The notes beneath the pieces are model-generated. The model did not search any database and was not told where the DNA came from. It worked only from the letters and a program-made list of their open reading frames with translations. Below, one piece after another: positions 1 to 64,000 of a stretch of 64,000 nucleotides of DNA; the first letter of the stretch is position 1; the number at the start of each line of letters is the position of its first letter. The translations under genes were made by a program, and so were the position numbers. Source of the DNA: an uncultured Syntrophaceae bacterium (GTDB taxonomy: Bacteria > Desulfobacterota > Syntrophia > Syntrophales > UBA2210); assembly GCA_964394725.1 (NCBI GenBank), contig CAYMYS010000002.1, positions 4,497 through 68,496 on the forward strand. The letters run 5' to 3'.

Positions 1-1
1 C

Positions 2-985
2 ATCACCTCTCTATGGCAGCTCTATCTATTTTATGGAATCATTTCGGGGATTGGCCTCAGTAGTGCCTGGGCACCCCCGATGTCCGTCATTTCCCGGTGG
101 TTCTGGAAACGAAAGGCACTCATGTCGGGCATCGTAATCGCGGGCCCCGCCCTGGGCATCGCCATTATTCCGCTGCTTTTCAGTTCCCTCATGGCGACAT
201 GGGGATGGCGGTTCTCCTATGTTATACTCGGCCTCTTTGTCATCGTCACCGTTGCAGCGGCGGCCTTCTTTCTCCGGGGAAGTCCCGGTGAGATTGGGCT
301 TTTCCCATACGGCGCAGACCCGACTGACAGCAACTGTAACGATTTACAGACGGAGGGGATATCCCTCATGGAGTCGAGCCGCACGCTTGCCTTCTGGCTC
401 CTGCTCCTTATTTCATTCTGCAATGAAGTCCTCGTCGGCGTGATTACCGTGCATATCGTCATACATGCCACGGGGCTGGGAATTCCCATGACGGCAGCGG
501 CAGGGGTCCTGTCGGCGGCGGCGGGCGTTTCGATCCCCGGCAGAATTATCATGGGGGGCGTAGCCGACAGAATCGGGCATAAACCGGCACTGATCATCTG
601 TTTCGGCACCTCCGTTATTGCCTTTCTCCTCCTCCTTTCGACGGATGCATTGTGGATGCTCTACCTCTTTGCCGTTCTCTTCGGTGGCGGCCTCTGGACT
701 GCCGGCTCGATCAGAGCGCCCCTCATTGCCGACTTGTTCGGACTGAAATCACATGGGACCATCTTTGCCTGCACCGTTCTTGCCAGTGCCATCGGAGGCG
801 CCGTCGGACCCATCATTGCCGGTCTTCTCTTTGATATCTACGGAAGTTACCAGATCACCTTCATTATGTGCATCGGTATCAGCCTGATCGGCATTATCGC
901 CACTATACCATTACAACCCTTCAGGCAAGACAACGGTATGTCTATTACGAATTGCCCTACCTTATCAGATTCGGCAGAAAGGTAA
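2..985 (+). CDS. MFS transporter, oxalate/formate-antiporter-like; 5' end lies outside the window
   Basis: Frame 2 is open from nt 2 (ITSLWQLYLFYGIISGIGLSSAWAPP...), so the listed Met at 80 is internal. The protein is polytopic and hydrophobic. It is clearly paralogous to the MFS ORFs at 52556-53812 and 54838-56052, sharing the RWFxKRxxLMxGIxxAGxALGIAIIP loop. Confidence 0.8.
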   Translation: MTSLWQLYLFYGIISGIGLSSAWAPPMSVISRWFWKRKALMSGIVIAGPALGIAIIPLLFSSLMATWGWRFSYVILGLFVIVTVAAAAFFLRGSPGEIGLFPYGADPTDSNCNDLQTEGISLMESSRTLAFWLLLLISFCNEVLVGVITVHIVIHATGLGIPMTAAAGVLSAAAGVSIPGRIIMGGVADRIGHKPALIICFGTSVIAFLLLLSTDALWMLYLFAVLFGGGLWTAGSIRAPLIADLFGLKSHGTIFACTVLASAIGGAVGPIIAGLLFDIYGSYQITFIMCIGISLIGIIATIPLQPFRQDNGMSITNCPTLSDSAER

Positions 986-2261
986 TAATCTCTGGAAATA
1001 ACATGAGTACGGCCACACTTATAATGTAGGCGGGCAGGAAATATGTCACCCCTTTAAAGACGCTCCCCAGGGGAACATTTTTCGCCATACCTGCCACGAC
1101 ATAGGTCGTCGCTCCCACGGGAGGTGTTACGGCGCCCAGCGTCGTAATGACTGTAATCATCACACCGAACCAGATGGGATCGTATCCCAGTTTCATCGCC
1201 ACGGGGAAAAAGATGGGAATGGTAATCAACAGAAGTGCCAGCGCGTCCATGAGGGCGCCGCCGATAATGTATATGACGAATATTATGGTCAGAATGGCGG
1301 CAGGGGGCACGGGAAGTCCGGAGACCCAATCGGCAATATCGAAGGGAATCCTGGTGACGGCCAGGAATCGGCTGAATATGACGGCGCCTCCAATAATGAC
1401 TAAGACCATGCAGGAAATCTGGAGCGTATCGGTAATGGCCGACGTAAATCCCTCCCATGACAGACGTCTTCTGACGACGCTCATGAGAAGCGCGCAGAGC
1501 GAACCGATGGCGCCCGCCTCGGTGGGTGTGAAAATTCCCATATAGAGACCGATCATGACGAGAAGAAAGAGGACCAGCGCTTCGATAAAGCCGGGGAGCG
1601 ACCTGATCTTTTCTGTAAGGCTCTTTTTCGTGCCGGCGGGACTCCATTCGGGATGTATGACACAGAGTATGACGATGGTAACCATAAAGAGGGTGGCAAG
1701 AACAAGACCTGCAAAGATACCGCCATAGAAGAGTTTGGTAATGGACTGTCCCGTATAGAGACCGATAATAATGAGGACAACACTGGGGGGTATGACCACG
1801 CCAAGTGTCGATCCGCAGGCTATGGCCCCTGTGGAGAGGGCGGGATTGTATTTATATTTTTCCATTTCCGGCAGCGCCACGGCGGTCATGGTGGCAGCCG
1901 TCGCCGTATTGGAACCGCAGATGGCGGCAAATCCCGCACAGGCAAAGACCGTGGCCATGGCGAGACCCCCGCGCACGTGACCCGTCAGCGTATGGGTGGC
2001 CTTAAAAAGCCTGCGATTCAGACCCGAATAAAAGCAGATCTCACCCATGAAGACAAAGAGGGGGACCATGGTCAGGCTGTAAGATGAAAAGGTGTTCCAC
2101 AGTTCCGTGCCCAGCATCCCCAGCGCCGCTTTATAGGAGATGACAAGACAGATACCGCCGAATCCCACGACGCCCATGGTAAAACCGACGGGCATCCCCA
2201 GAAAGAGGAGTATGAAGAGAAGTATCCCGATACCGATTATTCCGACAAGGGTCAAACTCAT
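957..2261 (-). CDS. TRAP transporter large permease subunit (DctM family)
   Basis: A 434-aa polytopic protein with a typical DctM-like sequence (GMPVGFTMG..., SNTATAATM, VIPPS). It overlaps the upstream small-permease gene by 4 nt. Confidence 0.9.
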   Translation of the reverse strand: MSLTLVGIIGIGILLFILLFLGMPVGFTMGVVGFGGICLVISYKAALGMLGTELWNTFSSYSLTMVPLFVFMGEICFYSGLNRRLFKATHTLTGHVRGGLAMATVFACAGFAAICGSNTATAATMTAVALPEMEKYKYNPALSTGAIACGSTLGVVIPPSVVLIIIGLYTGQSITKLFYGGIFAGLVLATLFMVTIVILCVIHPEWSPAGTKKSLTEKIRSLPGFIEALVLFLLVMIGLYMGIFTPTEAGAIGSLCALLMSVVRRRLSWEGFTSAITDTLQISCMVLVIIGGAVIFSRFLAVTRIPFDIADWVSGLPVPPAAILTIIFVIYIIGGALMDALALLLITIPIFFPVAMKLGYDPIWFGVMITVITTLGAVTPPVGATTYVVAGMAKNVPLGSVFKGVTYFLPAYIISVAVLMLFPEIITFLPNLIR

Positions 2262-2761
2262 CGGGGCACCTCGTTTCCGTTATTGATCAATTTAATCAAA
2301 TCGACGAGGAGGACCAGTGAGATGACGCCGCAGCCCAGGGCGACTCCATAGACAAAGGGAAAATAGACGATCCTCAGGGTTTCCGAGAGTTCATTGACCC
2401 TCCAGAGGTTGTTCCCATATTTTACCGCCTGCCACCCGGCCAGGGAAAAAAAGATCATACCGACGAGGTAGTTAATCCCGCTGAGAACTAACCGCACCCC
2501 GCGGGGAAATTTCAAAATAAGAACATCGACGGCGATGTGCTCTTTCTTCATCTGCGTGCGCCCCAGCGCGAAGGCCGCCACGATAGCACCAAAAAATCCC
2601 ATCAGTTCGAATGTGCCCTTTACGGGAACCCAGACAGTGCGGAAAAAGACATTGGCGCATGCCAGTACCATCATGGCCACCAGCAGGAATCCCGCTATGG
2701 CAATCAATCCGCGGTTGACTACGATGACCGCTCTGTCCAGGTGCTCTATAACCTTTTCCAT
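2258..2761 (-). CDS. TRAP transporter small permease subunit (DctQ family)
   Basis: A 167-aa protein with four predicted TM helices, placed between the DctP-like and DctM-like genes. Its stop overlaps the dctM-like start (2258-2261). Confidence 0.85.
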   Translation of the reverse strand: MEKVIEHLDRAVIVVNRGLIAIAGFLLVAMMVLACANVFFRTVWVPVKGTFELMGFFGAIVAAFALGRTQMKKEHIAVDVLILKFPRGVRLVLSGINYLVGMIFFSLAGWQAVKYGNNLWRVNELSETLRIVYFPFVYGVALGCGVISLVLLVDLIKLINNGNEVPR

Positions 2762-2823
2762 TGTGTTGATATCGCTTTCTTTACTTTCTGCAGCTTCTTA
2801 AAGAAGCACATCTCAATCGTCTT

Positions 2824-2893
2824 GTCATTCCCTGCTTGATCGGGAATCCATTTCTTTCAAGTACTTATGGACTCCCACCTTCGTGGGAGTGAC
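2824..2893. repeat. REPIN-like doublet: two inverted copies of a GTCATTCCC-loop-GGGAATCC type palindromic unit
   Basis: Unit 1 is GTCATTCCC (2824-2832) / GGGAATCCA (2842-2850). Unit 2 is in inverse orientation: GGACTCCCAC (2869-2878) / GTGGGAGTGAC (2883-2893). Each unit is a hairpin, and the two units can also pair with each other with one mismatch per arm. The doublet sits in the dctP-dctQ intercistronic gap. Confidence 0.6.
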
Positions 2894-2904
2894 AGTGAGA
2901 TTCT

Positions 2905-2932
2905 AAATCCGGCTTTGTAAAAAGCCAGATTT
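2905..2932 (-). terminator. Intercistronic hairpin / partial terminator downstream of the TRAP binding-protein gene
   Basis: AAATCCGGCTTT-gtaa-AAAGCCAGATTT. The single mismatch becomes a G-U pair only on the minus-strand transcript, which matches the gene orientation. The flanks are T/A-rich. It lies 35 nt after the dctP-like stop. Confidence 0.45.
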
Positions 2933-2966
2933 TCGATGCTCTTTTTCTATGTCTTATTTCAAAACC

Positions 2967-3995
2967 CTACTTGTACTGAGCTGAATATTTAGCCATAAGG
3001 TCCTGGATGTCTCTTATGACCTCTTTGCCGGGAACCTTCGGTTCAACCCTCTTGATATAATTATTAACGAGGGGGCTGAGCAGTTCATGCATCTTCTTCT
3101 GCTCGTCGGCGGCAAAGTTGATGACTTCCACCTTATATTTTTTCTTGGACCAGGCCACCGCCTCATTGACATGATCATCCACGTACTTGCCCGTCCACTC
3201 TGTCTGCTCCCTGATAAGTCCGTCCATAACATCCTGCACGTCCTTGGGCAGAGAATTCCAGGTATCGAGATTCATGATGACGCCGAAGGTGACAACCTGC
3301 AGGTTGGTCATGGTGATATAGCGGCAGTATTCGGCATAGTTGAAGTCCTTCATGACTTCCAGTGACGAGGCCATCCCCTTTATCACCTTTTTATGGAGGG
3401 CATCGGGGACATCGGACTGGGGCATGCCGATGGGGCTTGCTCCCAGCAGTTCGAATACCTTGACGCCCGTTCCGGCGGCCCGAATTTCGAGACCCCTCAG
3501 ATCGGCAAGGGTGCGTACCGGGTCTATCGACATGATATTGGCGGGCGGGCAGGTAAACATGGTGAGAACCTTGACCTTTTTGAAGGATTCGGGCTTGTAT
3601 TTATTGTAGAGATCGAGTTGCGCCAGGCTGGCCACCGTTGCATTTGGCCATCCGTGGGGAAGATCGATCGCCTCCAGAACAGGGAAACGGCCCGGGTGAT
3701 AGGACAGGGCAAAGCAGCCTATGTCGGCCTGTCCGGCAACGACGCCGTCAAACATGTTTTTCGCACCAAGAAGCGTGCTCCCCGGGAAGGTCTTGATCTC
3801 CACCTTGCCGGCTGTTCGTTTCTCTACCTCCGTTTTCCACCGTTCCATCTGGACGGCTGGGAAGGTTGGCGCAGGCGGAAAATTCGCATAGGTCAGCGAC
3901 TTCGCCTTGGCAGATGCCATGGGCGCAGAGAGTGTGGCCACCATCAGAAAGGCCACCATCAGTACCAGTAACTTACAAATAAATGCTCTTTTCAT
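2967..3995 (-). CDS. TRAP transporter solute-binding protein (DctP family)
   Basis: A 342-aa protein with an N-terminal signal peptide (MKRAFICKLLVLMVAFLMVATLSAPMASA) and a DctP-like body. It is adjacent to the DctQ/DctM genes. Confidence 0.9.
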   Translation of the reverse strand: MKRAFICKLLVLMVAFLMVATLSAPMASAKAKSLTYANFPPAPTFPAVQMERWKTEVEKRTAGKVEIKTFPGSTLLGAKNMFDGVVAGQADIGCFALSYHPGRFPVLEAIDLPHGWPNATVASLAQLDLYNKYKPESFKKVKVLTMFTCPPANIMSIDPVRTLADLRGLEIRAAGTGVKVFELLGASPIGMPQSDVPDALHKKVIKGMASSLEVMKDFNYAEYCRYITMTNLQVVTFGVIMNLDTWNSLPKDVQDVMDGLIREQTEWTGKYVDDHVNEAVAWSKKKYKVEVINFAADEQKKMHELLSPLVNNYIKRVEPKVPGKEVIRDIQDLMAKYSAQYK

Positions 3996-4005
3996 ATCCT
4001 ACCTC

Positions 4006-4512
4006 CTATTTATAATGTAACCCTCGCGTAAAACCCTGAAGGTTTGCATCAAGGTGACGGGGAAGAGATATTGTTTTGATTATCTCCTCCATCACAGTTG
4101 AACCACAAAAGAGAGACCCGTGCCGTACCGCGTACCCAAGAAGCACCAGATTAGAAACCAGTTGTGAACCGCATTGTACTGCCAGCGTGGTGGCGTCAAT
4201 ATGCAGGTAGTCTCCCGCTTTATCGCTATTGATAAACAGTTTTCCCGACGCTTTGATAAAATCACCATGCACATCCAGATTGGATGCCGTCAGGAAGAGG
4301 CCGTAATCTGCCTTTCCCCTGCCGATAGTGGGACTCTTGAAGGAACCTACCTTTACGTGGGATATAACGGTACCGCCGCGCATGGCCATACCGTGTGTCT
4401 CCGCCGTGAGTACATCGAAGCCTTGTTGCATTGCAGCCTCTGCCAGGAGTCGTGTCAGAAAGAGGACCCCCTGGCCGCCCGTACCACTGATGATGATCTG
4501 CTGTTCCATCAC
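4006..4512 (-). CDS. iorB: Indolepyruvate:ferredoxin oxidoreductase subunit beta
   Basis: A 168-aa 2-oxoacid:ferredoxin oxidoreductase gamma-type domain (ISGTGGQGVLFLTRLLA...). It overlaps the iorA stop by 4 nt. Confidence 0.85.
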   Translation of the reverse strand: MMEQQIIISGTGGQGVLFLTRLLAEAAMQQGFDVLTAETHGMAMRGGTVISHVKVGSFKSPTIGRGKADYGLFLTASNLDVHGDFIKASGKLFINSDKAGDYLHIDATTLAVQCGSQLVSNLVLLGYAVRHGSLFCGSTVMEEIIKTISLPRHLDANLQGFTRGLHYK

Positions 4513-6347
4513 TCAACCTCCTTCTCTTCCGCCACAATAGCGCCGACGGGACAAACAGCCAGACAGACCGTGCAGCCGTTACATGTATAGGGATCGATAT
4601 TCACCCGCTTTGTTTCTTCGTCAAATACAAGGGCGGGACATTCGAAATGGGTGAGGCATTTTTTACAGCCCACGCATTCTTCAGTCACTGTTACACGGTA
4701 TTTCTGTGCCGGTTTCTCTTTCCCCTTACCCATCAGGCAGGGGTGTTTCGCGATAATTACCGCCACGCCGCCCGATTCGCTGCGACAGTATCGATCCGCC
4801 TCTTTCAAATGACCGATAAATTCGTCCACATGATAGGGATCGCATTCCCGGAGGAATCGAACGCCCGCGGCCCCTACAAGATCGGGAATGAGTACCTGGT
4901 TGCCCGGCGTGCCGTCTGCAAGAAGCCCCACCTGTGGTGTGGGCTGGTTGCCCGTCATGGCAGTGGTGGAGTTATCCAATATGACGACTATGATGCGTGC
5001 CTTGGTAAAGACGGCATTGATAAGGGGAGGAATCCCCGCGTGGAAGAAGGTGGAATCACCGATTGTTGCCACGACGGTGGGAAAATCATCGCTATCGGCG
5101 GCATAGGCGTGATAAAATCCCGCCGCTTGACTGATACCTGCGCCCATGCAGTGACAGGTATCTACAGCGCCAAGATTCATGCCCAGCGTGTAACATCCTA
5201 TATCGCTGGGGAATATACCCTCCGGGAATGTATCCCTGATTGCATAGAAGGCGGCGCGGTGGGGACAGCCGGGGCAGAGTGTGGGCCTGCGGCCCTTGCC
5301 CCCCGTCGATGTCGGTCTCTCCTCTGCAGTCAGGTCCAGAAAGGTCTGCAATACTGTTTCGATGACATCGGGCGTCAGCTCTCCTTCGTTGGGAACGAGG
5401 CCGGAATTACGCCCCTGAATATGGCGATTCAGAAACTGTGTCTCGATGACGGGGTAGGTCTCTTCGATGACAAGGACACGGTTGTACCTGTCATTGATGG
5501 TTTCTATAAATCTGCAGTTAAGAGGGTAGGGCATATCGACCTTGTAGAGGTTCACCTTGCCCAACAGTCCCAAATGCTCCAGCAGATCATAGGTGTGTGC
5601 ATAGGCAACACCGGAGGCAATGATACACTCCCCCTTCCGTGATCCGTCGCCCGCGACGATGGAGGGAAAGAAATCCTCTTCGTCGGCGATGACATCCATC
5701 TTTTCATTGAGGAGACGGTGGAGATTTGTCAAAAAATTTGGCGTTGCCACCCATCGTCCCGGATTCTTTTCGAAATGTGCCTTTCTGTCAAGAACCCGGG
5801 GCACCTCGCAAACAACGTTTTGCCGTGCATGACAGACGGCCGTTGTGGGCCGGAGCATGACGGGAATTTCATATTTTTCAGACAGTGCAAAGGCCCGCGG
5901 CACCATCTCCTTTGCCTCGCGGGGGCTTGCGGGATCGAAGACGGGCACCCGCGCAAATTGCGCGAAGGATCGGCTGTCCTGTTCCGTCTGTGAACTGTGA
6001 GGTCCCGGATCATCGGCCACGACAAGGACAAGTCCCCCCTTCACACCGATATAGGCCGATCGCATGAAGGGATCGGATGCCACATTGAGGCCCACCTGTT
6101 TCATGGCTACGGCCGATCTCTTTCCCGTATAGCTGCTTGCCAAGGCAATTTCATAGGCCACCTTTTCATTGACGGACCACTCTATGTGCATGCCTGTGGC
6201 CGTTTCTTTCGAAAATTCAACCACCGATGCCAGTATCTCCGATGCAGGTGTTCCGGGGTAGGAAGCGGCCAAAAAACATCCCGATTCGCAAATACCCCGT
6301 CCGATGGCTTCGTTCCCCATCAGTATTCTCTGTTCCTTCTTAATCAT
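4509..6347 (-). CDS. iorA: Indolepyruvate:ferredoxin oxidoreductase subunit alpha (TPP- and 2x[4Fe-4S]-binding)
   Basis: Contains TPP-enzyme motifs and a C-terminal double ferredoxin motif (CVGCKKC...CP, CNGCTVCLAVCP). The start is placed at MIKKEQRILMGNEAIGRG (nt 6347, AGAAAGG upstream). The longer ORF starting at 6413 would have to read through an intrinsic terminator. Confidence 0.9.
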   Translation of the reverse strand: MIKKEQRILMGNEAIGRGICESGCFLAASYPGTPASEILASVVEFSKETATGMHIEWSVNEKVAYEIALASSYTGKRSAVAMKQVGLNVASDPFMRSAYIGVKGGLVLVVADDPGPHSSQTEQDSRSFAQFARVPVFDPASPREAKEMVPRAFALSEKYEIPVMLRPTTAVCHARQNVVCEVPRVLDRKAHFEKNPGRWVATPNFLTNLHRLLNEKMDVIADEEDFFPSIVAGDGSRKGECIIASGVAYAHTYDLLEHLGLLGKVNLYKVDMPYPLNCRFIETINDRYNRVLVIEETYPVIETQFLNRHIQGRNSGLVPNEGELTPDVIETVLQTFLDLTAEERPTSTGGKGRRPTLCPGCPHRAAFYAIRDTFPEGIFPSDIGCYTLGMNLGAVDTCHCMGAGISQAAGFYHAYAADSDDFPTVVATIGDSTFFHAGIPPLINAVFTKARIIVVILDNSTTAMTGNQPTPQVGLLADGTPGNQVLIPDLVGAAGVRFLRECDPYHVDEFIGHLKEADRYCRSESGGVAVIIAKHPCLMGKGKEKPAQKYRVTVTEECVGCKKCLTHFECPALVFDEETKRVNIDPYTCNGCTVCLAVCPVGAIVAEEKEVE

Positions 6348-6374
6348 AATGTGACCTTTCTCTTGAATTTTCAT

Positions 6375-6406
6375 AAAAAAAGCCGTGAACATTGTCTGTT
6401 CACGGC
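6375..6406 (-). terminator. Rho-independent terminator (paaK transcript end, or attenuator in front of iorA)
   Basis: On the minus strand: GCCGTGAACA-gacaa-TGTTCACGGC, a 10-bp perfect stem, followed directly by TTTTTTT. It ends about 28 nt upstream of the iorA start codon. Confidence 0.75.
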
Positions 6407-6586
6407 TCCTCAAAACTCGTTATGTCATCTCTTATGGACGTTGAACAGACCTCACCCTTCTATGTAGATTGTACCACCACCAAGAATTGAGATAATCGTT
6501 CATACGTTTCATAATGAGTTAATTCATACCTTTGTATTGGTTAAAGACGACTAATAAACCACCCGTTACTGAAAAGCAAGCTTTTT

Positions 6587-7876
6587 TTAATCACGACCGT
6601 CAAAAACCCGTTTCGACTTCCGATCAGTCCTGGGCAGGGCATGATATTCCACGATTTCCACCTTACCGCTTACGAGGACACCCTTTCTGATTTCGGACTC
6701 TATCCGTGTCGCCACTTTTGCGTCTTTGTTGGGATCGCCATGGTCTTCACGTTCGACCTTTATGGTCATGTAATCCTTGCCATCATCCCTGCGTTTGAGA
6801 TGAATCTGATATTCGCTGCCGATGCCGGCCTGTCTGGACAGTATTTCATCAATATGACCGGGATAGACATTGACGCCCCTGATAATAAACATATCGTCGG
6901 ATCGACCAAGTATTTTGTCATGGCGTGGCAGTATGGAGCCGCAGGGACACGTCCCCGCAATCGCCCTTGTCAGATCGCGGGATCTGTACCGAATGAGAGG
7001 TGTCCCCTCCTTGCGAAGCGTTGTGTAGACCATTTCGCCAATCTCCCCTTCCTGAACAGGTTCCAGCGTTTCGGGGTTGAGGAGTTCCATGATAAAGTAA
7101 TCGGCCCAATAATGAATACCCTTGTGGTGGACACAGTCCAAACCTGTACCAGGACCGTAGAGTTCCGTCAAGCCGGGAATATCGAAGGTCTGTTCCGCAC
7201 CAAGCAGTTCCTTGATCTTACCCGTCATGGCTTCGTTGGATCGTTCGGCGCCAAAGATAACCTTTTTGACATTGATCTTATCACGCATCCCATGCCGGTC
7301 CACCTCTTCCGCCATCAGAAGCCCCATGGAGGCGGTAGCACAGATAACAGTGGGCTGGAAATCGACGAGAAACTGCATCTGCATGTCGAGATTTCCCGGT
7401 CCCGCCGGTATGGCAAAGGCCCCGAAGCGCTCGCAGCCGAGCTGAAATCCCACACCGGCAGTCCACACGCCGTAACCGACACATATCTGCACACGATCTT
7501 CCCGGGACAGTCCCGCCATTTCATAACAGCGGGCGAACATGTTGGTCCAGTCATCAATATCCTTCGCCGTATAGACCATGACCTTGCGCTTGCCCGTCGT
7601 TCCCGAGGAGGCGTGGAGCCGAACGATATCCTTCATGGGCACCGATAGAAGGGGCCAGGGATAATTGTCCTGCAGATCCTGTGCGGTAACAAAAGGGAGT
7701 CTCTTCAGATCATCGAGGGATTGGATATCACCGGGCATGATACCTGCCTCGTCAAAGCGCTTCCTGTAAAAGGCCGATCCCCCGTAGGCATGATTGATGG
7801 TCCATCTAAGACCCTCCAGTTGATATGCCTCAAGTTCCTCTCTCGTCTCGAATGCGGGCATGAACGATTGTTCCAT
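6587..7876 (-). CDS. paaK: Phenylacetate-CoA ligase (aryl-acid adenylating enzyme)
   Basis: A 429-aa protein with PaaK-type N-terminal and AMP-binding motifs (LHASSGTTGKRKV, YGPGTG...). It shows the classical pairing with iorAB. Confidence 0.85.
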   Translation of the reverse strand: MEQSFMPAFETREELEAYQLEGLRWTINHAYGGSAFYRKRFDEAGIMPGDIQSLDDLKRLPFVTAQDLQDNYPWPLLSVPMKDIVRLHASSGTTGKRKVMVYTAKDIDDWTNMFARCYEMAGLSREDRVQICVGYGVWTAGVGFQLGCERFGAFAIPAGPGNLDMQMQFLVDFQPTVICATASMGLLMAEEVDRHGMRDKINVKKVIFGAERSNEAMTGKIKELLGAEQTFDIPGLTELYGPGTGLDCVHHKGIHYWADYFIMELLNPETLEPVQEGEIGEMVYTTLRKEGTPLIRYRSRDLTRAIAGTCPCGSILPRHDKILGRSDDMFIIRGVNVYPGHIDEILSRQAGIGSEYQIHLKRRDDGKDYMTIKVEREDHGDPNKDAKVATRIESEIRKGVLVSGKVEIVEYHALPRTDRKSKRVFDGRD

Positions 7877-7956
7877 ATGGTCTCCTTTCCTCTGTGGGCC
7901 GTATAATCAATTTATAATTTTTAATTCTAAATGCTTAATTTTAAGGGAATGACTCA

Positions 7957-8784
7957 CTACTCAGACACAGTCCCATTCCTCATCCAATAGAGACTCATAC
8001 CTAAAAGTATCATGGCCAGACAGAGTATCTGACCCATTGACATGGCCGCCAGCACAAATCCCAGTTGGGGGTCGGGGTCTCTGAAGAATTCTATGATAAA
8101 CCGTACCAGACCATAGCCGATGAGATAGAAGGAAAGGAGAAACCCATCAAAGCGTCCTCTTTTTCTGATAGACCACAGGATGATGAACAGAAAGATACCT
8201 TCAAAGAGGGCCTCATACAGCTGAGAGGGGTGACGAAGTCGGCCCGTAGGATCGAGGGGAAAGTACATGCCCCAGGGCATGGTGGTGACACGCCCGAAGA
8301 GTTCGCCATTCAGGAAATTTCCTATTCTGCCGAAGGTGTATCCCAGAGGGAGGGCCGCGGCAAAAAGATCGGCGAAATGCCAGAATCCTATGCCCCGCTT
8401 ACGACAGAATAACAGCGCGGCAATAACCACTCCGACAGCGCCGCCGTGATAGGACATGCCGCTGATACCGACATACCGGAAACCGTCTTGCAGATCGAAG
8501 GGAAAGATTATCATCAGGGGGTTGGAGATATAATAGTCGAAGTTGTAAAAGAGAATATATCCCAGCCGAGCGCCTATCAGAAGACCGACAATAAGCCACA
8601 CGAAGACATCCTGAATCGTCTCTTTCGTGTAGGGATGACCCTCATCCTTTATCCGGTAGAGAATGAGACGATAGGTAATGAAGAAGGCCACCAGATACAT
8701 GAGGCCATAATAACGAATCTGAAAGGATCCTATAGTGAGGAGTGCGGGGTCGATATGGTACGGTATGTGGTTCCAGAAATTCAT
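7957..8784 (-). CDS. lgt: Prolipoprotein diacylglyceryl transferase
   Basis: A 275-aa membrane protein with Lgt signatures (YHGGAVG, FGRIGNFLNGELFGR, HPSQLYE). Confidence 0.9.
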   Translation of the reverse strand: MNFWNHIPYHIDPALLTIGSFQIRYYGLMYLVAFFITYRLILYRIKDEGHPYTKETIQDVFVWLIVGLLIGARLGYILFYNFDYYISNPLMIIFPFDLQDGFRYVGISGMSYHGGAVGVVIAALLFCRKRGIGFWHFADLFAAALPLGYTFGRIGNFLNGELFGRVTTMPWGMYFPLDPTGRLRHPSQLYEALFEGIFLFIILWSIRKRGRFDGFLLSFYLIGYGLVRFIIEFFRDPDPQLGFVLAAMSMGQILCLAMILLGMSLYWMRNGTVSE

Positions 8785-9140
8785 TATTCAGTTTCTTCTC
8801 AAGAAAGGGTCACTCTTTTTTATTGAAGGCGTTCAAGCACAAATTTCTTTCAGCGGTCATTAAGATGGATTTTGAAAATAAATCTTGGTGAATCGGAAGA
8901 AGAGCAATTCCAATTATTTGAACCCGAAGGGCGAGTTTTGGAATCGCCTGAAGCAAGCCTCAGATTTATCAAAAAGCATCTTGGTACGTTAGTAGTTATT
9001 TTCTGCTTTTTACAGAAAATAACTACGTTAATGCATTTATGCCCTTTAGTGGTACTTACCCCGTTTATCGGGGTTAGACAAGCTACGAGAAATGCGTACA
9101 ACTAACCCCTTCAATACGAAAGTGGTTACAGCGCATGAAA

Positions 9141-9168
9141 AGCGGATTTTCTTATGAGAAAATCCGCT
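9141..9168 (-). terminator. Intrinsic terminator after the trxB / zinc-ribbon transcription unit
   Basis: A perfect 12-bp stem, AGCGGATTTTCT-tatg-AGAAAATCCGCT, about 40 nt downstream of the 9210 stop. It is followed by TTTC on the minus strand. Confidence 0.6.
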
Positions 9169-9209
9169 AAAGCACTGCTCGGCCGACAGACTGCCGGCGG
9201 TTAGAAGCC

Positions 9210-9404
9210 TCAGGTGCTGCCTGACGATGGCGCGCAGGTGGAACAAGATCCACCACATCCGGGTTTCGCAAGGGTAGACATGAGCTTTTCCGCTCCCTTC
9301 TCGCCACAGACGGGACATTCAACGTCACTGTCGCCACTGCTTGAAAAACTGATTACTTCAAATTCATGCTTACACTTCCTGCATGCATATTCATAGATTG
9401 GCAC
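9210..9404 (-). CDS. FmdB-family zinc-ribbon protein
   Basis: MPIYEYACRKCKHEFEV...CPVCG has two CxxC pairs. The Cys/Gly/Ser-rich tail is usual for this family. Confidence 0.8.
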   Translation of the reverse strand: MPIYEYACRKCKHEFEVISFSSSGDSDVECPVCGEKGAEKLMSTLAKPGCGGSCSTCAPSSGST

Positions 9405-9437
9405 TATCTTCTCTCCTTCACAATTCCTGGTAATTTT

Positions 9438-10403
9438 TTAATAGGACTGTCCCTTCAGTTCATCGACATACAATTCTGCATTATAGGCCGCTGTGGCCCC
9501 TTCGCCGCAGGCGTTGATAATCTGACGAAATGACTTCTCGACGCAATCGCCGCAGGCAAAGATACCGGCCTGCGATGTAGCCATACCCCTATCTGCAATA
9601 ATATAACCATAGGAGTCGACTTTGACAAGACCGCTCACAATATCCGAAACAGGATCGAGACCGATGAAGATAAAGACACCGTCGACAGAGATTTCTCTCT
9701 GCTCCCTGGGTTTCGTCACACCCCTGATCCGCGCACCCGTCACTGCCGTTTCACCCAGCACCTCTTCCACCACCGAATCCCAGGCAAATTCAATCTTTTC
9801 ATTGGCAAGTGCCCGCTCCTGCAGGATGGCCGTTGCACGCAGGCGATCCCTTCGGTGAACGATGGTGACCTTTTTGGCAAATTTCGTCAGAAAGAGGGCC
9901 TCCTGAACGGCCGTATCGCCACCCCCCACAACGATGACATCGCTGTTGCGGTAAAAGGGCCCGTCACAGGTCGCGCAATAGGAAACACCTCTACCGGCAA
10001 ACTCTTTCTCTCCCGGAATGCCAAGCTGCCGCCAGACGGCGCCCGTAGATATAATCATGGCAAGCGCCCGGTATTCACCTCTGTCGGATTTCACCTTCCA
10101 GGCCGGGATGTCTCCACAATTTTCCGCCTCGATGGATAGGACCTGTTCCGGTTTCATTTCCATACCGAATGAACCGGCATGATCCTTGAGCCGTGTTATC
10201 AGTTCCGGTCCAGTGATCTCGGGCAGTCCCGGATAGTTTTCCACAACATCCGTTATGGTAATCTGGCTTACGGTGACATTCCCTTCAAGTAACAGGGTTT
10301 TCATGCCAGCCCTCGACGTATAGAGCCCCGCCGTTAATCCTCCCGGTCCACCGCCCACTATAACAACATCATATACACCCTCTGGAATCTTGATCTCCGT
10401 CAT
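9438..10403 (-). CDS. trxB: Thioredoxin-disulfide reductase
   Basis: Has an FAD GxGxxG motif (VVIVGGGPGG), the redox-active CATCDG motif, and a second NADPH-binding GGGDTA motif. Confidence 0.9.
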   Translation of the reverse strand: MTEIKIPEGVYDVVIVGGGPGGLTAGLYTSRAGMKTLLLEGNVTVSQITITDVVENYPGLPEITGPELITRLKDHAGSFGMEMKPEQVLSIEAENCGDIPAWKVKSDRGEYRALAMIISTGAVWRQLGIPGEKEFAGRGVSYCATCDGPFYRNSDVIVVGGGDTAVQEALFLTKFAKKVTIVHRRDRLRATAILQERALANEKIEFAWDSVVEEVLGETAVTGARIRGVTKPREQREISVDGVFIFIGLDPVSDIVSGLVKVDSYGYIIADRGMATSQAGIFACGDCVEKSFRQIINACGEGATAAYNAELYVDELKGQSY

Positions 10404-10431
10404 ATTTCACCCCTATTATAATTTCTGTTTC

Positions 10432-11877
10432 TTATCCCTTTATACATCCCACTGCCCTCAGTCTGGCAACCTTCTTCGACAGACCCACCCGGTGAACGAC
10501 ATCGACTACCTCATCAACGTCCTTATAGGCCTCGGGGATTTCTTCGTGCAGTGTCCTTTTTCCCGTGGCCATAACGAAAACGCCTCGCTCGGCCATCTCG
10601 CGCCCTATCGATCGTTTCCTGCTTTCCTTGATTGCCCGTGATCTACTCATGACTCGTCCCGCCCCGTGACAGGTACTGCCGAAGGTCTCGGTAAATGCCT
10701 TCTCCGTACCGGCCAGTATATAGGAACCCGTCCCCATATCTCCCGGAATGAGAACGGGCTGCCCCACAGAACGATATTTTTCCGGGAGCGAGACATGGCC
10801 GGGAGGGAAGGCACGCGTGGCGCCCTTTCGGTGGACACACACTGTGCGCTTTTTCCCCTCGCAGGGGAATTCCTCAAATTTTGCTATATTGTGGCACACA
10901 TCATAGAGAAGGTTCATCCGCAACTCACGGGGCGACATCCCCAGGGTCCTTTCAAAGGTTTGCCTCGTCCAATGCATCAACATCTGTCTGTTGGTCCAGG
11001 CATAATTTGCAGCACAGGCCATGGCGGCATAGTATTCTTTTCCTTCATTCGATGCAATGTAGGCGCATGCCAGTTGCCTGTCGGGCAGGGGAAAATCCAG
11101 CTTATGAATATGTTTCACCATCCGGGCCAGATAATCGTCGCAAACCTGATACCCCAGGCCCCGCGAACCACTGTGTATGACAACGGCAACCTGACCCAGC
11201 TCCAGGCCGAAGGCCCGAGCCGTTACATCGTCAAAAATCTCTTCGACAACCTCTATCTCAAGAAAGTGGTTCCCCGAACCGAGTGTCCCCAGCTGCGCCC
11301 TGCCGCGATCCAGCGCCCGGTCACTCAGGCATTCCGGGTCGGCACCTTCCATTTTACCCCCATCTTCGGTAGTCACCAGGTCTTCGGGGGAACCGTATCC
11401 ATTCTTTACGGCCCATGCCGCACCGTCACGCAATACCTTTTTTTCTTCCGTGATGGAGAGTTTCAGGTCTCCCCTGGAACCCACACCCGATGGAATATCT
11501 CTAAAAAGGGCGGTCACAAGATTTTCAAGCCGCCCCTTAATGTCGGGAAAGGTGAGCCCCGTAGTCATGACACGGACACCGCAATTGATGTCATAGCCAA
11601 CTCCTCCGGGAGAAATAATACCCTCTTTCATATCGAAGGCCGCAACACCCCCTATGGGGAAACCATACCCCCAGTGCATATCGGGCATGGCAAAGGAGTA
11701 GTTGATAATGCCGGGAAGGTGCGCCACATTGGCAACCTGTTTGGGACTTTCATCGGAACCAATCCCCCCGGCCATCTTCTCGCTGGAATATATCATGCCG
11801 GGGACACGCATCCCCCCTGTTGGTGGCACGATCCAGCGATTCTCGTCGAGCCTTTCTATCGTTATCTCAGACATCAA
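10432..11877 (-). CDS. rtcB: RNA 3'-phosphate/2',3'-cyclic-phosphate ligase RtcB
   Basis: A 481-aa protein with RtcB motifs (PDMHWGYGFPIGG, GYDINCGVR, GSGNHFLE, HSGSRGLG, CHNIA..., STCHGAGR). Confidence 0.95.
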   Translation of the reverse strand: MMSEITIERLDENRWIVPPTGGMRVPGMIYSSEKMAGGIGSDESPKQVANVAHLPGIINYSFAMPDMHWGYGFPIGGVAAFDMKEGIISPGGVGYDINCGVRVMTTGLTFPDIKGRLENLVTALFRDIPSGVGSRGDLKLSITEEKKVLRDGAAWAVKNGYGSPEDLVTTEDGGKMEGADPECLSDRALDRGRAQLGTLGSGNHFLEIEVVEEIFDDVTARAFGLELGQVAVVIHSGSRGLGYQVCDDYLARMVKHIHKLDFPLPDRQLACAYIASNEGKEYYAAMACAANYAWTNRQMLMHWTRQTFERTLGMSPRELRMNLLYDVCHNIAKFEEFPCEGKKRTVCVHRKGATRAFPPGHVSLPEKYRSVGQPVLIPGDMGTGSYILAGTEKAFTETFGSTCHGAGRVMSRSRAIKESRKRSIGREMAERGVFVMATGKRTLHEEIPEAYKDVDEVVDVVHRVGLSKKVARLRAVGCIKG

Positions 11878-12286
11878 AAATAACCCGTGCAGTCAAGCCA
11901 TGAGAGACCTTTTTGATCTCTGTCCGATGATAGGTCACTGCCTTCACCTCCATATGCAGGCAGTGCCTGTCGGGATCAAAAAATTCTCCTCTCACAGTCC
12001 CCTTAATATGCCTTTCGTCTATTTCGGAGACGAGAAAATCCTGGAGGGATAGCCCCTCGCCGTTAAAAAGATAGAGGATCTCTCTCAAAAAATTCACCAG
12101 CAGGTCCTCAAATCCGGAACCCTCTATATGAATATCCCGCTCCACCTTCCTGTTTACAATATTAATATCGGTCATTATATCAAAAAGTGCGTAGGCTGCA
12201 TTAGAAAAAAGTTCACTTTCGTCCTTTCCGTATATTTCGACGCCCAGATCTGCCGTATGGTCGAAGAGGGTATATGTATTGTTCAT
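11867..12286 (-). CDS. Archease (RtcB activator)
   Basis: A 139-aa protein with an FDHTADLGVEIYG N-terminus and a VKAVTYH C-terminal motif. It overlaps the rtcB start by 11 nt. Confidence 0.9.
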   Translation of the reverse strand: MNNTYTLFDHTADLGVEIYGKDESELFSNAAYALFDIMTDINIVNRKVERDIHIEGSGFEDLLVNFLREILYLFNGEGLSLQDFLVSEIDERHIKGTVRGEFFDPDRHCLHMEVKAVTYHRTEIKKVSHGLTARVIFDV

Positions 12287-12308
12287 TCCTGATAATTCCT
12301 TTTCGTAA

Positions 12309-13094
12309 TTACTGTATCGTCTTCCCTCTAAACCTGAAGTCTTTCAGGTTTACACCGAGGGAAAGGTCTCTTTGAAGTGACACAAGCGATCGCGAGAGGA
12401 GGGCATCTTCCCTGTGCCCATAAATCGCCGCCCCCACCTTTCCCGGTATTGTATGCGCCACAGCCAGTATGTCATTGAGTGTGCCGATCTCTTTCAGTAA
12501 CCGGGCTGCAGTTTTCGGTCCTACGGACGGCACACCGTTGATATTGTTCGTCTTGTCGCCCGCAAGGGCCAGAAAATCTATAAACTGGCCTGTCGTGACG
12601 CCGAATTTGTTCACTACATATGTGCTGTCCAGGTCCCTGTTGTTGAAATGATCATGCAGTGAAATAAAATCGTCGAGGAGCTGAATAAATACCTTGTCCG
12701 TTGAAAGTATGACGGCATGATCTTCACGGGCCGCCACCTTCGATGCCAGCGTGGCAATGACGTCATCTGCCTCCTCTCCGGCCACGGTGAAGGAGGAAAC
12801 GCCGCTCTGTAAAAATGACTCTTCAAATTTCTTCAGTCCCTTTTCCAGCACCGCCGGCATGGGATCTCGTCCCGCCTTATAGTCTGCAAAGAGTCGATGA
12901 CGCCATCCCCTTTCTTTGCTGTCGAAGACACAGAGGGCGTGTGTCGGCTGTGCCTCGCGAAGGGCACGTTGTAAAGACTGGTTCGTTGCCGTTATAGCCC
13001 CTTCCACACGGTCAGGGCCGTCTTCGCCCGGTTGTGCCGCATAAACACGACGTATCAGATTCAGGGCATCTACGAGCAGAAATTTTACATTCAT
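12309..13094 (-). CDS. xni: Flap endonuclease Xni (ExoIX, 5'-3' exonuclease family)
   Basis: LLVDALNLIRRVYAAQ..., DYKAGR, GEEADDVIATLA and GVPSVGPKTAARLL align along the whole length with E. coli Xni/YgdG as I remember it. The start is set at MNVKF (13094, AGGGGA RBS) rather than 13157. Confidence 0.85.
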   Translation of the reverse strand: MNVKFLLVDALNLIRRVYAAQPGEDGPDRVEGAITATNQSLQRALREAQPTHALCVFDSKERGWRHRLFADYKAGRDPMPAVLEKGLKKFEESFLQSGVSSFTVAGEEADDVIATLASKVAAREDHAVILSTDKVFIQLLDDFISLHDHFNNRDLDSTYVVNKFGVTTGQFIDFLALAGDKTNNINGVPSVGPKTAARLLKEIGTLNDILAVAHTIPGKVGAAIYGHREDALLSRSLVSLQRDLSLGVNLKDFRFRGKTIQ

Positions 13095-13254
13095 AATAAT
13101 TCCCCTGCAAGACAAGACTATCGGATATTGACGATAATTGCAAAACTTCACCTCCATGAAGGGGAAAAGGGTAGAGTGTTTTAATCAGTTGGCTGGGGAG
13201 GCCTGAGACTTCTGCACATTAATCAGTACAATCTTAACAGGAACGTCTCTTGCC

Positions 13255-14481
13255 TTACAGAGAGATCGAATCTCCCTCGGCGGCAGCAAAGCATTTGATG
13301 TCCAAATTACGATTCTGACAATATTCCTGCCCGATCCGTTCCATTTCCGCTACTTGATCGTCGCTATAGTCCGGTTCATGATGAAAGAGGTAGAGTGACT
13401 TCACCTGAGCCTCTTCGGCCAGTTTCATGACCTCGGTAATGGGGGAATGTCCCCACCTGACCTTGGAGGACCTGTACTCATCGTCAAAATAGGAGGCATC
13501 ATGTATCAGGACATCTACGCCTTTCAAAAATTCGACGAGTCTCTTCCTCTGAAAGAGGTCCCGTTGTTCAATATCGTCGGGAACCAGTTCGTTGTCGGTA
13601 ATGTATGCCACAGATTTACCGCTTGAGTTCGTCAAGCGGTACCCGAGGGTAACACCGGGGTGGTTGAGACTGATAGTCTTTACGGGAAGATCCTCGATTT
13701 CATATTCCCCTTCCGTGATGTCGTTAAAATAGACGCGCGAGGCGAATTCCTTTATGGTGATTGGGAAGGAAATACTATCCATCTGGCCCGATATGATCTC
13801 CCTCGTAGAAATTCCGCCGTGAGGACTCCCGTATACGGCCAGCTCATTCCCCTGGAGAAAGAGTATCTTGAAATAGGGGAACCCGTGTATATGATCCCAG
13901 TGGGGATGGGTGATAAAGAGATTCATTTTCAGGCGTTTCTTCAGTGACACAAGATAGGTGCCAAGATTTATAATTCCCGTACCGGCATCAAAGATAAAGA
14001 TCCTGTCCTTTGTCATTTCAACAGAAACACAGGGCGTATTCCCTCCGAACCTGAGTGTGTCCTTCCCCGGTTTTGGTATAGTTCCCCTGGTACCCCAGAA
14101 GGTGATCTTCATGGTGTCCTTCAGTACACGATCTATCTCTTCCACCAGGACAGCAGCGCTCACCGGTTTGGAGACATAGGCGTCGGCACCCTCTTCAAAG
14201 GCACGTTTGTAATCAAATTCGAATTTCTTTGCCGTAACGACGATGGTCTTTATGGAATCAAACTCTTCACGGCCCCTGATTTCGCCAAGGAGTGTAAAGC
14301 CATCCATTTTCGGCATCATAATATCCAACAGGACGGCGTGCGGCTGAAACTCCATTATTTCATCAATGGCAAGGGTACTATCCCGCAAGGTACGGACAAG
14401 AAAGTCCTCCTGAGTCAGAAGACGCTCTATTAAATCGAGAGAACCCTGGTCATCGTCTATAACCAATACTCTAGTCTTCAT
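13255..14481 (-). CDS. Response-regulator receiver domain fused to an MBL-fold hydrolase
   Basis: The N-terminal CheY-like domain has VLVIDDD...DIMMPKMDG...KP. The C-terminal beta-lactamase fold has ITHPHWDHIHGFP. The start is set at MKTRVLV (14481, AGGAGG upstream). Confidence 0.8.
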   Translation of the reverse strand: MKTRVLVIDDDQGSLDLIERLLTQEDFLVRTLRDSTLAIDEIMEFQPHAVLLDIMMPKMDGFTLLGEIRGREEFDSIKTIVVTAKKFEFDYKRAFEEGADAYVSKPVSAAVLVEEIDRVLKDTMKITFWGTRGTIPKPGKDTLRFGGNTPCVSVEMTKDRIFIFDAGTGIINLGTYLVSLKKRLKMNLFITHPHWDHIHGFPYFKILFLQGNELAVYGSPHGGISTREIISGQMDSISFPITIKEFASRVYFNDITEGEYEIEDLPVKTISLNHPGVTLGYRLTNSSGKSVAYITDNELVPDDIEQRDLFQRKRLVEFLKGVDVLIHDASYFDDEYRSSKVRWGHSPITEVMKLAEEAQVKSLYLFHHEPDYSDDQVAEMERIGQEYCQNRNLDIKCFAAAEGDSISL

Positions 14482-15498
14482 AATAGAAGAGATCCTCCTG
14501 GGAAAATAATTAACAGCACCAATCAAAACACCTTACCGGGGAAAACGTCCCATGTGTAGTGCGTTGATTTAATAGAGTATGTTTACCCGGCAAAGGTTCC
14601 CTCACCTTCAGAAAACCATCTTCCTGCACTGCACGAACAGTGGGACTTCCCGATAAGGAATCCGTTACGTTATCCTGTCCCTGATCTCCACCTGCATAGC
14701 GGTTGCACGGCACCCATGATCAGGTCTGATGTATTTATCCTGATCAAAGAGCAATGGACCATGATGATAAAAGAGGAACGTTTGCGGTAAATTATCACCT
14801 TTTTCACACTAAAGTCAATTATATAAGAAGGAAAAGGAATCTGAAGCTCGTCGCCACGGGCGAGGCTTCCCAACATTTTATAGAGCAGGTAGTGCATATC
14901 CCTCGACGTCGCGTTCCTATAGGGCGAGTTCAGGCATCACCTCATGACACCCGCATTACCGGCACCAATACATTGATATTTATAACGGAGTCTGGTATCT
15001 TGACACATTGCCAGAGAGAATCTAACGGGGATTGACAATGGATTACAGCATAATGGTAAACGGCATCGGTCATGCATTCTTACGGGAGTTCGGTTGCAGT
15101 TATAACCGCTGCGCAGACAGAAACCACGTGGCAAACACCTCCCTGTCGATTATCGCACGGGATGAAGGGGAAGGTAGTATATTGTATGGCACTCTGAGGG
15201 ATTGCCGGGAAGTGTACATGTCCCCTCTATTGGAGAGGAATTTGGTCTCTAGAAGAAACCCTGTATCGGGTATCAATATTGACATACCTAAAAAGTCATT
15301 TTCGAGTGGATTTGAGCATTTCGGGAAACAGATGATTGTGATGATTGCGTTAAGATAATCTAATTGTTTGAGTGCGTTAGTACGAGTTTTAGATTTTAGC
15401 CAGGCATCGAAATTATCCCCGAAATGGTCTTCCAGTGAGAAAATCTGACTTTTTGCCGAACCATCAATATTTAATCGAGCGATTGAAAGTGAGGAGCC

Positions 15499-16560
15499 AT
15501 GAAACAATATCTCATCACCATTGCAATGCTGATCCTCTTTACAATCCCTTCCTACGGATCCACCCTTCCATCAACAGACCCCCTGGACGCATTCGAAACC
15601 CTTGTAAAGAGGGACAGCGGTCTCTCTCTTCAGGAAAAGGAAGAGTGGATATCCCTTGCCCGTGGGACATTTCAGGGTACCCGCTTCTCTTTCGATTACA
15701 GCACCATACTGTACCCCATATTTTCTCAGGCAAAGTTTGATGAAGTGGATATGGCACGGGCTGCCAGGGTAGCCTTTCATTCCGCCCTGGCCATCGAGCA
15801 GGGTGGTCCAGAAGAGGAGGTTGTCGATCTTGCCCTCTTTGCCTTTTCCGTAGATCTGACACCGGAAGAGATCATTCTCTATGCCGCAATGACACAGAAA
15901 AGCGATGGCGCAGGCGTACCATTGCATGTTACACAGGAAATGATAAGAAATGCCAAATCGGAAAGCTGGTCGCCCTTTACCTTTACAACCATTATGGAGG
16001 GACTGATGAAGGCCGCCGCTGAAGGGCTGGATTCGGAAACGGTTGCCCTCTATATGATTATCTCCGTTGCTCAGAAACTGGGAACGGCGGATCAGATTGT
16101 CCGGGATGCCCTCGAGGATGGGAGAAATAGAATAAAAGCAAAAAGGGAAACCGCAAAACCGGCTCCACAAAAATCGAAGGTGAACCTCAATTATGATAGA
16201 TTCAAGGCCTCTATAGAATCCTTCCTCGGCACTCCCTATGTATGGGGAGGCAATACGCGAAGGGGCGTGGACTGTTCCGGCTTTACACGACTCGTCATGC
16301 AGGAAAATGGATACAATATTCCTCGCGTCAGCCGGGATCAGGCCCGCGTGGGTACAGAGGTACATACAACGGGACTGAACCTGGGCGACCTCCTCTTCTT
16401 TGACACCAAAGGGATGGGACATGTCACCCATGTCGGCATTTACCTGGGCGGTAATCTGCTCGTCCATGCCTCTTCCAGCAAGGGAGTAACTCTGGTGCTT
16501 TTCAGCGACAGGTATTTCAAATCACGATTCCTCGGCGCTCGAAGAATCGTCAGATATTGA
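15499..16560 (+). CDS. Secreted NlpC/P60 (C40) peptidoglycan endopeptidase
   Basis: Has a signal peptide and a C-terminal GTPYVWGGNTRRGVDCSGF...HVGIYLG...HASS catalytic Cys/His core. GAGGAG lies 6 nt upstream of the ATG. Confidence 0.85.
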   Translation: MKQYLITIAMLILFTIPSYGSTLPSTDPLDAFETLVKRDSGLSLQEKEEWISLARGTFQGTRFSFDYSTILYPIFSQAKFDEVDMARAARVAFHSALAIEQGGPEEEVVDLALFAFSVDLTPEEIILYAAMTQKSDGAGVPLHVTQEMIRNAKSESWSPFTFTTIMEGLMKAAAEGLDSETVALYMIISVAQKLGTADQIVRDALEDGRNRIKAKRETAKPAPQKSKVNLNYDRFKASIESFLGTPYVWGGNTRRGVDCSGFTRLVMQENGYNIPRVSRDQARVGTEVHTTGLNLGDLLFFDTKGMGHVTHVGIYLGGNLLVHASSSKGVTLVLFSDRYFKSRFLGARRIVRY

Positions 16561-16594
16561 ATCTGGGAAGTAGGGTCTGTGCCAACGCTATTCA

Positions 16595-17323
16595 ATGCAA
16601 AAATATAGTAACAAAAAAGTGGGCGCGACAGCTCAGTGCCACGGGAATGACGGGGAAATCGTGACCGAATTTGAAGAAATACTTGTGCAGGCGGCACATG
16701 GAATAGGGATGGAACTCTCGGAAGGAGAGATTGCCTCATTCCATACCTATTACCGAGAAATCCTCTTCTGGAACAAAAAAATATCGCTGGTCTCTGCAAA
16801 GTCTCCAACCGACCTGCCGGTAAAGCACTGTATCGATTCATTGACGGCAATGAAAGTGATAGGACATGATTGCCTCACACTGCTCGATATCGGTGCAGGT
16901 GCCGGATTCCCCGGTATTCCCATCAAGATCATGAGACCCTCGCTGAAGGTGACCCTTGTCGATGCACACCGCAAGAAGGTTTCATTCCTGAAAAACGTAG
17001 CGCGAAAACTGGATCTCAGCGATACGATTGTCTTGAATCAGAGAATCGAAGGGTTAATGCAGGACGAGCAACACCGGGGGATGTATGATTGCGTAATCTC
17101 GAGGGCAACCTTCGCTTTATCGAAATACCTTGACATGGCTGCACCCTTTCTCACCGCTCATGGAGTACTGATTGCCATGAAAGGACGAGGTATCGATGCC
17201 GAACTTGACGGCAACGACGACATAACCCGTCGAGCAGGTATCATGCTTGCCGAACGTCATGAAATCAGCCTGCCCGTCATAGGCGATAAGAGAATTATTC
17301 TTACCTTTAAGAGAACCGACTGA
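16595..17323 (+). CDS. rsmG: 16S rRNA (guanine527-N7)-methyltransferase
   Basis: Has the GidB/RsmG fold motif LLDIGAGAGFPGIPIKI and sits upstream of parAB. The start is uncertain: a GTG at 16661 with a GGGGA RBS is an alternative. Confidence 0.85.
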   Translation: MQKYSNKKVGATAQCHGNDGEIVTEFEEILVQAAHGIGMELSEGEIASFHTYYREILFWNKKISLVSAKSPTDLPVKHCIDSLTAMKVIGHDCLTLLDIGAGAGFPGIPIKIMRPSLKVTLVDAHRKKVSFLKNVARKLDLSDTIVLNQRIEGLMQDEQHRGMYDCVISRATFALSKYLDMAAPFLTAHGVLIAMKGRGIDAELDGNDDITRRAGIMLAERHEISLPVIGDKRIILTFKRTD

Positions 17324-17410
17324 CGGGTGAAAAGCAAAATATATCTTCTAAAGTGCACTTGTTTATGGTAGCATGTGAATGGTATATTGAGGGAGAAGTG
17401 CGATCATAAC

Positions 17411-18181
17411 ATGAGAAAAATTATATGCATAGCAAACCAAAAAGGAGGGGTTGGAAAGACCACCACGGCGATCAATCTAGCGGCATCACTGGCCGCCGCC
17501 GAAAAAAAAACCCTCCTCATCGATTGCGACTCTCAGGGAAATGCCACTAGCGGCATGGGAATCGAACGGGCATGTGTGCAGGAACGGAATCTCTATCACG
17601 CACTCACCGATCAGATTCCCCTCGAAGATACGATTATGAGCACAAAGATACCGACTCTCAGTATCATTCCCTCCAATCAGGATCTTATCGGTGCCGAGGT
17701 GGAGTTTGTATCCTTTCCCAATAGAGAAAAAAAATTGAAAAATCTTTTAGAGGCCGTCGACCCGTCCTATGAGTTTCTGATAATTGATTGCCCCCCCTCT
17801 CTCGGATTTTTAACGGTCAATTCCCTGGTGGCGGCCGACTATGTTCTCATACCGTTGCAGTGCGAATATTATGCCCTTGAAGGATTGAACCTGCTTCTCA
17901 ATACGATAAAACTTGTTCAGGCGAGGTTGAACCCCTCGCTCTCAATGGCAGGCATATTGCTAACCATGTTCGACACGAGAAATCGACTGTCACACCAGGT
18001 TGCCGATGAGGTGAAAAAATATTTCAGTTCCAAGGTATTCAAGACGGTCATTCCCCGCAATGTAAGGCTTTCGGAAAGCCCCAGTCATGGACTGCCAATA
18101 ATACTCTATGACATCAATTCGCGGGGTGCAATTTCATACATGGAACTTGCCAAGGAACTATTAACCAACGGGAGGATATAA
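17411..18181 (+). CDS. parA: Chromosome partitioning ATPase ParA/Soj
   Basis: Has the deviant Walker A motif KGGVGKTTTAINLA. The start is set at MRKIICI (GAGGGAG upstream); the track ORF begins at an upstream GTG (17375). Confidence 0.92.
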   Translation: MRKIICIANQKGGVGKTTTAINLAASLAAAEKKTLLIDCDSQGNATSGMGIERACVQERNLYHALTDQIPLEDTIMSTKIPTLSIIPSNQDLIGAEVEFVSFPNREKKLKNLLEAVDPSYEFLIIDCPPSLGFLTVNSLVAADYVLIPLQCEYYALEGLNLLLNTIKLVQARLNPSLSMAGILLTMFDTRNRLSHQVADEVKKYFSSKVFKTVIPRNVRLSESPSHGLPIILYDINSRGAISYMELAKELLTNGRI

Positions 18182-19039
18182 ATGCAGAAGAAAAGCCCTC
18201 TGGGAAGGGGACTTGGTGCCATCTTTACAGACTTGATTGAAGATTCTGAAAAGGAATCACCCTTTTTAGTGTGTGGAATCGAGGAATTGACGCCCAACAG
18301 GTATCAACCGAGAAAGGAATTCGATGGTGATGAACAGAGCAACCTTGTTGCATCCATAAAAAAGAACGGAATTATTCAGCCCATCATAGTCAGAAGAAGC
18401 GATAGGGGATATGAAATAATCGCCGGTGAACGAAGGTGGAGGGCGGCACAGGCCGCCGGTATGAAGGATGTACCCATTATCATCAGACAAGCGGAAGACA
18501 TCGACATAGCTGAGTTGTCACTCATAGAAAACATACAGCGTGAAGAATTGAATCCCATGGAAGAGGCCGATGCCTATCAAACGCTGCTGACGAAATTTCA
18601 ACTCTCTCAGGAAGAGATATCATCCAGGGTAGGGAAGGACCGATCGACGGTAGCAAACACATTGCGACTGTTGCGACTTCCTCAGGATGTCAAGAATGAA
18701 CTGGTGCAAAAGAAAATATCTGCAGGACACGCTCGTGCGCTCCTGGCTCTCGATTCGGAAAATGAACAGGTAGAAGTGCTCAAGGAGATCCTGAAGCGAC
18801 AATTAAGTGTAAGAGAGACGGAACGGCTTGTTAAAAAACGGGATAATCCCTCGCAGACACAGATCAAAAGAGAAAAAGAGAATTATATTATTGACTTGGA
18901 AGACAAACTGTCGAAACAGTTTATGACAAAGATCAATGTAAAACAATTGGGTAAGGGCGGCACAATAGAAATCAAGTTCCTCTCTACAGAGGATCTAGAG
19001 AGATTAATCACACTGATTATAGCGACTGAAACCATCTGA
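18182..19039 (+). CDS. parB: Chromosome partitioning protein ParB/Spo0J
   Basis: Has the GERRWRAA ParB box and an HTH, and starts directly after the parA stop. Confidence 0.92.
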   Translation: MQKKSPLGRGLGAIFTDLIEDSEKESPFLVCGIEELTPNRYQPRKEFDGDEQSNLVASIKKNGIIQPIIVRRSDRGYEIIAGERRWRAAQAAGMKDVPIIIRQAEDIDIAELSLIENIQREELNPMEEADAYQTLLTKFQLSQEEISSRVGKDRSTVANTLRLLRLPQDVKNELVQKKISAGHARALLALDSENEQVEVLKEILKRQLSVRETERLVKKRDNPSQTQIKREKENYIIDLEDKLSKQFMTKINVKQLGKGGTIEIKFLSTEDLERLITLIIATETI

Positions 19040-19107
19040 TCGGTCGGTTTAATCCACTGAAATCAATCAACAGCTGTTGATAACGTTGTGAATTAAGGTG
19101 ATTGTAA

Positions 19108-20439
19108 TTGGAGAGTATTTGGACACAAAGCCTGGATCTTATTAAGGGCAAGATCAGTCAACAGAATTTCGAGACATGGATTCATCCTGTGAAGATCGTT
19201 ACTATCGCCGGTAACAATGTTTCACTGTCTGTTCCGAATAAATTCTTTAAGGACTGGCTCATTGAAAATTACAACCATATTATTGATGAATCCCTGTCTC
19301 ATGTCTTGGGAACGGCCGTCAATTTAAATTTTGTTGTAGACCAGACGGGGCAAGCAGTGCCCCTGTCTCATCGGGAAAAGAAGAAGAGCGGCAGTAAAAA
19401 GACACAGCCGCGAAAATTTCATCCCTCACTCAATCAAAATTACAGTTTTGAGCGATTTGTCGTGGGTTCTTCAAATCAGCTTGCCCATGCCGCATCGCTC
19501 TCCGTGGCCGAACAACCGGCGCAAAACTATAACCCGCTCTTTATCTATGGCGGCGTCGGTCTGGGAAAAACACATCTCATCAATGCTATCGGCATCAAAA
19601 CGCTTTCACTCTTCCCCGAAAAGACAGTTCTCTATGTCTCGGCAGAAGAATTTATGAACGAACTTATTAATTCTATCAGATATGACAAGATGCAGAACTT
19701 CAGGGAAAAATATAGAAAGATCGACTCTCTACTGATCGATGATATCCAGTTTATAGCGGGAAAGGAACGAACTCAGGAGGAGTTTTTTCACACCTTCAAT
19801 ACACTCCACGATTCGGGTAAGCAGATTGTTGTCACCAGTGATAAATTTCCAAAGGAAATTGCAAAACTGGAGAGTCGGCTGCGATCACGCTTTGAATGGG
19901 GACTCATAGCCGATATTCAGGCGCCGGAGATTGAAACGAGGGTCGCTATTATAGAGAAAAAGGCCGACGAAAATAATATTTCCATATCGACGGATGTTGC
20001 TCACTACATTGCATCCGTCGTCGATTCCAATGTCCGGGAACTGGAGGGAGTACTGACGAGAATTTCAGCCTATGCTTCTCTGACGCATCGTGAGATAGAA
20101 ATCAAGCTCGCACGAGAAGTCCTTATTAACATCCTGGACAGTGTGAAAAGGAAGGAAGTTACCGTAGACGAAATTCTGAAGAAGGTGTCGGCTAAGTGCG
20201 GTATTAAACTGGCGGATATAAAATCTCAGAAAAAGAATAAAGATCTGATCATTCCAAGACAGGTAGCCATGTTTCTTTCGAGAAAACTGACAGATAAATC
20301 ATTTCCCGATATAGGGGCAAAAATCGGCGGCAGAGATCATTCGACTATTATTTACGGCAATAACAAGATTAAACAATTGATAAAGAAGGATCTGAAGATA
20401 AATAAGCTTATAGAGGAAATAGAGGAATCTCTCAACTAA
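19108..20439 (+). CDS. dnaA: Chromosomal replication initiator DnaA
   Basis: Has the AAA+ motifs (NPLFIYGGVGLGKTHL, LLIDDIQF) and a C-terminal DNA-binding domain (RQVAMFLSRKLT...IGGRDHSTI). The start is an apparent TTG with AAGGTGA upstream. Confidence 0.95.
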   Translation: MESIWTQSLDLIKGKISQQNFETWIHPVKIVTIAGNNVSLSVPNKFFKDWLIENYNHIIDESLSHVLGTAVNLNFVVDQTGQAVPLSHREKKKSGSKKTQPRKFHPSLNQNYSFERFVVGSSNQLAHAASLSVAEQPAQNYNPLFIYGGVGLGKTHLINAIGIKTLSLFPEKTVLYVSAEEFMNELINSIRYDKMQNFREKYRKIDSLLIDDIQFIAGKERTQEEFFHTFNTLHDSGKQIVVTSDKFPKEIAKLESRLRSRFEWGLIADIQAPEIETRVAIIEKKADENNISISTDVAHYIASVVDSNVRELEGVLTRISAYASLTHREIEIKLAREVLINILDSVKRKEVTVDEILKKVSAKCGIKLADIKSQKKNKDLIIPRQVAMFLSRKLTDKSFPDIGAKIGGRDHSTIIYGNNKIKQLIKKDLKINKLIEEIEESLN

Positions 20440-20584
20440 TCACTAACAGTTCAGTAACAGGGTTGTTGACGTAGAATGTGAATAAAAAGAGTAGATAAGA
20501 ATGTTTCTAAACAAATCAACAGGCATTACTATTACTACTACATATTTAATATAAACAAAAAATATTAGTAAGACAGGTGATAAC

Positions 20585-21703
20585 ATGGAATTCTTGATCA
20601 AGAGAGACATTTTTTTAGAAGGAATACAGAGGACGCTTGGTATTGTAGAAAGGAAGACGACAATACAGATTCTCAATAATGTTCTGATCAAGGCCGAAAA
20701 TGGAACGGTGAGAATCGTAGCGACAGACAGAGAAATAGGACTGATTGCTGATTACGACGCCACAGTTGTAAACCCGGGAGAGATTACAATCGGGGCGAGA
20801 AAGCTCTTTGAAATGATCAGAGAGATTGAAGGGAATGAGATACAATTTAAAAAACTGGAAAATGACTGGGTCAATATTACCTGTGAAAAGATTGTTTACA
20901 GAATCCCGGGAATTGCTGCCGACGATTTTCCTGAAGTTGCCGATGAAAGTGATATAGATTTTTTCAAGGTAGAGCGAGGTGTCTTGAAGGAGATGCTGAG
21001 AAAAACCTTTTTTGCGATTTCTACCGACGAGATGAGGGCGAACCTTAATGGTGTCTATCTTGAGTTAGAAGAAAAGCGCATAGGTATGGTCTCTACGGAT
21101 GGTCACAGGATAGCCATCGTGAATTTTGAGCTGGAAACAGAGGTTTCGGAAGATCAGAAGATAGGTGGAATTATTATTCCACGTAAGGGAGGCAACGAGA
21201 TAAGAAGGCTTGTTGAGGATGGTCGGGAAGAGGCGGAAATAGGTGTAAGGAATGGTAAGTTTGTATTAAAAATGGACAATATCCTCTTAAGAGTCAGTCT
21301 CATTGAAGAGAATTATCCAGATTACAAGAGGGTTATACCGAAGGATACGGGCATAGAAATTTGTGTAGATAAAAACCAGATTATGCACTCACTCAGAAGA
21401 ATGGATGTTATGTCCAGTGAACGATACAGTGGTGTAAAGATAGAAGTAGATGAAAATAAAATGGTATTAAATTCGACGAATCCCGATGTAGGAGAGGCAA
21501 ACGACGAGATTGATATTTCCTATGTGGGCAGAAAACTGGAAGTAGGATACAATGTCAAGTATCTAATAGATGCCATAGATGTGATTGATGAAAGCACCAT
21601 ATCATTTGAGATGAGAGATAATGAGGGTGCCGGTGTAATGAAGTCGGCTGGAACAGATCGATATATGTGTATTATCATGCCGATTAAACTGAGAAGGGAT
21701 TAG
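20585..21703 (+). CDS. dnaN: DNA polymerase III beta sliding clamp
   Basis: A 372-aa protein with a three-domain clamp pattern (MEFLIKRD...ILNNVLI..., ...MPIKL). It shows dnaA-dnaN-gyrB synteny. Confidence 0.93.
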   Translation: MEFLIKRDIFLEGIQRTLGIVERKTTIQILNNVLIKAENGTVRIVATDREIGLIADYDATVVNPGEITIGARKLFEMIREIEGNEIQFKKLENDWVNITCEKIVYRIPGIAADDFPEVADESDIDFFKVERGVLKEMLRKTFFAISTDEMRANLNGVYLELEEKRIGMVSTDGHRIAIVNFELETEVSEDQKIGGIIIPRKGGNEIRRLVEDGREEAEIGVRNGKFVLKMDNILLRVSLIEENYPDYKRVIPKDTGIEICVDKNQIMHSLRRMDVMSSERYSGVKIEVDENKMVLNSTNPDVGEANDEIDISYVGRKLEVGYNVKYLIDAIDVIDESTISFEMRDNEGAGVMKSAGTDRYMCIIMPIKLRRD

Positions 21704-21707
21704 ATGA

Positions 21708-24119
<2,412 letters not shown>

Positions 24120-24279
24120 TTTACGTCTTTGCCAAAAAACATATATATCATCTTACATAAATAAAAGAGTATGCATGGGTAAGGAGGGTGAAGCTTTCAG
24201 GGAAGACGGGGGCGTAGTGAAAAGAGTGGAATGTGTTGTGGATAAATTTGGGATATTGCAGCAGGAGGATTAAGAGGAC

Positions 24280-26820
24280 ATGGATCAGGTAAACCGGCGA
24301 AACGTACCGGTCAGTATAGAAAGTGAGATGAAAAAATCTTATATAGATTATGCAATGAGCGTTATTGTAGGCCGCGCGATACCCGATATCAGAGACGGGT
24401 TAAAACCGGTACATCGCAGAGCGATCTTCGCAATGTCGGAACTGGGAAACCGATGGAACAAGTCCTATAAAAAATCTGCACGAGTTGTTGGTGATGTCAT
24501 CGGTAAATACCATCCCCATGGTGATTCTGCAGCCTACGATACGATTGTAAGGATGGCGCAGGATTTTTCCTTGCGCTACCCGCTTGTAGACGGTCAGGGA
24601 AACTTCGGCTCCCTGGATGGAGATCCCGCGGCGGCGATGAGATATACTGAGGTAAGGATGGCACGGATTACAGAAGAGCTGATTGCCGATCTGGAAAAGG
24701 ATACGGTAGATTATATCCCCAATTATGATGGTTCCCTGGAAGAACCAACCGTATTCCCTGCAAAGATACCACTCCTTTTGTTGAACGGAACTTCAGGGAT
24801 AGCCGTGGGTGTGACCTGCAATATCCCACCTCACAACCTGGTTGAAATTATTGAAGGTACGATTGCGCTGATAGAGAACCCTGAAATGTCGATAGAAGAT
24901 CTGATGAGAATAATCAAGGGTCCCGATTTCCCAACGGCAGGCTTCATAAACGGCAGGGAAGGAATCGTTAACGCCTACAAGACGGGTCGGGGAATTATCA
25001 GGATAAGAGCGAAGGCCATGATCGAAAGAAACGAGAGAAGTGACAGGGAGAGCATAGTTGTCACGGAAATCCCCTACATGGTGAATAAGGCGAGTCTCGT
25101 TGAAAAGATATCGCAACTGGTCAAAGAAAAAAAGATCAGTGGCATTTCCGATCTCAGGGATGAATCCGACAGGGACGGCATCAGGGTCGTCATCGATCTG
25201 AAAAAAGACGAGATATCGGAGATAATGCTCAACCAGCTTTATAAACATACACAGATGGAATCAACATTCGGAATTATTATGCTGGCAATCGACAATGGCC
25301 AGCCCCGCGTTTTTAATCTTTCAGAAATGCTCTTGCGGTTTGTCGATTTCAGGAAAGAGGTTGTAACAAGAAGGGCGGTATTTGAGCTTACCAGGGCACG
25401 GGAAAGGATGCACATACTGGCCGGACTTATCATCGCTCTCGATAATATAGATGCAATTATTGCAGTCATCAAGGAATCTGACAATGCGAACAAGGCAGCG
25501 GAAGAACTGTCCCTGAGATTCGGACTCAGTCCGATACAGACAAAGGCAATTTTAGAGATGAGGCTGCAGAGACTGACGGGCCTGGAACAGGACAAGATAC
25601 GGGAAGAACATCTAGAGGTTGCCTCCCTGGTTGCGAAACTGGAGGGGATACTGGCCGATCCTCGGAAGGTGCTCGATATCATTATTGCTGAAATGGAGGA
25701 AATAAAGGAGCGCTACGGCGACGAGAGAAGAACGGAAATTGTACTGAATAGTGAAGAGATTGATATAGAGGACATGATTGTCGAAGAGGATATGGTGATT
25801 ACCATCACTCATCAGGGATACATCAAAAGAAATCCTGTAAGCCTCTATAGGAGCCAGCACCGCGGTGGCCGTGGGAAGATGGGAATGGGAACAAAGGACG
25901 ATGATTTTGTCGAAAAACTATTCATAGCCTCAACACACAGCCATATCTTATTTTTCACCAATACGGGGAAGGTGCACTGGCTCAAAATATATCAAATCCC
26001 AAAGGCGGGAAGGGCCGCTAAGGGAAAGGCTATTGTCAATCTTATCGGAATATCGAGCGATGAAAGAATCACTGCCGTACTTCCTGTCGTTGAGTTTATC
26101 CCGGGAAAATATGTCGTCATGGCCACCAAAAAAGGAATAACGAAGAAGACCGATATCGTGGCCTATTCACATCCCCGAGTGGGCGGTATTATTGCACTCA
26201 CCCTCGATGACGATGATGAACTGATCGATGTACGGCAGACCGACGGGGATCAGAATATACTGTTGGGGACCAGGATGGGCAAGGCTATACGGTTTCACGA
26301 AGGAGCGGTCAGGGCAATCGGGCGGACGTCTCGGGGAGTAACGGGGATACGGATGGAGGAAGGCGACGAATTGGTGGGAATGGAAATACTGAGCGATAAC
26401 AATTCCATCCTCACCGTGTCAGAAAAGGGTTTTGGAAAGAGAACCGATATTGGAGAATATCGCACTCAATCACGCGGCGGCAAGGGTATCATTAATCTCA
26501 AGACAACATACCGGGTAGGACTGGTGACGCGCATCCTCCAGGTTGTCGGTGATGAAGACATTATGCTGATCAGCAATTCGGGTAAAATCATCCGATTGGG
26601 AGTAAATGAGATTCCTCTCTTGCACCGAAGTACACAGGGGGTGAAACTGATAGAACTTGACAAGGATGAAGCTTTTGTAGGTCTTGCAAGAGTTGAAAGA
26701 ACGGAAGAAGATGAGGATGGAGCGAATGAAGGGGGGAACGGGGGAGAAGAGGATAAAACATCGCATGACCTACATGATGGAAAACCGGGAAGAGGCCATT
26801 CGTCTGGAGCTCAAGACTAA
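24280..26820 (+). CDS. gyrA: DNA gyrase subunit A
   Basis: [24 protein letters not shown] and [14 protein letters not shown] surround the active site. Beta-pinwheel repeats follow, then an acidic Gly/Glu-rich tail. Confidence 0.97.
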
Positions 26821-27562
26821 CGAGGAGGCTGTGATAGAAGAGGCCCTGTGGTGCGGAATTAAACCGGGCATGAGGGTTCTTGACGCGGGCTGTGGCCCCG
26901 GTATAACAACATCGATTCTCTCGAAAATGGTGCAACCGAAGGGGAGTATTGTGGGTGTGGATTATGGGGAAGAGAGAGTTAAATATGCCAGGGATCATTA
27001 TGGAACAGATGACAACATCACCTTTCATGTAGGTGACCTGAGAGATACCCTCGACGACATAGGCCAGTTTGATCTCATCTGGGTGCGTTTCGTGCTGGAA
27101 TATAACCGTGTTGAAAGCCTTGATATTGTAAGAAACCTGACGGAGTGTCTGAAACCGGAGGGATATATCTGTCTTCTCGACCTCGATTATAACTGCCTGA
27201 GCCATTATGAGATGACGCCCCGTTTGGAGGGTATGTTAACAAAATTGATGGCCCGGATGGATGCGGAATTTAATTTCGATACCTATGCGGGACGCAAGCT
27301 TTATTCCTATCTCTATGATCTGAAATACAGAGATATTGCAATGCACATGAAGGCGCATCATCTCATATATGGAACGATAAGAGAAGAAGACGTATTCAAC
27401 TGGGTAAAAAAGGTAGAGGTTGTGGGGGAAAGGCTGAGCGATTCATTTGATACCTACCCCGGGGGGCATAAACAATTAGTTGACGACTTTAAAAGACTAC
27501 TCCTCGACCCGAGAAGGTTTACCTATACTCCTTTACTATTGTGTAAGGGGATGAAACCGTGA
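26765..27562 (+). CDS. Class I SAM-dependent methyltransferase
   Basis: Has motif [10 protein letters not shown], and motif [13 protein letters not shown]. The ORF opens inside the gyrA tail in another frame. The true start is uncertain: Met codons lie at 26765, 26774 and 26777. Confidence 0.7.
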
Positions 27563-27583
27563 TCCGATGATTGATGGAACATA

Positions 27584-29881
27584 CTAGCCCCAAGCCTCTT
27601 GGATATTGAATGATTTTTCACGAATGAGCTTGAGACAGACATCGACAACTTCACGATCATAGATCTGTTCCACCCTTGATTGAGAGATTTCTTCAAGCGC
27701 ACGCTCTATGCCCAGGGAAGCCCGATAGGGCCTGTGATTTGCCATGGCTTCAACCACATCGGCTACGGCAATGATCCGTGCTTCGAGAAGAATAGCGGTA
27801 CCTGAAATCCCCTGAGGATATCCTGAGCCATCCAGCCTCTCATGATGCTGATGAACGATTTCTGCAACAGGGCGTGAAAAATTAATATTTTTCAATATAT
27901 TATAACCTTCCTCAGAGTGGGTTTTAACCATATCGAATTCCAGCTTACTAAGAGAGCCCGGTTTGTTAAGAATTTCTGCGGGAACATGTATTTTCCCAAT
28001 GTCGTGGATCATCGCGGCAGTACGAATGCCTTCAATGGTATCAGCGGGGAGAGACATTGCTTCGGCAATGGCGCAGGCGAGCTTTGTTACGCGCTTTTGA
28101 TGACCGGCGGTATAGGGGTCCCGTGACTCAACGATGGATGACAGGGCGCTGATCGTCCCTTCCAGGGCCGTTTGTAACTGGTCTACGTTTTCTTCAAGTG
28201 CGGTAACATCCTTCATGGTACCGACAAGACCGATGAGGATACCTCGTGAGTCGAAATTGGGAGAACCGCTGAGACTGAAATGGCGGCGCGATCCATCGGT
28301 GGCGAAGATCGTACAGATTACATTCTTCACTGTTTCACCCTGGTCACGAATGCGCTTAAAGACGCTGACCAGAGTCGATTCGTCGTCTTTATGTATAAAT
28401 TCTATAAAGTATCTCCCTATAAGCTCATCTTTGGTGTGTCCCAATAATCTTTCCCAGATGGGATTGATGTATGTAAATACCCCCTTGGCATCGACCGTAT
28501 AGATAATGTCGGGAGAATTTTCTCCCAGCGCTCTGAAACGTTCTTCACTTTCTCTCACCTTCTGGTATGTTCTGGCGGCGTTGAGAGAGATGCCTATCTG
28601 GGGGGCGATGCCCAGAAGTAGGTTCAGATCGCTCTGATTGAGAATTCTCTTAGAGTGCATGTTGTCGACGGCGAGAATACCCTCGGATCTTCCTTCGTAC
28701 ACGATGGGGACGCAGATAAAGGATTTTATGCCCATAGACTCTGCAATCCGAAGACTTCTTTCAGAAAAGGAGTTTTTAATCTCTTTGAGGTCATTGACGA
28801 GAAAGGCCCTCTGTTGCTTGAAGGAGAGAACAAAATGCCCCGTCGACTCGGGTCTGTCGAGATGAAAAGATACATTTTTGGCGAGTTCCTCCTTCGGCTG
28901 ATCGTATCCATAGGACTCTTTATAAAGGAGTCGCGTCTGCTCTTCATTGGCAAGCATGATGACGCCGCGGTCAAAATCGAGACATTCTTCAATGGCCTCC
29001 ATTATATGCCCGAGGAGGGTATCGGTGTCGACGATACTGGCAGAGGCCTGACCGATTTTCTGGATAAGCATGGCATTATTGTAGGTTATATTGATCTGCC
29101 TCATCAGACGGTTGGAGGTATCCCCCATGCTGAAGAATTTTGTCTCAAGTTCCTTTTTTTCTAAAAATGACTGATACAGTGATACGCAGGAGAAAGTGAG
29201 TATCCAGAATGAAACAAGTAATAATGAGAGGGACAGAGGCATCATAAGGAGTAAAGGAATTACAATGACACTGATGACCATAAGGGCATTTCGAATACGT
29301 TTCCATAAAACAGAGCGGTTTTGTTCCCATGATACGATATAGTGGCATCTATCACCGCCATGATGGAGACATACAGGGTGCTCAACAGTGGCTAATTTAC
29401 CGGTAAATAACTTGGCTATTGCTTCCAGGAAACCGATGCGATTGAGGCATTGATAGGGCTTTTCCATAACGCCGGGATTTGAAGTGGCTACAATATCCAT
29501 CTTATTGGTACCCAGTCTCTTGACACGAATGGTACTGCTGCGGCTTACGTAATTGTAGCACTTTTCAAGTTTGGCATATGCCAAAGCAGGGGATAGGAAG
29601 CCCAGCATATATTGATTGAGAAAGGTACTGCCGATGGCGGAAAGGGGTGTGTTACGTCCGACATCTCGGGAAATGTTGGGATTCTTCGTTTTTTGAACGA
29701 TAATTTCATTGAAACGGTCGACTTGGTCTTGAGTAAGCCAGTGGCCTTCATCTTCAAGTTGATGAAGGGCGATGCCGGCATAATCAATGAGGGGATTGAG
29801 ATCAATATCCGGGTAGTGTTGCTTTAAATATTCAATATAATTTTTTGTCAGTTTACTGCTGTAGAGGGGAACATCATTCAT
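27584..29881 (-). CDS. Membrane-anchored sensor protein: N-terminal ligand-binding-like domain, TM segment, GAF, PAS, HD-GYP phosphodiesterase domain
   Basis: The C-terminus carries HDIGK...HHERLDGSGYP (HD-GYP). A PAS-like block contains SPDIIYTVD...FTYINP. A GAF-like block precedes it, and hydrophobic helices lie at about aa 200-235. Confidence 0.8.
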   Translation of the reverse strand: MNDVPLYSSKLTKNYIEYLKQHYPDIDLNPLIDYAGIALHQLEDEGHWLTQDQVDRFNEIIVQKTKNPNISRDVGRNTPLSAIGSTFLNQYMLGFLSPALAYAKLEKCYNYVSRSSTIRVKRLGTNKMDIVATSNPGVMEKPYQCLNRIGFLEAIAKLFTGKLATVEHPVCLHHGGDRCHYIVSWEQNRSVLWKRIRNALMVISVIVIPLLLMMPLSLSLLLVSFWILTFSCVSLYQSFLEKKELETKFFSMGDTSNRLMRQINITYNNAMLIQKIGQASASIVDTDTLLGHIMEAIEECLDFDRGVIMLANEEQTRLLYKESYGYDQPKEELAKNVSFHLDRPESTGHFVLSFKQQRAFLVNDLKEIKNSFSERSLRIAESMGIKSFICVPIVYEGRSEGILAVDNMHSKRILNQSDLNLLLGIAPQIGISLNAARTYQKVRESEERFRALGENSPDIIYTVDAKGVFTYINPIWERLLGHTKDELIGRYFIEFIHKDDESTLVSVFKRIRDQGETVKNVICTIFATDGSRRHFSLSGSPNFDSRGILIGLVGTMKDVTALEENVDQLQTALEGTISALSSIVESRDPYTAGHQKRVTKLACAIAEAMSLPADTIEGIRTAAMIHDIGKIHVPAEILNKPGSLSKLEFDMVKTHSEEGYNILKNINFSRPVAEIVHQHHERLDGSGYPQGISGTAILLEARIIAVADVVEAMANHRPYRASLGIERALEEISQSRVEQIYDREVVDVCLKLIREKSFNIQEAWG

Positions 29882-29956
29882 ATTACCAAATACCTGTTAA
29901 AGAAAATACATGTAATAAAGAAAGTTTCGCCTTCCTGATTGTCAAATTAATGTTCG

Positions 29957-31144
29957 TTAATAGCATTCCTTATTTTTTTTTGTAAAGATAAACTGCCAGA
30001 GCTGTGATTTTCTCTCGCGGAATCCCGAGGCACAGTAGAGCAGGTAAAATTCCCACATGCGTATGAACATATCGCTCATTTCCAGATCATCCTTAACTTT
30101 CATGAAATTACTATGCCAGGCCATAAGGGTCTTATCGTAATCGGGACCGAAATTATGGAGGTCCTCTATGACCAGTTTTTTTTCAGCGGCTTTTGCAATT
30201 TGGGAAATTGAGGGGAGGGCTCCACCGGGGAATATATACCGCGTCAGCCACCTGTCGTTTAAAACTTCCTTCGATATGTTGGAGCCGATTGTCTGGACCA
30301 CCATGATTCCATCATCAGTCAGGCATCTCTTGCATATATCAAAAAACTCATGATAATTTTTCGGTCCCACGTGCTCTATCATTCCCACGGCAACTATTCG
30401 ATCCCACCTTCCGTGGAGATCGCGATAGCTCAGGTTAAGAGATTCAAAGGAATCCTGAAGACCCTCTTCGATGGCCTTGTCGCGGCACCATCTGAGCTGC
30501 TCCTTCGCGATATTAATGCCCGTTACCTTTACGCCGTGTTCCTTGACGAGAAATCTCCCCAGACCACCCCAGCCGCACCCTATGTCGAGGACGGTCATGC
30601 CGGGAGCTAGCTTCAACTTATGGGCAATCATTTTAATCTTGGCCAACTGGGCCTCATCAAGCGTCGCGGCACCCTGCCAGTAGCCGCAGCTGTACTGCAT
30701 GTTTTTATCCAGCCAGGACTGAAAAAACTCATTGCCGAGGTCGTAGTGCCTTTCCGCAACCTCTATTTCCTTTGTCCTGCGTTGTTGATTACAGAGAATA
30801 GCTATCGAAAGAAGAAGCTTCGTCTTCCATGATCTGAAAAGGCGCCTTTTTTTTTCGGAAGGCATGGAGGCGAGTTTTGCCATGACCTGATCTATATGAG
30901 GAGAATCCCATTTTTTTTCCATGTAACTTTCGCCGATGGCCAGGATGCCTCTGTGGGCCCAATCGACCCACATTGACTGGTCGTGAACGATCATATCCCT
31001 GCCCAGTATGATGTCGGCCTGCCCTAACATCTCTTCGATGAGGGCCCTCACCTTTTGTGAAATATAGGATGTTGTGCAAGGTTTTTTTGCACCGGATGTG
31101 ACGGAGGAACTCTCCGCTTGTGACAGATCTTTACGCATGTTCAA
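29957..31144 (-). CDS. cfa: Cyclopropane-fatty-acyl-phospholipid synthase
   Basis: HYDLGNEFFQSWLDKNMQYSCGYW and VLDIGCGWGG are CMAS-family motifs over the full length. Confidence 0.88.
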   Translation of the reverse strand: MNMRKDLSQAESSSVTSGAKKPCTTSYISQKVRALIEEMLGQADIILGRDMIVHDQSMWVDWAHRGILAIGESYMEKKWDSPHIDQVMAKLASMPSEKKRRLFRSWKTKLLLSIAILCNQQRRTKEIEVAERHYDLGNEFFQSWLDKNMQYSCGYWQGAATLDEAQLAKIKMIAHKLKLAPGMTVLDIGCGWGGLGRFLVKEHGVKVTGINIAKEQLRWCRDKAIEEGLQDSFESLNLSYRDLHGRWDRIVAVGMIEHVGPKNYHEFFDICKRCLTDDGIMVVQTIGSNISKEVLNDRWLTRYIFPGGALPSISQIAKAAEKKLVIEDLHNFGPDYDKTLMAWHSNFMKVKDDLEMSDMFIRMWEFYLLYCASGFRERKSQLWQFIFTKKNKECY

Positions 31145-31251
31145 TCTTTACCCCGCTCAATAGCAACGTCAGCACAGCTTGAGTATAGATAGCTACATTC
31201 CTTTAGAAGAATATCTCGTAAATCCGAACTGTGTACAATGTACCATAGTAT

Positions 31252-33381
31252 TCATTTTTTTAGATAGGTCTTGATAAGAAATTTAAGAAGGAATCTAAGC
31301 TTCATCCGCATTTTATTTCGCATGTATTCAAGATACTCCGGACCATATTGTATATCTGCCAGCCACAACAGATATTGTTTCTCACAGGTGACGCCCTTGT
31401 CTTCGAGATAGGTATGGGGAAAAATCATAAGAGGGACGGAAGCCGTTTTATATACGCCGATCAAATTCTCGATGGCAGCAGAAAGGACATCCCAGGGCAG
31501 ACTCGCCTGATCACATACGATAATCTTGATGTTATTGAGAATTTCGGCGAGATTGAGTCCCATGTTTGACTGATTCACTATGAGTACGGCTGTCAGCCTT
31601 TGTCCCTTCATCAAGGAGTATGTGTTACATTTCCGGAGGAGACCATTTCGTTCATATATCTTTTCAAGGGATTCGTATCCCGAAAATTTGTGCTTCAGGC
31701 CGAGGGCATCAAGAAGGAGTCCCCCGGAACAGTGATTATAGAAACGCTCTAATTCCGATACCTCCGATAAAGCAGATTCCTTTAAAGACCACCCTTGAGG
31801 CAGTTGTACAGTTGAAGAACGCTTCAGGTAGGTCTTGTATGAAAAGAGATCGAGGGAACAACGCTTGGGATCCTTGAAATCTCTTACAAGATCTCCGAAA
31901 AAGTAATTGGGAAATCGGTTCTCGGGGCGAAAATAGAACATCAGATAATTGAAGTTTACAGAAGGAAGATAATTCAGTCCCGACAGATAGTGCAATATCT
32001 GTCTCAGGACTGGAAGACCGGTATGTTTTTTTTCAGCAGGCCTTGCGGCTAGATGGTGAAACATCCAGGCACGTTCGTACGCCCTTACCATAGATGCATG
32101 GCCATATATTTTCCCGTTTTTCTGATAGGTTATATGCATCGCAATCTCTGGTTTATCCTGATAGAGACGTTTGTATGTATCCTTGAAGGCATCCGTGTTC
32201 TCCTGGATAAGATCGTATTTCTTGGGGTAGATGAACCCCGTATTGAAGAAAAATTCCCACAGGGCATCTACATCAATGTCATCGGATATACGGATGTTGC
32301 TGTCGATACTGTTGGTAATGATATTACTCAGTTGTCGATAGGTGACAATATCCATATCCAACAATGCAAAACCGAAACGAAAGTATCCCTTCTTTTCGGT
32401 GCGGCGGTAGATTACTTGGGCTTTGCAGGTTATCTTCAATCTGCCGGAAAAGGTGATGTTCAGTTTTGAAATTATCATTCCGGGGACAAGGACGCTTTCA
32501 TCGGCCTTTTCGCGCACGGAAAAACCTGAAATAGCGATGTCATGAACATCAAGTCTGGTCGCCTTGTGAAAGAAAGGATGGGTAAAGGTTACATAGGCAG
32601 GCGGTTTCAGCTGAACACGGGGATTTCTCCCCTTTTTTTTCTGGAAGCGCGCAATTTGCATGTTCGATGCAGAGAGTACCAATTCTTTTTCTGACAAGTT
32701 GTAGGTTTCCCTGATGCACCTGCAGGGTCCCGAGAAGATTATTTCCTGGTTTTGGTACAGAGAGAGTGTAATTTGACCCTTCGCGTTAAACCAGAGGAAA
32801 GAAGAGTTGAGATCAGGGGTGACCTTAATGCGGAATGCGAGGGGACTGAAATCTACTAGTGTTCCCTGCGCCATCAAGCCGCTCTGATTCAGTTCGGACC
32901 ATATATTGCGGCATTTGTAACGCCGTGCCTGTCGTTTGCCAACGCGAAAAATGCTATGGGGAAAATCAATGGAAAAATCCGACTCGGCAATATTCCTTAT
33001 ACTGACGGGGGCGACAGTTACGGACAGGCCGTCTACTATGATGAGATGGCTGAATTTGTAGTGCTGAAATTTTGTAAAATCGTCGTTAGACCAGCGGCAC
33101 GTTATATTGTCTAGCAGGCAGGGTCCAGGATAGGCCCGAATAAGTATATCTTCTCCATACTGCGGGTCTACGAGGTGAAAAAGGACATAACCACCCGTAA
33201 AATGGATGTGATTCAGTGTGCTTGAAAGGTGTTTTTTATCTATTGATTGTGAAGAATCGAGACAGCTGACAAGATCAATGTGCTGGAACAAAGAGGGGAG
33301 CAAAAGGAGTTCTTCTGTGGAGATATCAGCATTGTTTCTTTCGGCAGTACTGAGGGAATATATATTGTTGCTTTTACTCAT
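31252..33381 (-). CDS. Large uncharacterised protein with two PilZ-like (c-di-GMP-binding type) modules and an unassigned C-terminal half
   Basis: Two RxxxR...D/NxSxxG-like signatures are present: RQARRYKC...GTLVDFSPLAFRI and RNPRVQLK...DVHDIAISGFSV. About 350 C-terminal residues have no motif I can name. Confidence 0.55.
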   Translation of the reverse strand: MSKSNNIYSLSTAERNNADISTEELLLLPSLFQHIDLVSCLDSSQSIDKKHLSSTLNHIHFTGGYVLFHLVDPQYGEDILIRAYPGPCLLDNITCRWSNDDFTKFQHYKFSHLIIVDGLSVTVAPVSIRNIAESDFSIDFPHSIFRVGKRQARRYKCRNIWSELNQSGLMAQGTLVDFSPLAFRIKVTPDLNSSFLWFNAKGQITLSLYQNQEIIFSGPCRCIRETYNLSEKELVLSASNMQIARFQKKKGRNPRVQLKPPAYVTFTHPFFHKATRLDVHDIAISGFSVREKADESVLVPGMIISKLNITFSGRLKITCKAQVIYRRTEKKGYFRFGFALLDMDIVTYRQLSNIITNSIDSNIRISDDIDVDALWEFFFNTGFIYPKKYDLIQENTDAFKDTYKRLYQDKPEIAMHITYQKNGKIYGHASMVRAYERAWMFHHLAARPAEKKHTGLPVLRQILHYLSGLNYLPSVNFNYLMFYFRPENRFPNYFFGDLVRDFKDPKRCSLDLFSYKTYLKRSSTVQLPQGWSLKESALSEVSELERFYNHCSGGLLLDALGLKHKFSGYESLEKIYERNGLLRKCNTYSLMKGQRLTAVLIVNQSNMGLNLAEILNNIKIIVCDQASLPWDVLSAAIENLIGVYKTASVPLMIFPHTYLEDKGVTCEKQYLLWLADIQYGPEYLEYMRNKMRMKLRFLLKFLIKTYLKK

Positions 33382-33516
33382 AACCTGAACGCGTATGCTA
33401 TTGTCATTCTATTGTCAGTGAAGCCTGGGCGAAAGGGACGACATGGTGGGATAATAGAATGTCGAAACATTAAAAGATCGTGGTTACATGTCATAATATT
33501 ACTTGAGGGGCTGTCA

Positions 33517-33801
33517 TTATTCAGAGTTCAAATTCTCTTTCAGCTTGCGCGAACATTTGAAGGTGACAACCTTGCGTCCATCAAGCATCAAGGCTGTTCC
33601 AGACTGGGGATTTCTTCCCTTGCGTGGATTTTTGTCTCTAACCGACCATTTGCCGAATCCGGAGATGAGGACGTGATTTTCAGACACCAAATCCTCTTTG
33701 ATTAATTCGAAAACACTTTCAACAAGAGAAGAACTTTTTTCCTTGGAAAAGGCGGTGCTTGAGTTAAGATTATTGACTATTTCGGCTTTTGTAAGAGTCA
33801 T
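33517..33801 (-). CDS. ihfA: Integration host factor subunit alpha-like (HU/IHF family)
   Basis: MTLTKAEIV...ISGFGKWSVRDKNPRKGRNPQSGTALMLDGRKVVTFKCSRKLK matches the IHF-alpha arm and body pattern. Confidence 0.8.
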   Translation of the reverse strand: MTLTKAEIVNNLNSSTAFSKEKSSSLVESVFELIKEDLVSENHVLISGFGKWSVRDKNPRKGRNPQSGTALMLDGRKVVTFKCSRKLKENLNSE

Positions 33802-34294
33802 ACTGCTTTCCTTTCTTATAATATCATTACTGACAAAATCGCTTTTCTTGAGGGTACCTATTAATAATTACCTCTATAACACCGGTATATATTAGGTAAA
33901 AGGACTTTTTGTCAATAAAAATATTGGATTAGTTGAGATAAAAATCATGGTCGCTGTGAGAAAGGGTAAAAAGTGAAAGCCCGTATTGCCTTTTCAACGG
34001 CATACTGCGGGAAAGGAGGGACTGGTAAGGGAAATTATATAAGCTCCCTCGTGAACCGATATGAGTAGGGCCTCAAAGAGAAGGATCTGCATCGGCTTCA
34101 GATATTATCCAGCATAAAATTCAAATGCATAGGGATGTAAGACGATAAATAGATGATATAATAAACTATACGAGTCAATGAATCTAAAATTATTAACTTG
34201 ATTTATATTCAAGATTTAGAATAAACTGAAAAGGGTCAATAAGTTAGAATCATGATAGTTTTTAGTATTAATGCATGTGGTGATGAAATAAAGC

Positions 34295-36898
34295 ATGTCA
34301 GGGAAAGGAATGGAGATGAAACTTATGAGCTGGTTTGAAGATATGTCATTGGAAAATAAAAATCTCTACTATAAGCTCAAAACAGTCTTCGGTCTTTTTT
34401 TCCTCTTACCGGTTTTCGGATTCCTTTACTTTCTCGTTACCTATAACCTGCTGGAAAATGTTTATGTACTCCTCTTTTTCATTATCTTTCTACTATGCTC
34501 TTTTTTGGGTTTTATCACCTTGCGCACCCTTTTCGAAAAGATAGAAAAGATTTCAACGGATATTTCAAAAACAGTAGAAAATGAAACCACGTTGGTGAAG
34601 AAGGAAGACGATCATGACGAATTGAACAGCATACTTAATTCCTTTCATACCTTTGAGGATCGTCTCCGGGAGACCAATGTGAAACTTGATAATAAAGTTT
34701 CAGAAGTATCCGTATTAAAAGAACTATCCGACCTCTGTTACATTACAGTTAATCCAGACGAACTCTTATACGTTACACTGGAACGGGCCCTCAAGCTTAT
34801 GAAATCCGATATTGGATCAGTTCTTGTTCTTGAAGAAGGCTATCGGAACGAGAAATCCTTTGTTGTAAAGGCCACTATTGGTCTGGGGGATAAAGTGAAG
34901 GTGGGAGACCGGGTAGATTTTGAATCAAGTATCGCAAAGTATGCCGTAATCAACAAATCACCCCTGGTGATAGGGGACGTGGAGTCGGATGATCGTTTCG
35001 GAAGACTGAATCGGCCGCAATATGGTTCGAAATCATTCGTCTGCATGCCGATCAAGGCCATGCGAGATATCATAGGTGTGCTCAATATCTCAAAGAGAAA
35101 GGACGATTCACCATTCCTCAAGGAAGAGATAGACGCACTGACACCACTCTTATCCAATGCGGCCTTTACCTATGAAAATCTTCGCCTCCAGAAAGAAGGG
35201 GCAGACTATGCAGAGAAACTTCAGGGACTGAGTAAACTCTTCAATGTGATGCGTTCAAGTCTGATAGACAATGAACTATATCAGGCCCTCTTCAATGAAA
35301 TCCAATCGATTATCCCCTTCAAGGTGACAATATTAATGATTACCGATGAAAACAGACCAGATAAAATTGTAATACTTGATTTTCTGGCTACCTCTGAAAC
35401 AAGTATATCAAAGGGAAAGAGCTACAAGATGGAAGGCTCGGCAATGGACAGGGTGTACAGGCAGGGGAAAATAGTTGTCATTGAAGATGTTGAAAGATTG
35501 TCTCATGAAACAGATACCACGATACTGGGAAGTCATGGCGGTAAGGCCTCTATAATTGTTCCTCTGGTGATTGGCGGTACTATTATGGGAGTCCTGATCT
35601 TCGGCATGGAGGACGAACAGGATATCCAAACATACAAAGAATATATGGAGCATATTGCAGATATCTTTTCGCTGGCCATTGAAAAGAACAGGCTGGCTTC
35701 CCTGGTTATAAAAAGAAGCAATGAACTGGATACAATAAAGCAGATCGGAAGCGCACTCGCCTCATCAACCTTCGAAATGACTAAGGTGCTCCAGTACACA
35801 ATGGACATGATTAAAATGGTGGTCAATGTCGAGGCCGGCTCATTGCTGCTGCTCGATGGTAAGGAACTGGAATTTAAGGTAGCTCTCAATATAGATGTGT
35901 CAAAGCTTGAAACGATCAGAGTAAGGCTTGGACAGGGAATAGCAGGATATGTGGCCGCACTCGGCGAATCGGTCATAGAAAATAATATAGAACGATCGTC
36001 AATGTTTGATTCATCAGTCGATGTACTGACGGGATATGTGACGAGGGCGATCTTGTGTGTTCCAATTATTTCGCAGGGAAAGGTTATAGGTGTCATCGAG
36101 GTCATCAATAAGATTGGCGGAAGCTTTGGCATAAATGATCAGTATCTTCTGCAGTCCATTGCCTCCTCTGTCAGTATAGCAATAGAAAATGCACGTCTCT
36201 ATAGAGAAACCGTGTCAATGGCTGAGCATGAACGAGGGATACGCCAAATATTCCAGAAATTTGTGCCCGGAGAGATTGTTGACAAGATTATTCATGGAGC
36301 AGAACATGAAAAGGTAATGATCGAGGAGTTCAGGACTCTGACGCTACTCAACATAGATATGCGCGGATTTTCCATACTTGCCATGGATATAGGGCCGCAA
36401 AAAACGGTGGCAGTATTAAACCATTTTTTTTCCACCATGGGGGAGATAGTATTTTCCAATCACGGGATAGTGGACAAATATCTAGGCGATGGTTTTCTCG
36501 CCATATTCGGCGCCCCCGTATCGAGCGCTGCCGATGCGGATAATGCAATTAATGCCGCGCTGGCTATGCAAGGCGCCATGGAAGAATTGAACAGTTACTT
36601 CAAGAAGGAAGCAGGCATATCGGTGAAGATAGGAATAAGCATTCATACAGGTGAGGCAGTGGTGGGAAATATTGGTTTTGAGAAAAAAATGGATTATACC
36701 GTTATAGGTGATTCTGTGAATACCGTATTCAGCCTTCAGGAGGTTACCAAGACGATACCGAACAGTATTGTCATCAGCGACAAGACGTTGCGGGCGGCAC
36801 AATCTCTCGTTGATGTGAGGGAACTCACCATACATGAAGGCGATTATAAACTTGTGGATATGAAGGTTTACGAACTGAAAGGACGCAAAAACCATTAA
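34295..36898 (+). CDS. Membrane-anchored multi-GAF class III adenylate/guanylate cyclase
   Basis: Has N-terminal TM helices, three GAF-like blocks, and a C-terminal CYCc domain (LLNIDMRGFS...KYLGDGFLAIFGAP...IHTGEAVVGNIG). Several in-frame Met codons (34310, 34316) are alternative starts. Confidence 0.85.
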   Translation: MSGKGMEMKLMSWFEDMSLENKNLYYKLKTVFGLFFLLPVFGFLYFLVTYNLLENVYVLLFFIIFLLCSFLGFITLRTLFEKIEKISTDISKTVENETTLVKKEDDHDELNSILNSFHTFEDRLRETNVKLDNKVSEVSVLKELSDLCYITVNPDELLYVTLERALKLMKSDIGSVLVLEEGYRNEKSFVVKATIGLGDKVKVGDRVDFESSIAKYAVINKSPLVIGDVESDDRFGRLNRPQYGSKSFVCMPIKAMRDIIGVLNISKRKDDSPFLKEEIDALTPLLSNAAFTYENLRLQKEGADYAEKLQGLSKLFNVMRSSLIDNELYQALFNEIQSIIPFKVTILMITDENRPDKIVILDFLATSETSISKGKSYKMEGSAMDRVYRQGKIVVIEDVERLSHETDTTILGSHGGKASIIVPLVIGGTIMGVLIFGMEDEQDIQTYKEYMEHIADIFSLAIEKNRLASLVIKRSNELDTIKQIGSALASSTFEMTKVLQYTMDMIKMVVNVEAGSLLLLDGKELEFKVALNIDVSKLETIRVRLGQGIAGYVAALGESVIENNIERSSMFDSSVDVLTGYVTRAILCVPIISQGKVIGVIEVINKIGGSFGINDQYLLQSIASSVSIAIENARLYRETVSMAEHERGIRQIFQKFVPGEIVDKIIHGAEHEKVMIEEFRTLTLLNIDMRGFSILAMDIGPQKTVAVLNHFFSTMGEIVFSNHGIVDKYLGDGFLAIFGAPVSSAADADNAINAALAMQGAMEELNSYFKKEAGISVKIGISIHTGEAVVGNIGFEKKMDYTVIGDSVNTVFSLQEVTKTIPNSIVISDKTLRAAQSLVDVRELTIHEGDYKLVDMKVYELKGRKNH

Positions 36899-36948
36899 AG
36901 GTATTACCCCTAAAGAAGATTTAAAGGGAAGGGAAATTTAGACTATTT

Positions 36949-37722
36949 ATGCAAAAGAGGGTAAAGAAGGGAAATGTCGTCATTGTCCTGAACAGGCCTA
37001 AGCACTCAACGAATATTGGATTTGTTGTTCGATGCGCCAGAAATAGGGGGATTGACAGGCTCATTGTAATAAAAAGGCGAAGGGGGTATGACGAAGAGGA
37101 GATCAAGAGAACGGCAACCCACTTTGGAGCGGATCTGGTAGAGGGGATAGAGTATTTCGATGATCTAGAATTGGCTCTCGCACAATTTCAGTATGTAGTG
37201 GGGACAACGGCACGATACGGTAACACGAATCTCAAAAGAGAAATTACCGGTCCAAGGGAGATGGCCGCAAAACTGGCAGCAATAGCTCAGGGCAATGAAG
37301 TGGCCCTCTTGTTCGGTCCCGAGGATAGAGGACTTACAAACGATGAATTGAAATACTGTGATCTGTTGGTTACCATCCCCGTATCCGATGATATGAGGTC
37401 TATAAACCTTTCACATGCAGTCATGGTGCTTTGTTACGAAATCTTTATTGCTGCAAATGGATCTATCGGAACATTCACTCCCAAGCTTGCGACATCTCAA
37501 GAGAAAGAGGACATGCTTGCCCATCTGAAGGAGATATTTATCAAGATAAATTTCATAAACCCCGAAAATCCTGAATACTGGATGACGGCTATTCGGCATT
37601 TTTTTTCGCGGATCAAACTCTGTTCAAAGGATGTCAGGATTATAAGGGGAATATGCAGGCAGATTGATCTCTATGGGAAGGGAAAGACGAAAGATTATGC
37701 CGCTTTTCATGAGGACGCCTAG
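36949..37722 (+). CDS. SpoU/TrmH-family RNA 2'-O-methyltransferase (TrmJ-like)
   Basis: VVIVLNRPKHSTNIGFVVRCARN, ALLFGPEDRGL and IPV...SINLSHAV are the three SPOUT motifs. Confidence 0.8.
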   Translation: MQKRVKKGNVVIVLNRPKHSTNIGFVVRCARNRGIDRLIVIKRRRGYDEEEIKRTATHFGADLVEGIEYFDDLELALAQFQYVVGTTARYGNTNLKREITGPREMAAKLAAIAQGNEVALLFGPEDRGLTNDELKYCDLLVTIPVSDDMRSINLSHAVMVLCYEIFIAANGSIGTFTPKLATSQEKEDMLAHLKEIFIKINFINPENPEYWMTAIRHFFSRIKLCSKDVRIIRGICRQIDLYGKGKTKDYAAFHEDA

Positions 37723-37799
37723 GGAAGTGACACGGTAAGCATAGTAGGCCTTTAGAGGCCTGCGACAAAGGGATGACATAGTGTAAGGAGTATATATCA

Positions 37800-38771
37800 A
37801 TGATTATTGTGACTGGTGGTGCAGGTTTTATAGGGAGTGCCTTTGTCTGGAAATTAAACATGGAGGGACGGGACGATATCATTATCGTTGACGAACTGGG
37901 GACTTCCGACAAATGGAAAAACCTGATAAATCTCAAGTATAACGATTATTTACACAAAAATGTTTTCTTGCAGATGATCTGCGAGAACAGTGTACCCTAT
38001 AGGGTTGATACCGTGATTCATATGGGGGCCTGTTCTTCAACAACAGAGAGAGATGCCGATTATCTGATGGAGAATAACTACCGCTATAGCCGCATGGTCG
38101 CCGAATGGGCGCTGAAAAGGGATATACGATTTATATACGCAAGTTCGGCGGCAACCTATGGTGATGGAAGTTCGGGGTTTTCCGACAGCCATGATGAGTG
38201 TCTATCTTTGAAGCCGATCAACATGTATGGATATTCGAAACAATTGTTCGATCTGTGGGTCCTCCGGAACAATATGGAGGACAAGGTAGCCGGTATTAAG
38301 TTCTTTAATGTATTTGGTCCCAATGAATACCACAAGGGCGACATGAGAAGCGTTGTTCATAAATCATTCGGACAGATTAGTGGAGAGGGAAAGGTAAGAC
38401 TCTTTAAGTCCTATAAGGATGAATATGGTGCGGGAGAACAGAAGAGGGATTTTGTTTATATCAGGGACTGTGTTGAAGTCCTGTGGTGGCTGGTTAAAAA
38501 TACTACTGCGACGGGAATTTTCAATCTGGGGACGGGGACAGCGCGCACCTGGAATGATCTGGTTCGAGCGGTCTTCACAGCAATGGATATTGAAGCGGAT
38601 ATAGAGTACATAGATATGCCGGAATCCATACGGAACCAGTATCAGTATTTTACGGAAGCAGAGATGGGAAAGCTCAGGTTAAAGGGATGTGACATACAAT
38701 TTCATAGACTGGAAGATGCCATATACGACTATGTCGTAAACTATTTACGAGAGGGTGAACGCACACTGTAA
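37800..38771 (+). CDS. hldD: ADP-L-glycero-D-manno-heptose 6-epimerase
   Basis: MIIVTGGAGFIGS, ACSSTTE, ASSAATYG, YGYSK and FNVFGPNEYHKG are colinear with E. coli HldD/RfaD as I recall it. Confidence 0.9.
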   Translation: MIIVTGGAGFIGSAFVWKLNMEGRDDIIIVDELGTSDKWKNLINLKYNDYLHKNVFLQMICENSVPYRVDTVIHMGACSSTTERDADYLMENNYRYSRMVAEWALKRDIRFIYASSAATYGDGSSGFSDSHDECLSLKPINMYGYSKQLFDLWVLRNNMEDKVAGIKFFNVFGPNEYHKGDMRSVVHKSFGQISGEGKVRLFKSYKDEYGAGEQKRDFVYIRDCVEVLWWLVKNTTATGIFNLGTGTARTWNDLVRAVFTAMDIEADIEYIDMPESIRNQYQYFTEAEMGKLRLKGCDIQFHRLEDAIYDYVVNYLREGERTL

Positions 38772-38848
38772 GGGAAATCACTTGAGGCATGAAGAGAGAA
38801 GGAGTGTTTGACCGTAATATAAAATCATTGCACGAGGGCGGAGGATTA

Positions 38849-39655
38849 ATGAAGATAGTAAGATTTATTACAGCGGATGGTGAGGTCGTGAATGGTGTCG
38901 TAGAAGGGGCGCTGGATGAAGCAAAGATAATAGAGGGAGATATCTTCGAAAACTTTGAGGTGACAGAGAGAGTTGAAAGAATCGAAAAATTGTTGGCCCC
39001 TCTGAAACCGACAAATATTATTGCACTGGGTTTGAATTATGGAAAGCATGCAGACGAGACAGGGATAAGAAAACCTGAAACGCCGGTCATGTTTATTAAG
39101 GCGACAAACACAGTCACAGGTCACGGAGATTATATAATCCTTCCCGAGGCGGGGCCAGATGAAGTGGATTATGAAGCAGAGCTTGCCCTTGTCATCGGAC
39201 GGGACGCAAAGAACCTGTCACCAGAGGAAGTAAATGATTGTATTTTCGGATATACCTGCACAAACGACGTCAGCGCGCGAGACTGGCAGATATACAGGCA
39301 GAAGAAGCAGTGGGCCAGGGGGAAGAGTTTTGATACCTTCTGTCCCATGGGACCCTGGCTGGTTACAAAGGACGAAATAGGAGATCCTGATAATCTGCGG
39401 ATACGGGCCATACTGAATGGAGAGGTAATGCAGGATTCCAGTACCTCTGACATGATTTTCGACACCAGGGCCATCATCAGCGATCTCAGCAGATCAATGA
39501 CACTGCTGAAGGGGACGGTTATTATGACGGGAACGCCCGAAGGTGTGGGTTTTACGAGGGTGCCACCCATTTTTCTCAGGGAAGGTGACACCATCACCGT
39601 AGAGATAGAAAGGGTGGGGACGCTGACCAATCCTGTGAAGAGGGAAAAGATGTAA
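38849..39655 (+). CDS. Fumarylacetoacetate hydrolase family protein
   Basis: The FAH fold is indicated by NYGKHADE, DYEAELALVIG, NDVSARD and GTPEGVG. The start is set at MKIVRF (GGAGGA upstream) rather than 38789. Confidence 0.85.
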   Translation: MKIVRFITADGEVVNGVVEGALDEAKIIEGDIFENFEVTERVERIEKLLAPLKPTNIIALGLNYGKHADETGIRKPETPVMFIKATNTVTGHGDYIILPEAGPDEVDYEAELALVIGRDAKNLSPEEVNDCIFGYTCTNDVSARDWQIYRQKKQWARGKSFDTFCPMGPWLVTKDEIGDPDNLRIRAILNGEVMQDSSTSDMIFDTRAIISDLSRSMTLLKGTVIMTGTPEGVGFTRVPPIFLREGDTITVEIERVGTLTNPVKREKM

Positions 39656-39766
39656 CTATAATAAGTGCCGGAAAAGGAATGTGACATACTGGATAGAGTT
39701 GCTACATTATAGCGTTATATAAGCAGTTTACTGTTAAACAAGGTGCGACGCAAAGAGGAGGATTTC

Positions 39767-41257
39767 ATGGGCGGGGAAAACAGAATGAAAAGAAGAAATT
39801 TTTTTATGGTGCTTCTTTCTTTTCTAGTAATTACACTGATCATTTCATTCATAGGGGCTATTAAATTTTCGACAATAACCTTGGGATTATACCAGACTGA
39901 TGCAGTCGCAGCATCTACAACGGATACCATTGGAACGCCCTTATCCTTTGCCGATCTGGCGGAAAGGCTCAAGCCCTCAGTAGTCAATATCAGTACAACA
40001 AAGACAGTAACATCGGGCGGTATGAGATCACTGGAATCACCCTTAAGGGGATCGCCCTTTGAAAAGTTTTTCGATGGTGACGAATTTTTCAAGAAATTTT
40101 TCGGCGATGTTCCTGAAAGACAATTCAAACAGAGAAGCCTTGGATCAGGATTCATTATCAGCAAGGGAGGATACATCTTTACGAATAATCACGTTATCGA
40201 ACAGGCAGACAAGATACTGGTTAAATTGTCCAATGGTAAGGAATATGTCGCAGAGGTGAAGGGTAAGGATGAAAAGACAGATATAGCCCTGATAAAAATT
40301 GACGCAAAAAATGATCTGCCCGTTGCTAACCTTGGAGACTCATCAAAAATTCGCGTAGGAGACTGGGTAGTGGCAATCGGAAATCCCTTTGGCCTCGAAC
40401 AAACAGTTACGGCGGGCATTGTTAGTGCCAAGGGGCGAGTTATCGGGGCGGGACCATATGATGATTTCATTCAAACCGATGCCTCAATTAATCCCGGAAA
40501 CAGCGGAGGACCTCTTTTTAACCTCAAGGGTGAAGTTGTGGGAATCAATACGGCTATAATTGCCAAGGGACAGGGAATAGGTTTTGCCATACCCATAGAT
40601 ATGGCAACAAAGATAATGGAACAGTTGAAAGAAAAGGGTAAGGTCGTCCGTGGGTGGCTTGGAGTATCGGTCCAGGATATAACTGAAGATATAGCAAAAC
40701 AGCTTGACATAAAGACAAAAGAGGGCGCCCTAATTGCCGATGTATTCAAAGGTGACCCGGCAGATAAAGCGGGGATCAAGACGGGCGATGTCATAATAAA
40801 AATAGACGGTCATGAGATTAAAAATACACATGAACTGCTGAAAATAGTTGCCGGGGTTGAAGTAGGAAAAGATGTTACTGTTAGGATAATAAGAAATGGC
40901 AAGAAGAAAAACCTTAAGGTAACGGTAACAGAGCGTCCAGAGAAGGGGAAAATAGAGGGAGTCATTCAGGGAAAAGAGTATTTCGGCATGACAGTGCAGG
41001 AAATAACACCCGATATGGCGGACCACCTGGGGATGAAAGATATATATGGGGTAATTGTCACAGTCGTCAAAAGAGGAAGCCCGGCAGATGAAGCACAGAT
41101 AAAGGGAGAAGATATAATACTGCAGGTAAACAGAACGCGAATCTCATCTCTGGAGGAATATCTGAGGATAATGTCTCAAGTTGAGTCGGAAGACAGTGTA
41201 CTTATGCTGGTAAGAAGGGGAGATATGAAATTTTTCACAGTTATTCGAAAGCAGTAA
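39767..41257 (+). CDS. Periplasmic serine endoprotease DegP/HtrA family (two PDZ domains)
   Basis: Has a signal anchor (MKRRNFFMVLLSF...) and the catalytic triad context (TNNHV, DIALIKI, GNSGGPL), followed by two PDZ blocks. The start is either 39767 (GGAGGA, 4-nt spacer) or 39785. Confidence 0.9.
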   Translation: MGGENRMKRRNFFMVLLSFLVITLIISFIGAIKFSTITLGLYQTDAVAASTTDTIGTPLSFADLAERLKPSVVNISTTKTVTSGGMRSLESPLRGSPFEKFFDGDEFFKKFFGDVPERQFKQRSLGSGFIISKGGYIFTNNHVIEQADKILVKLSNGKEYVAEVKGKDEKTDIALIKIDAKNDLPVANLGDSSKIRVGDWVVAIGNPFGLEQTVTAGIVSAKGRVIGAGPYDDFIQTDASINPGNSGGPLFNLKGEVVGINTAIIAKGQGIGFAIPIDMATKIMEQLKEKGKVVRGWLGVSVQDITEDIAKQLDIKTKEGALIADVFKGDPADKAGIKTGDVIIKIDGHEIKNTHELLKIVAGVEVGKDVTVRIIRNGKKKNLKVTVTERPEKGKIEGVIQGKEYFGMTVQEITPDMADHLGMKDIYGVIVTVVKRGSPADEAQIKGEDIILQVNRTRISSLEEYLRIMSQVESEDSVLMLVRRGDMKFFTVIRKQ

Positions 41258-41274
41258 TTCAGAGAAATTCCTTC

Positions 41275-41303
41275 GAGGAAGGGGCAGAATATGCCCCTTC
41301 CTC
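41275..41303 (+). terminator. Terminator hairpin after the degP-like gene
   Basis: An 11-bp stem, GAGGAAGGGGC-agaatat-GCCCCTTCCTC, 18 nt after the stop. The downstream tract is A/T-rich but is not a clean T-run. Confidence 0.55.
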
Positions 41304-41350
41304 AATAATTATTTACAAAGACAAAAAAGAGGAATAAAAGGGAGAGCACA

Positions 41351-42013
41351 ATGGCGGAGGTGACTAAACGTCTACTGGCCATATATCAGAAGTTGAATGA
41401 ACATTTCGGCGGTCTGAACTGGTGGCCGGGAGAGACGCCCTTCGAAGTAGCTGTTGGGGCCATACTGACACAGAATACCAACTGGAAGAACGTGGAGCAG
41501 GCAATCGCGCAGTTGAAAGGGGCGGGTCTGCTTACGGCGGAACGCCTTTTTCATGAAAAGGCAGAGGTGGTAGCGGAACTGATTAGGCCTTCGGGCTATT
41601 ACAACATAAAGACAAAACGGTTAAAATCGTTCCTGAAATTTCTCTATGATGAATATAATGGCAGTATGGAAGAGATGTTTCGTGAGGAACTGTGGTCACT
41701 ACGGGAAAGATTATTGGGTGTACAGGGCATAGGCGAGGAAACAGCGGATAGCATACTGCTTTACGCCGGCAATAAGGCAATATTCGTTGTCGACGCATAC
41801 ACGCGACGGATTCTGGAGAGGGCGCGACTCATAGACAACAACACGACTTATGGTCATATCCAAAGAATGTTCATGGAAAATTTACCTAGGGACGGAAAAT
41901 TGTATAACCAATATCATGCACTCCTGGTACATACGGGAAAACATTACTGCAAAAAAGTGCCAAAATGCCATAAATGTCCATTGAGGCCTTGCAATGACAA
42001 CGAAATTCCATGA
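41351..42013 (+). CDS. Endonuclease III-like HhH-GPD protein with a C-terminal Fe-S cysteine cluster
   Basis: AILTQNTNW, HhH (GIGEETADSILLY) and C-x6-C-x2-C-x5-C (CKKVPKCHKCPLRPC). Confidence 0.8.
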   Translation: MAEVTKRLLAIYQKLNEHFGGLNWWPGETPFEVAVGAILTQNTNWKNVEQAIAQLKGAGLLTAERLFHEKAEVVAELIRPSGYYNIKTKRLKSFLKFLYDEYNGSMEEMFREELWSLRERLLGVQGIGEETADSILLYAGNKAIFVVDAYTRRILERARLIDNNTTYGHIQRMFMENLPRDGKLYNQYHALLVHTGKHYCKKVPKCHKCPLRPCNDNEIP

Positions 42014-43064
42014 TTACAGAGGTGTCATACACCTTCATTCAATCAATTCTTATGACGGAACGACCCCTGTAAAGGAAATCTTGGAGGCGGCGGACAAAAA
42101 CGAAATCGATTTTGTCATGCTCACCGATCACTCTAACCTTGAAGCAAAGACGATGGAAGGATGGCAGGCGAGGGTTCTTTTCATAGTGGGACAGGAAATA
42201 TCACCCCGATTTAATCACTATATAGCCTTTGGTTGTAACAATCCTATTGTAGTGGGCGAGGAGAGCGACGAGAAACCGCAGGCATACATTGATGAAGTAG
42301 TACGACAAGGAGGCATCGGTTTTATTGCTCATCCAGATCACGGCGGGACAAAAATGTTTCACGTGAAACATTATCCCTGGACGGAGTGGCAGGTTTCCGG
42401 CTATGTCGGGATGGGGATATGGGATTTTATGACTGACTGGCAGTCTTCGCTGGACAGGGTCCCCGGCGCTGTTTTGAATTACTTGTTTCCCGCCTATGTC
42501 TTGCGCGGCCCGCGGAAGAAGACACTGAAGCGATGGGATGAACTGAATCGGGGACGGAAGATAGTCGGTATAGGTGAACTGGACAATCACAATACACTGT
42601 ATAAAATCATGGGAAGGCAATTACATATCTTTCCCTTCGAGAAGGCATTCAAGTTGATAGGGACACATATTCTGACGGAAGAGCCCCTTGAGAGCAATAA
42701 TAATGCTGCTATAAACACAGTCCTTCAAGCACTGCGCATGGGACGAGCCTATGTTTCTCTTGAATATTTTCGTACGGCACGGGGGTTCTCCTTTGTTGTT
42801 TCCGATGAGGGGAATAGTGCCATCATGGGAGATGATTTTGTATTACGGAAAGAGGCGGTCCTTCGTGTCACGGCACCTGGTCGGTCCGTGATACGTATTA
42901 TCAAGGATGGTCGGACCTTCCATTCTGGAACGGGGTGTGAGTTGTACATGGGCATATCGGAGGTCGGTATCTACCGAGCAGAAGTATATCTGAAAACGTG
43001 GAGGAAATCACGCCCATGGATATTTTCAAATCCCATTTATGTCAGGTCTGAAGAAGGATTTTGA
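41994..43064 (+). CDS. PHP-domain metal-dependent phosphoesterase
   Basis: An N-terminal HLHSINSYDG...LTDHSN...AHPDH His-rich PHP pattern. It overlaps the preceding gene by 20 nt. Confidence 0.7.
   Translation: MTTKFHDYRGVIHLHSINSYDGTTPVKEILEAADKNEIDFVMLTDHSNLEAKTMEGWQARVLFIVGQEISPRFNHYIAFGCNNPIVVGEESDEKPQAYIDEVVRQGGIGFIAHPDHGGTKMFHVKHYPWTEWQVSGYVGMGIWDFMTDWQSSLDRVPGAVLNYLFPAYVLRGPRKKTLKRWDELNRGRKIVGIGELDNHNTLYKIMGRQLHIFPFEKAFKLIGTHILTEEPLESNNNAAINTVLQALRMGRAYVSLEYFRTARGFSFVVSDEGNSAIMGDDFVLRKEAVLRVTAPGRSVIRIIKDGRTFHSGTGCELYMGISEVGIYRAEVYLKTWRKSRPWIFSNPIYVRSEEGF
42355..42370. other. parS centromere-like site (perfect 16-bp palindrome TGTTTCACGTGAAACA)
   Basis: An exact match to the chromosomal ParB/Spo0J parS consensus tGTTnCACGTGAAACa, located inside the PHP-domain CDS. 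parAB is 24 kb away in the same window. Confidence 0.75.
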
Positions 43065-43070
43065 TAATAT

Positions 43071-43469
43071 CTAAATAAGTGTGATCACTACTTCTCGTCT
43101 GTCTCTCGGACCATCGAACTCGCAGAAGAAGATGTTTTGCCAGGTACTGAGTAACAGTGTTCCCCCCTCTATCGGTACTATTTCCGAGGGTCCGATGATT
43201 CCTGCCTTGATATGCGAATCTCCGTTGCCATCTATCCTGTCATGGAGCCATTTGTCCTTTGGCACCATACACTTAAGGCAGGTGATAACGTCGGTTTGAA
43301 TGTTGGGATCCCAGTTTTCCTGTATCATGATAGCCGCTGTTGCCCCCATGGCATAGATTGCACAGAGTTGGTGTTCGCGACCATGCCGGGAGACGATTTC
43401 CCGGACCTGCTCGGTTATATCGATCAATTGTTCCCTGGAGCCTGTTTTGAATGTTATAGAAGTCTTCAT
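43071..43469 (-). CDS. yjbQ: YjbQ/UPF0047 family protein (secondary thiamine-phosphate synthase type)
   Basis: A 132-aa protein. ITEQV..., ATAAIMIQENWDP..., NGDSHIKA and FCEFDGPR match the UPF0047 pattern. Confidence 0.8.
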   Translation of the reverse strand: MKTSITFKTGSREQLIDITEQVREIVSRHGREHQLCAIYAMGATAAIMIQENWDPNIQTDVITCLKCMVPKDKWLHDRIDGNGDSHIKAGIIGPSEIVPIEGGTLLLSTWQNIFFCEFDGPRDRREVVITLI

Positions 43470-43482
43470 AGGTCTTTTATGT

Positions 43483-44508
43483 TCAGGCGGTTTCGATGAA
43501 TCCTATTTCTCGGGCATATTCGAATTGTCTCTTCCATGGAACCTTCGGGTGGACTGCATTGAAAATCTCGTCTCCGACGGTTCGCATCGATTCACGATCT
43601 ACCGTTACCGGATGATAGCCCCCGATCATTCCGAGGTCCGGAGCGATTACGGGGTTATGCCCCGTCATGCAATCGCATTCTCGCGTAATTCCTATAAGGG
43701 CATTCACGACGAGCGAATTGTCAGAGATAATATTCCATACTGCTGCGGCAGACTCAACAAGCTTTTCCTGAAATACTGTTTCACTCGTTGACCAAAAGAT
43801 TTTTAAGGCAATTTCGGGGCACATGGCAATACACTGGGCGCATCCGATGCAAGTATCCAGATCGTATTCCGGGTATTCTCCGTCTGCCATCGTAGCCGCC
43901 CCGACGGGGCACACATCGGCACAGGTCCCACATTTGATGCATTTGTCCGGGTTTAAGATGGGATAGGCATCGGCATGGATTCGCTGTTTTTGGGCCCGAG
44001 AGGCAAATCCCATGGAAACATTCTTTATTGCTCCTCCGAATCCCGACTCCAGGTGCCCCTTAAAGTGTGAAAAGATGAAGAATCCATCTATCTCTTTTGC
44101 GATGGCTGCCACTTCGACCATATCGAAATGGCTGAAGTGGGCGTCTATTTCCAGAACATTACGACTGTTTTCACCATCACCCATTATGACGGGGCAACCC
44201 AGATAATCTTCCGTAAAACCATGTTCCACCGCCGTTTCTAGGGATGCCTTCCCCGTCCGGCGTCCTCCGGAATAGAGAACGCTCGTATCGAAGATGAGTG
44301 GCGTCGTCTCTTTGTTTTTCAGCCACCGGACAATCTCCCTGGCATAAACGGGCGGGAGGAAACTTTCGTTTTCCCTTTCACCCCAGTGGAGCTTCACACC
44401 AATTGTATCTCCGTGTTTATAGGGAACTACGAGGTCATCAAGGAGAGCTTTGAGTGATGCAACGTGGTCTTCGTTATTATTTGATTTGTGGAATATTGTC
44501 CTTTTCAT
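43483..44508 (-). CDS. DUF362 domain protein with inserted 2x[4Fe-4S] ferredoxin motif
   Basis: A DUF362-like core plus CIKCGTCADVCP and CIGCAQCIAMCP. The start is set at MKRTIF, whose ATG overlaps the upstream stop (ATGA at 44505-44508). Confidence 0.75.
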   Translation of the reverse strand: MKRTIFHKSNNNEDHVASLKALLDDLVVPYKHGDTIGVKLHWGERENESFLPPVYAREIVRWLKNKETTPLIFDTSVLYSGGRRTGKASLETAVEHGFTEDYLGCPVIMGDGENSRNVLEIDAHFSHFDMVEVAAIAKEIDGFFIFSHFKGHLESGFGGAIKNVSMGFASRAQKQRIHADAYPILNPDKCIKCGTCADVCPVGAATMADGEYPEYDLDTCIGCAQCIAMCPEIALKIFWSTSETVFQEKLVESAAAVWNIISDNSLVVNALIGITRECDCMTGHNPVIAPDLGMIGGYHPVTVDRESMRTVGDEIFNAVHPKVPWKRQFEYAREIGFIETA

Positions 44509-44927
44509 GGAGTGCTCTTCAGCGTGTTCTGTGCCAGAGGATAAAACTGCTCTGGTGATTTTCCAATAGATAAACGTTCGAAGGGACACATGCCCGTTCC
44601 CTGACGGTTTATAATCTGCGGCACTACTATTTGAAAGTTCCAGCGAACGCCGAATTCATCAAGTGTTTTGACTGCATGGTCACTTGCCAGTGGGGCATGC
44701 ACCTCTCCACACCCGGCAAGCTTCATGAGCAGTGCCGCTGCATTACCAACTACGCGGTCAAAGATGATTATTTCATCTCCACCAGAAACACCGAAGAGAT
44801 CGAGATATTCCACCAGTGGCGCTATTCCCTTTTTCCGGGACTGAAATATCCTTTCGCAGTCCCGCAAGAACCGGACGGTGTCTACACTCTTCAGGAAGGA
44901 TTCGAAGAGGGCATTAGGGGGTATCAT
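44505..44927 (-). CDS. DUF1893-like small protein
   Basis: A 140-aa protein. IIIFDRVVGNAAALLM...CPFE resembles DUF1893 family members as I recall them. It is translationally coupled on both sides. Confidence 0.55.
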   Translation of the reverse strand: MIPPNALFESFLKSVDTVRFLRDCERIFQSRKKGIAPLVEYLDLFGVSGGDEIIIFDRVVGNAAALLMKLAGCGEVHAPLASDHAVKTLDEFGVRWNFQIVVPQIINRQGTGMCPFERLSIGKSPEQFYPLAQNTLKSTP

Positions 44928-45474
44928 CAGTGTTTCTTATTCGCGTAATAATCCTTTCCACGATTACCGCTATCAATGGAAGCAGCGCCAGCTGAACCAA
45001 GATCCCAGGCCACCCGATTTTTACGGCCTTCCAGACCATAGCAGCGGGGTTTATGGATCCTGCGTATATTACAAACATAACCAGTATCGTGGCGATACGT
45101 CCAAAAACGACGGCCCCCACCGTTGCCCAGAAGACACTGTGTCCCAGTTTCTCGTAGAGCAATCCCGCTGCCAGACCGTACATGATACCTTCGATGAGAA
45201 CGCGTGGCAGGATTGCCGGTACGGGCATTCCGGACATACTGTAGCTGACCAGGGGTGTCAGTATGCCTACCAGTATTCCGGCCCTCCATCCGAAGAGTAG
45301 GCCCGCCATGAGGATAAAGAAAAACATGGGAAGGAATGTTGGTCCCGCCAGGGGATGGATGGTATGCAGTAACCATGGTATCGCTACGTCGAGAGCCACA
45401 AAAACGGCCACGATGGCATACAGTTTCATACTGGTAAACTTAAGCTCGTAGGTTGCTGATATTTGTGTATTCAT
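44914..45474 (-). CDS. ECF-transporter S-component-like membrane protein (BioY/ThiW-like topology)
   Basis: Five or six TM helices with a small Gly-rich helix pattern (LMAGLLFGWRAGILVG). The start is set at MNTQIS (AGAGGT 8 nt upstream). No EcfA/T genes are adjacent. Confidence 0.55.
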   Translation of the reverse strand: MNTQISATYELKFTSMKLYAIVAVFVALDVAIPWLLHTIHPLAGPTFLPMFFFILMAGLLFGWRAGILVGILTPLVSYSMSGMPVPAILPRVLIEGIMYGLAAGLLYEKLGHSVFWATVGAVVFGRIATILVMFVIYAGSINPAAMVWKAVKIGWPGILVQLALLPLIAVIVERIITRIRNTDDTP

Positions 45475-45689
45475 TATTTTTACCTCTCTATACATTTAGT
45501 TGAAACCCGTTACTTGGAAGACTAAAGGAAAATGAAAAACGAGTCAAGATGAAAAAGAGTTCTCTTATAATAAAGTTGTCCATATCATTGCTATTCGCTC
45601 CGTTGGCAAGAGGCTGAATCACTGACACCACGTATACAAGTTAACAATGGCGGAGAATGTATCCGGAAACTGACTCCACTGTCTTATGT

Positions 45690-47666
45690 TTACTCTGCCA
45701 TGTCGTGTTTGATTCCCTCTATTTCCTCCTCTATTTCTTCCTCTATTTCTTCCCATTGACTATACAGTTGCTCCAAATGTGCAGTAATGCCGGCATATTC
45801 TATATTGAGTTTCTGAACCGCTCCATCATTTTCATAGGTCTTTTGATCTGTGAAGGCCGCTTCTCGTTGTGTCTTTTGCTGCTCGGCCTTATCGATGTCC
45901 TTTTCGATCTTTTTCTTAGCTTGATGCAGTGGTTTTATGCGCCGGTACAACTCCTGCCTCAGTTGTGCCTCTCTCTTTTTCCGGTACCTCTCACTGGATG
46001 CAAGTGGTTTATCCGCTTCTGTCTCCTTTTCCCGGCTTCTTTCTTCTTTTTCCCTGTGGGACTTTTCCAGGAATTCATCGACACTGCCGGGATAAATTTC
46101 CAGATTTCCCTTTCTCAAGAAGAAGACTTTGTCCGTTATGGGCGATAGAAAATCCCTGTCATGAGATATAATAATACATGATCCGGTATATTCTTGGATG
46201 CTTTCCTGCAGAATCGTCTTTGACCGTATGTCGAGATGGTTTGTCGGTTCGTCAAGTATGAGAAGATTGGCGGGATTTAACAGCATCTTGGCAAGGGCGA
46301 GTCTGCTTTTTTCTCCGCCCGAGAGTATCTTCACCGGTTTGAAGACATCGTCATCGGTAAAAAGGAAGCATCCAAGGAGCGTCCTCAGTCGTTCCGGCGC
46401 CTCCTTCGGTGCCATAGCGTCCAGTGTATTTAAAACATCTTTGTTGTTATCCAACTCGTCAGCCGTATTCTGAGAATAATATGATGTAACTACATTATGA
46501 CCCGGTTTTCTCATGCCCTCCTGAAATGGTTCGATATCAGCGATTATCCGCGCCAATGTCGATTTACCGGAACCATTGACTCCCAGAATTGCGATTTTAT
46601 CATCTCTTTCTATGTGGAGAGAGATATCCCTGAATACGGTATTATCGCCATATGATTTTGTTATACCCTCCAGTTCCATAACGATTCTCCCCGCATGAGG
46701 CGGTTCGGGAAAGTGGAAAGCTATTCCCTTTTCATCCTTTTCAATCTCTATTTTTTCCAATTTGTCGAGCATCTTAACTCGGCTCTGTACCTGCGTTGCC
46801 TTCGTATTTTTGGATCTGAATCGCTCAATAAATTTTGTTGTCTTCTTTATAAACTTCTGTTGATTTGCATAGGTAGATTTCAACAAATTGCTATTCTGCT
46901 CTTTTTGCGTGATGTAGGAAGCGTAATTTCCCGTATATTCCGTGGACTTTCCCATGGAGATTTCGACGATCCTGTCGACGATGTTATCAAGAAAACGGCT
47001 GTCATGGGAGACCAGAACAATTGATCCACTGTATGATTGCAGGTAATTTTCCAACCATTCGAGAGATTCTATATCCAGGTGGTTGGTAGGTTCATCCAGA
47101 AGAAGGACTGACGGTTCCTTGAGGAGCAATTTCGCCGTTGCCATTCTCATCTGCCAGCCCCCGCTGAATTCCTCCGTTCTCCGCAGCAAGTCCTCGTTGC
47201 CGAAGCCAAGACCGAAGAGGACCTGCTTAATCTTTGTATCCGTCATGTATCCCTTTTTGTGCTCTATCGTGTGCTGGGCCTGTTCCAGGTCCTGCATCAG
47301 TCTCTGCAGTTTTTGTGAGTCTTCCCGTTGTGCATCCTGGAGTGTAGAGATTTCATTTCCTATCTCTTCGATCCTGGTCTGAAGATTTATAATATCGGAA
47401 AATACAGTTTCCGTTTCTCCGTATAGCGTTTTACCCTTGTGGTAAATACTGTCCTGGGGCAAGTATCCCGTGGTATTGAGTTTTGACTTCGCGATATTTC
47501 CCGTGTCCGCCTCTTCGTTGCCCGTGATAATTTTCATCAGCGTTGACTTCCCCGCACCATTGGGGCCAACAAGAGCTATGCGATCTCCATCTCCGATATG
47601 AAGGGATACATCCCTGAAGAGGTATTTTCCACTGTATTGTTTCGATATGTTCTGTAATGAAATCAT
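45690..47666 (-). CDS. ABC-F family ATPase (two ABC cassettes, charged C-terminal coiled coil, no TM domain)
   Basis: Two Walker A motifs (GPNGAGKST, GVNGSGKST), two LSGG signatures (FSGGWQMR, LSGGEKSR), a linker, and a Lys/Glu-rich tail. Confidence 0.92.
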   Translation of the reverse strand: MISLQNISKQYSGKYLFRDVSLHIGDGDRIALVGPNGAGKSTLMKIITGNEEADTGNIAKSKLNTTGYLPQDSIYHKGKTLYGETETVFSDIINLQTRIEEIGNEISTLQDAQREDSQKLQRLMQDLEQAQHTIEHKKGYMTDTKIKQVLFGLGFGNEDLLRRTEEFSGGWQMRMATAKLLLKEPSVLLLDEPTNHLDIESLEWLENYLQSYSGSIVLVSHDSRFLDNIVDRIVEISMGKSTEYTGNYASYITQKEQNSNLLKSTYANQQKFIKKTTKFIERFRSKNTKATQVQSRVKMLDKLEKIEIEKDEKGIAFHFPEPPHAGRIVMELEGITKSYGDNTVFRDISLHIERDDKIAILGVNGSGKSTLARIIADIEPFQEGMRKPGHNVVTSYYSQNTADELDNNKDVLNTLDAMAPKEAPERLRTLLGCFLFTDDDVFKPVKILSGGEKSRLALAKMLLNPANLLILDEPTNHLDIRSKTILQESIQEYTGSCIIISHDRDFLSPITDKVFFLRKGNLEIYPGSVDEFLEKSHREKEERSREKETEADKPLASSERYRKKREAQLRQELYRRIKPLHQAKKKIEKDIDKAEQQKTQREAAFTDQKTYENDGAVQKLNIEYAGITAHLEQLYSQWEEIEEEIEEEIEGIKHDMAE

Positions 47667-48790
47667 TGTGTCCTGTGAATGTATCTCCTTATCAGTTTAC
47701 CGATCAGCGTCTCACTGGTATCGAGTGCCCCCTGTGGACAAACTTCGATGCAGCAGTAGCATCTGATGCAGCTGTTATAGTCGAATTTCAATTTCCCTCT
47801 CATGATGTCGATAGCCCCTGCGGGACAATATTGAAGACACTTTCCGCATAACGTACAACGCGCCCCATCGGCAATGGGTCTCTGGATGAGAAATTTTCTC
47901 ACGATTCCCTGGAGATATCGGGGACCATATATGAGGGGCGTAATTTTGGGCAGTTTGAAGTTTCTGATGTGTGGCACTTCACCCATTACCTCTATGCTGT
48001 CGGGGAAAAGCCCCATACCTCGCGCCACACTGTTTGTCAAGAGACTGTCAGACGCCATCTCAAGCGCCCTGCAGATCGTTGCATCTACCGCTACCGCGTC
48101 AGTGCCCGCAATAATATGTCCCACATATCGTGGTTTTCCTCTCTTCCCCGGGCCCGCCCCATCCATTGCCAGTATCCCGTCTACAATCGTTATAGAGGGA
48201 TTGACGGCCCTGTAGATCTGAACCAGCAGTTTTGCAAAGGTCTCCCTGTCAATGCCTGCCCGCATATGCCATTCGGGCTTCCTGAAGCCGACGATACATC
48301 CGAAGATGTTTTTTACTCCCAAAGTGAGGAGCATCTGACTGTGAGTCTTGAGCTTGGCGAGATTGATAAGAACGTCCGCCTTCATTGCCTCTTCGGCTAT
48401 TTCAATTGTTCCAAAGGGCTCACCAATATCTACATTCGCAGATTTCGTAAATGGCTTTATATCACAATTAAGACCTTCCAGTGCCTCTCCGATTCCGCTC
48501 AGCTTGAGAATCCGGTCGAAGGATCCAATGGCCTGACTGTCGGAAATCTGGACCTGCGCCCCTCTATCGAGGGCATACTCGGCAACTATCTTTACAACCA
48601 ACGGGTGGGTGCAAATTGCCATCTCCGGTGTTGCAGGTGCAAGGAGATTAGGCTTTATTACGACATGGCTGCCCCTTTGGATGCCTTTTCCTCCGAGAGA
48701 ATCAAGGATTACAAAGAGGTTTTCCTTGAGAATCTGATAGTCATATGAAGACTTTTTAACGATAACTGTGGACATAACTTCTTTTTTCAT
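47663..48790 (-). CDS. DUF362 domain protein with C-terminal 2x[4Fe-4S] motif (paralogue of 43483-44508)
   Basis: A DUF362-like core plus CTLCGKCLQYCP and CIRCYCCIEVCP. Its stop overlaps the ABC-F start by 4 nt. The start is uncertain (48790 or 48775; the track gives 48862). Confidence 0.7.
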   Translation of the reverse strand: MKKEVMSTVIVKKSSYDYQILKENLFVILDSLGGKGIQRGSHVVIKPNLLAPATPEMAICTHPLVVKIVAEYALDRGAQVQISDSQAIGSFDRILKLSGIGEALEGLNCDIKPFTKSANVDIGEPFGTIEIAEEAMKADVLINLAKLKTHSQMLLTLGVKNIFGCIVGFRKPEWHMRAGIDRETFAKLLVQIYRAVNPSITIVDGILAMDGAGPGKRGKPRYVGHIIAGTDAVAVDATICRALEMASDSLLTNSVARGMGLFPDSIEVMGEVPHIRNFKLPKITPLIYGPRYLQGIVRKFLIQRPIADGARCTLCGKCLQYCPAGAIDIMRGKLKFDYNSCIRCYCCIEVCPQGALDTSETLIGKLIRRYIHRTQ

Positions 48791-48940
48791 CCTTGTGAAG
48801 GCATTCCGTGCACGATAAAGGCGGCCTAATCGCATTATGCCGGGACAATCCATCCCCGACACTACTGTCCATGCTGAAAAGGCTGCATTCCCTCGGTGTT
48901 TAATAGATTATGTCTGTAATGCGATGATAATGGTGCCTTG

Positions 48941-49750
48941 CTATTCGGGAACAGGGGCCCTGGTTGAGCGAATATTCCCTTCTCTTTCCATCATAATTCT
49001 ACTGGCCTCTTCCAGATCAGCCCTGGTGTTTATACCCATGGCCTCGTGTGGATCACTCACAATCAAAGAGACGACTTTCGCCTTCCTGTTGCGGGCAATC
49101 TCAAAGATATCGGTCAGGTAGTATTCATTTTGCGCGTTGTCGTTATCAATGTGCTCCACCGCTTCGTAAAGGAATTTCGATTCAACGCAATATATACCTG
49201 TATTTATCTCCTGTATCTTCTTTTCATCATCCGTGGCATCTCGCTCTTCCACTATCTTCCTTACATTATCGTGACGATCTTTGACTACTCTGCCATATTT
49301 CGCCGGATCATCAAGAAGGGCGGTCAGTACTGTAATCGATGCTCCCGCCCCGATGTGGCTATCCATCATCGCATGTACCGTTGAAGGGAGAAGCAGTGGG
49401 ACATCTCCGCAGAGGATCAAGACATTACCCTCAAAATCCTTCAGTGCCTCTCCTGTTTGCTGAATCGCATGTCCAGTGCCCAGTTGTTGTTCCTGATGCA
49501 CAAATGTTATCTGTCCATCATCGACGGCCTGCCGTATCTGTTCCGCCTGGTGCCCCACAATTACGATTATCCTGTCCGATCCAATATCGCTAGCAAGTTC
49601 AAGGGGATAAGAAAGTATAGTTCTCTCTCCGATGCGATGAAGTACCTTCGCCATCGACGATTTCATTCGCGTGCCTTTACCTGCCGCCAATATGATTGTC
49701 GCCCATTTTTTCCTCACATTCGTCACTTCCTTCACTCCTTTGATGGTCAT
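48941..49750 (-). CDS. Sugar-1-phosphate nucleotidyltransferase, GlmU N-terminal-domain-like (no acetyltransferase LbH domain)
   Basis: ILAAGKGTRMKS...KVLH, QLGTGHA, LCGDVPL and YYLTD are GlmU uridyltransferase motifs. At 269 aa the protein is too short to contain the left-handed beta-helix. Confidence 0.75.
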   Translation of the reverse strand: MTIKGVKEVTNVRKKWATIILAAGKGTRMKSSMAKVLHRIGERTILSYPLELASDIGSDRIIVIVGHQAEQIRQAVDDGQITFVHQEQQLGTGHAIQQTGEALKDFEGNVLILCGDVPLLLPSTVHAMMDSHIGAGASITVLTALLDDPAKYGRVVKDRHDNVRKIVEERDATDDEKKIQEINTGIYCVESKFLYEAVEHIDNDNAQNEYYLTDIFEIARNRKAKVVSLIVSDPHEAMGINTRADLEEASRIMMEREGNIRSTRAPVPE

Positions 49751-49834
49751 CAGTTCTCTTAGGCCTCGTATTGCAATATCTCTGTAATATGGTTTAAATC
49801 ACTATGAATGTGGAGTGATTAGACTAACTGTCTG

Positions 49835-51160
49835 TTATTGTGGTATTTGTAACCTTTCGTTCCCCCGTTTTTGTTCAATATCGGAGTCGAGAACGATCAA
49901 GACCTCTTTGATGGATTTCATGTCCGATTCTTCAACGACAAATATTAATTTTCCATAACGAAAGGTTTCGTTTTTCTGGGGAACCTTACCAAATTGATAG
50001 AGCAAAAATCCTCCAATCGTTTCATAATCTCCAAAAGGGATCTCGCACTGGAGAACGTTGCGTGCGTAATCGATCCTGGCTTGTCCCCGAAAGATATATT
50101 TTCCCGGTCCTACTTTCCTGAAAAGCTCCTCACCCCGGGGCTGATATTCATCGTCGATTTCACCCACTATTTCCTCCAATATGTCTTCTATGGTTCCAAT
50201 ACCGGTGGCACCTCCATACTCATCTATCATCACGGCCATCTGTTCGCCCCGCTTTTGCAGTTCGATCAACAGTTCACCTGCAGGGATTGTTTCCGGGACA
50301 TAGAGAATATTCTTTCTGACATACTTTTCAATGGATCTATTTTTGTCTGGCGCTTCATCTTCCGAGTTTTTCTTGCCCAGCGCCTCTAACAGATCAAATG
50401 TATGGAGAATACCGATAATGTTGAAGATGTGGTCTCTGTAGACGGGTATTCGGGAATGGCCCGTTGCGGTGATAGCGGCGGCAGCCTCTTGCAGTTCTGT
50501 ATCTACGTGTAGGGCCAAGACATGCGAGATGGGTACCATAATGCGATCAGCCTTGTATTCGGAAAAATTAAATATTTTCTGGATCATCTCTTTTTCCGAT
50601 TTGAGGATATCGCTTTGTATTCCCCCGTCCTTCAATATGGATTCCAGACCGGCTTTCGTAATATATGAAGGGTAGAGGGACCCCTTTGTATCAGCAAGCA
50701 TGTGAATTGTGCCGCGTGATATCTTCGATAAAAAAAAGACTATTGGATACAATATCCAGGAAGCAACGAGGATGAACAATGCGATTTTCGGTGCTATAAA
50801 ATCTGCATAATGCTGGAAGATGCTTTTCGGTATCATCTCACCGATTATCAGGATCAGGGGTATCATAATTACGATGGCAATCAGTTCTCCCTGTTCGGGC
50901 CCGAATCGTGATATAAAAAATGCCGTTACCAGTGCCGTGTTGGTGATGGCGCATAGATTGGTTCCCGTCAGTGTTGTTGCGAGGAACCATTCCGGTTTAT
51001 CTAGTAACTTCAGTGTGATACGTGCCATTCGCGAGCCGTTTTCGGCCTTTTGTCTGATTTTGTTAGTATCGGATGAGATGAGCGCAATTTCTCCTCCCGA
51101 AAAAAGACCCTCCAGTAATAAAAAGATCAGCACAGGCATAACAGTCAGCGGATCAATCAT
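49835..51160 (-). CDS. CNNM/CorC-type hemolysin-family protein (DUF21 + CBS pair + CorC_HlyC)
   Basis: An N-terminal 4-TM DUF21 domain, a CBS pair (VMVPISHV..., RIPVY), and a C-terminal transporter-associated domain. Confidence 0.85.
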
Positions 51161-52421
51161 TAAGGGGCACCTCTTTCCTGGTCACTTTCATCGTTATAAT
51201 TCGTGCCTTGGTGATTTTTTCCACTGAAAAGTGTAAATCTTCACAGTCGATACTGTTTCCTGTGAGGGGAAGTACTCCGAAGAGGTGGAGCAGGAAACCA
51301 CCTATCGTATCAAAATCTTCCGTCGCTATGGATAGATGAAAGATTTCTTTAAAATCCTCTATGCTCATCATACCCGTCACGAGAGCGGTGTTTGCGTCGA
51401 TCCATTTTATCTCGTCTTCTTTCGAGCCATATTCGGCATATATGTCGCCAAAGAGGCACTCCAGAATATCCGTTAATGTTACAATGCCCTCTATGCCGCC
51501 GTACTCATCAACGACGACGGCAATCTGTATCCGTCTCGATTGAAAATCGCGCAGAACCCTGTGTGCTTCACGTTCTGCAGGTACAAAGTATGGTTTTTTC
51601 AGGAGTGAAGTGATATCGCTTCTCTTCTTTCCCTTCGCCGTTTCCGTCAAGAGATCCTTGGCGTTTAAAATTCCGATAAGATCATCTCTGTCGGACCCAT
51701 AGATGGGGATGCGGGAATGTCGCCTTGTGATAATTTCGCTTTCTATCTCCCCCACATCCATGGCGATGGAAAGGCAAAACATGTCTACCCGGGGAGTCAT
51801 GATTTCCGATACCGTGGTTTCAGCCAGTTCAAAGACGCTGTTGATTAAGTCTTTTTGTGTTTCCTCAATCGCCCCTTCCTGGTGTCCTGCCTCGACGAGA
51901 GTCCGAAAATCGTCCTCCATCAATGGTGTGTCTTGTCCCCGGTCTCCCCGTTCTAACATGGAGAAGAATAAATCGGGTGCCTTCACGAGGAGATAGACGA
52001 TGGGATAGGTAATACGTGAAAAGAGCGTCAACGGTAGCGATACGGCACTGGAAAATGTCATGGGATAGGTTACTGCCATTGTCTTTGGAATGGCTTCGCC
52101 GAAAATAATAAGACCGATGGTGGTAACCGCTATGGAAATCCACGTGCCCTCGGCGCCAATGAAATAGATTAAAAGCGATGTTGTGATGGCGGCGATGCTG
52201 ATATTTGTCGATTCATTGCCCAGCAGTATCGTGATCAGTAATCTTCGCGGAAAGGCGAGAAGGGCCTCAACAAAACGGACAAAAGGCATCCTCTCCTCCC
52301 TCATCTTGTGCAGATGAAGCGTAGAGAGCGAAAAGAATGAGGCTTCCGAGCCTGAGAAGAAGGCAGAGCATATTACGAGGATAACCAGCAGGCCACACTT
52401 AAATGCTATTACGTAATCCAA
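51153..52421 (-). CDS. CNNM/CorC-type hemolysin-family protein (paralogue, tandem)
   Basis: Has the same DUF21-CBS-CorC architecture (IMTPRVDM, RIPIY). It overlaps the downstream paralogue by 8 nt. Confidence 0.85.
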   Translation of the reverse strand: MDYVIAFKCGLLVILVICSAFFSGSEASFFSLSTLHLHKMREERMPFVRFVEALLAFPRRLLITILLGNESTNISIAAITTSLLIYFIGAEGTWISIAVTTIGLIIFGEAIPKTMAVTYPMTFSSAVSLPLTLFSRITYPIVYLLVKAPDLFFSMLERGDRGQDTPLMEDDFRTLVEAGHQEGAIEETQKDLINSVFELAETTVSEIMTPRVDMFCLSIAMDVGEIESEIITRRHSRIPIYGSDRDDLIGILNAKDLLTETAKGKKRSDITSLLKKPYFVPAEREAHRVLRDFQSRRIQIAVVVDEYGGIEGIVTLTDILECLFGDIYAEYGSKEDEIKWIDANTALVTGMMSIEDFKEIFHLSIATEDFDTIGGFLLHLFGVLPLTGNSIDCEDLHFSVEKITKARIITMKVTRKEVPLND

Positions 52422-52555
52422 TTACCTGTATCTTCCTCCACACGTAAGGATAAACTTTTGATAAGTCCATCACTTTCTCCGTGTTAAGACTTGATTGCCT
52501 TAACGCTCCGAAATCTTCGCTAAATTATTTCCTTAATGGCATAGAAGTCAATATA

Positions 52556-53812
52556 TCACAGATTTTTTATCTCTGCTATGGGTTTTAAAAAGAGTGAAGT
52601 GACAATGGCAAGTGTGATGACAGAGATGGTGATTATGAAACCAAGGCGGTAGCTTCCCGTTACGTCGAAGACATAACCGACTAGAATGGGTCCCACAGCC
52701 CCTCCCGCAGTGGCACCCATCATGACATAGGCCAAGATTGTTCCGTGTGATCTTAAGCCGAAGAGGGATGCCGTCAGGGGAGCGATGAGAGTGCACGCTG
52801 CCCATCCGGCGATTCCGAAAATAATGGCAGCCAGGTTGAGAATTATAAGTGTTTCGCCTGACAGAATCAGTGTATAGGCGATTACTCCCATGAGAAAACA
52901 TAGTATTATTGTCCGCCTGTTTCCGATCCTGTCGGCGATTGCTCCAGATACAATTCTTCCGGGGACACTGATTCCGGCGGCCAGAGATAAAACGGCTGCC
53001 GCAGCGGTAGATGATATTCCCAGTCCAATGGCATGGATGACGATGTGGACCACATAGACATTTATGGCAAAGAGTGTACAAAAGGCAATAAATCCGAGCA
53101 TCCAGAATTGACTCGTACATAGTGCCCTTCGAAGCAAGAATCCCTCATGTTGCCTGCTCAGGTCACCAGCGTTGTGTTCCTCCCCAAAGGGTCGAAGCTC
53201 CATCTCCTCGGGATCTCGTTTCAAGAACATGGCTGCCGGAATCATGACAAGCAAGACAAGTCCGCTCAGCACAATATATGAGGTTCTCCATCCCAGAGAC
53301 GCGATAAGAAAACTTAAGAAAAAGGGTATAATCGCTATTCCCAGAGCAGAACCCGCTGTCAGTATACCCGTCATCAGAGATCTCCGCTTTACAAACCATC
53401 GTGCAATTAAAGAGAGCAAAGGAGAAAGAGCGCCACTCATTCCAATACCCGTCAGTACGCCGCAGTAGAGATAAAGTTCCCATATACTGCTCATCTGTGA
53501 CATCAACAGGTATCCGGAACCCAGGAAAAGAGCACAGGTGATCAATACCTTTTTCGGTCCTATCCTGTCAGTCAACCTTCCTGCTGCCAGACTTGATAGA
53601 CCCAGAATTATCATGCCCAGTGTAAAGGCGCCTGAGATACTTGTTCTCGACCAGCCAAATTCACTCACGAGTGGTTCAAGAAAGACACCGAATGATCGGT
53701 TTGCCCCCCATGCCAGTGTCATGATGCAGAATGCAGATGCCTCGATGATATAACCGTAGAAAATCCGTTCTTTTGCCCCGTTCATTTTCAGAAGTTCGTA
53801 TCTCCCTTCCAT
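52556..53812 (-). CDS. MFS transporter, oxalate/formate-antiporter-like
   Basis: A 12-TM pattern, paralogous to the ORF at 2-985. The start is set at MEGRYE (GGAGAGGTGG upstream) rather than 53890. Confidence 0.85.
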   Translation of the reverse strand: MEGRYELLKMNGAKERIFYGYIIEASAFCIMTLAWGANRSFGVFLEPLVSEFGWSRTSISGAFTLGMIILGLSSLAAGRLTDRIGPKKVLITCALFLGSGYLLMSQMSSIWELYLYCGVLTGIGMSGALSPLLSLIARWFVKRRSLMTGILTAGSALGIAIIPFFLSFLIASLGWRTSYIVLSGLVLLVMIPAAMFLKRDPEEMELRPFGEEHNAGDLSRQHEGFLLRRALCTSQFWMLGFIAFCTLFAINVYVVHIVIHAIGLGISSTAAAAVLSLAAGISVPGRIVSGAIADRIGNRRTIILCFLMGVIAYTLILSGETLIILNLAAIIFGIAGWAACTLIAPLTASLFGLRSHGTILAYVMMGATAGGAVGPILVGYVFDVTGSYRLGFIITISVITLAIVTSLFLKPIAEIKNL

Positions 53813-53941
53813 ATATCCACCTCTCCGGGGGGGCAATACATGTGTTGTGTTTGAGAAGCCACTGCTATCCGAGGGATACCTGAAGGGCAAAGACTCTTCA
53901 TTTAATTCAATGATATTTCAGCAAACCGTTTATATCTTATG

Positions 53942-54277
53942 CTATACCATCCCCGGCACGATCCTTGTACAGAAGAGCAGCCATAAGCACAGCACAAGTA
54001 TGATTCCCGTCCAGCATATCATTTTAACGACTGTCACGGCGTGTGCCCGCTTTATGCCCTTGCACCATTGACCCTGGGTGTAAAACAACCAGATGGTGGC
54101 GAATGCGGCAACGGTGAACACCAGCCCCAGTATCCATGAAATACTTGCATTGCTCTCTGTGTGAATTATACAGCGATTGTGATCACTGTTGATCATTGTG
54201 AAGGAATACAGTGAATCAACTGCAATGTATGCCAAAGACAAAAGGTAACCACGCCCAGGCACAGGAAGGCAATCCAA
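53942..54277 (-). CDS. Hypothetical small membrane protein (possibly the 3' part of a frameshifted gene)
   Basis: Two C-terminal TM helices. A 48-codon ORF with another TM helix (MVEMILGKPKKELMARLQHAGWIAFLCLGVVTF...) ends in a different frame just upstream. Confidence 0.3.
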   Translation of the reverse strand: MDCLPVPGRGYLLSLAYIAVDSLYSFTMINSDHNRCIIHTESNASISWILGLVFTVAAFATIWLFYTQGQWCKGIKRAHAVTVVKMICWTGIILVLCLWLLFCTRIVPGMV

Positions 54278-54837
54278 CCGGCATGCTGCAAGCGGGCCAT
54301 CAACTCTTTCTTTGGTTTCCCGAGAATCATTTCCACCATGTGCTTTCTGTTGTACAATGCCTTGACAGGACCGAAATAGCGATCAAAGCATCCAAATGCT
54401 CACTCATCTTTCAAAAAGGGTGATTGATAGCCGGCTCATACATACCTCTCCAATTGCCTGTGTCTGATAATGAGGGTTGGAAGTGAGAACTCTTTCATTC
54501 GATACTACGATTTTTTCACATTTGTCAAGATTGCACTGAAGTATAGGATGACGGAATCTTTTAGATATGGCCGACAGGCACAATCACATATAAGACTACT
54601 TTGAGTATTGATTACTAAAACAATCGGCTTAAAGACCTATATTGTCTTGACATTAAAGCAGTTACTCTATAGATGTCATTCAACCATAGAAAATATTCGT
54701 CAGATACCGGAACGATTCCGCGCGACCTATTTCTAGAAAGAATCCTTTGTACAATCCATATATAATATGTACAAAAGAACCGTGACGCCATCAGAATCGC
54801 TAAAGAAAGAGGGTTTCCCGAAAGAAATGATAAAGCA

Positions 54838-56052
54838 ATGAAAGGTCCCAAAATATTCTATGGCTGGTTTGTGGTAGCTGCCTGTTTCGCAGCAACCTTT
54901 ACCCTTGGCGAGGCCATGTGGTCATTCGGTGTTTTTTTTAAACCGCTGCAAGCGGAATTCGGCTGGAGCAGGGCCCTTGTGTCATCGGCCTATACTGTCT
55001 TTCTCTTCGGGTTCGCCATTTCGGCAATCACAACGGGCAGGCTGGCCGACAGGTACAGCCCGAGACCAATTCTCTTTGTGAGCGCATTGCTGGCCGGTAT
55101 CGGTGTCTCCATGTGCAGTCAGGCGGAGGGGATTAATGAACTCCGATTCTTCCTTTTCATTGCCGGACTGGGCGGTGGCGCAACCATATCGGTACCGACG
55201 TCGGTGGTACAACGCTGGTTCTACGGAAGACCGCATGCCGGCCTTGCTCTCGGTATAGTCATGACAGGCGTCGGTGCGGGGGCCCTCTTCTTTGCCCCCC
55301 TTGTAAACTATTTGGTTTTATACTACGGTTGGAGATCGGCCTATCTGATAGTTGGAATACTCTTTCTGATAAGCATTGTCATTTCGGCCATCGTTATACG
55401 GCCGGTTCCTTTGGAAAGCAGTTATGACGCCAAGATCAGCGATGACGCAGTGAATCAAATGCCATCCCGCGGAATGTCGACTGCCGAGGTCATCAGGCAT
55501 CCATCCTTCATTGGTGTAACTTTTATTCAATGTAGCACTGCCGCGGCTTTTAACGTCATTGCCGTTCACATCGTTCCCTATGCTACCGATAAGGGAATTT
55601 CCTCCACTGTGGCCGCCCTTGCCCTTGGTCTACTGGGGGGATTCTCCGTCCCCGGCCGGATGATTGCCGGATTTATAGCCGATAGAATAGGCTGGAGGAA
55701 GATACTGGCAGTGTCCGTTCTGGGGATGGCTCTCTTTGTCCTGTGGCTGTTTTTTGTAAAGAACACATGGGTGCTCATCTGTTTCGTTTTTTTCTATGGG
55801 ATGTGTCACGGTGCCAGGGTTTCCGCTCATCTAGGAGTTTTGGGTGAGTTCTTTGGGATGAAATCGCTGGGGGAGATTATCGGTATTAGCATGGCGATGG
55901 CGCAGATAATCGGGGCCTTTGCCCCCTATCTTGCAGGATTCATTTTTGATGTTACGGGCAGTTATGTGGTTGCTTTCATAATTGTCATGATAATCCTTTT
56001 GATAAGCGGCATTATTGCACTCATCATCAAAAATCCCCTTACAGCGGAATAG
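54838..56052 (+). CDS. MFS transporter, oxalate/formate-antiporter-like
   Basis: A 404-aa, 12-TM protein. This is the third paralogue of this family in the window. Confidence 0.85.
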   Translation: MKGPKIFYGWFVVAACFAATFTLGEAMWSFGVFFKPLQAEFGWSRALVSSAYTVFLFGFAISAITTGRLADRYSPRPILFVSALLAGIGVSMCSQAEGINELRFFLFIAGLGGGATISVPTSVVQRWFYGRPHAGLALGIVMTGVGAGALFFAPLVNYLVLYYGWRSAYLIVGILFLISIVISAIVIRPVPLESSYDAKISDDAVNQMPSRGMSTAEVIRHPSFIGVTFIQCSTAAAFNVIAVHIVPYATDKGISSTVAALALGLLGGFSVPGRMIAGFIADRIGWRKILAVSVLGMALFVLWLFFVKNTWVLICFVFFYGMCHGARVSAHLGVLGEFFGMKSLGEIIGISMAMAQIIGAFAPYLAGFIFDVTGSYVVAFIIVMIILLISGIIALIIKNPLTAE

Positions 56053-56263
56053 TACCTCCTCCTGCAGCACCGTACAAAAATTCGACTTGAAAAACATACT
56101 TGCGCAATTCTTTTCTTATAGTCTATAATATTTCACCTTCATAAGACGCACCTCAATCTTTTACGCTCTTACTGTGCTGTAGCGGGTGGATACATGGCAG
56201 GCAATAACTATCCATAACCATTGAGCTATTCGGCTCATCAACCGTAAAAAAAGGGGGTGAAAG

Positions 56264-56689
56264 ATGATTGGCTTTATCTATAATATGGTTGCCGCATTGG
56301 GATATACTCATCCCTTGCATCCCGCCATTACACATATCCCCATGGGAATGGTAATCGGTGGTTTCATCTTTGCCCTCTTCTCCCTTTTGCTGCGGAAAGA
56401 GGATCTCGCTACATCGGCCCATCATTGCTTTACACTGGCCCTCATTTTTGTTGTTCCCACTGTGATAGCGGGTTATATGGATTGGCAGCATAGTTTTATG
56501 GCAGAATGGAACAACTTGATCCTTACCAAAATCATTCTCGCCGCTATCTTTGTCCTTCTCCTGCTCGTGGCCTTCTTTGCCGGACGAAACAGGGGATTGA
56601 GCGTACTGATAATCCTTATTATTTACGCCCTGTGCCTGGTCGTAGCCATAGGGCTCGGTTTTGTGGGGGGAGAGCTTCAGTACGGATAA
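56264..56689 (+). CDS. DUF2231-like membrane protein
   Basis: A 141-aa, 4-TM protein with an N-terminal HPLHPAITHIP His-rich motif typical of DUF2231. Confidence 0.6.
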   Translation: MIGFIYNMVAALGYTHPLHPAITHIPMGMVIGGFIFALFSLLLRKEDLATSAHHCFTLALIFVVPTVIAGYMDWQHSFMAEWNNLILTKIILAAIFVLLLLVAFFAGRNRGLSVLIILIIYALCLVVAIGLGFVGGELQYG

Positions 56690-56758
56690 TCGGATGTAAT
56701 CTGCCTGTTATAACCTTTAGATGAAATGGAGAGGGAACGATGAAAAAAAATAATCTTT

Positions 56759-56965
56759 ATGATAATCCTTTGTTCAATTATCTTTGCCGCCGGGCTGTCT
56801 TGCGCAGCGCCCGCCGATTATGACAACAAGATTGCCCTCGAGCAGATCTCTTTTGAGTGGAGAATCGATGGGAAAGAAATCCATATCCGCTTGGCTGCCG
56901 AAACCGCGGGATGGGTCGGAATCGGGATAAATCCCACCGATCCAGTATTTATGCTTGAGCACTGA
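56759..56965 (+). pseudogene. Truncated DOMON-like exported protein (N-terminal about 68 codons only)
   Basis: A signal-like N-terminus and a GWVGIGINPTD beta-sandwich start are followed by an abrupt stop. An ATG plus A8 tract at 56740-56750 would give a better MKKIIFMIIL... signal peptide after a 1-nt slip. Confidence 0.45.
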
Positions 56966-57184
56966 TAAGGATCAGCGTAGAATTACTTTTATGTCAAGAA
57001 CCTAAACTAATACCTCGCCCTCTTGCAGGGGGAGGCAGGAGTGGGTAATGGGAGGGGAGTCTGGAAACATCCCACCTGCCCTGTAAGGAACCGTCACTCC
57101 CGCAACTGTACCGAAGAGATGCCCATCGTCCCGGCAGGCTTTTCAAGCGTTGCCGCCTGCCCAATCAGAATATTTAATCATTTC

Positions 57185-57220
57185 TTGATTTCACACAAAT
57201 TAATGTGTAAAATTGTGTGA
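57185..57220 (+). promoter_or_regulatory. vapBC promoter with overlapping inverted-repeat operator
   Basis: -35 TTGATT (57185-57190), a 17-nt spacer, and -10 TAAAAT (57208-57213). A perfect inverted repeat, TCACACAA (57191-57198) / TTGTGTGA (57213-57220), spans the spacer and -10. GGGAGG RBS precedes the ATG at 57243. Confidence 0.6.
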
Positions 57221-57242
57221 ATTTATTAGGGAGGTGACAGCT

Positions 57243-57443
57243 ATGGCAACAAATTTACAGATAGATGACAATCTCATCTTGAAAGCCGTGAAACTCGGCA
57301 GGCATAAAACAAAAAAGGCCGCTGTCTCACAGGCACTGATTGATTATATACATCACTTGGAGCAGGAAAAAATTCTCACGATGTTTGGAACTGTGGAATA
57401 CGACTCGGAATATGATTATAAAAAGCAGAGAAATCGGCCGTGA
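57243..57443 (+). CDS. vapB: Type II antitoxin VapB (DUF2191-like)
   Basis: MATNLQIDDNLILKAVKLGRHKTKKAAVSQAL is the typical ribbon/helix N-terminus. Its stop overlaps the PIN gene start (GTGA). Confidence 0.8.
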   Translation: MATNLQIDDNLILKAVKLGRHKTKKAAVSQALIDYIHHLEQEKILTMFGTVEYDSEYDYKKQRNRP

Positions 57444-57844
57444 ATATCATCGTTGACACAAGCGTATGGTCTCTGGCCTTAAGGCGCGATAAAGAAAACT
57501 CGACTGCACCGGTCCAGGAGCTTCGTCATCTAATCCATGATCATCGTGTTCGGATGATGGGTCCCGTTCGTCAGGAGATTTTATCGGGTATTCGCAGCGG
57601 AGATCAGTTTAATAAACTTCGTGAGCATCTCGAACATTTCCCCGATCTTCAGATACGCACCGAAGACTATGTTACAGCAGCCCGTTATTTCAATCAGTGC
57701 CGTTCAAAAGGAATACAAGGTTCAAATACCGATTTCTTGATATGCGCCGTGGCCGTCAGCAACAAGTTCTCAATCTATACCATGGATAAGGACTTCGAGA
57801 TGTTTTCGAAACATATACCGATTGTTCTCCACAGGGTCGATTAA
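57440..57844 (+). CDS. vapC: Type II toxin VapC (PIN-domain ribonuclease)
   Basis: A 134-aa protein with IVDTSVW (first acidic residue), internal E/D residues and TMDKDF. The start is GTG, coupled to vapB. Confidence 0.85.
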   Translation: MNIIVDTSVWSLALRRDKENSTAPVQELRHLIHDHRVRMMGPVRQEILSGIRSGDQFNKLREHLEHFPDLQIRTEDYVTAARYFNQCRSKGIQGSNTDFLICAVAVSNKFSIYTMDKDFEMFSKHIPIVLHRVD

Positions 57845-57849
57845 TTTCG

Positions 57850-58250
57850 CCGCTGGTTCAATCTTGTAGATTGAACCACAACATTACAGTGATTAGTTGT
57901 AGCACCTTCACACGTTCAAGTTACTTTATAGATTAAAACACATAAGAGACATTTGGGGGAAATGCCATGATTGGCAAAACCCCCAAATAGCGACAAAGCG
58001 GAAACACCCAGCGTGCCGGAGACAAAAGCATTAATCATTTGGCCAAAAAGGCAACAGTGCCAAATCGGCCAAAAGGCAATGTATTATTGAGCATTAAAGA
58101 ATTAATTGACTTTATTTACAGGCATTTGGCCGAAATGCCAGCATTGGCATAATGGCCAAATAGCAATTATTGTCGGACGTTATCCGGTCTGCAGACTGAA
58201 ACCAAAGCCATTTACCGGAAAAGCCAGTAGTGGCATTTTCGGTAAATAGT
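57850..58250 (+). repeat. Modular hairpin-array element, copy 1: leader hairpin plus four 86-87-bp units (candidate structured RNA or BOX/MITE-like repeat)
   Basis: Leader hairpin: GGTTCAATCT-tgt-AGATTGAACC (57855-57877).
Units start at 57952, 58038, 58125 and 58211, each of the form CATTT-outer stem-A-rich loop-(T)GCCA-4 nt-TGGC(A)-A/T loop-outer stem-AAATAG.
Outer stems differ but stay complementary: GGGGG/CCCCC, GGCC/GGCC, GGCC/GGCC, ACCG/CGGT. Confidence 0.8.
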
Positions 58251-58393
58251 ATTGAACTGGACAACGAGTGCATTCCCCGCTGCCTGTCTGCCGTTGAAAA
58301 GATAGGCTCTGTAGAAATATTCGTCGACGTGCAGAGGGTCTGAGCGGGTGCTACACTCGGAGACCCTTAATATTTCACAATACAGAACACAGA

Positions 58394-58422
58394 TTGACGA
58401 TGCATAACATTTTTCTTATCAT
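58394..58422 (+). promoter_or_regulatory. Sigma-70-type promoter of the orphan antitoxin gene
   Basis: TTGACG (58394-58399), a 17-nt spacer, and TATCAT (58417-58422). It is flanked by the direct repeat ATGCATAA (58400-58407 and 58423-58430). GAGGAGG RBS lies before the ATG at 58447. Confidence 0.5.
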
Positions 58423-58446
58423 ATGCATAATTGAGGAGGTATTCAT

Positions 58447-58641
58447 ATGAGAACAACATTAGACATACCTGATGATCTCTTTAAGGAGGCCATGAAAATC
58501 ACGCGGTGCCGTACAAAAATAGAGGTGATCAAAATCGTTTTGGAAAATATTGTTAAGAAAAATAACATACAAATGTTAAAGCAGTTCAGGGGTAAAATTG
58601 ATCTTGATATTAATCTGTCTGCATCGAGGAAAAGGGATTGA
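58447..58641 (+). CDS. Orphan VapB-type (DUF2191-like) antitoxin; no cognate PIN gene follows
   Basis: MRTTLDIPDDLFKEAMKITRCRTKIEVIKIVLENI is paralogous in pattern to the vapB at 57243. Downstream there is only an ATG-TAA stub. Confidence 0.7.
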   Translation: MRTTLDIPDDLFKEAMKITRCRTKIEVIKIVLENIVKKNNIQMLKQFRGKIDLDINLSASRKRD

Positions 58642-58740
58642 GATCAGATGTAATGTTCCGTAGTGTTTTTTAGTCCCGAATCAATAATTGTGTTAAAATA
58701 AACCCAATAATTAAAATTTCGAGTATGCGGAGAACAGGAA

Positions 58741-58965
58741 ATGAAACAATTGAAGATAGTTGTCGAAAAATATCCGGATACATATGTTGCTTATCCGATT
58801 GGGATGAAAGGCATTGTCGTGGGGCAAGGCGATACATATGAGGCTGTATTGTCCGATGTTAAATCTGCGATACAATTTCATATCGATACTTTTGGCCCCG
58901 ATCAAATAGAAATAGATCCTCCAATCCTGGAAGCATTTATTGCAGAAACAGGAATCGCTGTGTAA
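58741..58965 (+). CDS. hicB: HicB-like antitoxin (UPF0150 fold, no DNA-binding domain)
   Basis: IVVEKYPDTYVAYPIGMKGIVVGQGDTYEAVLSDVKSAIQFHI fits the short HicB_lk/UPF0150 pattern. Confidence 0.65.
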   Translation: MKQLKIVVEKYPDTYVAYPIGMKGIVVGQGDTYEAVLSDVKSAIQFHIDTFGPDQIEIDPPILEAFIAETGIAV

Positions 58966-59078
58966 TGCATAAATTCCTTGCAGATGCTCCCATTAGAAAA
59001 GTAATAAAAGCCAAACTTCCCTTACCCAGACTCAAATTTCTAGAGACGATTTTCTCGAAGCATATTATTCATAATAAT
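58965..59078 (+). pseudogene. hicA: hicA toxin remnant with internal deletion
   Basis: The ATG overlaps the hicB stop (TAATG). The first about 16 codons (MHKFLADAPIRKVIKA) look like a HicA N-terminus. A different frame ends in ...TQISRDDFLEAYYS*, which looks like a HicA C-terminus. The catalytic core is missing. Confidence 0.4.
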
Positions 59079-59106
59079 GGCTGCCGGTTCAATCTTACTT
59101 GCCCCA

Positions 59107-59446
59107 CCGCTGGTTCAATCTTGTAGATTGAACCACAACATTACAGTGATTAATTACAGCACCCTCACACCTTCAAGTTACTTGAAAGATAAAGACACAT
59201 AAGAGACATTAGGGGGAAATGCCAGAATTGGTAAAATCCCCCAATAGCGGTTTTTCAAAACATCAGGCTTACCGGCGAAAAAAGCTTTCATCATTTAACC
59301 AAAATGACAACAGTGCCAGATCTGCCCAAAGGCATTGAATTATTGATCATTATAGAATGCTACTGACTGGATTTATAAGCATTTGACGAAAAAGGCAACA
59401 TTGCCATATTCGTCAAATAGCCATTATTGTCGGATTTTACCCGTTC
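59107..59446 (+). repeat. Modular hairpin-array element, copy 2 (three units; the middle unit is degenerate)
   Basis: Aligns with 57850-58190 along its length, with scattered substitutions. It has the same leader hairpin (59112-59134). Unit A2 is at 59209-59245 and unit C2 at 59382-59417 (TTTGACGA-aaaa-GGCA-acat-TGCC-atat-TCGTCAAA). Confidence 0.8.
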
Positions 59447-59613
59447 TACATATGTCCGATGTTCATCTCCTGGAGCTGGTGGGGAATCACACTGTGGTCG
59501 AACCGGATGCTTTCCTCGATAAGGTTGCCCGCCGGCGTTCCTGTTCCATACTGTCCTCTCGCTGAGATGTCCCCTTTCCCCTGGTGAAAGATAGGGCTGC
59601 ATCCGAAGACAGA

Positions 59614-59651
59614 GAATCCGGAAGCCCGCCGTTTCGGGGGCATCCGGATTC
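59614..59651 (-). terminator. Candidate terminator of the Ldh2-family gene
   Basis: GAATCCGGA...TCCGGATTC is a 9-bp outer stem, plus an inner GCCC/GGGC helix. It lies 63 nt downstream of the 59715 stop and is followed by TCTGTCTTC on the minus strand. Confidence 0.4.
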
Positions 59652-59714
59652 CCTCATTCATGATCTTTCCTGTAGCAGGTTTGGCGCGCTATTTCCTGTT
59701 TCTGAGGGTCAAGT

Positions 59715-60728
59715 TCAGCCCTTCATTGCCGTCAGCTGTTCCCACAGTTTCTCATTTATCGAGATGCCTTCCTGCAGTCTCTTCTCTCGAGTCATCAATT
59801 CGGGATCGCCCGGAAGCAGAATCTGGGAAACACCGGCGGCCTTTTTGCTGGATTTGATCTGTTTTCCCAGGTGTTCCACCCTGTCCTGAAAGTCTTGTAA
59901 CCCATTAAAGAACTGAGGGTCAATGGCCAGGAAAAGATCACCCTTTGTGGATACTTCATCGGCATGTGCCGTGCCCTTAACATCGGATCCGACTGAAGCG
60001 CCGGCGAGAGCACCGGACAGCAGATCAAAGGCGAAAGCAAGACAATAGCCCTTGGGCCCGGCGATAGGGAGCAGTGCCCCGGCCAGTGCGGCTGCCGCGT
60101 CCTCCGTGTCTGATCCATCTTTATCAATGGCCCATCCCTTGGGGATAGGCGTGCCATTCCGTTCGCTTTCCATAATCTTGCCGCGTGCCACTACGCTGGT
60201 AGCCATATCGACTACCATGGGTTCTGTCTTGGTAGGGATGCCAATGCATATGGGATTCGTACCCAGAATGGGCTCGGCGCCGCCCGCTGCACTCATTGCC
60301 GGTTCGGTGTTGGTGAAGAGAATGCCTATGGTTCCCTGCTTCGCTGCCTCTTGGGCATAGTATCCAAGAAACCCGATATGAGAGGCATTTCTCATGCTGA
60401 CTATCCCTATGCCGACCTTTTTTGCTTTTTCTATGGCCATAGTCATGGCTTTCAGTGCTACAACTTGACCGATGCTGTGGTTTGCATCCAGTAACGCCAT
60501 GGCGGGGGTGTCCTGAACAATATTCACGCTTGTCTTGGTATTTATGGCACCATTTTTTAAACCCTTGACAAGTCCTACCAGGCGGGAAATACCATGAGAA
60601 TCACGTCCCTTGAGGTTTGCCTCGCTAAGGTGGTCGGCGATTGAAGCAGCCTCACTCTCGGCCACTCCAGCCGAGATTAAGATCTTTGTTGCTGTGTCTT
60701 TCAGTTCTTGTGCGGTTATAACTTTCAC
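59715..60728 (-). CDS. Ldh2-family (malate/L-lactate/sulfolactate dehydrogenase type 2) oxidoreductase
   Basis: A 337-aa protein. GRDSHGISRL, SHIGFLGYY, GTNPICIGIP and ATSVVARGK are characteristic of the Ldh_2 family. Confidence 0.8.
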   Translation of the reverse strand: MKVITAQELKDTATKILISAGVAESEAASIADHLSEANLKGRDSHGISRLVGLVKGLKNGAINTKTSVNIVQDTPAMALLDANHSIGQVVALKAMTMAIEKAKKVGIGIVSMRNASHIGFLGYYAQEAAKQGTIGILFTNTEPAMSAAGGAEPILGTNPICIGIPTKTEPMVVDMATSVVARGKIMESERNGTPIPKGWAIDKDGSDTEDAAAALAGALLPIAGPKGYCLAFAFDLLSGALAGASVGSDVKGTAHADEVSTKGDLFLAIDPQFFNGLQDFQDRVEHLGKQIKSSKKAAGVSQILLPGDPELMTREKRLQEGISINEKLWEQLTAMKG

Positions 60729-61483
60729 ATCTTACCTCCTGTAAAAAATTTTTGCATATTAACGATATAACTTTCAACATACTCTCACTGTTTCGATTCT
60801 AATATGTACGTCTGTGATCGTCAAGTGAGTTTTTGCTACGGTGGTATTACCGGCCACGCAGCTTCAACTGCTTGCTATCACTATCCGTGCATCCAGAATG
60901 ACCTAAACTGCGGCTTACGATACCACCCGTTACCAGTACCATAATCCCGCTCGTATCCGCCAACATTACTGTCTCAAAAGAGACGGTCCTGACTGATATG
61001 CCCAGGAGGCTGTCCGAGAATTCAATAGCTGAAAACCCCCTCTTCACAAATAAGTAACCAATTTCGTCAAATCATCTTTTATAAAAAGAAATTCTCATAA
61101 AAAAATCACATTCCGGCTGTTGATCACATACTTTTGTTGTGAAATAGTGTGCTGTATCGTACTCCAATACCTTCTATCAGGCAGCCATGGTTACCAACTT
61201 GTCTTCTTTAAGATGCTCTAATTTATATCTCATTGATATTACTATCTATTTAATGTTATATGCGTAAATATTCGGTTTGCCTCTTCATGTGTCAATTTTT
61301 CAACAAAACTCTAAATTTCTTAAGAAGAGGATACACCCAGATATCTTTAATGGGAACACTTATTTTCCCGGGTGGTCCAAGTTTTTCACGTCCCTTTGTT
61401 TGTCCGACATTGATCCAGTTGCAATTCGGGGAACACCTGACTTCATTGTTAACAAAAGCCAGCTAATTTGATTGATTCTTGAC

Positions 61484-61930
61484 ATGGCACGCATAGCGAA
61501 ACCTGTAGCGCCAGGAATCCCCATCACGTCACACAGCGAGGGTACAGACGGCAGCAGACATTTTTCAACGATGAAGATTACCAATCCTATGTGGAGTTAA
61601 TGTCGGGATGGTGTGAGAAGTTTCGAGTGGAGACCTGGGCGTATTGTCTTATGCCAAACCACATTCACCTGATTGTTGTACCCAAAACAAAGGACGGGTT
61701 AAACCAGGCAATTGGTGAAGCGCACAGAGGATACACAAGACGGATCAATTTTCGTGAAGAATGGTGTGGGTATTTATGGCAAGGAAATAGCGTTATGTAG
61801 AAAACACGAACGAAGCGGGCGGCCTTTTGGGGCTGATTCTTTTATTGGAAGAATGGAAGACCTTTTGAGACGAAAACTTAAGCCTTTCAAACCCGAACCT
61901 AAAAAAGAGATAAGTAAGGTGTCCGTATAA
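61484..61930 (+). pseudogene. RAYT / IS200-like HUH-Y1 transposase pseudogene (1-nt frameshift plus internal deletion)
   Basis: MARIAKPVAPGIP is followed, after a frame change, by HHVTQRGYRRQQTFFNDEDYQSYVELMSGWCEKFRVETWAYCLMPNHIHLIVVP...RRINFREEWCGYLWQG, with the HUH motif intact. A premature stop follows. The typical C-terminus (...RSGRPFGADSFIGRMEDLLRRKLKPFKPEPKKE) resumes in another frame, and the catalytic-Tyr region is missing. Confidence 0.75.
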
Positions 61931-62181
61931 TCCCTTTTTATTTTGATAAGTTATGGATTATATGGTTTAAAGTGATAAGAACATATAGGAAGATTTATGA
62001 CTAAAAAAGACCACTTTCACTGATTTTCTTTAGCCAAGCTTTAGCCAGAATAAGGCTTTAAACTTGCTAATCATAGATTTATTTTGTTAATTCCCTTTAT
62101 TTCTGATATCTTCTATAAAGTATTTTTATGATCAAACATAAACGATAATAGGAGTATCGTCCTTACTATGAGGATATCCTT

Positions 62182-63723
62182 ATGGACATTCTATTAACAT
62201 TTGCAGGCAGCAGAGATCCTTTCAATCACGAAGCAGTTGAGGGCGATTTCACCGACGGTCCGGTCTTAGCCCTCCTGAATGAAAAACAATTTCGTTACAT
62301 CTATATCTTTACGACACCGAACACCCTCCTGAATGCCCAAGGGCTGCGACGAGAGATTATAGCCAGAAATCAGGGAGATGAGATAAGGATATTTAACATC
62401 GACATCCCTGACCCAACTGACTATGAGGAACTTTACCTGCATATGTATAAGAGGTGCCAGGAGATAATGGTAGATCGCGAAGCGCAGAAGCCGAAGTATT
62501 TTATCGCAACAGCATCGGGCACGCCGCAGATGCAGACCGTATGGTTTTTGCTATCCCAATCGGGACTTGTTCCGGCAATCCTCCTGAAGATCACGCCGCC
62601 CCGGTTTTTGAAATCTAATCAAAAAGCCGTTTCGGAAATCAAATTATCCTTGGAGAATTTTCCCAGGATTTCCACTCCATCCCAGAGAGAGCTTGAAATA
62701 GAAACGACCTATCTGAGAAAGGAAAAGCTGGAGGCAGAACGAAAAGACCTCGTCCTTCAGTTTTCCCAGTATAAAATGATTGGAAAAAGTCCGCAATTAG
62801 AGCAAATCAAAGACACCATAAACGCTGCATCTCAATACGATTCCTCTGTTCTCATTCAGGGGGCAACCGGGACAGGGAAGGAACTGGTCGCAAGGGCAAT
62901 CCATTTCAACAGTGTGAGAAAGACAGAACCCTTTATCGTTGTCAATTGTGCCGCCATTCCGGAGACCCTTGTGGAAAGTGAACTGTTCGGACATGAAAAG
63001 GGCGCCTTCACAGGAGCGATCCAACAGAAAAAAGGCAGGTTCGAACTGGCCGATAAGGGAACGATCTTTCTGGATGAGGTAGGAGATATGCCGCTATCCG
63101 CCCAGGCAAAGATTCTCAGGGTCTTGCAGGATAAGGACATTACAAGGGTCGGGGGAACCAGAACAATAAAAACAGATGTCCGGCTCATTGCGGCCACAAA
63201 CAGAGATTTAGACACGTTGATATCGGAAGATAAATTCAGAGATGATCTGTACTACCGTCTGAGGGTAATAGATATCCAAATGCCCTCCTTAAGCGAAAGG
63301 AGGGAAGACATATCGCTTCTGGTTGAATATTTCCTCAGTCTTCACAATCATCGTTATAAGCATCAAAAACAGGTCAGCCGGGAGGCGCTGAAAAGGCTCT
63401 TTGAATATAACTGGCCCGGTAATATCAGGGAACTGGAAAATGCTATTGAACGTGCTTTTGTTTTTTCAAAAGAAAATGTTATCAAGGAGACTGACCTGCC
63501 AGTAGAAATTTCAACAGGAGAATTCCCGGAGGTTAGGGGTAGAACGAAAGTGAAAATACCCACGGCGGGACTGGACTTCGATACCTACATGGAAAAACTG
63601 GAAATGGAATACTACGAAGAAGCGATAACGATGAAAGATGGCAACAGAGAAGCAGCTGCACGACTGCTGAAGATAAAACCCCACACCTTCAGAAAGCGGG
63701 CGAAGGAAAAATTTGGCTTATAG
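62182..63723 (+). CDS. RtcR-like sigma-54-dependent transcriptional activator with an N-terminal CARF-type sensor domain
   Basis: The AAA+ module has GATGTGKE, the GAFTGA loop (EKGAFTGA) and FLDEVGDM. The C-terminal HTH is NREAAARLLKIKPHTFRKRAKE. The N-terminal 150 aa end in ATASGTPQMQTVWFLLSQSGLVPAILLKITPPR, which resembles the CARF signature segment of RtcR. No receiver, PAS or GAF domain is present. Confidence 0.75.
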   Translation: MDILLTFAGSRDPFNHEAVEGDFTDGPVLALLNEKQFRYIYIFTTPNTLLNAQGLRREIIARNQGDEIRIFNIDIPDPTDYEELYLHMYKRCQEIMVDREAQKPKYFIATASGTPQMQTVWFLLSQSGLVPAILLKITPPRFLKSNQKAVSEIKLSLENFPRISTPSQRELEIETTYLRKEKLEAERKDLVLQFSQYKMIGKSPQLEQIKDTINAASQYDSSVLIQGATGTGKELVARAIHFNSVRKTEPFIVVNCAAIPETLVESELFGHEKGAFTGAIQQKKGRFELADKGTIFLDEVGDMPLSAQAKILRVLQDKDITRVGGTRTIKTDVRLIAATNRDLDTLISEDKFRDDLYYRLRVIDIQMPSLSERREDISLLVEYFLSLHNHRYKHQKQVSREALKRLFEYNWPGNIRELENAIERAFVFSKENVIKETDLPVEISTGEFPEVRGRTKVKIPTAGLDFDTYMEKLEMEYYEEAITMKDGNREAAARLLKIKPHTFRKRAKEKFGL

Positions 63724-63740
63724 TAATAACCAGCACTAAT

Positions 63741-63760
63741 ATGGTAACGATTGTTACCAT
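63741..63760. promoter_or_regulatory. Palindromic candidate upstream activator site for the sigma-54 activator
   Basis: ATGGTAAC-gatt-GTTACCAT has 8-bp perfect arms. It lies about 90 bp upstream of the -24/-12 promoter. No T-run follows, so it is a poor terminator. A WATCAANNNNTTR IHF-type match on the bottom strand (63792-63804) lies between it and the promoter. Confidence 0.45.
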
Positions 63761-63833
63761 ATTGGCAAAGCTTAAGTTTGCGATTTTTTAGTAACATATT
63801 GATATAACGCTCAATTACGAGCATGAGTTGCTT

Positions 63834-63849
63834 TGGCACATTGCTTGCT
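63834..63849 (+). promoter_or_regulatory. Sigma-54 (-24/-12) promoter
   Basis: TGGCAC-attgc-TTGCT is an exact match to TGGCAC-N5-TTGCW. It lies 41 nt upstream of the ATG at 63890, which is preceded by AGGAG at 63879-63883. Confidence 0.8.
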
Positions 63850-63889
63850 GTTCATATCAATAATGCAAAACCTTCCACAGGAGTGTCAA

Positions 63890-64000
63890 ATGTTAAAAGA
63901 ATATCAAATAGAAAATTTTAAAGCATTTACCGGGCCTGTAAATATCCCAATCAAACCTATCACTTTGATATTCGGCGCTAACTCTTCTGGGAAAAGTAGT
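63890..64000 (+). CDS. P-loop ATPase of the ABC/SMC-like AAA_15/AAA_21 type; only the first 37 codons are in the window
   Basis: MLKEYQIENFKAFTGPVNIPIKPITLIFGANSSGKSS is the N-terminal beta-strand plus Walker A arrangement typical of OLD/GajA/PtuA/AriA/DUF3696-type ATPases. The gene is truncated by the window end. Confidence 0.6.
   Translation, partial: MLKEYQIENFKAFTGPVNIPIKPITLIFGANSSGKSS

Follow-up and report, generated by a model that had tools for sequence, protein, structure and literature searches.

The window analysed here, a stretch of 64,000 nucleotides from an uncultured member of the Desulfobacterota, contains a small toxin-antitoxin island in which a vapB-vapC pair is followed by an array of hairpins, a second VapB-like antitoxin gene, a 74-aa ORF and a further, decaying copy of the array (Table 1). 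The 10-bp hairpin behind vapC and the four bipartite hairpins with an 86-87-bp period lie exactly where the first-pass annotation placed them: the former is located 10 nt past the vapC stop codon (57842-57844), and the starts of successive units are 86, 87 and 86 bp apart. The bipartite fold of each unit was likewise borne out, none of 200 shuffled sequences being equally stable in any of the four cases. The invariant bases of the units are CATTT, AAAAT-GSCA, TGSC-AAAAT and AAATAG, with a variable outer stem. The CATTT...AAATAG borders had been described as conserved throughout, which is correct except for unit B, ending AAAAGG; a conserved start of the spacers had also been proposed, but AGCAATTATTG occurs in unit C alone and unit B carries GGCAATGTATTATTG. 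By eye only, the 74-aa ORF resembles antitoxins of the HicB/UPF0150 type.

Table 1. Features of the toxin-antitoxin island and of its two repeat copies, in window positions.
Feature	Position	Strand	Basis or remark
vapB antitoxin gene, first cassette of the island	57243..57443	+	Pfam VapB_antitoxin, E = 1.3e-14
vapC (PIN-domain toxin) gene	57440..57844	+	Pfam PIN, E = 1.1e-9; ORF list
REP-type hairpin, copy 1 (GGTTCAATCT-tgt-AGATTGAACC)	57855..57877	.	exact repeat within window, 0 expected by chance
Leader segment	57878..57946	+	common to the two window copies only; ~91% identical including hairpin
Type-1 composite, units A-B-C-D and spacers, conserved whole	57938..58277	+	blastn, alignment
Unit A hairpin	57952..57987	+	covariance model 60.7 bits; fold z = -5.3
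Unit B hairpin	58038..58073	+	covariance model 56.9 bits; fold z = -3.5
Unit C hairpin	58125..58160	+	covariance model 64.2 bits; fold z = -4.6
Unit D hairpin, near-symmetric	58211..58246	.	56.3 bits on +, 45.3 on -; fold z = -7.0; inverted in locus L158
VapB-like antitoxin gene, second cassette	58447..58641	+	Pfam VapB_antitoxin, E = 2.2e-10
74-aa ORF	58741..58965	+	DUF5678 match 18.9 bits, below cut-off
Second repeat copy (REP hairpin, leader, units A', B', C')	59107..59450	+	80.6% identical to 57850-58193
REP-type hairpin, copy 2	59112..59134	.	exact repeat within window
Unit A'	59209..59244	+	covariance-model match 59204-59259, 42.2 bits
Unit B', strongly decayed	59294..59329	+	covariance-model match 59289-59344, only 17.6 bits, E = 0.1
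Unit C', intact	59382..59417	+	62.1 bits; coordinated changes in both stems relative to unit C

The pattern TTTR-N8-GSCA-N4-TGSC-N8-YAAA is found at 6 sites in the 64 kb (5 exact, all in two elements), where shuffled sequences lead one to expect 0.00, and a covariance model recovers seven units, all on the + strand and confined to the same two elements. The array in the window escapes Tandem Repeats Finder because its units are too dissimilar. The second element, overlooked in the first-pass annotation, is a three-module copy 1.25 kb downstream of the first in which the hairpin, the 75-nt leader and units A-C recur. Unit A' shows partial decay, with TTA in place of TTT, one G-T pair and one deletion, and between the two window copies conservation of the units does not clearly exceed that of the spacers. 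The four-unit composite is shared with locus L173 (2661-3000, 81.9% identity by blastn) and locus L158 (11757-12060, 78.4%), from both of which the leader segment is absent in the alignment. The ends of this composite, of which only four copies are available, show neither terminal inverted repeats nor target-site duplications. The ORF that follows it in L158 gives a weak HicB_lk/UPF0150 match. In other assemblies the island is covered only by short contigs that break at repeats; one independent contig terminates inside copy 2 of the REP hairpin, at window position 59123.

A search for further copies, with the outer stem of the unit pattern left free, matched at least 119 metagenome loci. In an alignment of 119 units 92.6% of stem cells pair, as against 30-48% when the partners are slid, three unconstrained pairs show 4-5 pair types each, and the observed score was reached by none of 500 shuffles. 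The covariation claimed from the four window units is thus real and very strong with more than 100 further copies examined, and the first-pass alternative of a modular repeat is also upheld, the units forming a dispersed family with sharp-ended composites. Intergenic units (90 of the 119) are far more numerous than genic ones. Elsewhere the units stand in clusters of 2-4 with varying orientation and recurring spacings; outside the gene described below the tandem periods are 84-88 and ~122 bp, and inverted arrangements occur too. The 41-bp units are accordingly like REP/BIME elements in being extragenic imperfect palindromes of ~35-40 nt, present in high copy and in both direct and inverted clusters. 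No description of the family was found in Rfam or in the literature searched. A plasmid or phage origin was rejected, PLSDB giving no DNA or protein match and IMG/VR neither a relative of the gene nor a unit.

The hairpin that leads each window copy belongs to a different family. Its 20-nt stem is present in more than 118 genome loci and is multi-copy per genome, for example in Anaerolineales HSG25. In a Nitrospirota contig (L074) four copies flank an ORF (1329-1856) in inverted orientation, with loops TGC, GTA and TGT upstream and GCA downstream, and this ORF encodes a REP-associated tyrosine transposase (RAYT; 84 bits on NCBIfam NF047646, cut-off 80). The leading hairpin is therefore a REP of a RAYT-linked family, although the window holds no RAYT gene. 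The first-pass annotation had named membership of a REP, BOX or MITE family as something that would count against its reading, and this is largely what the analysis shows: the leading hairpin is a REP with a link to a RAYT, and the units behave like a dispersed family of the REP/BIME/MITE kind. A common origin of hairpin and units was rejected, since no unit lies in 118 hairpin loci and the composites of L173 and L158 lack the hairpin. By tblastn the L074 RAYT has no match in the unit-bearing loci, which are short, so that one RAYT per genome is easily missed.

The first-pass statement that the interval holds no coding ORF is right in that its short ORFs are not genes, but the sequence is akin to a coding segment. 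The module together with ~25-60 bp on each side matches codons ~165-212 of ParB_N-HTH-N6/N4-methyltransferase genes, and in more than 30 loci a unit is located within an ORF of ~475 aa at residues ~185-200. This is the single gene family in which the unit is seen, always at the same position, overlapping the end of the HTH motif. With Pfam the gene product scores above the cut-off for N6_N4_Mtase and just under the cut-offs for ParB_N and HTH_23; its N-terminus is similar to Noc, ParB, Spo0J and KorB, and PADLOC returns generic type II methyltransferase models only. At least 991 homologues exist, named Desulfobacterales or Thermodesulfobacteriota. In 113 of 120 homologues amino acids covary (A with PL/PP, G with LL/SL, L with SI/LI, P with PV/SA, S with ST) exactly as the complementarity of the stem would predict; the hairpin forces this coupling. 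Within the gene, 355 of 360 cells of the hairpin copies are Watson-Crick (99%), compared with 93% in intergenic copies. No such gene lies in the 64-kb window. The Desulfobacula gene contains a single internal unit with no others in its vicinity, and an extra upstream unit accompanies only 2-3 of ~13 full-length genes; no attC is seen downstream of the full-length genes. A -1 frameshift signal within the gene was considered on account of a conserved TAG in the -1 frame and rejected for want of an in-register slippery heptamer.

The first-pass annotation also offered the element as an unannotated structured RNA. In such an account the + strand would be transcribed, possibly as the vapBC 3' UTR, and the hairpins would bind or sequester a protein in the manner of CsrB or ToxI. 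All seven window units do lie on the strand of the flanking genes, the hairpins are stable as single strands, and strong covariation is what a folded RNA would display. However, when the 12 stem pairs are tallied over 166 distinct intergenic units, there are 1822 Watson-Crick, 38 G-T, 36 A-C and 63 other cells, so that G-T makes up ~2% of stem cells and equals A-C overall. Only at the four variable outer pairs is there a slight excess (G-T 25 vs A-C 12), which may reflect a weak preference for one strand. The G58218-T58239 pair of unit D, taken at first pass to fix the plus strand, was confirmed as a G-T pair; with almost no wobble and no strand asymmetry in the family, this single pair is uninformative on strand. 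Moreover, units within single clusters occupy both strands in other loci, and unit D itself is inverted in L158. Almost pure Watson-Crick pairing, the balance of G-T and A-C, and the occurrence of both orientations within clusters together point to a DNA palindrome and not an RNA. Other observations agree: the same hairpin occurs in a coding region with its 99% Watson-Crick pairing, whole composites are equally conserved, spacers included, and no promoter or terminator signals frame a discrete transcript. The lack of a match to any RNA family, noted at first pass, was confirmed by an Rfam search of the window (none at the gathering threshold, and only chance-level matches at E up to 10 in 57700-59700), and Rfam leaves the units of nine related loci unmatched. 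An RNA function is consequently very improbable. Several more specific identities were also discarded: intrinsic terminators, because TTT before and AAA after the stem is the wrong way round; a CRISPR array, because the units differ in both stems and the spacers are conserved between composite copies; and a ToxI-like type III RNA, because the repeats are non-identical and the neighbours are type II genes (VapB, PIN).

Toxin-antitoxin genes flank unit clusters, and in locus L226 as in the window cassettes alternate with clusters. A second composite of three units (type 2) has sharp ends, recurs at 75-90% identity across at least 20 loci, with two copies in several of them, and constitutes the content of ORF-less integron cassettes that are bounded by genuine attC sites, one such cassette even being duplicated. 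These surroundings raise the question of whether the hairpins are themselves sites, resembling attC or REP/IS200 ends, at which small cassettes, toxin-antitoxin pairs for instance, are moved by a recombinase or an HUH enzyme. In that case the arrays would be attachment sites that have built up over time, or the traces left by repeated insertion at the hairpin within the ParB-methyltransferase gene. attC sites are laid out as an R-box, a spacer, an L-box and a short terminal structure, and the unit has a comparable succession of outer stem, symmetric internal loop, inner stem and 4-nt loop in which structure is conserved and sequence free; certain gene copies, too, are broken at the unit. Against this, the unit is only 36-41 nt long with symmetric stems and CATTT/AAATAG borders, lacks AAC...GTT cores and extrahelical bases, and was rejected as an attC, the true attC of the same arrays differing from it in sequence. 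Clusters hold 2-4 units of varying orientation and not a single site at each cassette boundary, no family of recombinases, integrases or transposases recurs beside the units, and the two arms of a unit match each other, from which it follows that crossovers inside the stems are rare. This explanation is therefore improbable. Within the window's island there is no integrase, and a crude scan that does find genuine attC in related loci detects no attC-like site in 56.7-59.8 kb. The segments 57867-57925, 58245-58312 and 57095-57160 are no more stable when folded than shuffled sequences, and the stem base of the REP hairpin carries GTT in inverse polarity; all were dismissed as attC, as was the window composite as an ORF-less integron cassette, no attC bounding it.

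Composites might alternatively serve as regulatory modules that give promoters or operators to downstream promoter-less cassettes. They do stand upstream of the next cassette, and weak sigma-70-like sequences overlap unit C (TTGGCA-18-TATTGT, 58144-58173) and C' (TTGCCA-18-TATTGT, 59401-59430). Promoter activity of some ORF-less integron cassettes has been reported (PMC6557892). However, the sigma-70-like matches score only 9/12, the next gene has its best promoter-like site outside the composite, at 58394-58422, unit orientation varies, and a promoter leaves the stem covariation unexplained; this role can be given very little credence.

On the basis of these findings the interval is read, with a probability of about 0.8, as one copy of a ~340-bp non-coding dispersed DNA repeat composed of four ~41-bp palindromic modules and their spacers, with a decaying three-module copy 1.25 kb downstream, both copies being preceded by a REP hairpin and lying within a small toxin-antitoxin island, and as a member of a very large family matching a segment of the ParB_N-HTH-N6/N4-methyltransferase gene. 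What the modules do is less certain. The arrays could be neutral debris, that is, non-functional fragments of the methyltransferase gene in which only the in-gene hairpin has a function, the palindromes having provoked slippage, template switching and illegitimate recombination and the fragments being carried along in fast-turnover toxin-antitoxin islands and integron cassettes. Intergenic units indeed retain similarity to the gene's flanking sequence, broken gene copies end at a unit in L173 and L169, the intergenic pairing is looser than that of the gene, window units A' and B' are decaying, and spacers and units diverge similarly between the window copies; the intergenic covariation could in this case be inherited from differing source genes instead of being selected in place. 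Fragments of this kind do not, however, account well for discrete sharp-ended composites in at least 20 contexts, for the large majority of units being intergenic, for 93% pairing held despite many stem variants, for a composite kept as a complete integron cassette and even duplicated, or for the coordinated changes in both stems that distinguish C' from C. Debris without function is thus rather unlikely. The two window copies, being less well paired than the gene copies, are probably relaxed passengers of the island and not bearers of an essential local function.

The best overall explanation, given about even odds for identity and mechanism together, is one of REP/BIME-like hairpin modules that a protein recognises, and this protein may be the ParB-like methyltransferase. 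Either strand would fold, so that the modules could be extruded from the duplex as hairpins or cruciforms in the way of REP/BIME units; a structure-specific protein would read the invariant bases, the variable outer stem need only pair, and the arrays would act as multi-site platforms or decoys. That the modules work as DNA hairpins read by a protein is put forward tentatively, at somewhat less than even odds. The leading candidate for the reader would be the ParB/Noc/KorB-like methyltransferase with one site in its own gene, a link suggested by the homology between module and gene. The sites that ParB-family proteins are known to bind are duplex palindromes and not hairpins. A still more specific version, which is unlikely as it stands, would make the hairpin the recognition or loading site of an uncharacterised fusion of a ParB-CTPase-like protein and a DNA methyltransferase that reads extruded DNA hairpins in place of duplex palindromes; the gene would keep its own site at the cost of coupled amino-acid changes, and arrays in toxin-antitoxin islands and integron cassettes would mark or organise these variable regions, whether by epigenetic marking or silencing, by clustering of a partition-like kind or by structure-specific recombination.

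For annotation, the element is a case in which strong covariation alone would lead to the label of structured RNA, and in which the balance of wobble and mismatch together with unit orientation separates a DNA palindrome from an RNA. The family is large, with 119 or more metagenome loci and no fewer than 991 related ParB-methyltransferase genes, and it joins three things rarely connected: a methyltransferase gene constrained by a hairpin, REP/BIME-like clusters in toxin-antitoxin islands, and ORF-less integron cassettes. Should the ParB-like protein indeed read the hairpins, the ParB family would gain a new mode of site recognition, and non-coding integron cassettes of one class would gain a function; otherwise the family clearly exemplifies selfish DNA that spreads in the form of a palindromic gene fragment.

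Among known systems, CsrB/RsmZ and ToxI share with the array several similar tandem hairpins near toxin-antitoxin genes, but the units have no GGA loops, are non-identical and lack a ToxN partner, and their pairing statistics and mixed orientation speak against RNA. The Rickettsia palindromic elements (RPEs) and in-gene MITEs are comparable as palindromic repeats found both between genes and in frame within a gene, and as dispersed sharp-ended composites; unlike these, the unit occurs within genes of one family only, at a constant position and overlapping the end of an HTH motif, and composite ends show no terminal inverted repeats or target-site duplications. Integron attC sites likewise conserve structure and not sequence and have two stems split by an internal loop, and the toxin-antitoxin-rich neighbourhood of cassette arrays and the ORF-less cassettes filled by the type-2 composite extend the likeness. 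However, attC sites have RYYYAAC/GTTRRRY cores, extrahelical bases and a greater length (57-141 nt), the window's island has neither attC nor integrase, and the units are cassette cargo and not the recombination site.

The REP/BIME-RAYT systems of E. coli and Pseudomonas are closer: short (~35-40 nt), extragenic, high-copy imperfect palindromes that form DNA hairpins, often just past stop codons, in tandem and alternating clusters with short linkers, and the first hairpin at the locus itself belongs to a RAYT-linked REP family. The 41-bp units differ in that no RAYT is found beside them in the short loci searched, they have no GTAG-type tetranucleotide, and their stems vary freely and covary, whereas a REP has one conserved sequence per genome. 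We know of no precedent for a REP that matches a coding segment of a ParB-methyltransferase, as the units do. In ParB-type systems sites are also found within the gene or in arrays: parS lies within spo0J, and in sopC of plasmid F a 43-bp repeat containing a palindrome occurs 12 times. Sites of other family members are the NBS of Noc (ATTTCCCGGGAAAT) and the OB of KorB (TTTAGCSGCTAAA), whose half-sites the outer arms of the unit (ATTTRNN...NNYAAAT) may resemble. The parallel is that of a ParB/Noc/KorB-like protein with a palindromic site in its own gene and further sites arrayed or dispersed. The known sites, however, are contiguous duplex palindromes of fixed sequence, whereas the arms of the unit are 20 bp apart and vary freely while covarying, which implies that they pair within one strand.

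The four-unit array behind vapC is one copy of a palindromic DNA repeat that is dispersed and modular, one of the two readings offered by the first-pass annotation, and fails as a candidate RNA, which was the other. The sequences of units A-D and of the leading hairpin are as described there, with unit starts spaced by 86, 87 and 86 bp, but the AAATAG border said to be common to the units is lacking in unit B, which ends AAAAGG, and the supposedly shared spacer start AGCAATTATTG holds for unit C only. The pattern is not due to chance: TTTR-N8-GSCA-N4-TGSC-N8-YAAA occurs 6 times in the window where 0.00 sites are expected, and each unit folds as a two-part hairpin (z -3.5 to -7.0) that is equalled by 0 of 200 shuffles. 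The units are too dissimilar for Tandem Repeats Finder, which leaves the array unreported. The array is real but not single, a second copy having been missed; the segment 57850-58193 (hairpin, 75-nt leader and units A-C) is repeated with 80.6% identity at 59107-59450, behind a small cassette of a VapB-like gene and a 74-aa ORF. A unit covariance model finds 7 units in the 64 kb, every one on the + strand and within these two elements, and scores the second-copy units A', B' and C' at 42 bits, 17.6 bits (nearly gone) and 62 bits (intact). Between C and C' (59382-59417) both stems change in step, GGCCG/TGGCC becoming GACGA/TCGTC and TGCCA/TGGCA becoming GGCA/TGCC, with flanks still 75-80% identical, a difference that looks like module replacement rather than point mutation.

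Positions of the array features in the window and of related features in other genomes or metagenomes (loci denoted L)
Feature	Position	Remarks
vapC (PIN domain)	stop at 57844	Pfam
Leading hairpin, copy 1	57855-57877	GGTTCAATCT-tgt-AGATTGAACC
Unit A	57952-57987	
Unit B	58038-58073	
Unit C	58125-58160	
Unit D	58211-58246	
VapB-like gene	58447-58641	small cassette before second copy
74-aa ORF	58741-58965	same small cassette
Leading hairpin, copy 2	59112-59134	
ParB-methyltransferase genes with internal unit	L239 8001-9425, unit 8550-8605	also L123, L129, L187, L218, L224 and others
Cassette arrays, Desulfobacterales type	L206 2704-3456; L125 9173-9236; L174 3890-3951; L226 13517-13888	attC cores xxxTAAC + GTTAAAAGC

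A search pattern with borders and inner stem fixed and the outer stem free places units in at least 119 JGI metagenome loci, with no match in IMG/VR. The stem covariation first noticed in the window is real across an alignment of 119 units, in which 92.6% of cells are paired, the three unconstrained pairs show 4-5 pair types each (e.g. GC 60, CG 33, UA 14, AU 4, UG 2), and the pairing score is reached by 0 of 500 shuffles; sliding the partners leaves 30-48% paired. By sequence comparison the units match, as a family, a hairpin that is under selection within genes of a ParB_N-HTH-N6/N4-methyltransferase. In more than 30 metagenome loci the unit lies at residues ~185-200 of this ~475-aa ORF and encodes ...HL-x-KM-xx-L-xxxx-NSDLSRGFTV.... 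Pfam places N6_N4_Mtase above its cut-off and ParB_N and HTH_23 just below theirs, residues 1-140 are similar to Noc, ParB, Spo0J and KorB (PDB 7NG0 and others; NCBIfam parB_part), and methyltransferase-like motifs I (DPMAGGG) and IV (DPPY) can be read by eye. At least 991 members, carrying the names Desulfobacterales or Thermodesulfobacteriota, make up the family, and PLSDB and IMG/VR contain no relatives; in Desulfobacula the gene is solitary and chromosomal and contains a single unit, no others lying close by. The residue that follows 'HL' (~187) covaries in 113 of 120 homologues with the residue pair preceding 'N[SAGT]D' (~195-196): A with PL, PP, QL or QP, G with LL, SL or FL, L with SI or LI, P with PV or SA, and S with ST. 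These are the pairs predicted by outer-stem complementarity and, together with the Watson-Crick state of 355/360 pairs in gene copies of the unit, they show a nucleic-acid hairpin to be under strong selection inside this coding sequence; the internal hairpin is ~41 nt long and 99% Watson-Crick. A conserved small ORF (~100 aa; ...LEWEVSEDxYxEQIxIPKE...LAITGxxQxYLPxEIQKML...) is often found upstream of the gene, e.g. at L189 767-1111 (-), and downstream of it in L131; at the thresholds applied it matches nothing in Pfam, NCBIfam or PADLOC.

Intergenic units retain recognisable gene-like flanks, which match residues 165-212 by tblastn, and window unit B translates as SINHLAKKATVPNRPKGNVLLS where the gene has ISNHLPKMATLPNPVNSDLSR. 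The favoured, though tentative, direction of descent is from gene to fragments, since it is the final helix of an HTH motif that the upstream flank specifies. The window copies look relaxed, because intergenic units are paired at 93% versus 99% for gene copies, A' and B' have decayed, and the units (75-86% identical between the two copies) are not clearly better conserved than the spacers (62-80%). The likeliest of the rival accounts, though rather doubtful, sees the arrays as neutral leftovers of a palindromic gene fragment.

The pairing pattern of the units is that of DNA, not RNA. In 166 distinct intergenic units, gathered by HMM and hence not imposed by the search pattern, the 12 stem pairs comprise 1822 Watson-Crick, 38 G-T, 36 A-C and 63 other cells; wobble, at ~2% of cells, is thus equal to its mirror mismatch. 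A functional RNA strand is expected to accept G-U and to shun A-C. A weak strand preference may exist at the four variable outer pairs, since G-T is there the commoner, 25 vs 12. Both strands are used by units of one cluster with recurring spacings, of 84-88, ~122 and ~162 bp on the same strand and 71-73, 88-94 and 160-165 bp on opposite strands. Unit D is inverted in L158 (12002-12057) relative to the window (58206-58261), the flanks being otherwise collinear, a sign that an individual palindromic unit can flip; in L173 unit D has symmetric borders CTATTT...AAATAG. Rfam gives no match for the window, nor for nine related loci, and no promoter/terminator pair frames a transcript at the array. 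With pairing statistics and mixed orientation these results make a structured RNA, for which stem covariation had been the argument, very improbable. The imperfect hairpin proposed as its 3' end is modestly stable (z -2.2 on the + strand, -2.6 on the -), but it is located at 58310-58378, shortly before the best sigma-70-like match, TTGACG-17-TATCAT (58394-58422), which precedes the VapB-like gene, and it may instead be the operator or promoter region of that cassette. A promoter module, for which ORF-less cassettes with promoter activity offer a comparison (PMC6557892), is scarcely credible for the array and the least probable of these explanations.

The units are grouped in composites, discrete sets of units plus spacers. 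The type-1 composite of the window (A-B-C-D, 57938-58277 with spacers) recurs in L173 (82% identity) and L158 (78%), and a three-unit type-2 composite of ~315-380 bp recurs with sharp ends and 75-90% identity in at least 20 loci, twice in L174, L206, L226 and L156. In 14 aligned copies the latter has ...TAAC-[imperfect inverted repeat]-GTTAAAAGC as its bound at one end; GGCTTTTAAC, followed by divergent sequence, bounds the opposite end. These bounds are classical attC sites (R'' xxxTAAC, R' GTTAAAA, 58-129 nt, bulged stems) that fold convincingly in at least 12 loci, so that the sister composites are shown to be integron cargo, the content of ORF-less cassettes; L206 has the order composite, attC, composite, with complete three-unit cassettes tandemly duplicated. 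Beside this cassette array, at 1077-1520 (-), lie group II intron domains (Rfam RF02001, 137 bits; RF01998, 39.5 bits), and the intron may be of the group IIC-attC type. Elsewhere toxin-antitoxin cassettes alternate with unit clusters in the same layout as in the window: L226 carries an HTH_3/MqsA-like antitoxin with an adjacent 88-aa ORF, PIN_3 with RHH, and DUF4258 with an adjacent 69-aa ORF, and BrnT, HigB and HicB-like genes occur near unit clusters in further loci. A crude scan able to detect attC in control loci gives no attC-like site in the window island (~57.2-59.5 kb, between a DUF2231 and an Ldh_2 gene), whose candidate attC stretches fold no better than shuffles; nor is an integrase evident in the window. 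A marker protein of this uncultured Desulfobacterota has its best named relatives in Syntrophales and Desulfobacterales MAGs, at ~55% identity. Recombination sites or footprints are an unlikely identity for the units.

The leading hairpin is a REP. Its 20-nt stem, whatever the loop, is present at more than 118 loci across a species-representative genome set, often several per genome, in Chloroflexota, Brocadiaceae, Desulfobacterota, Nitrospirota, Nitrospinota and candidate phyla radiation bacteria. In a Nitrospirota locus (L074, 781-2482) four copies flank an ORF, with TGC, GTA and TGT loops upstream and GCA downstream; the ORF scores 84 bits on the NCBI REP-associated tyrosine transposase model (equivalog cut-off 80), with a weak Pfam Y1_Tnp and a faint PDB 4ER8 match. 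Hairpin and units are separate families, since units are absent from 118 hairpin loci and the composite occurs elsewhere without the hairpin. The stem GGTTCAATCT-N3-AGATTGAACC is base-for-base identical across at least six phyla, which is unusual for a REP; lineage-specific extensions are frequent (AGATT...AATCT in Chloroflexota), in Brocadiaceae the hairpin lies within a larger inverted repeat (GCTAAAC...GTTTAGG) beside a second hairpin, and L051 has three copies ~540-640 bp apart with single genes between. A partial additional 5' arm (CCGGTTCAATCTTAC) is present at 59085-59098, 27 nt upstream of the second hairpin. A contig of another assembly (L243) ends at window 59123, inside the repeated REP segment, as expected of multi-copy sequence, and one from an independent assembly of the same organism (L246) ends at 57186, the left edge of the island; these short-read breaks are consistent with repeats or strain variation there.

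The preferred reading is that the modules act as extruded DNA hairpins read by a protein, the invariant CATTT, AAAAT-GSCA, TGSC-AAAAT and AAATAG surrounding a stem that would need only to pair. The most economical candidate reader may be the ParB/Noc/KorB-like methyltransferase, because its own gene carries the site; against it, the 64-kb window has no such gene, extra sites lie near few of these genes, and the sites that ParB proteins are known to bind are duplexes. The array is of moderate interest as a way into the unit family, no description of which was found in Rfam or the literature searched. Palindromic repeats like REP/BIME, and ORF-less cassettes, are already known as a kind; what appears undescribed is the variant, with its covarying free-sequence stem, its match to a ParB-methyltransferase coding segment and the forced amino-acid covariation there. 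Analogous cases are parS, which is located in spo0J, for a site inside its own gene, and sopC, an array of repeats each with a palindrome, for palindrome arrays.
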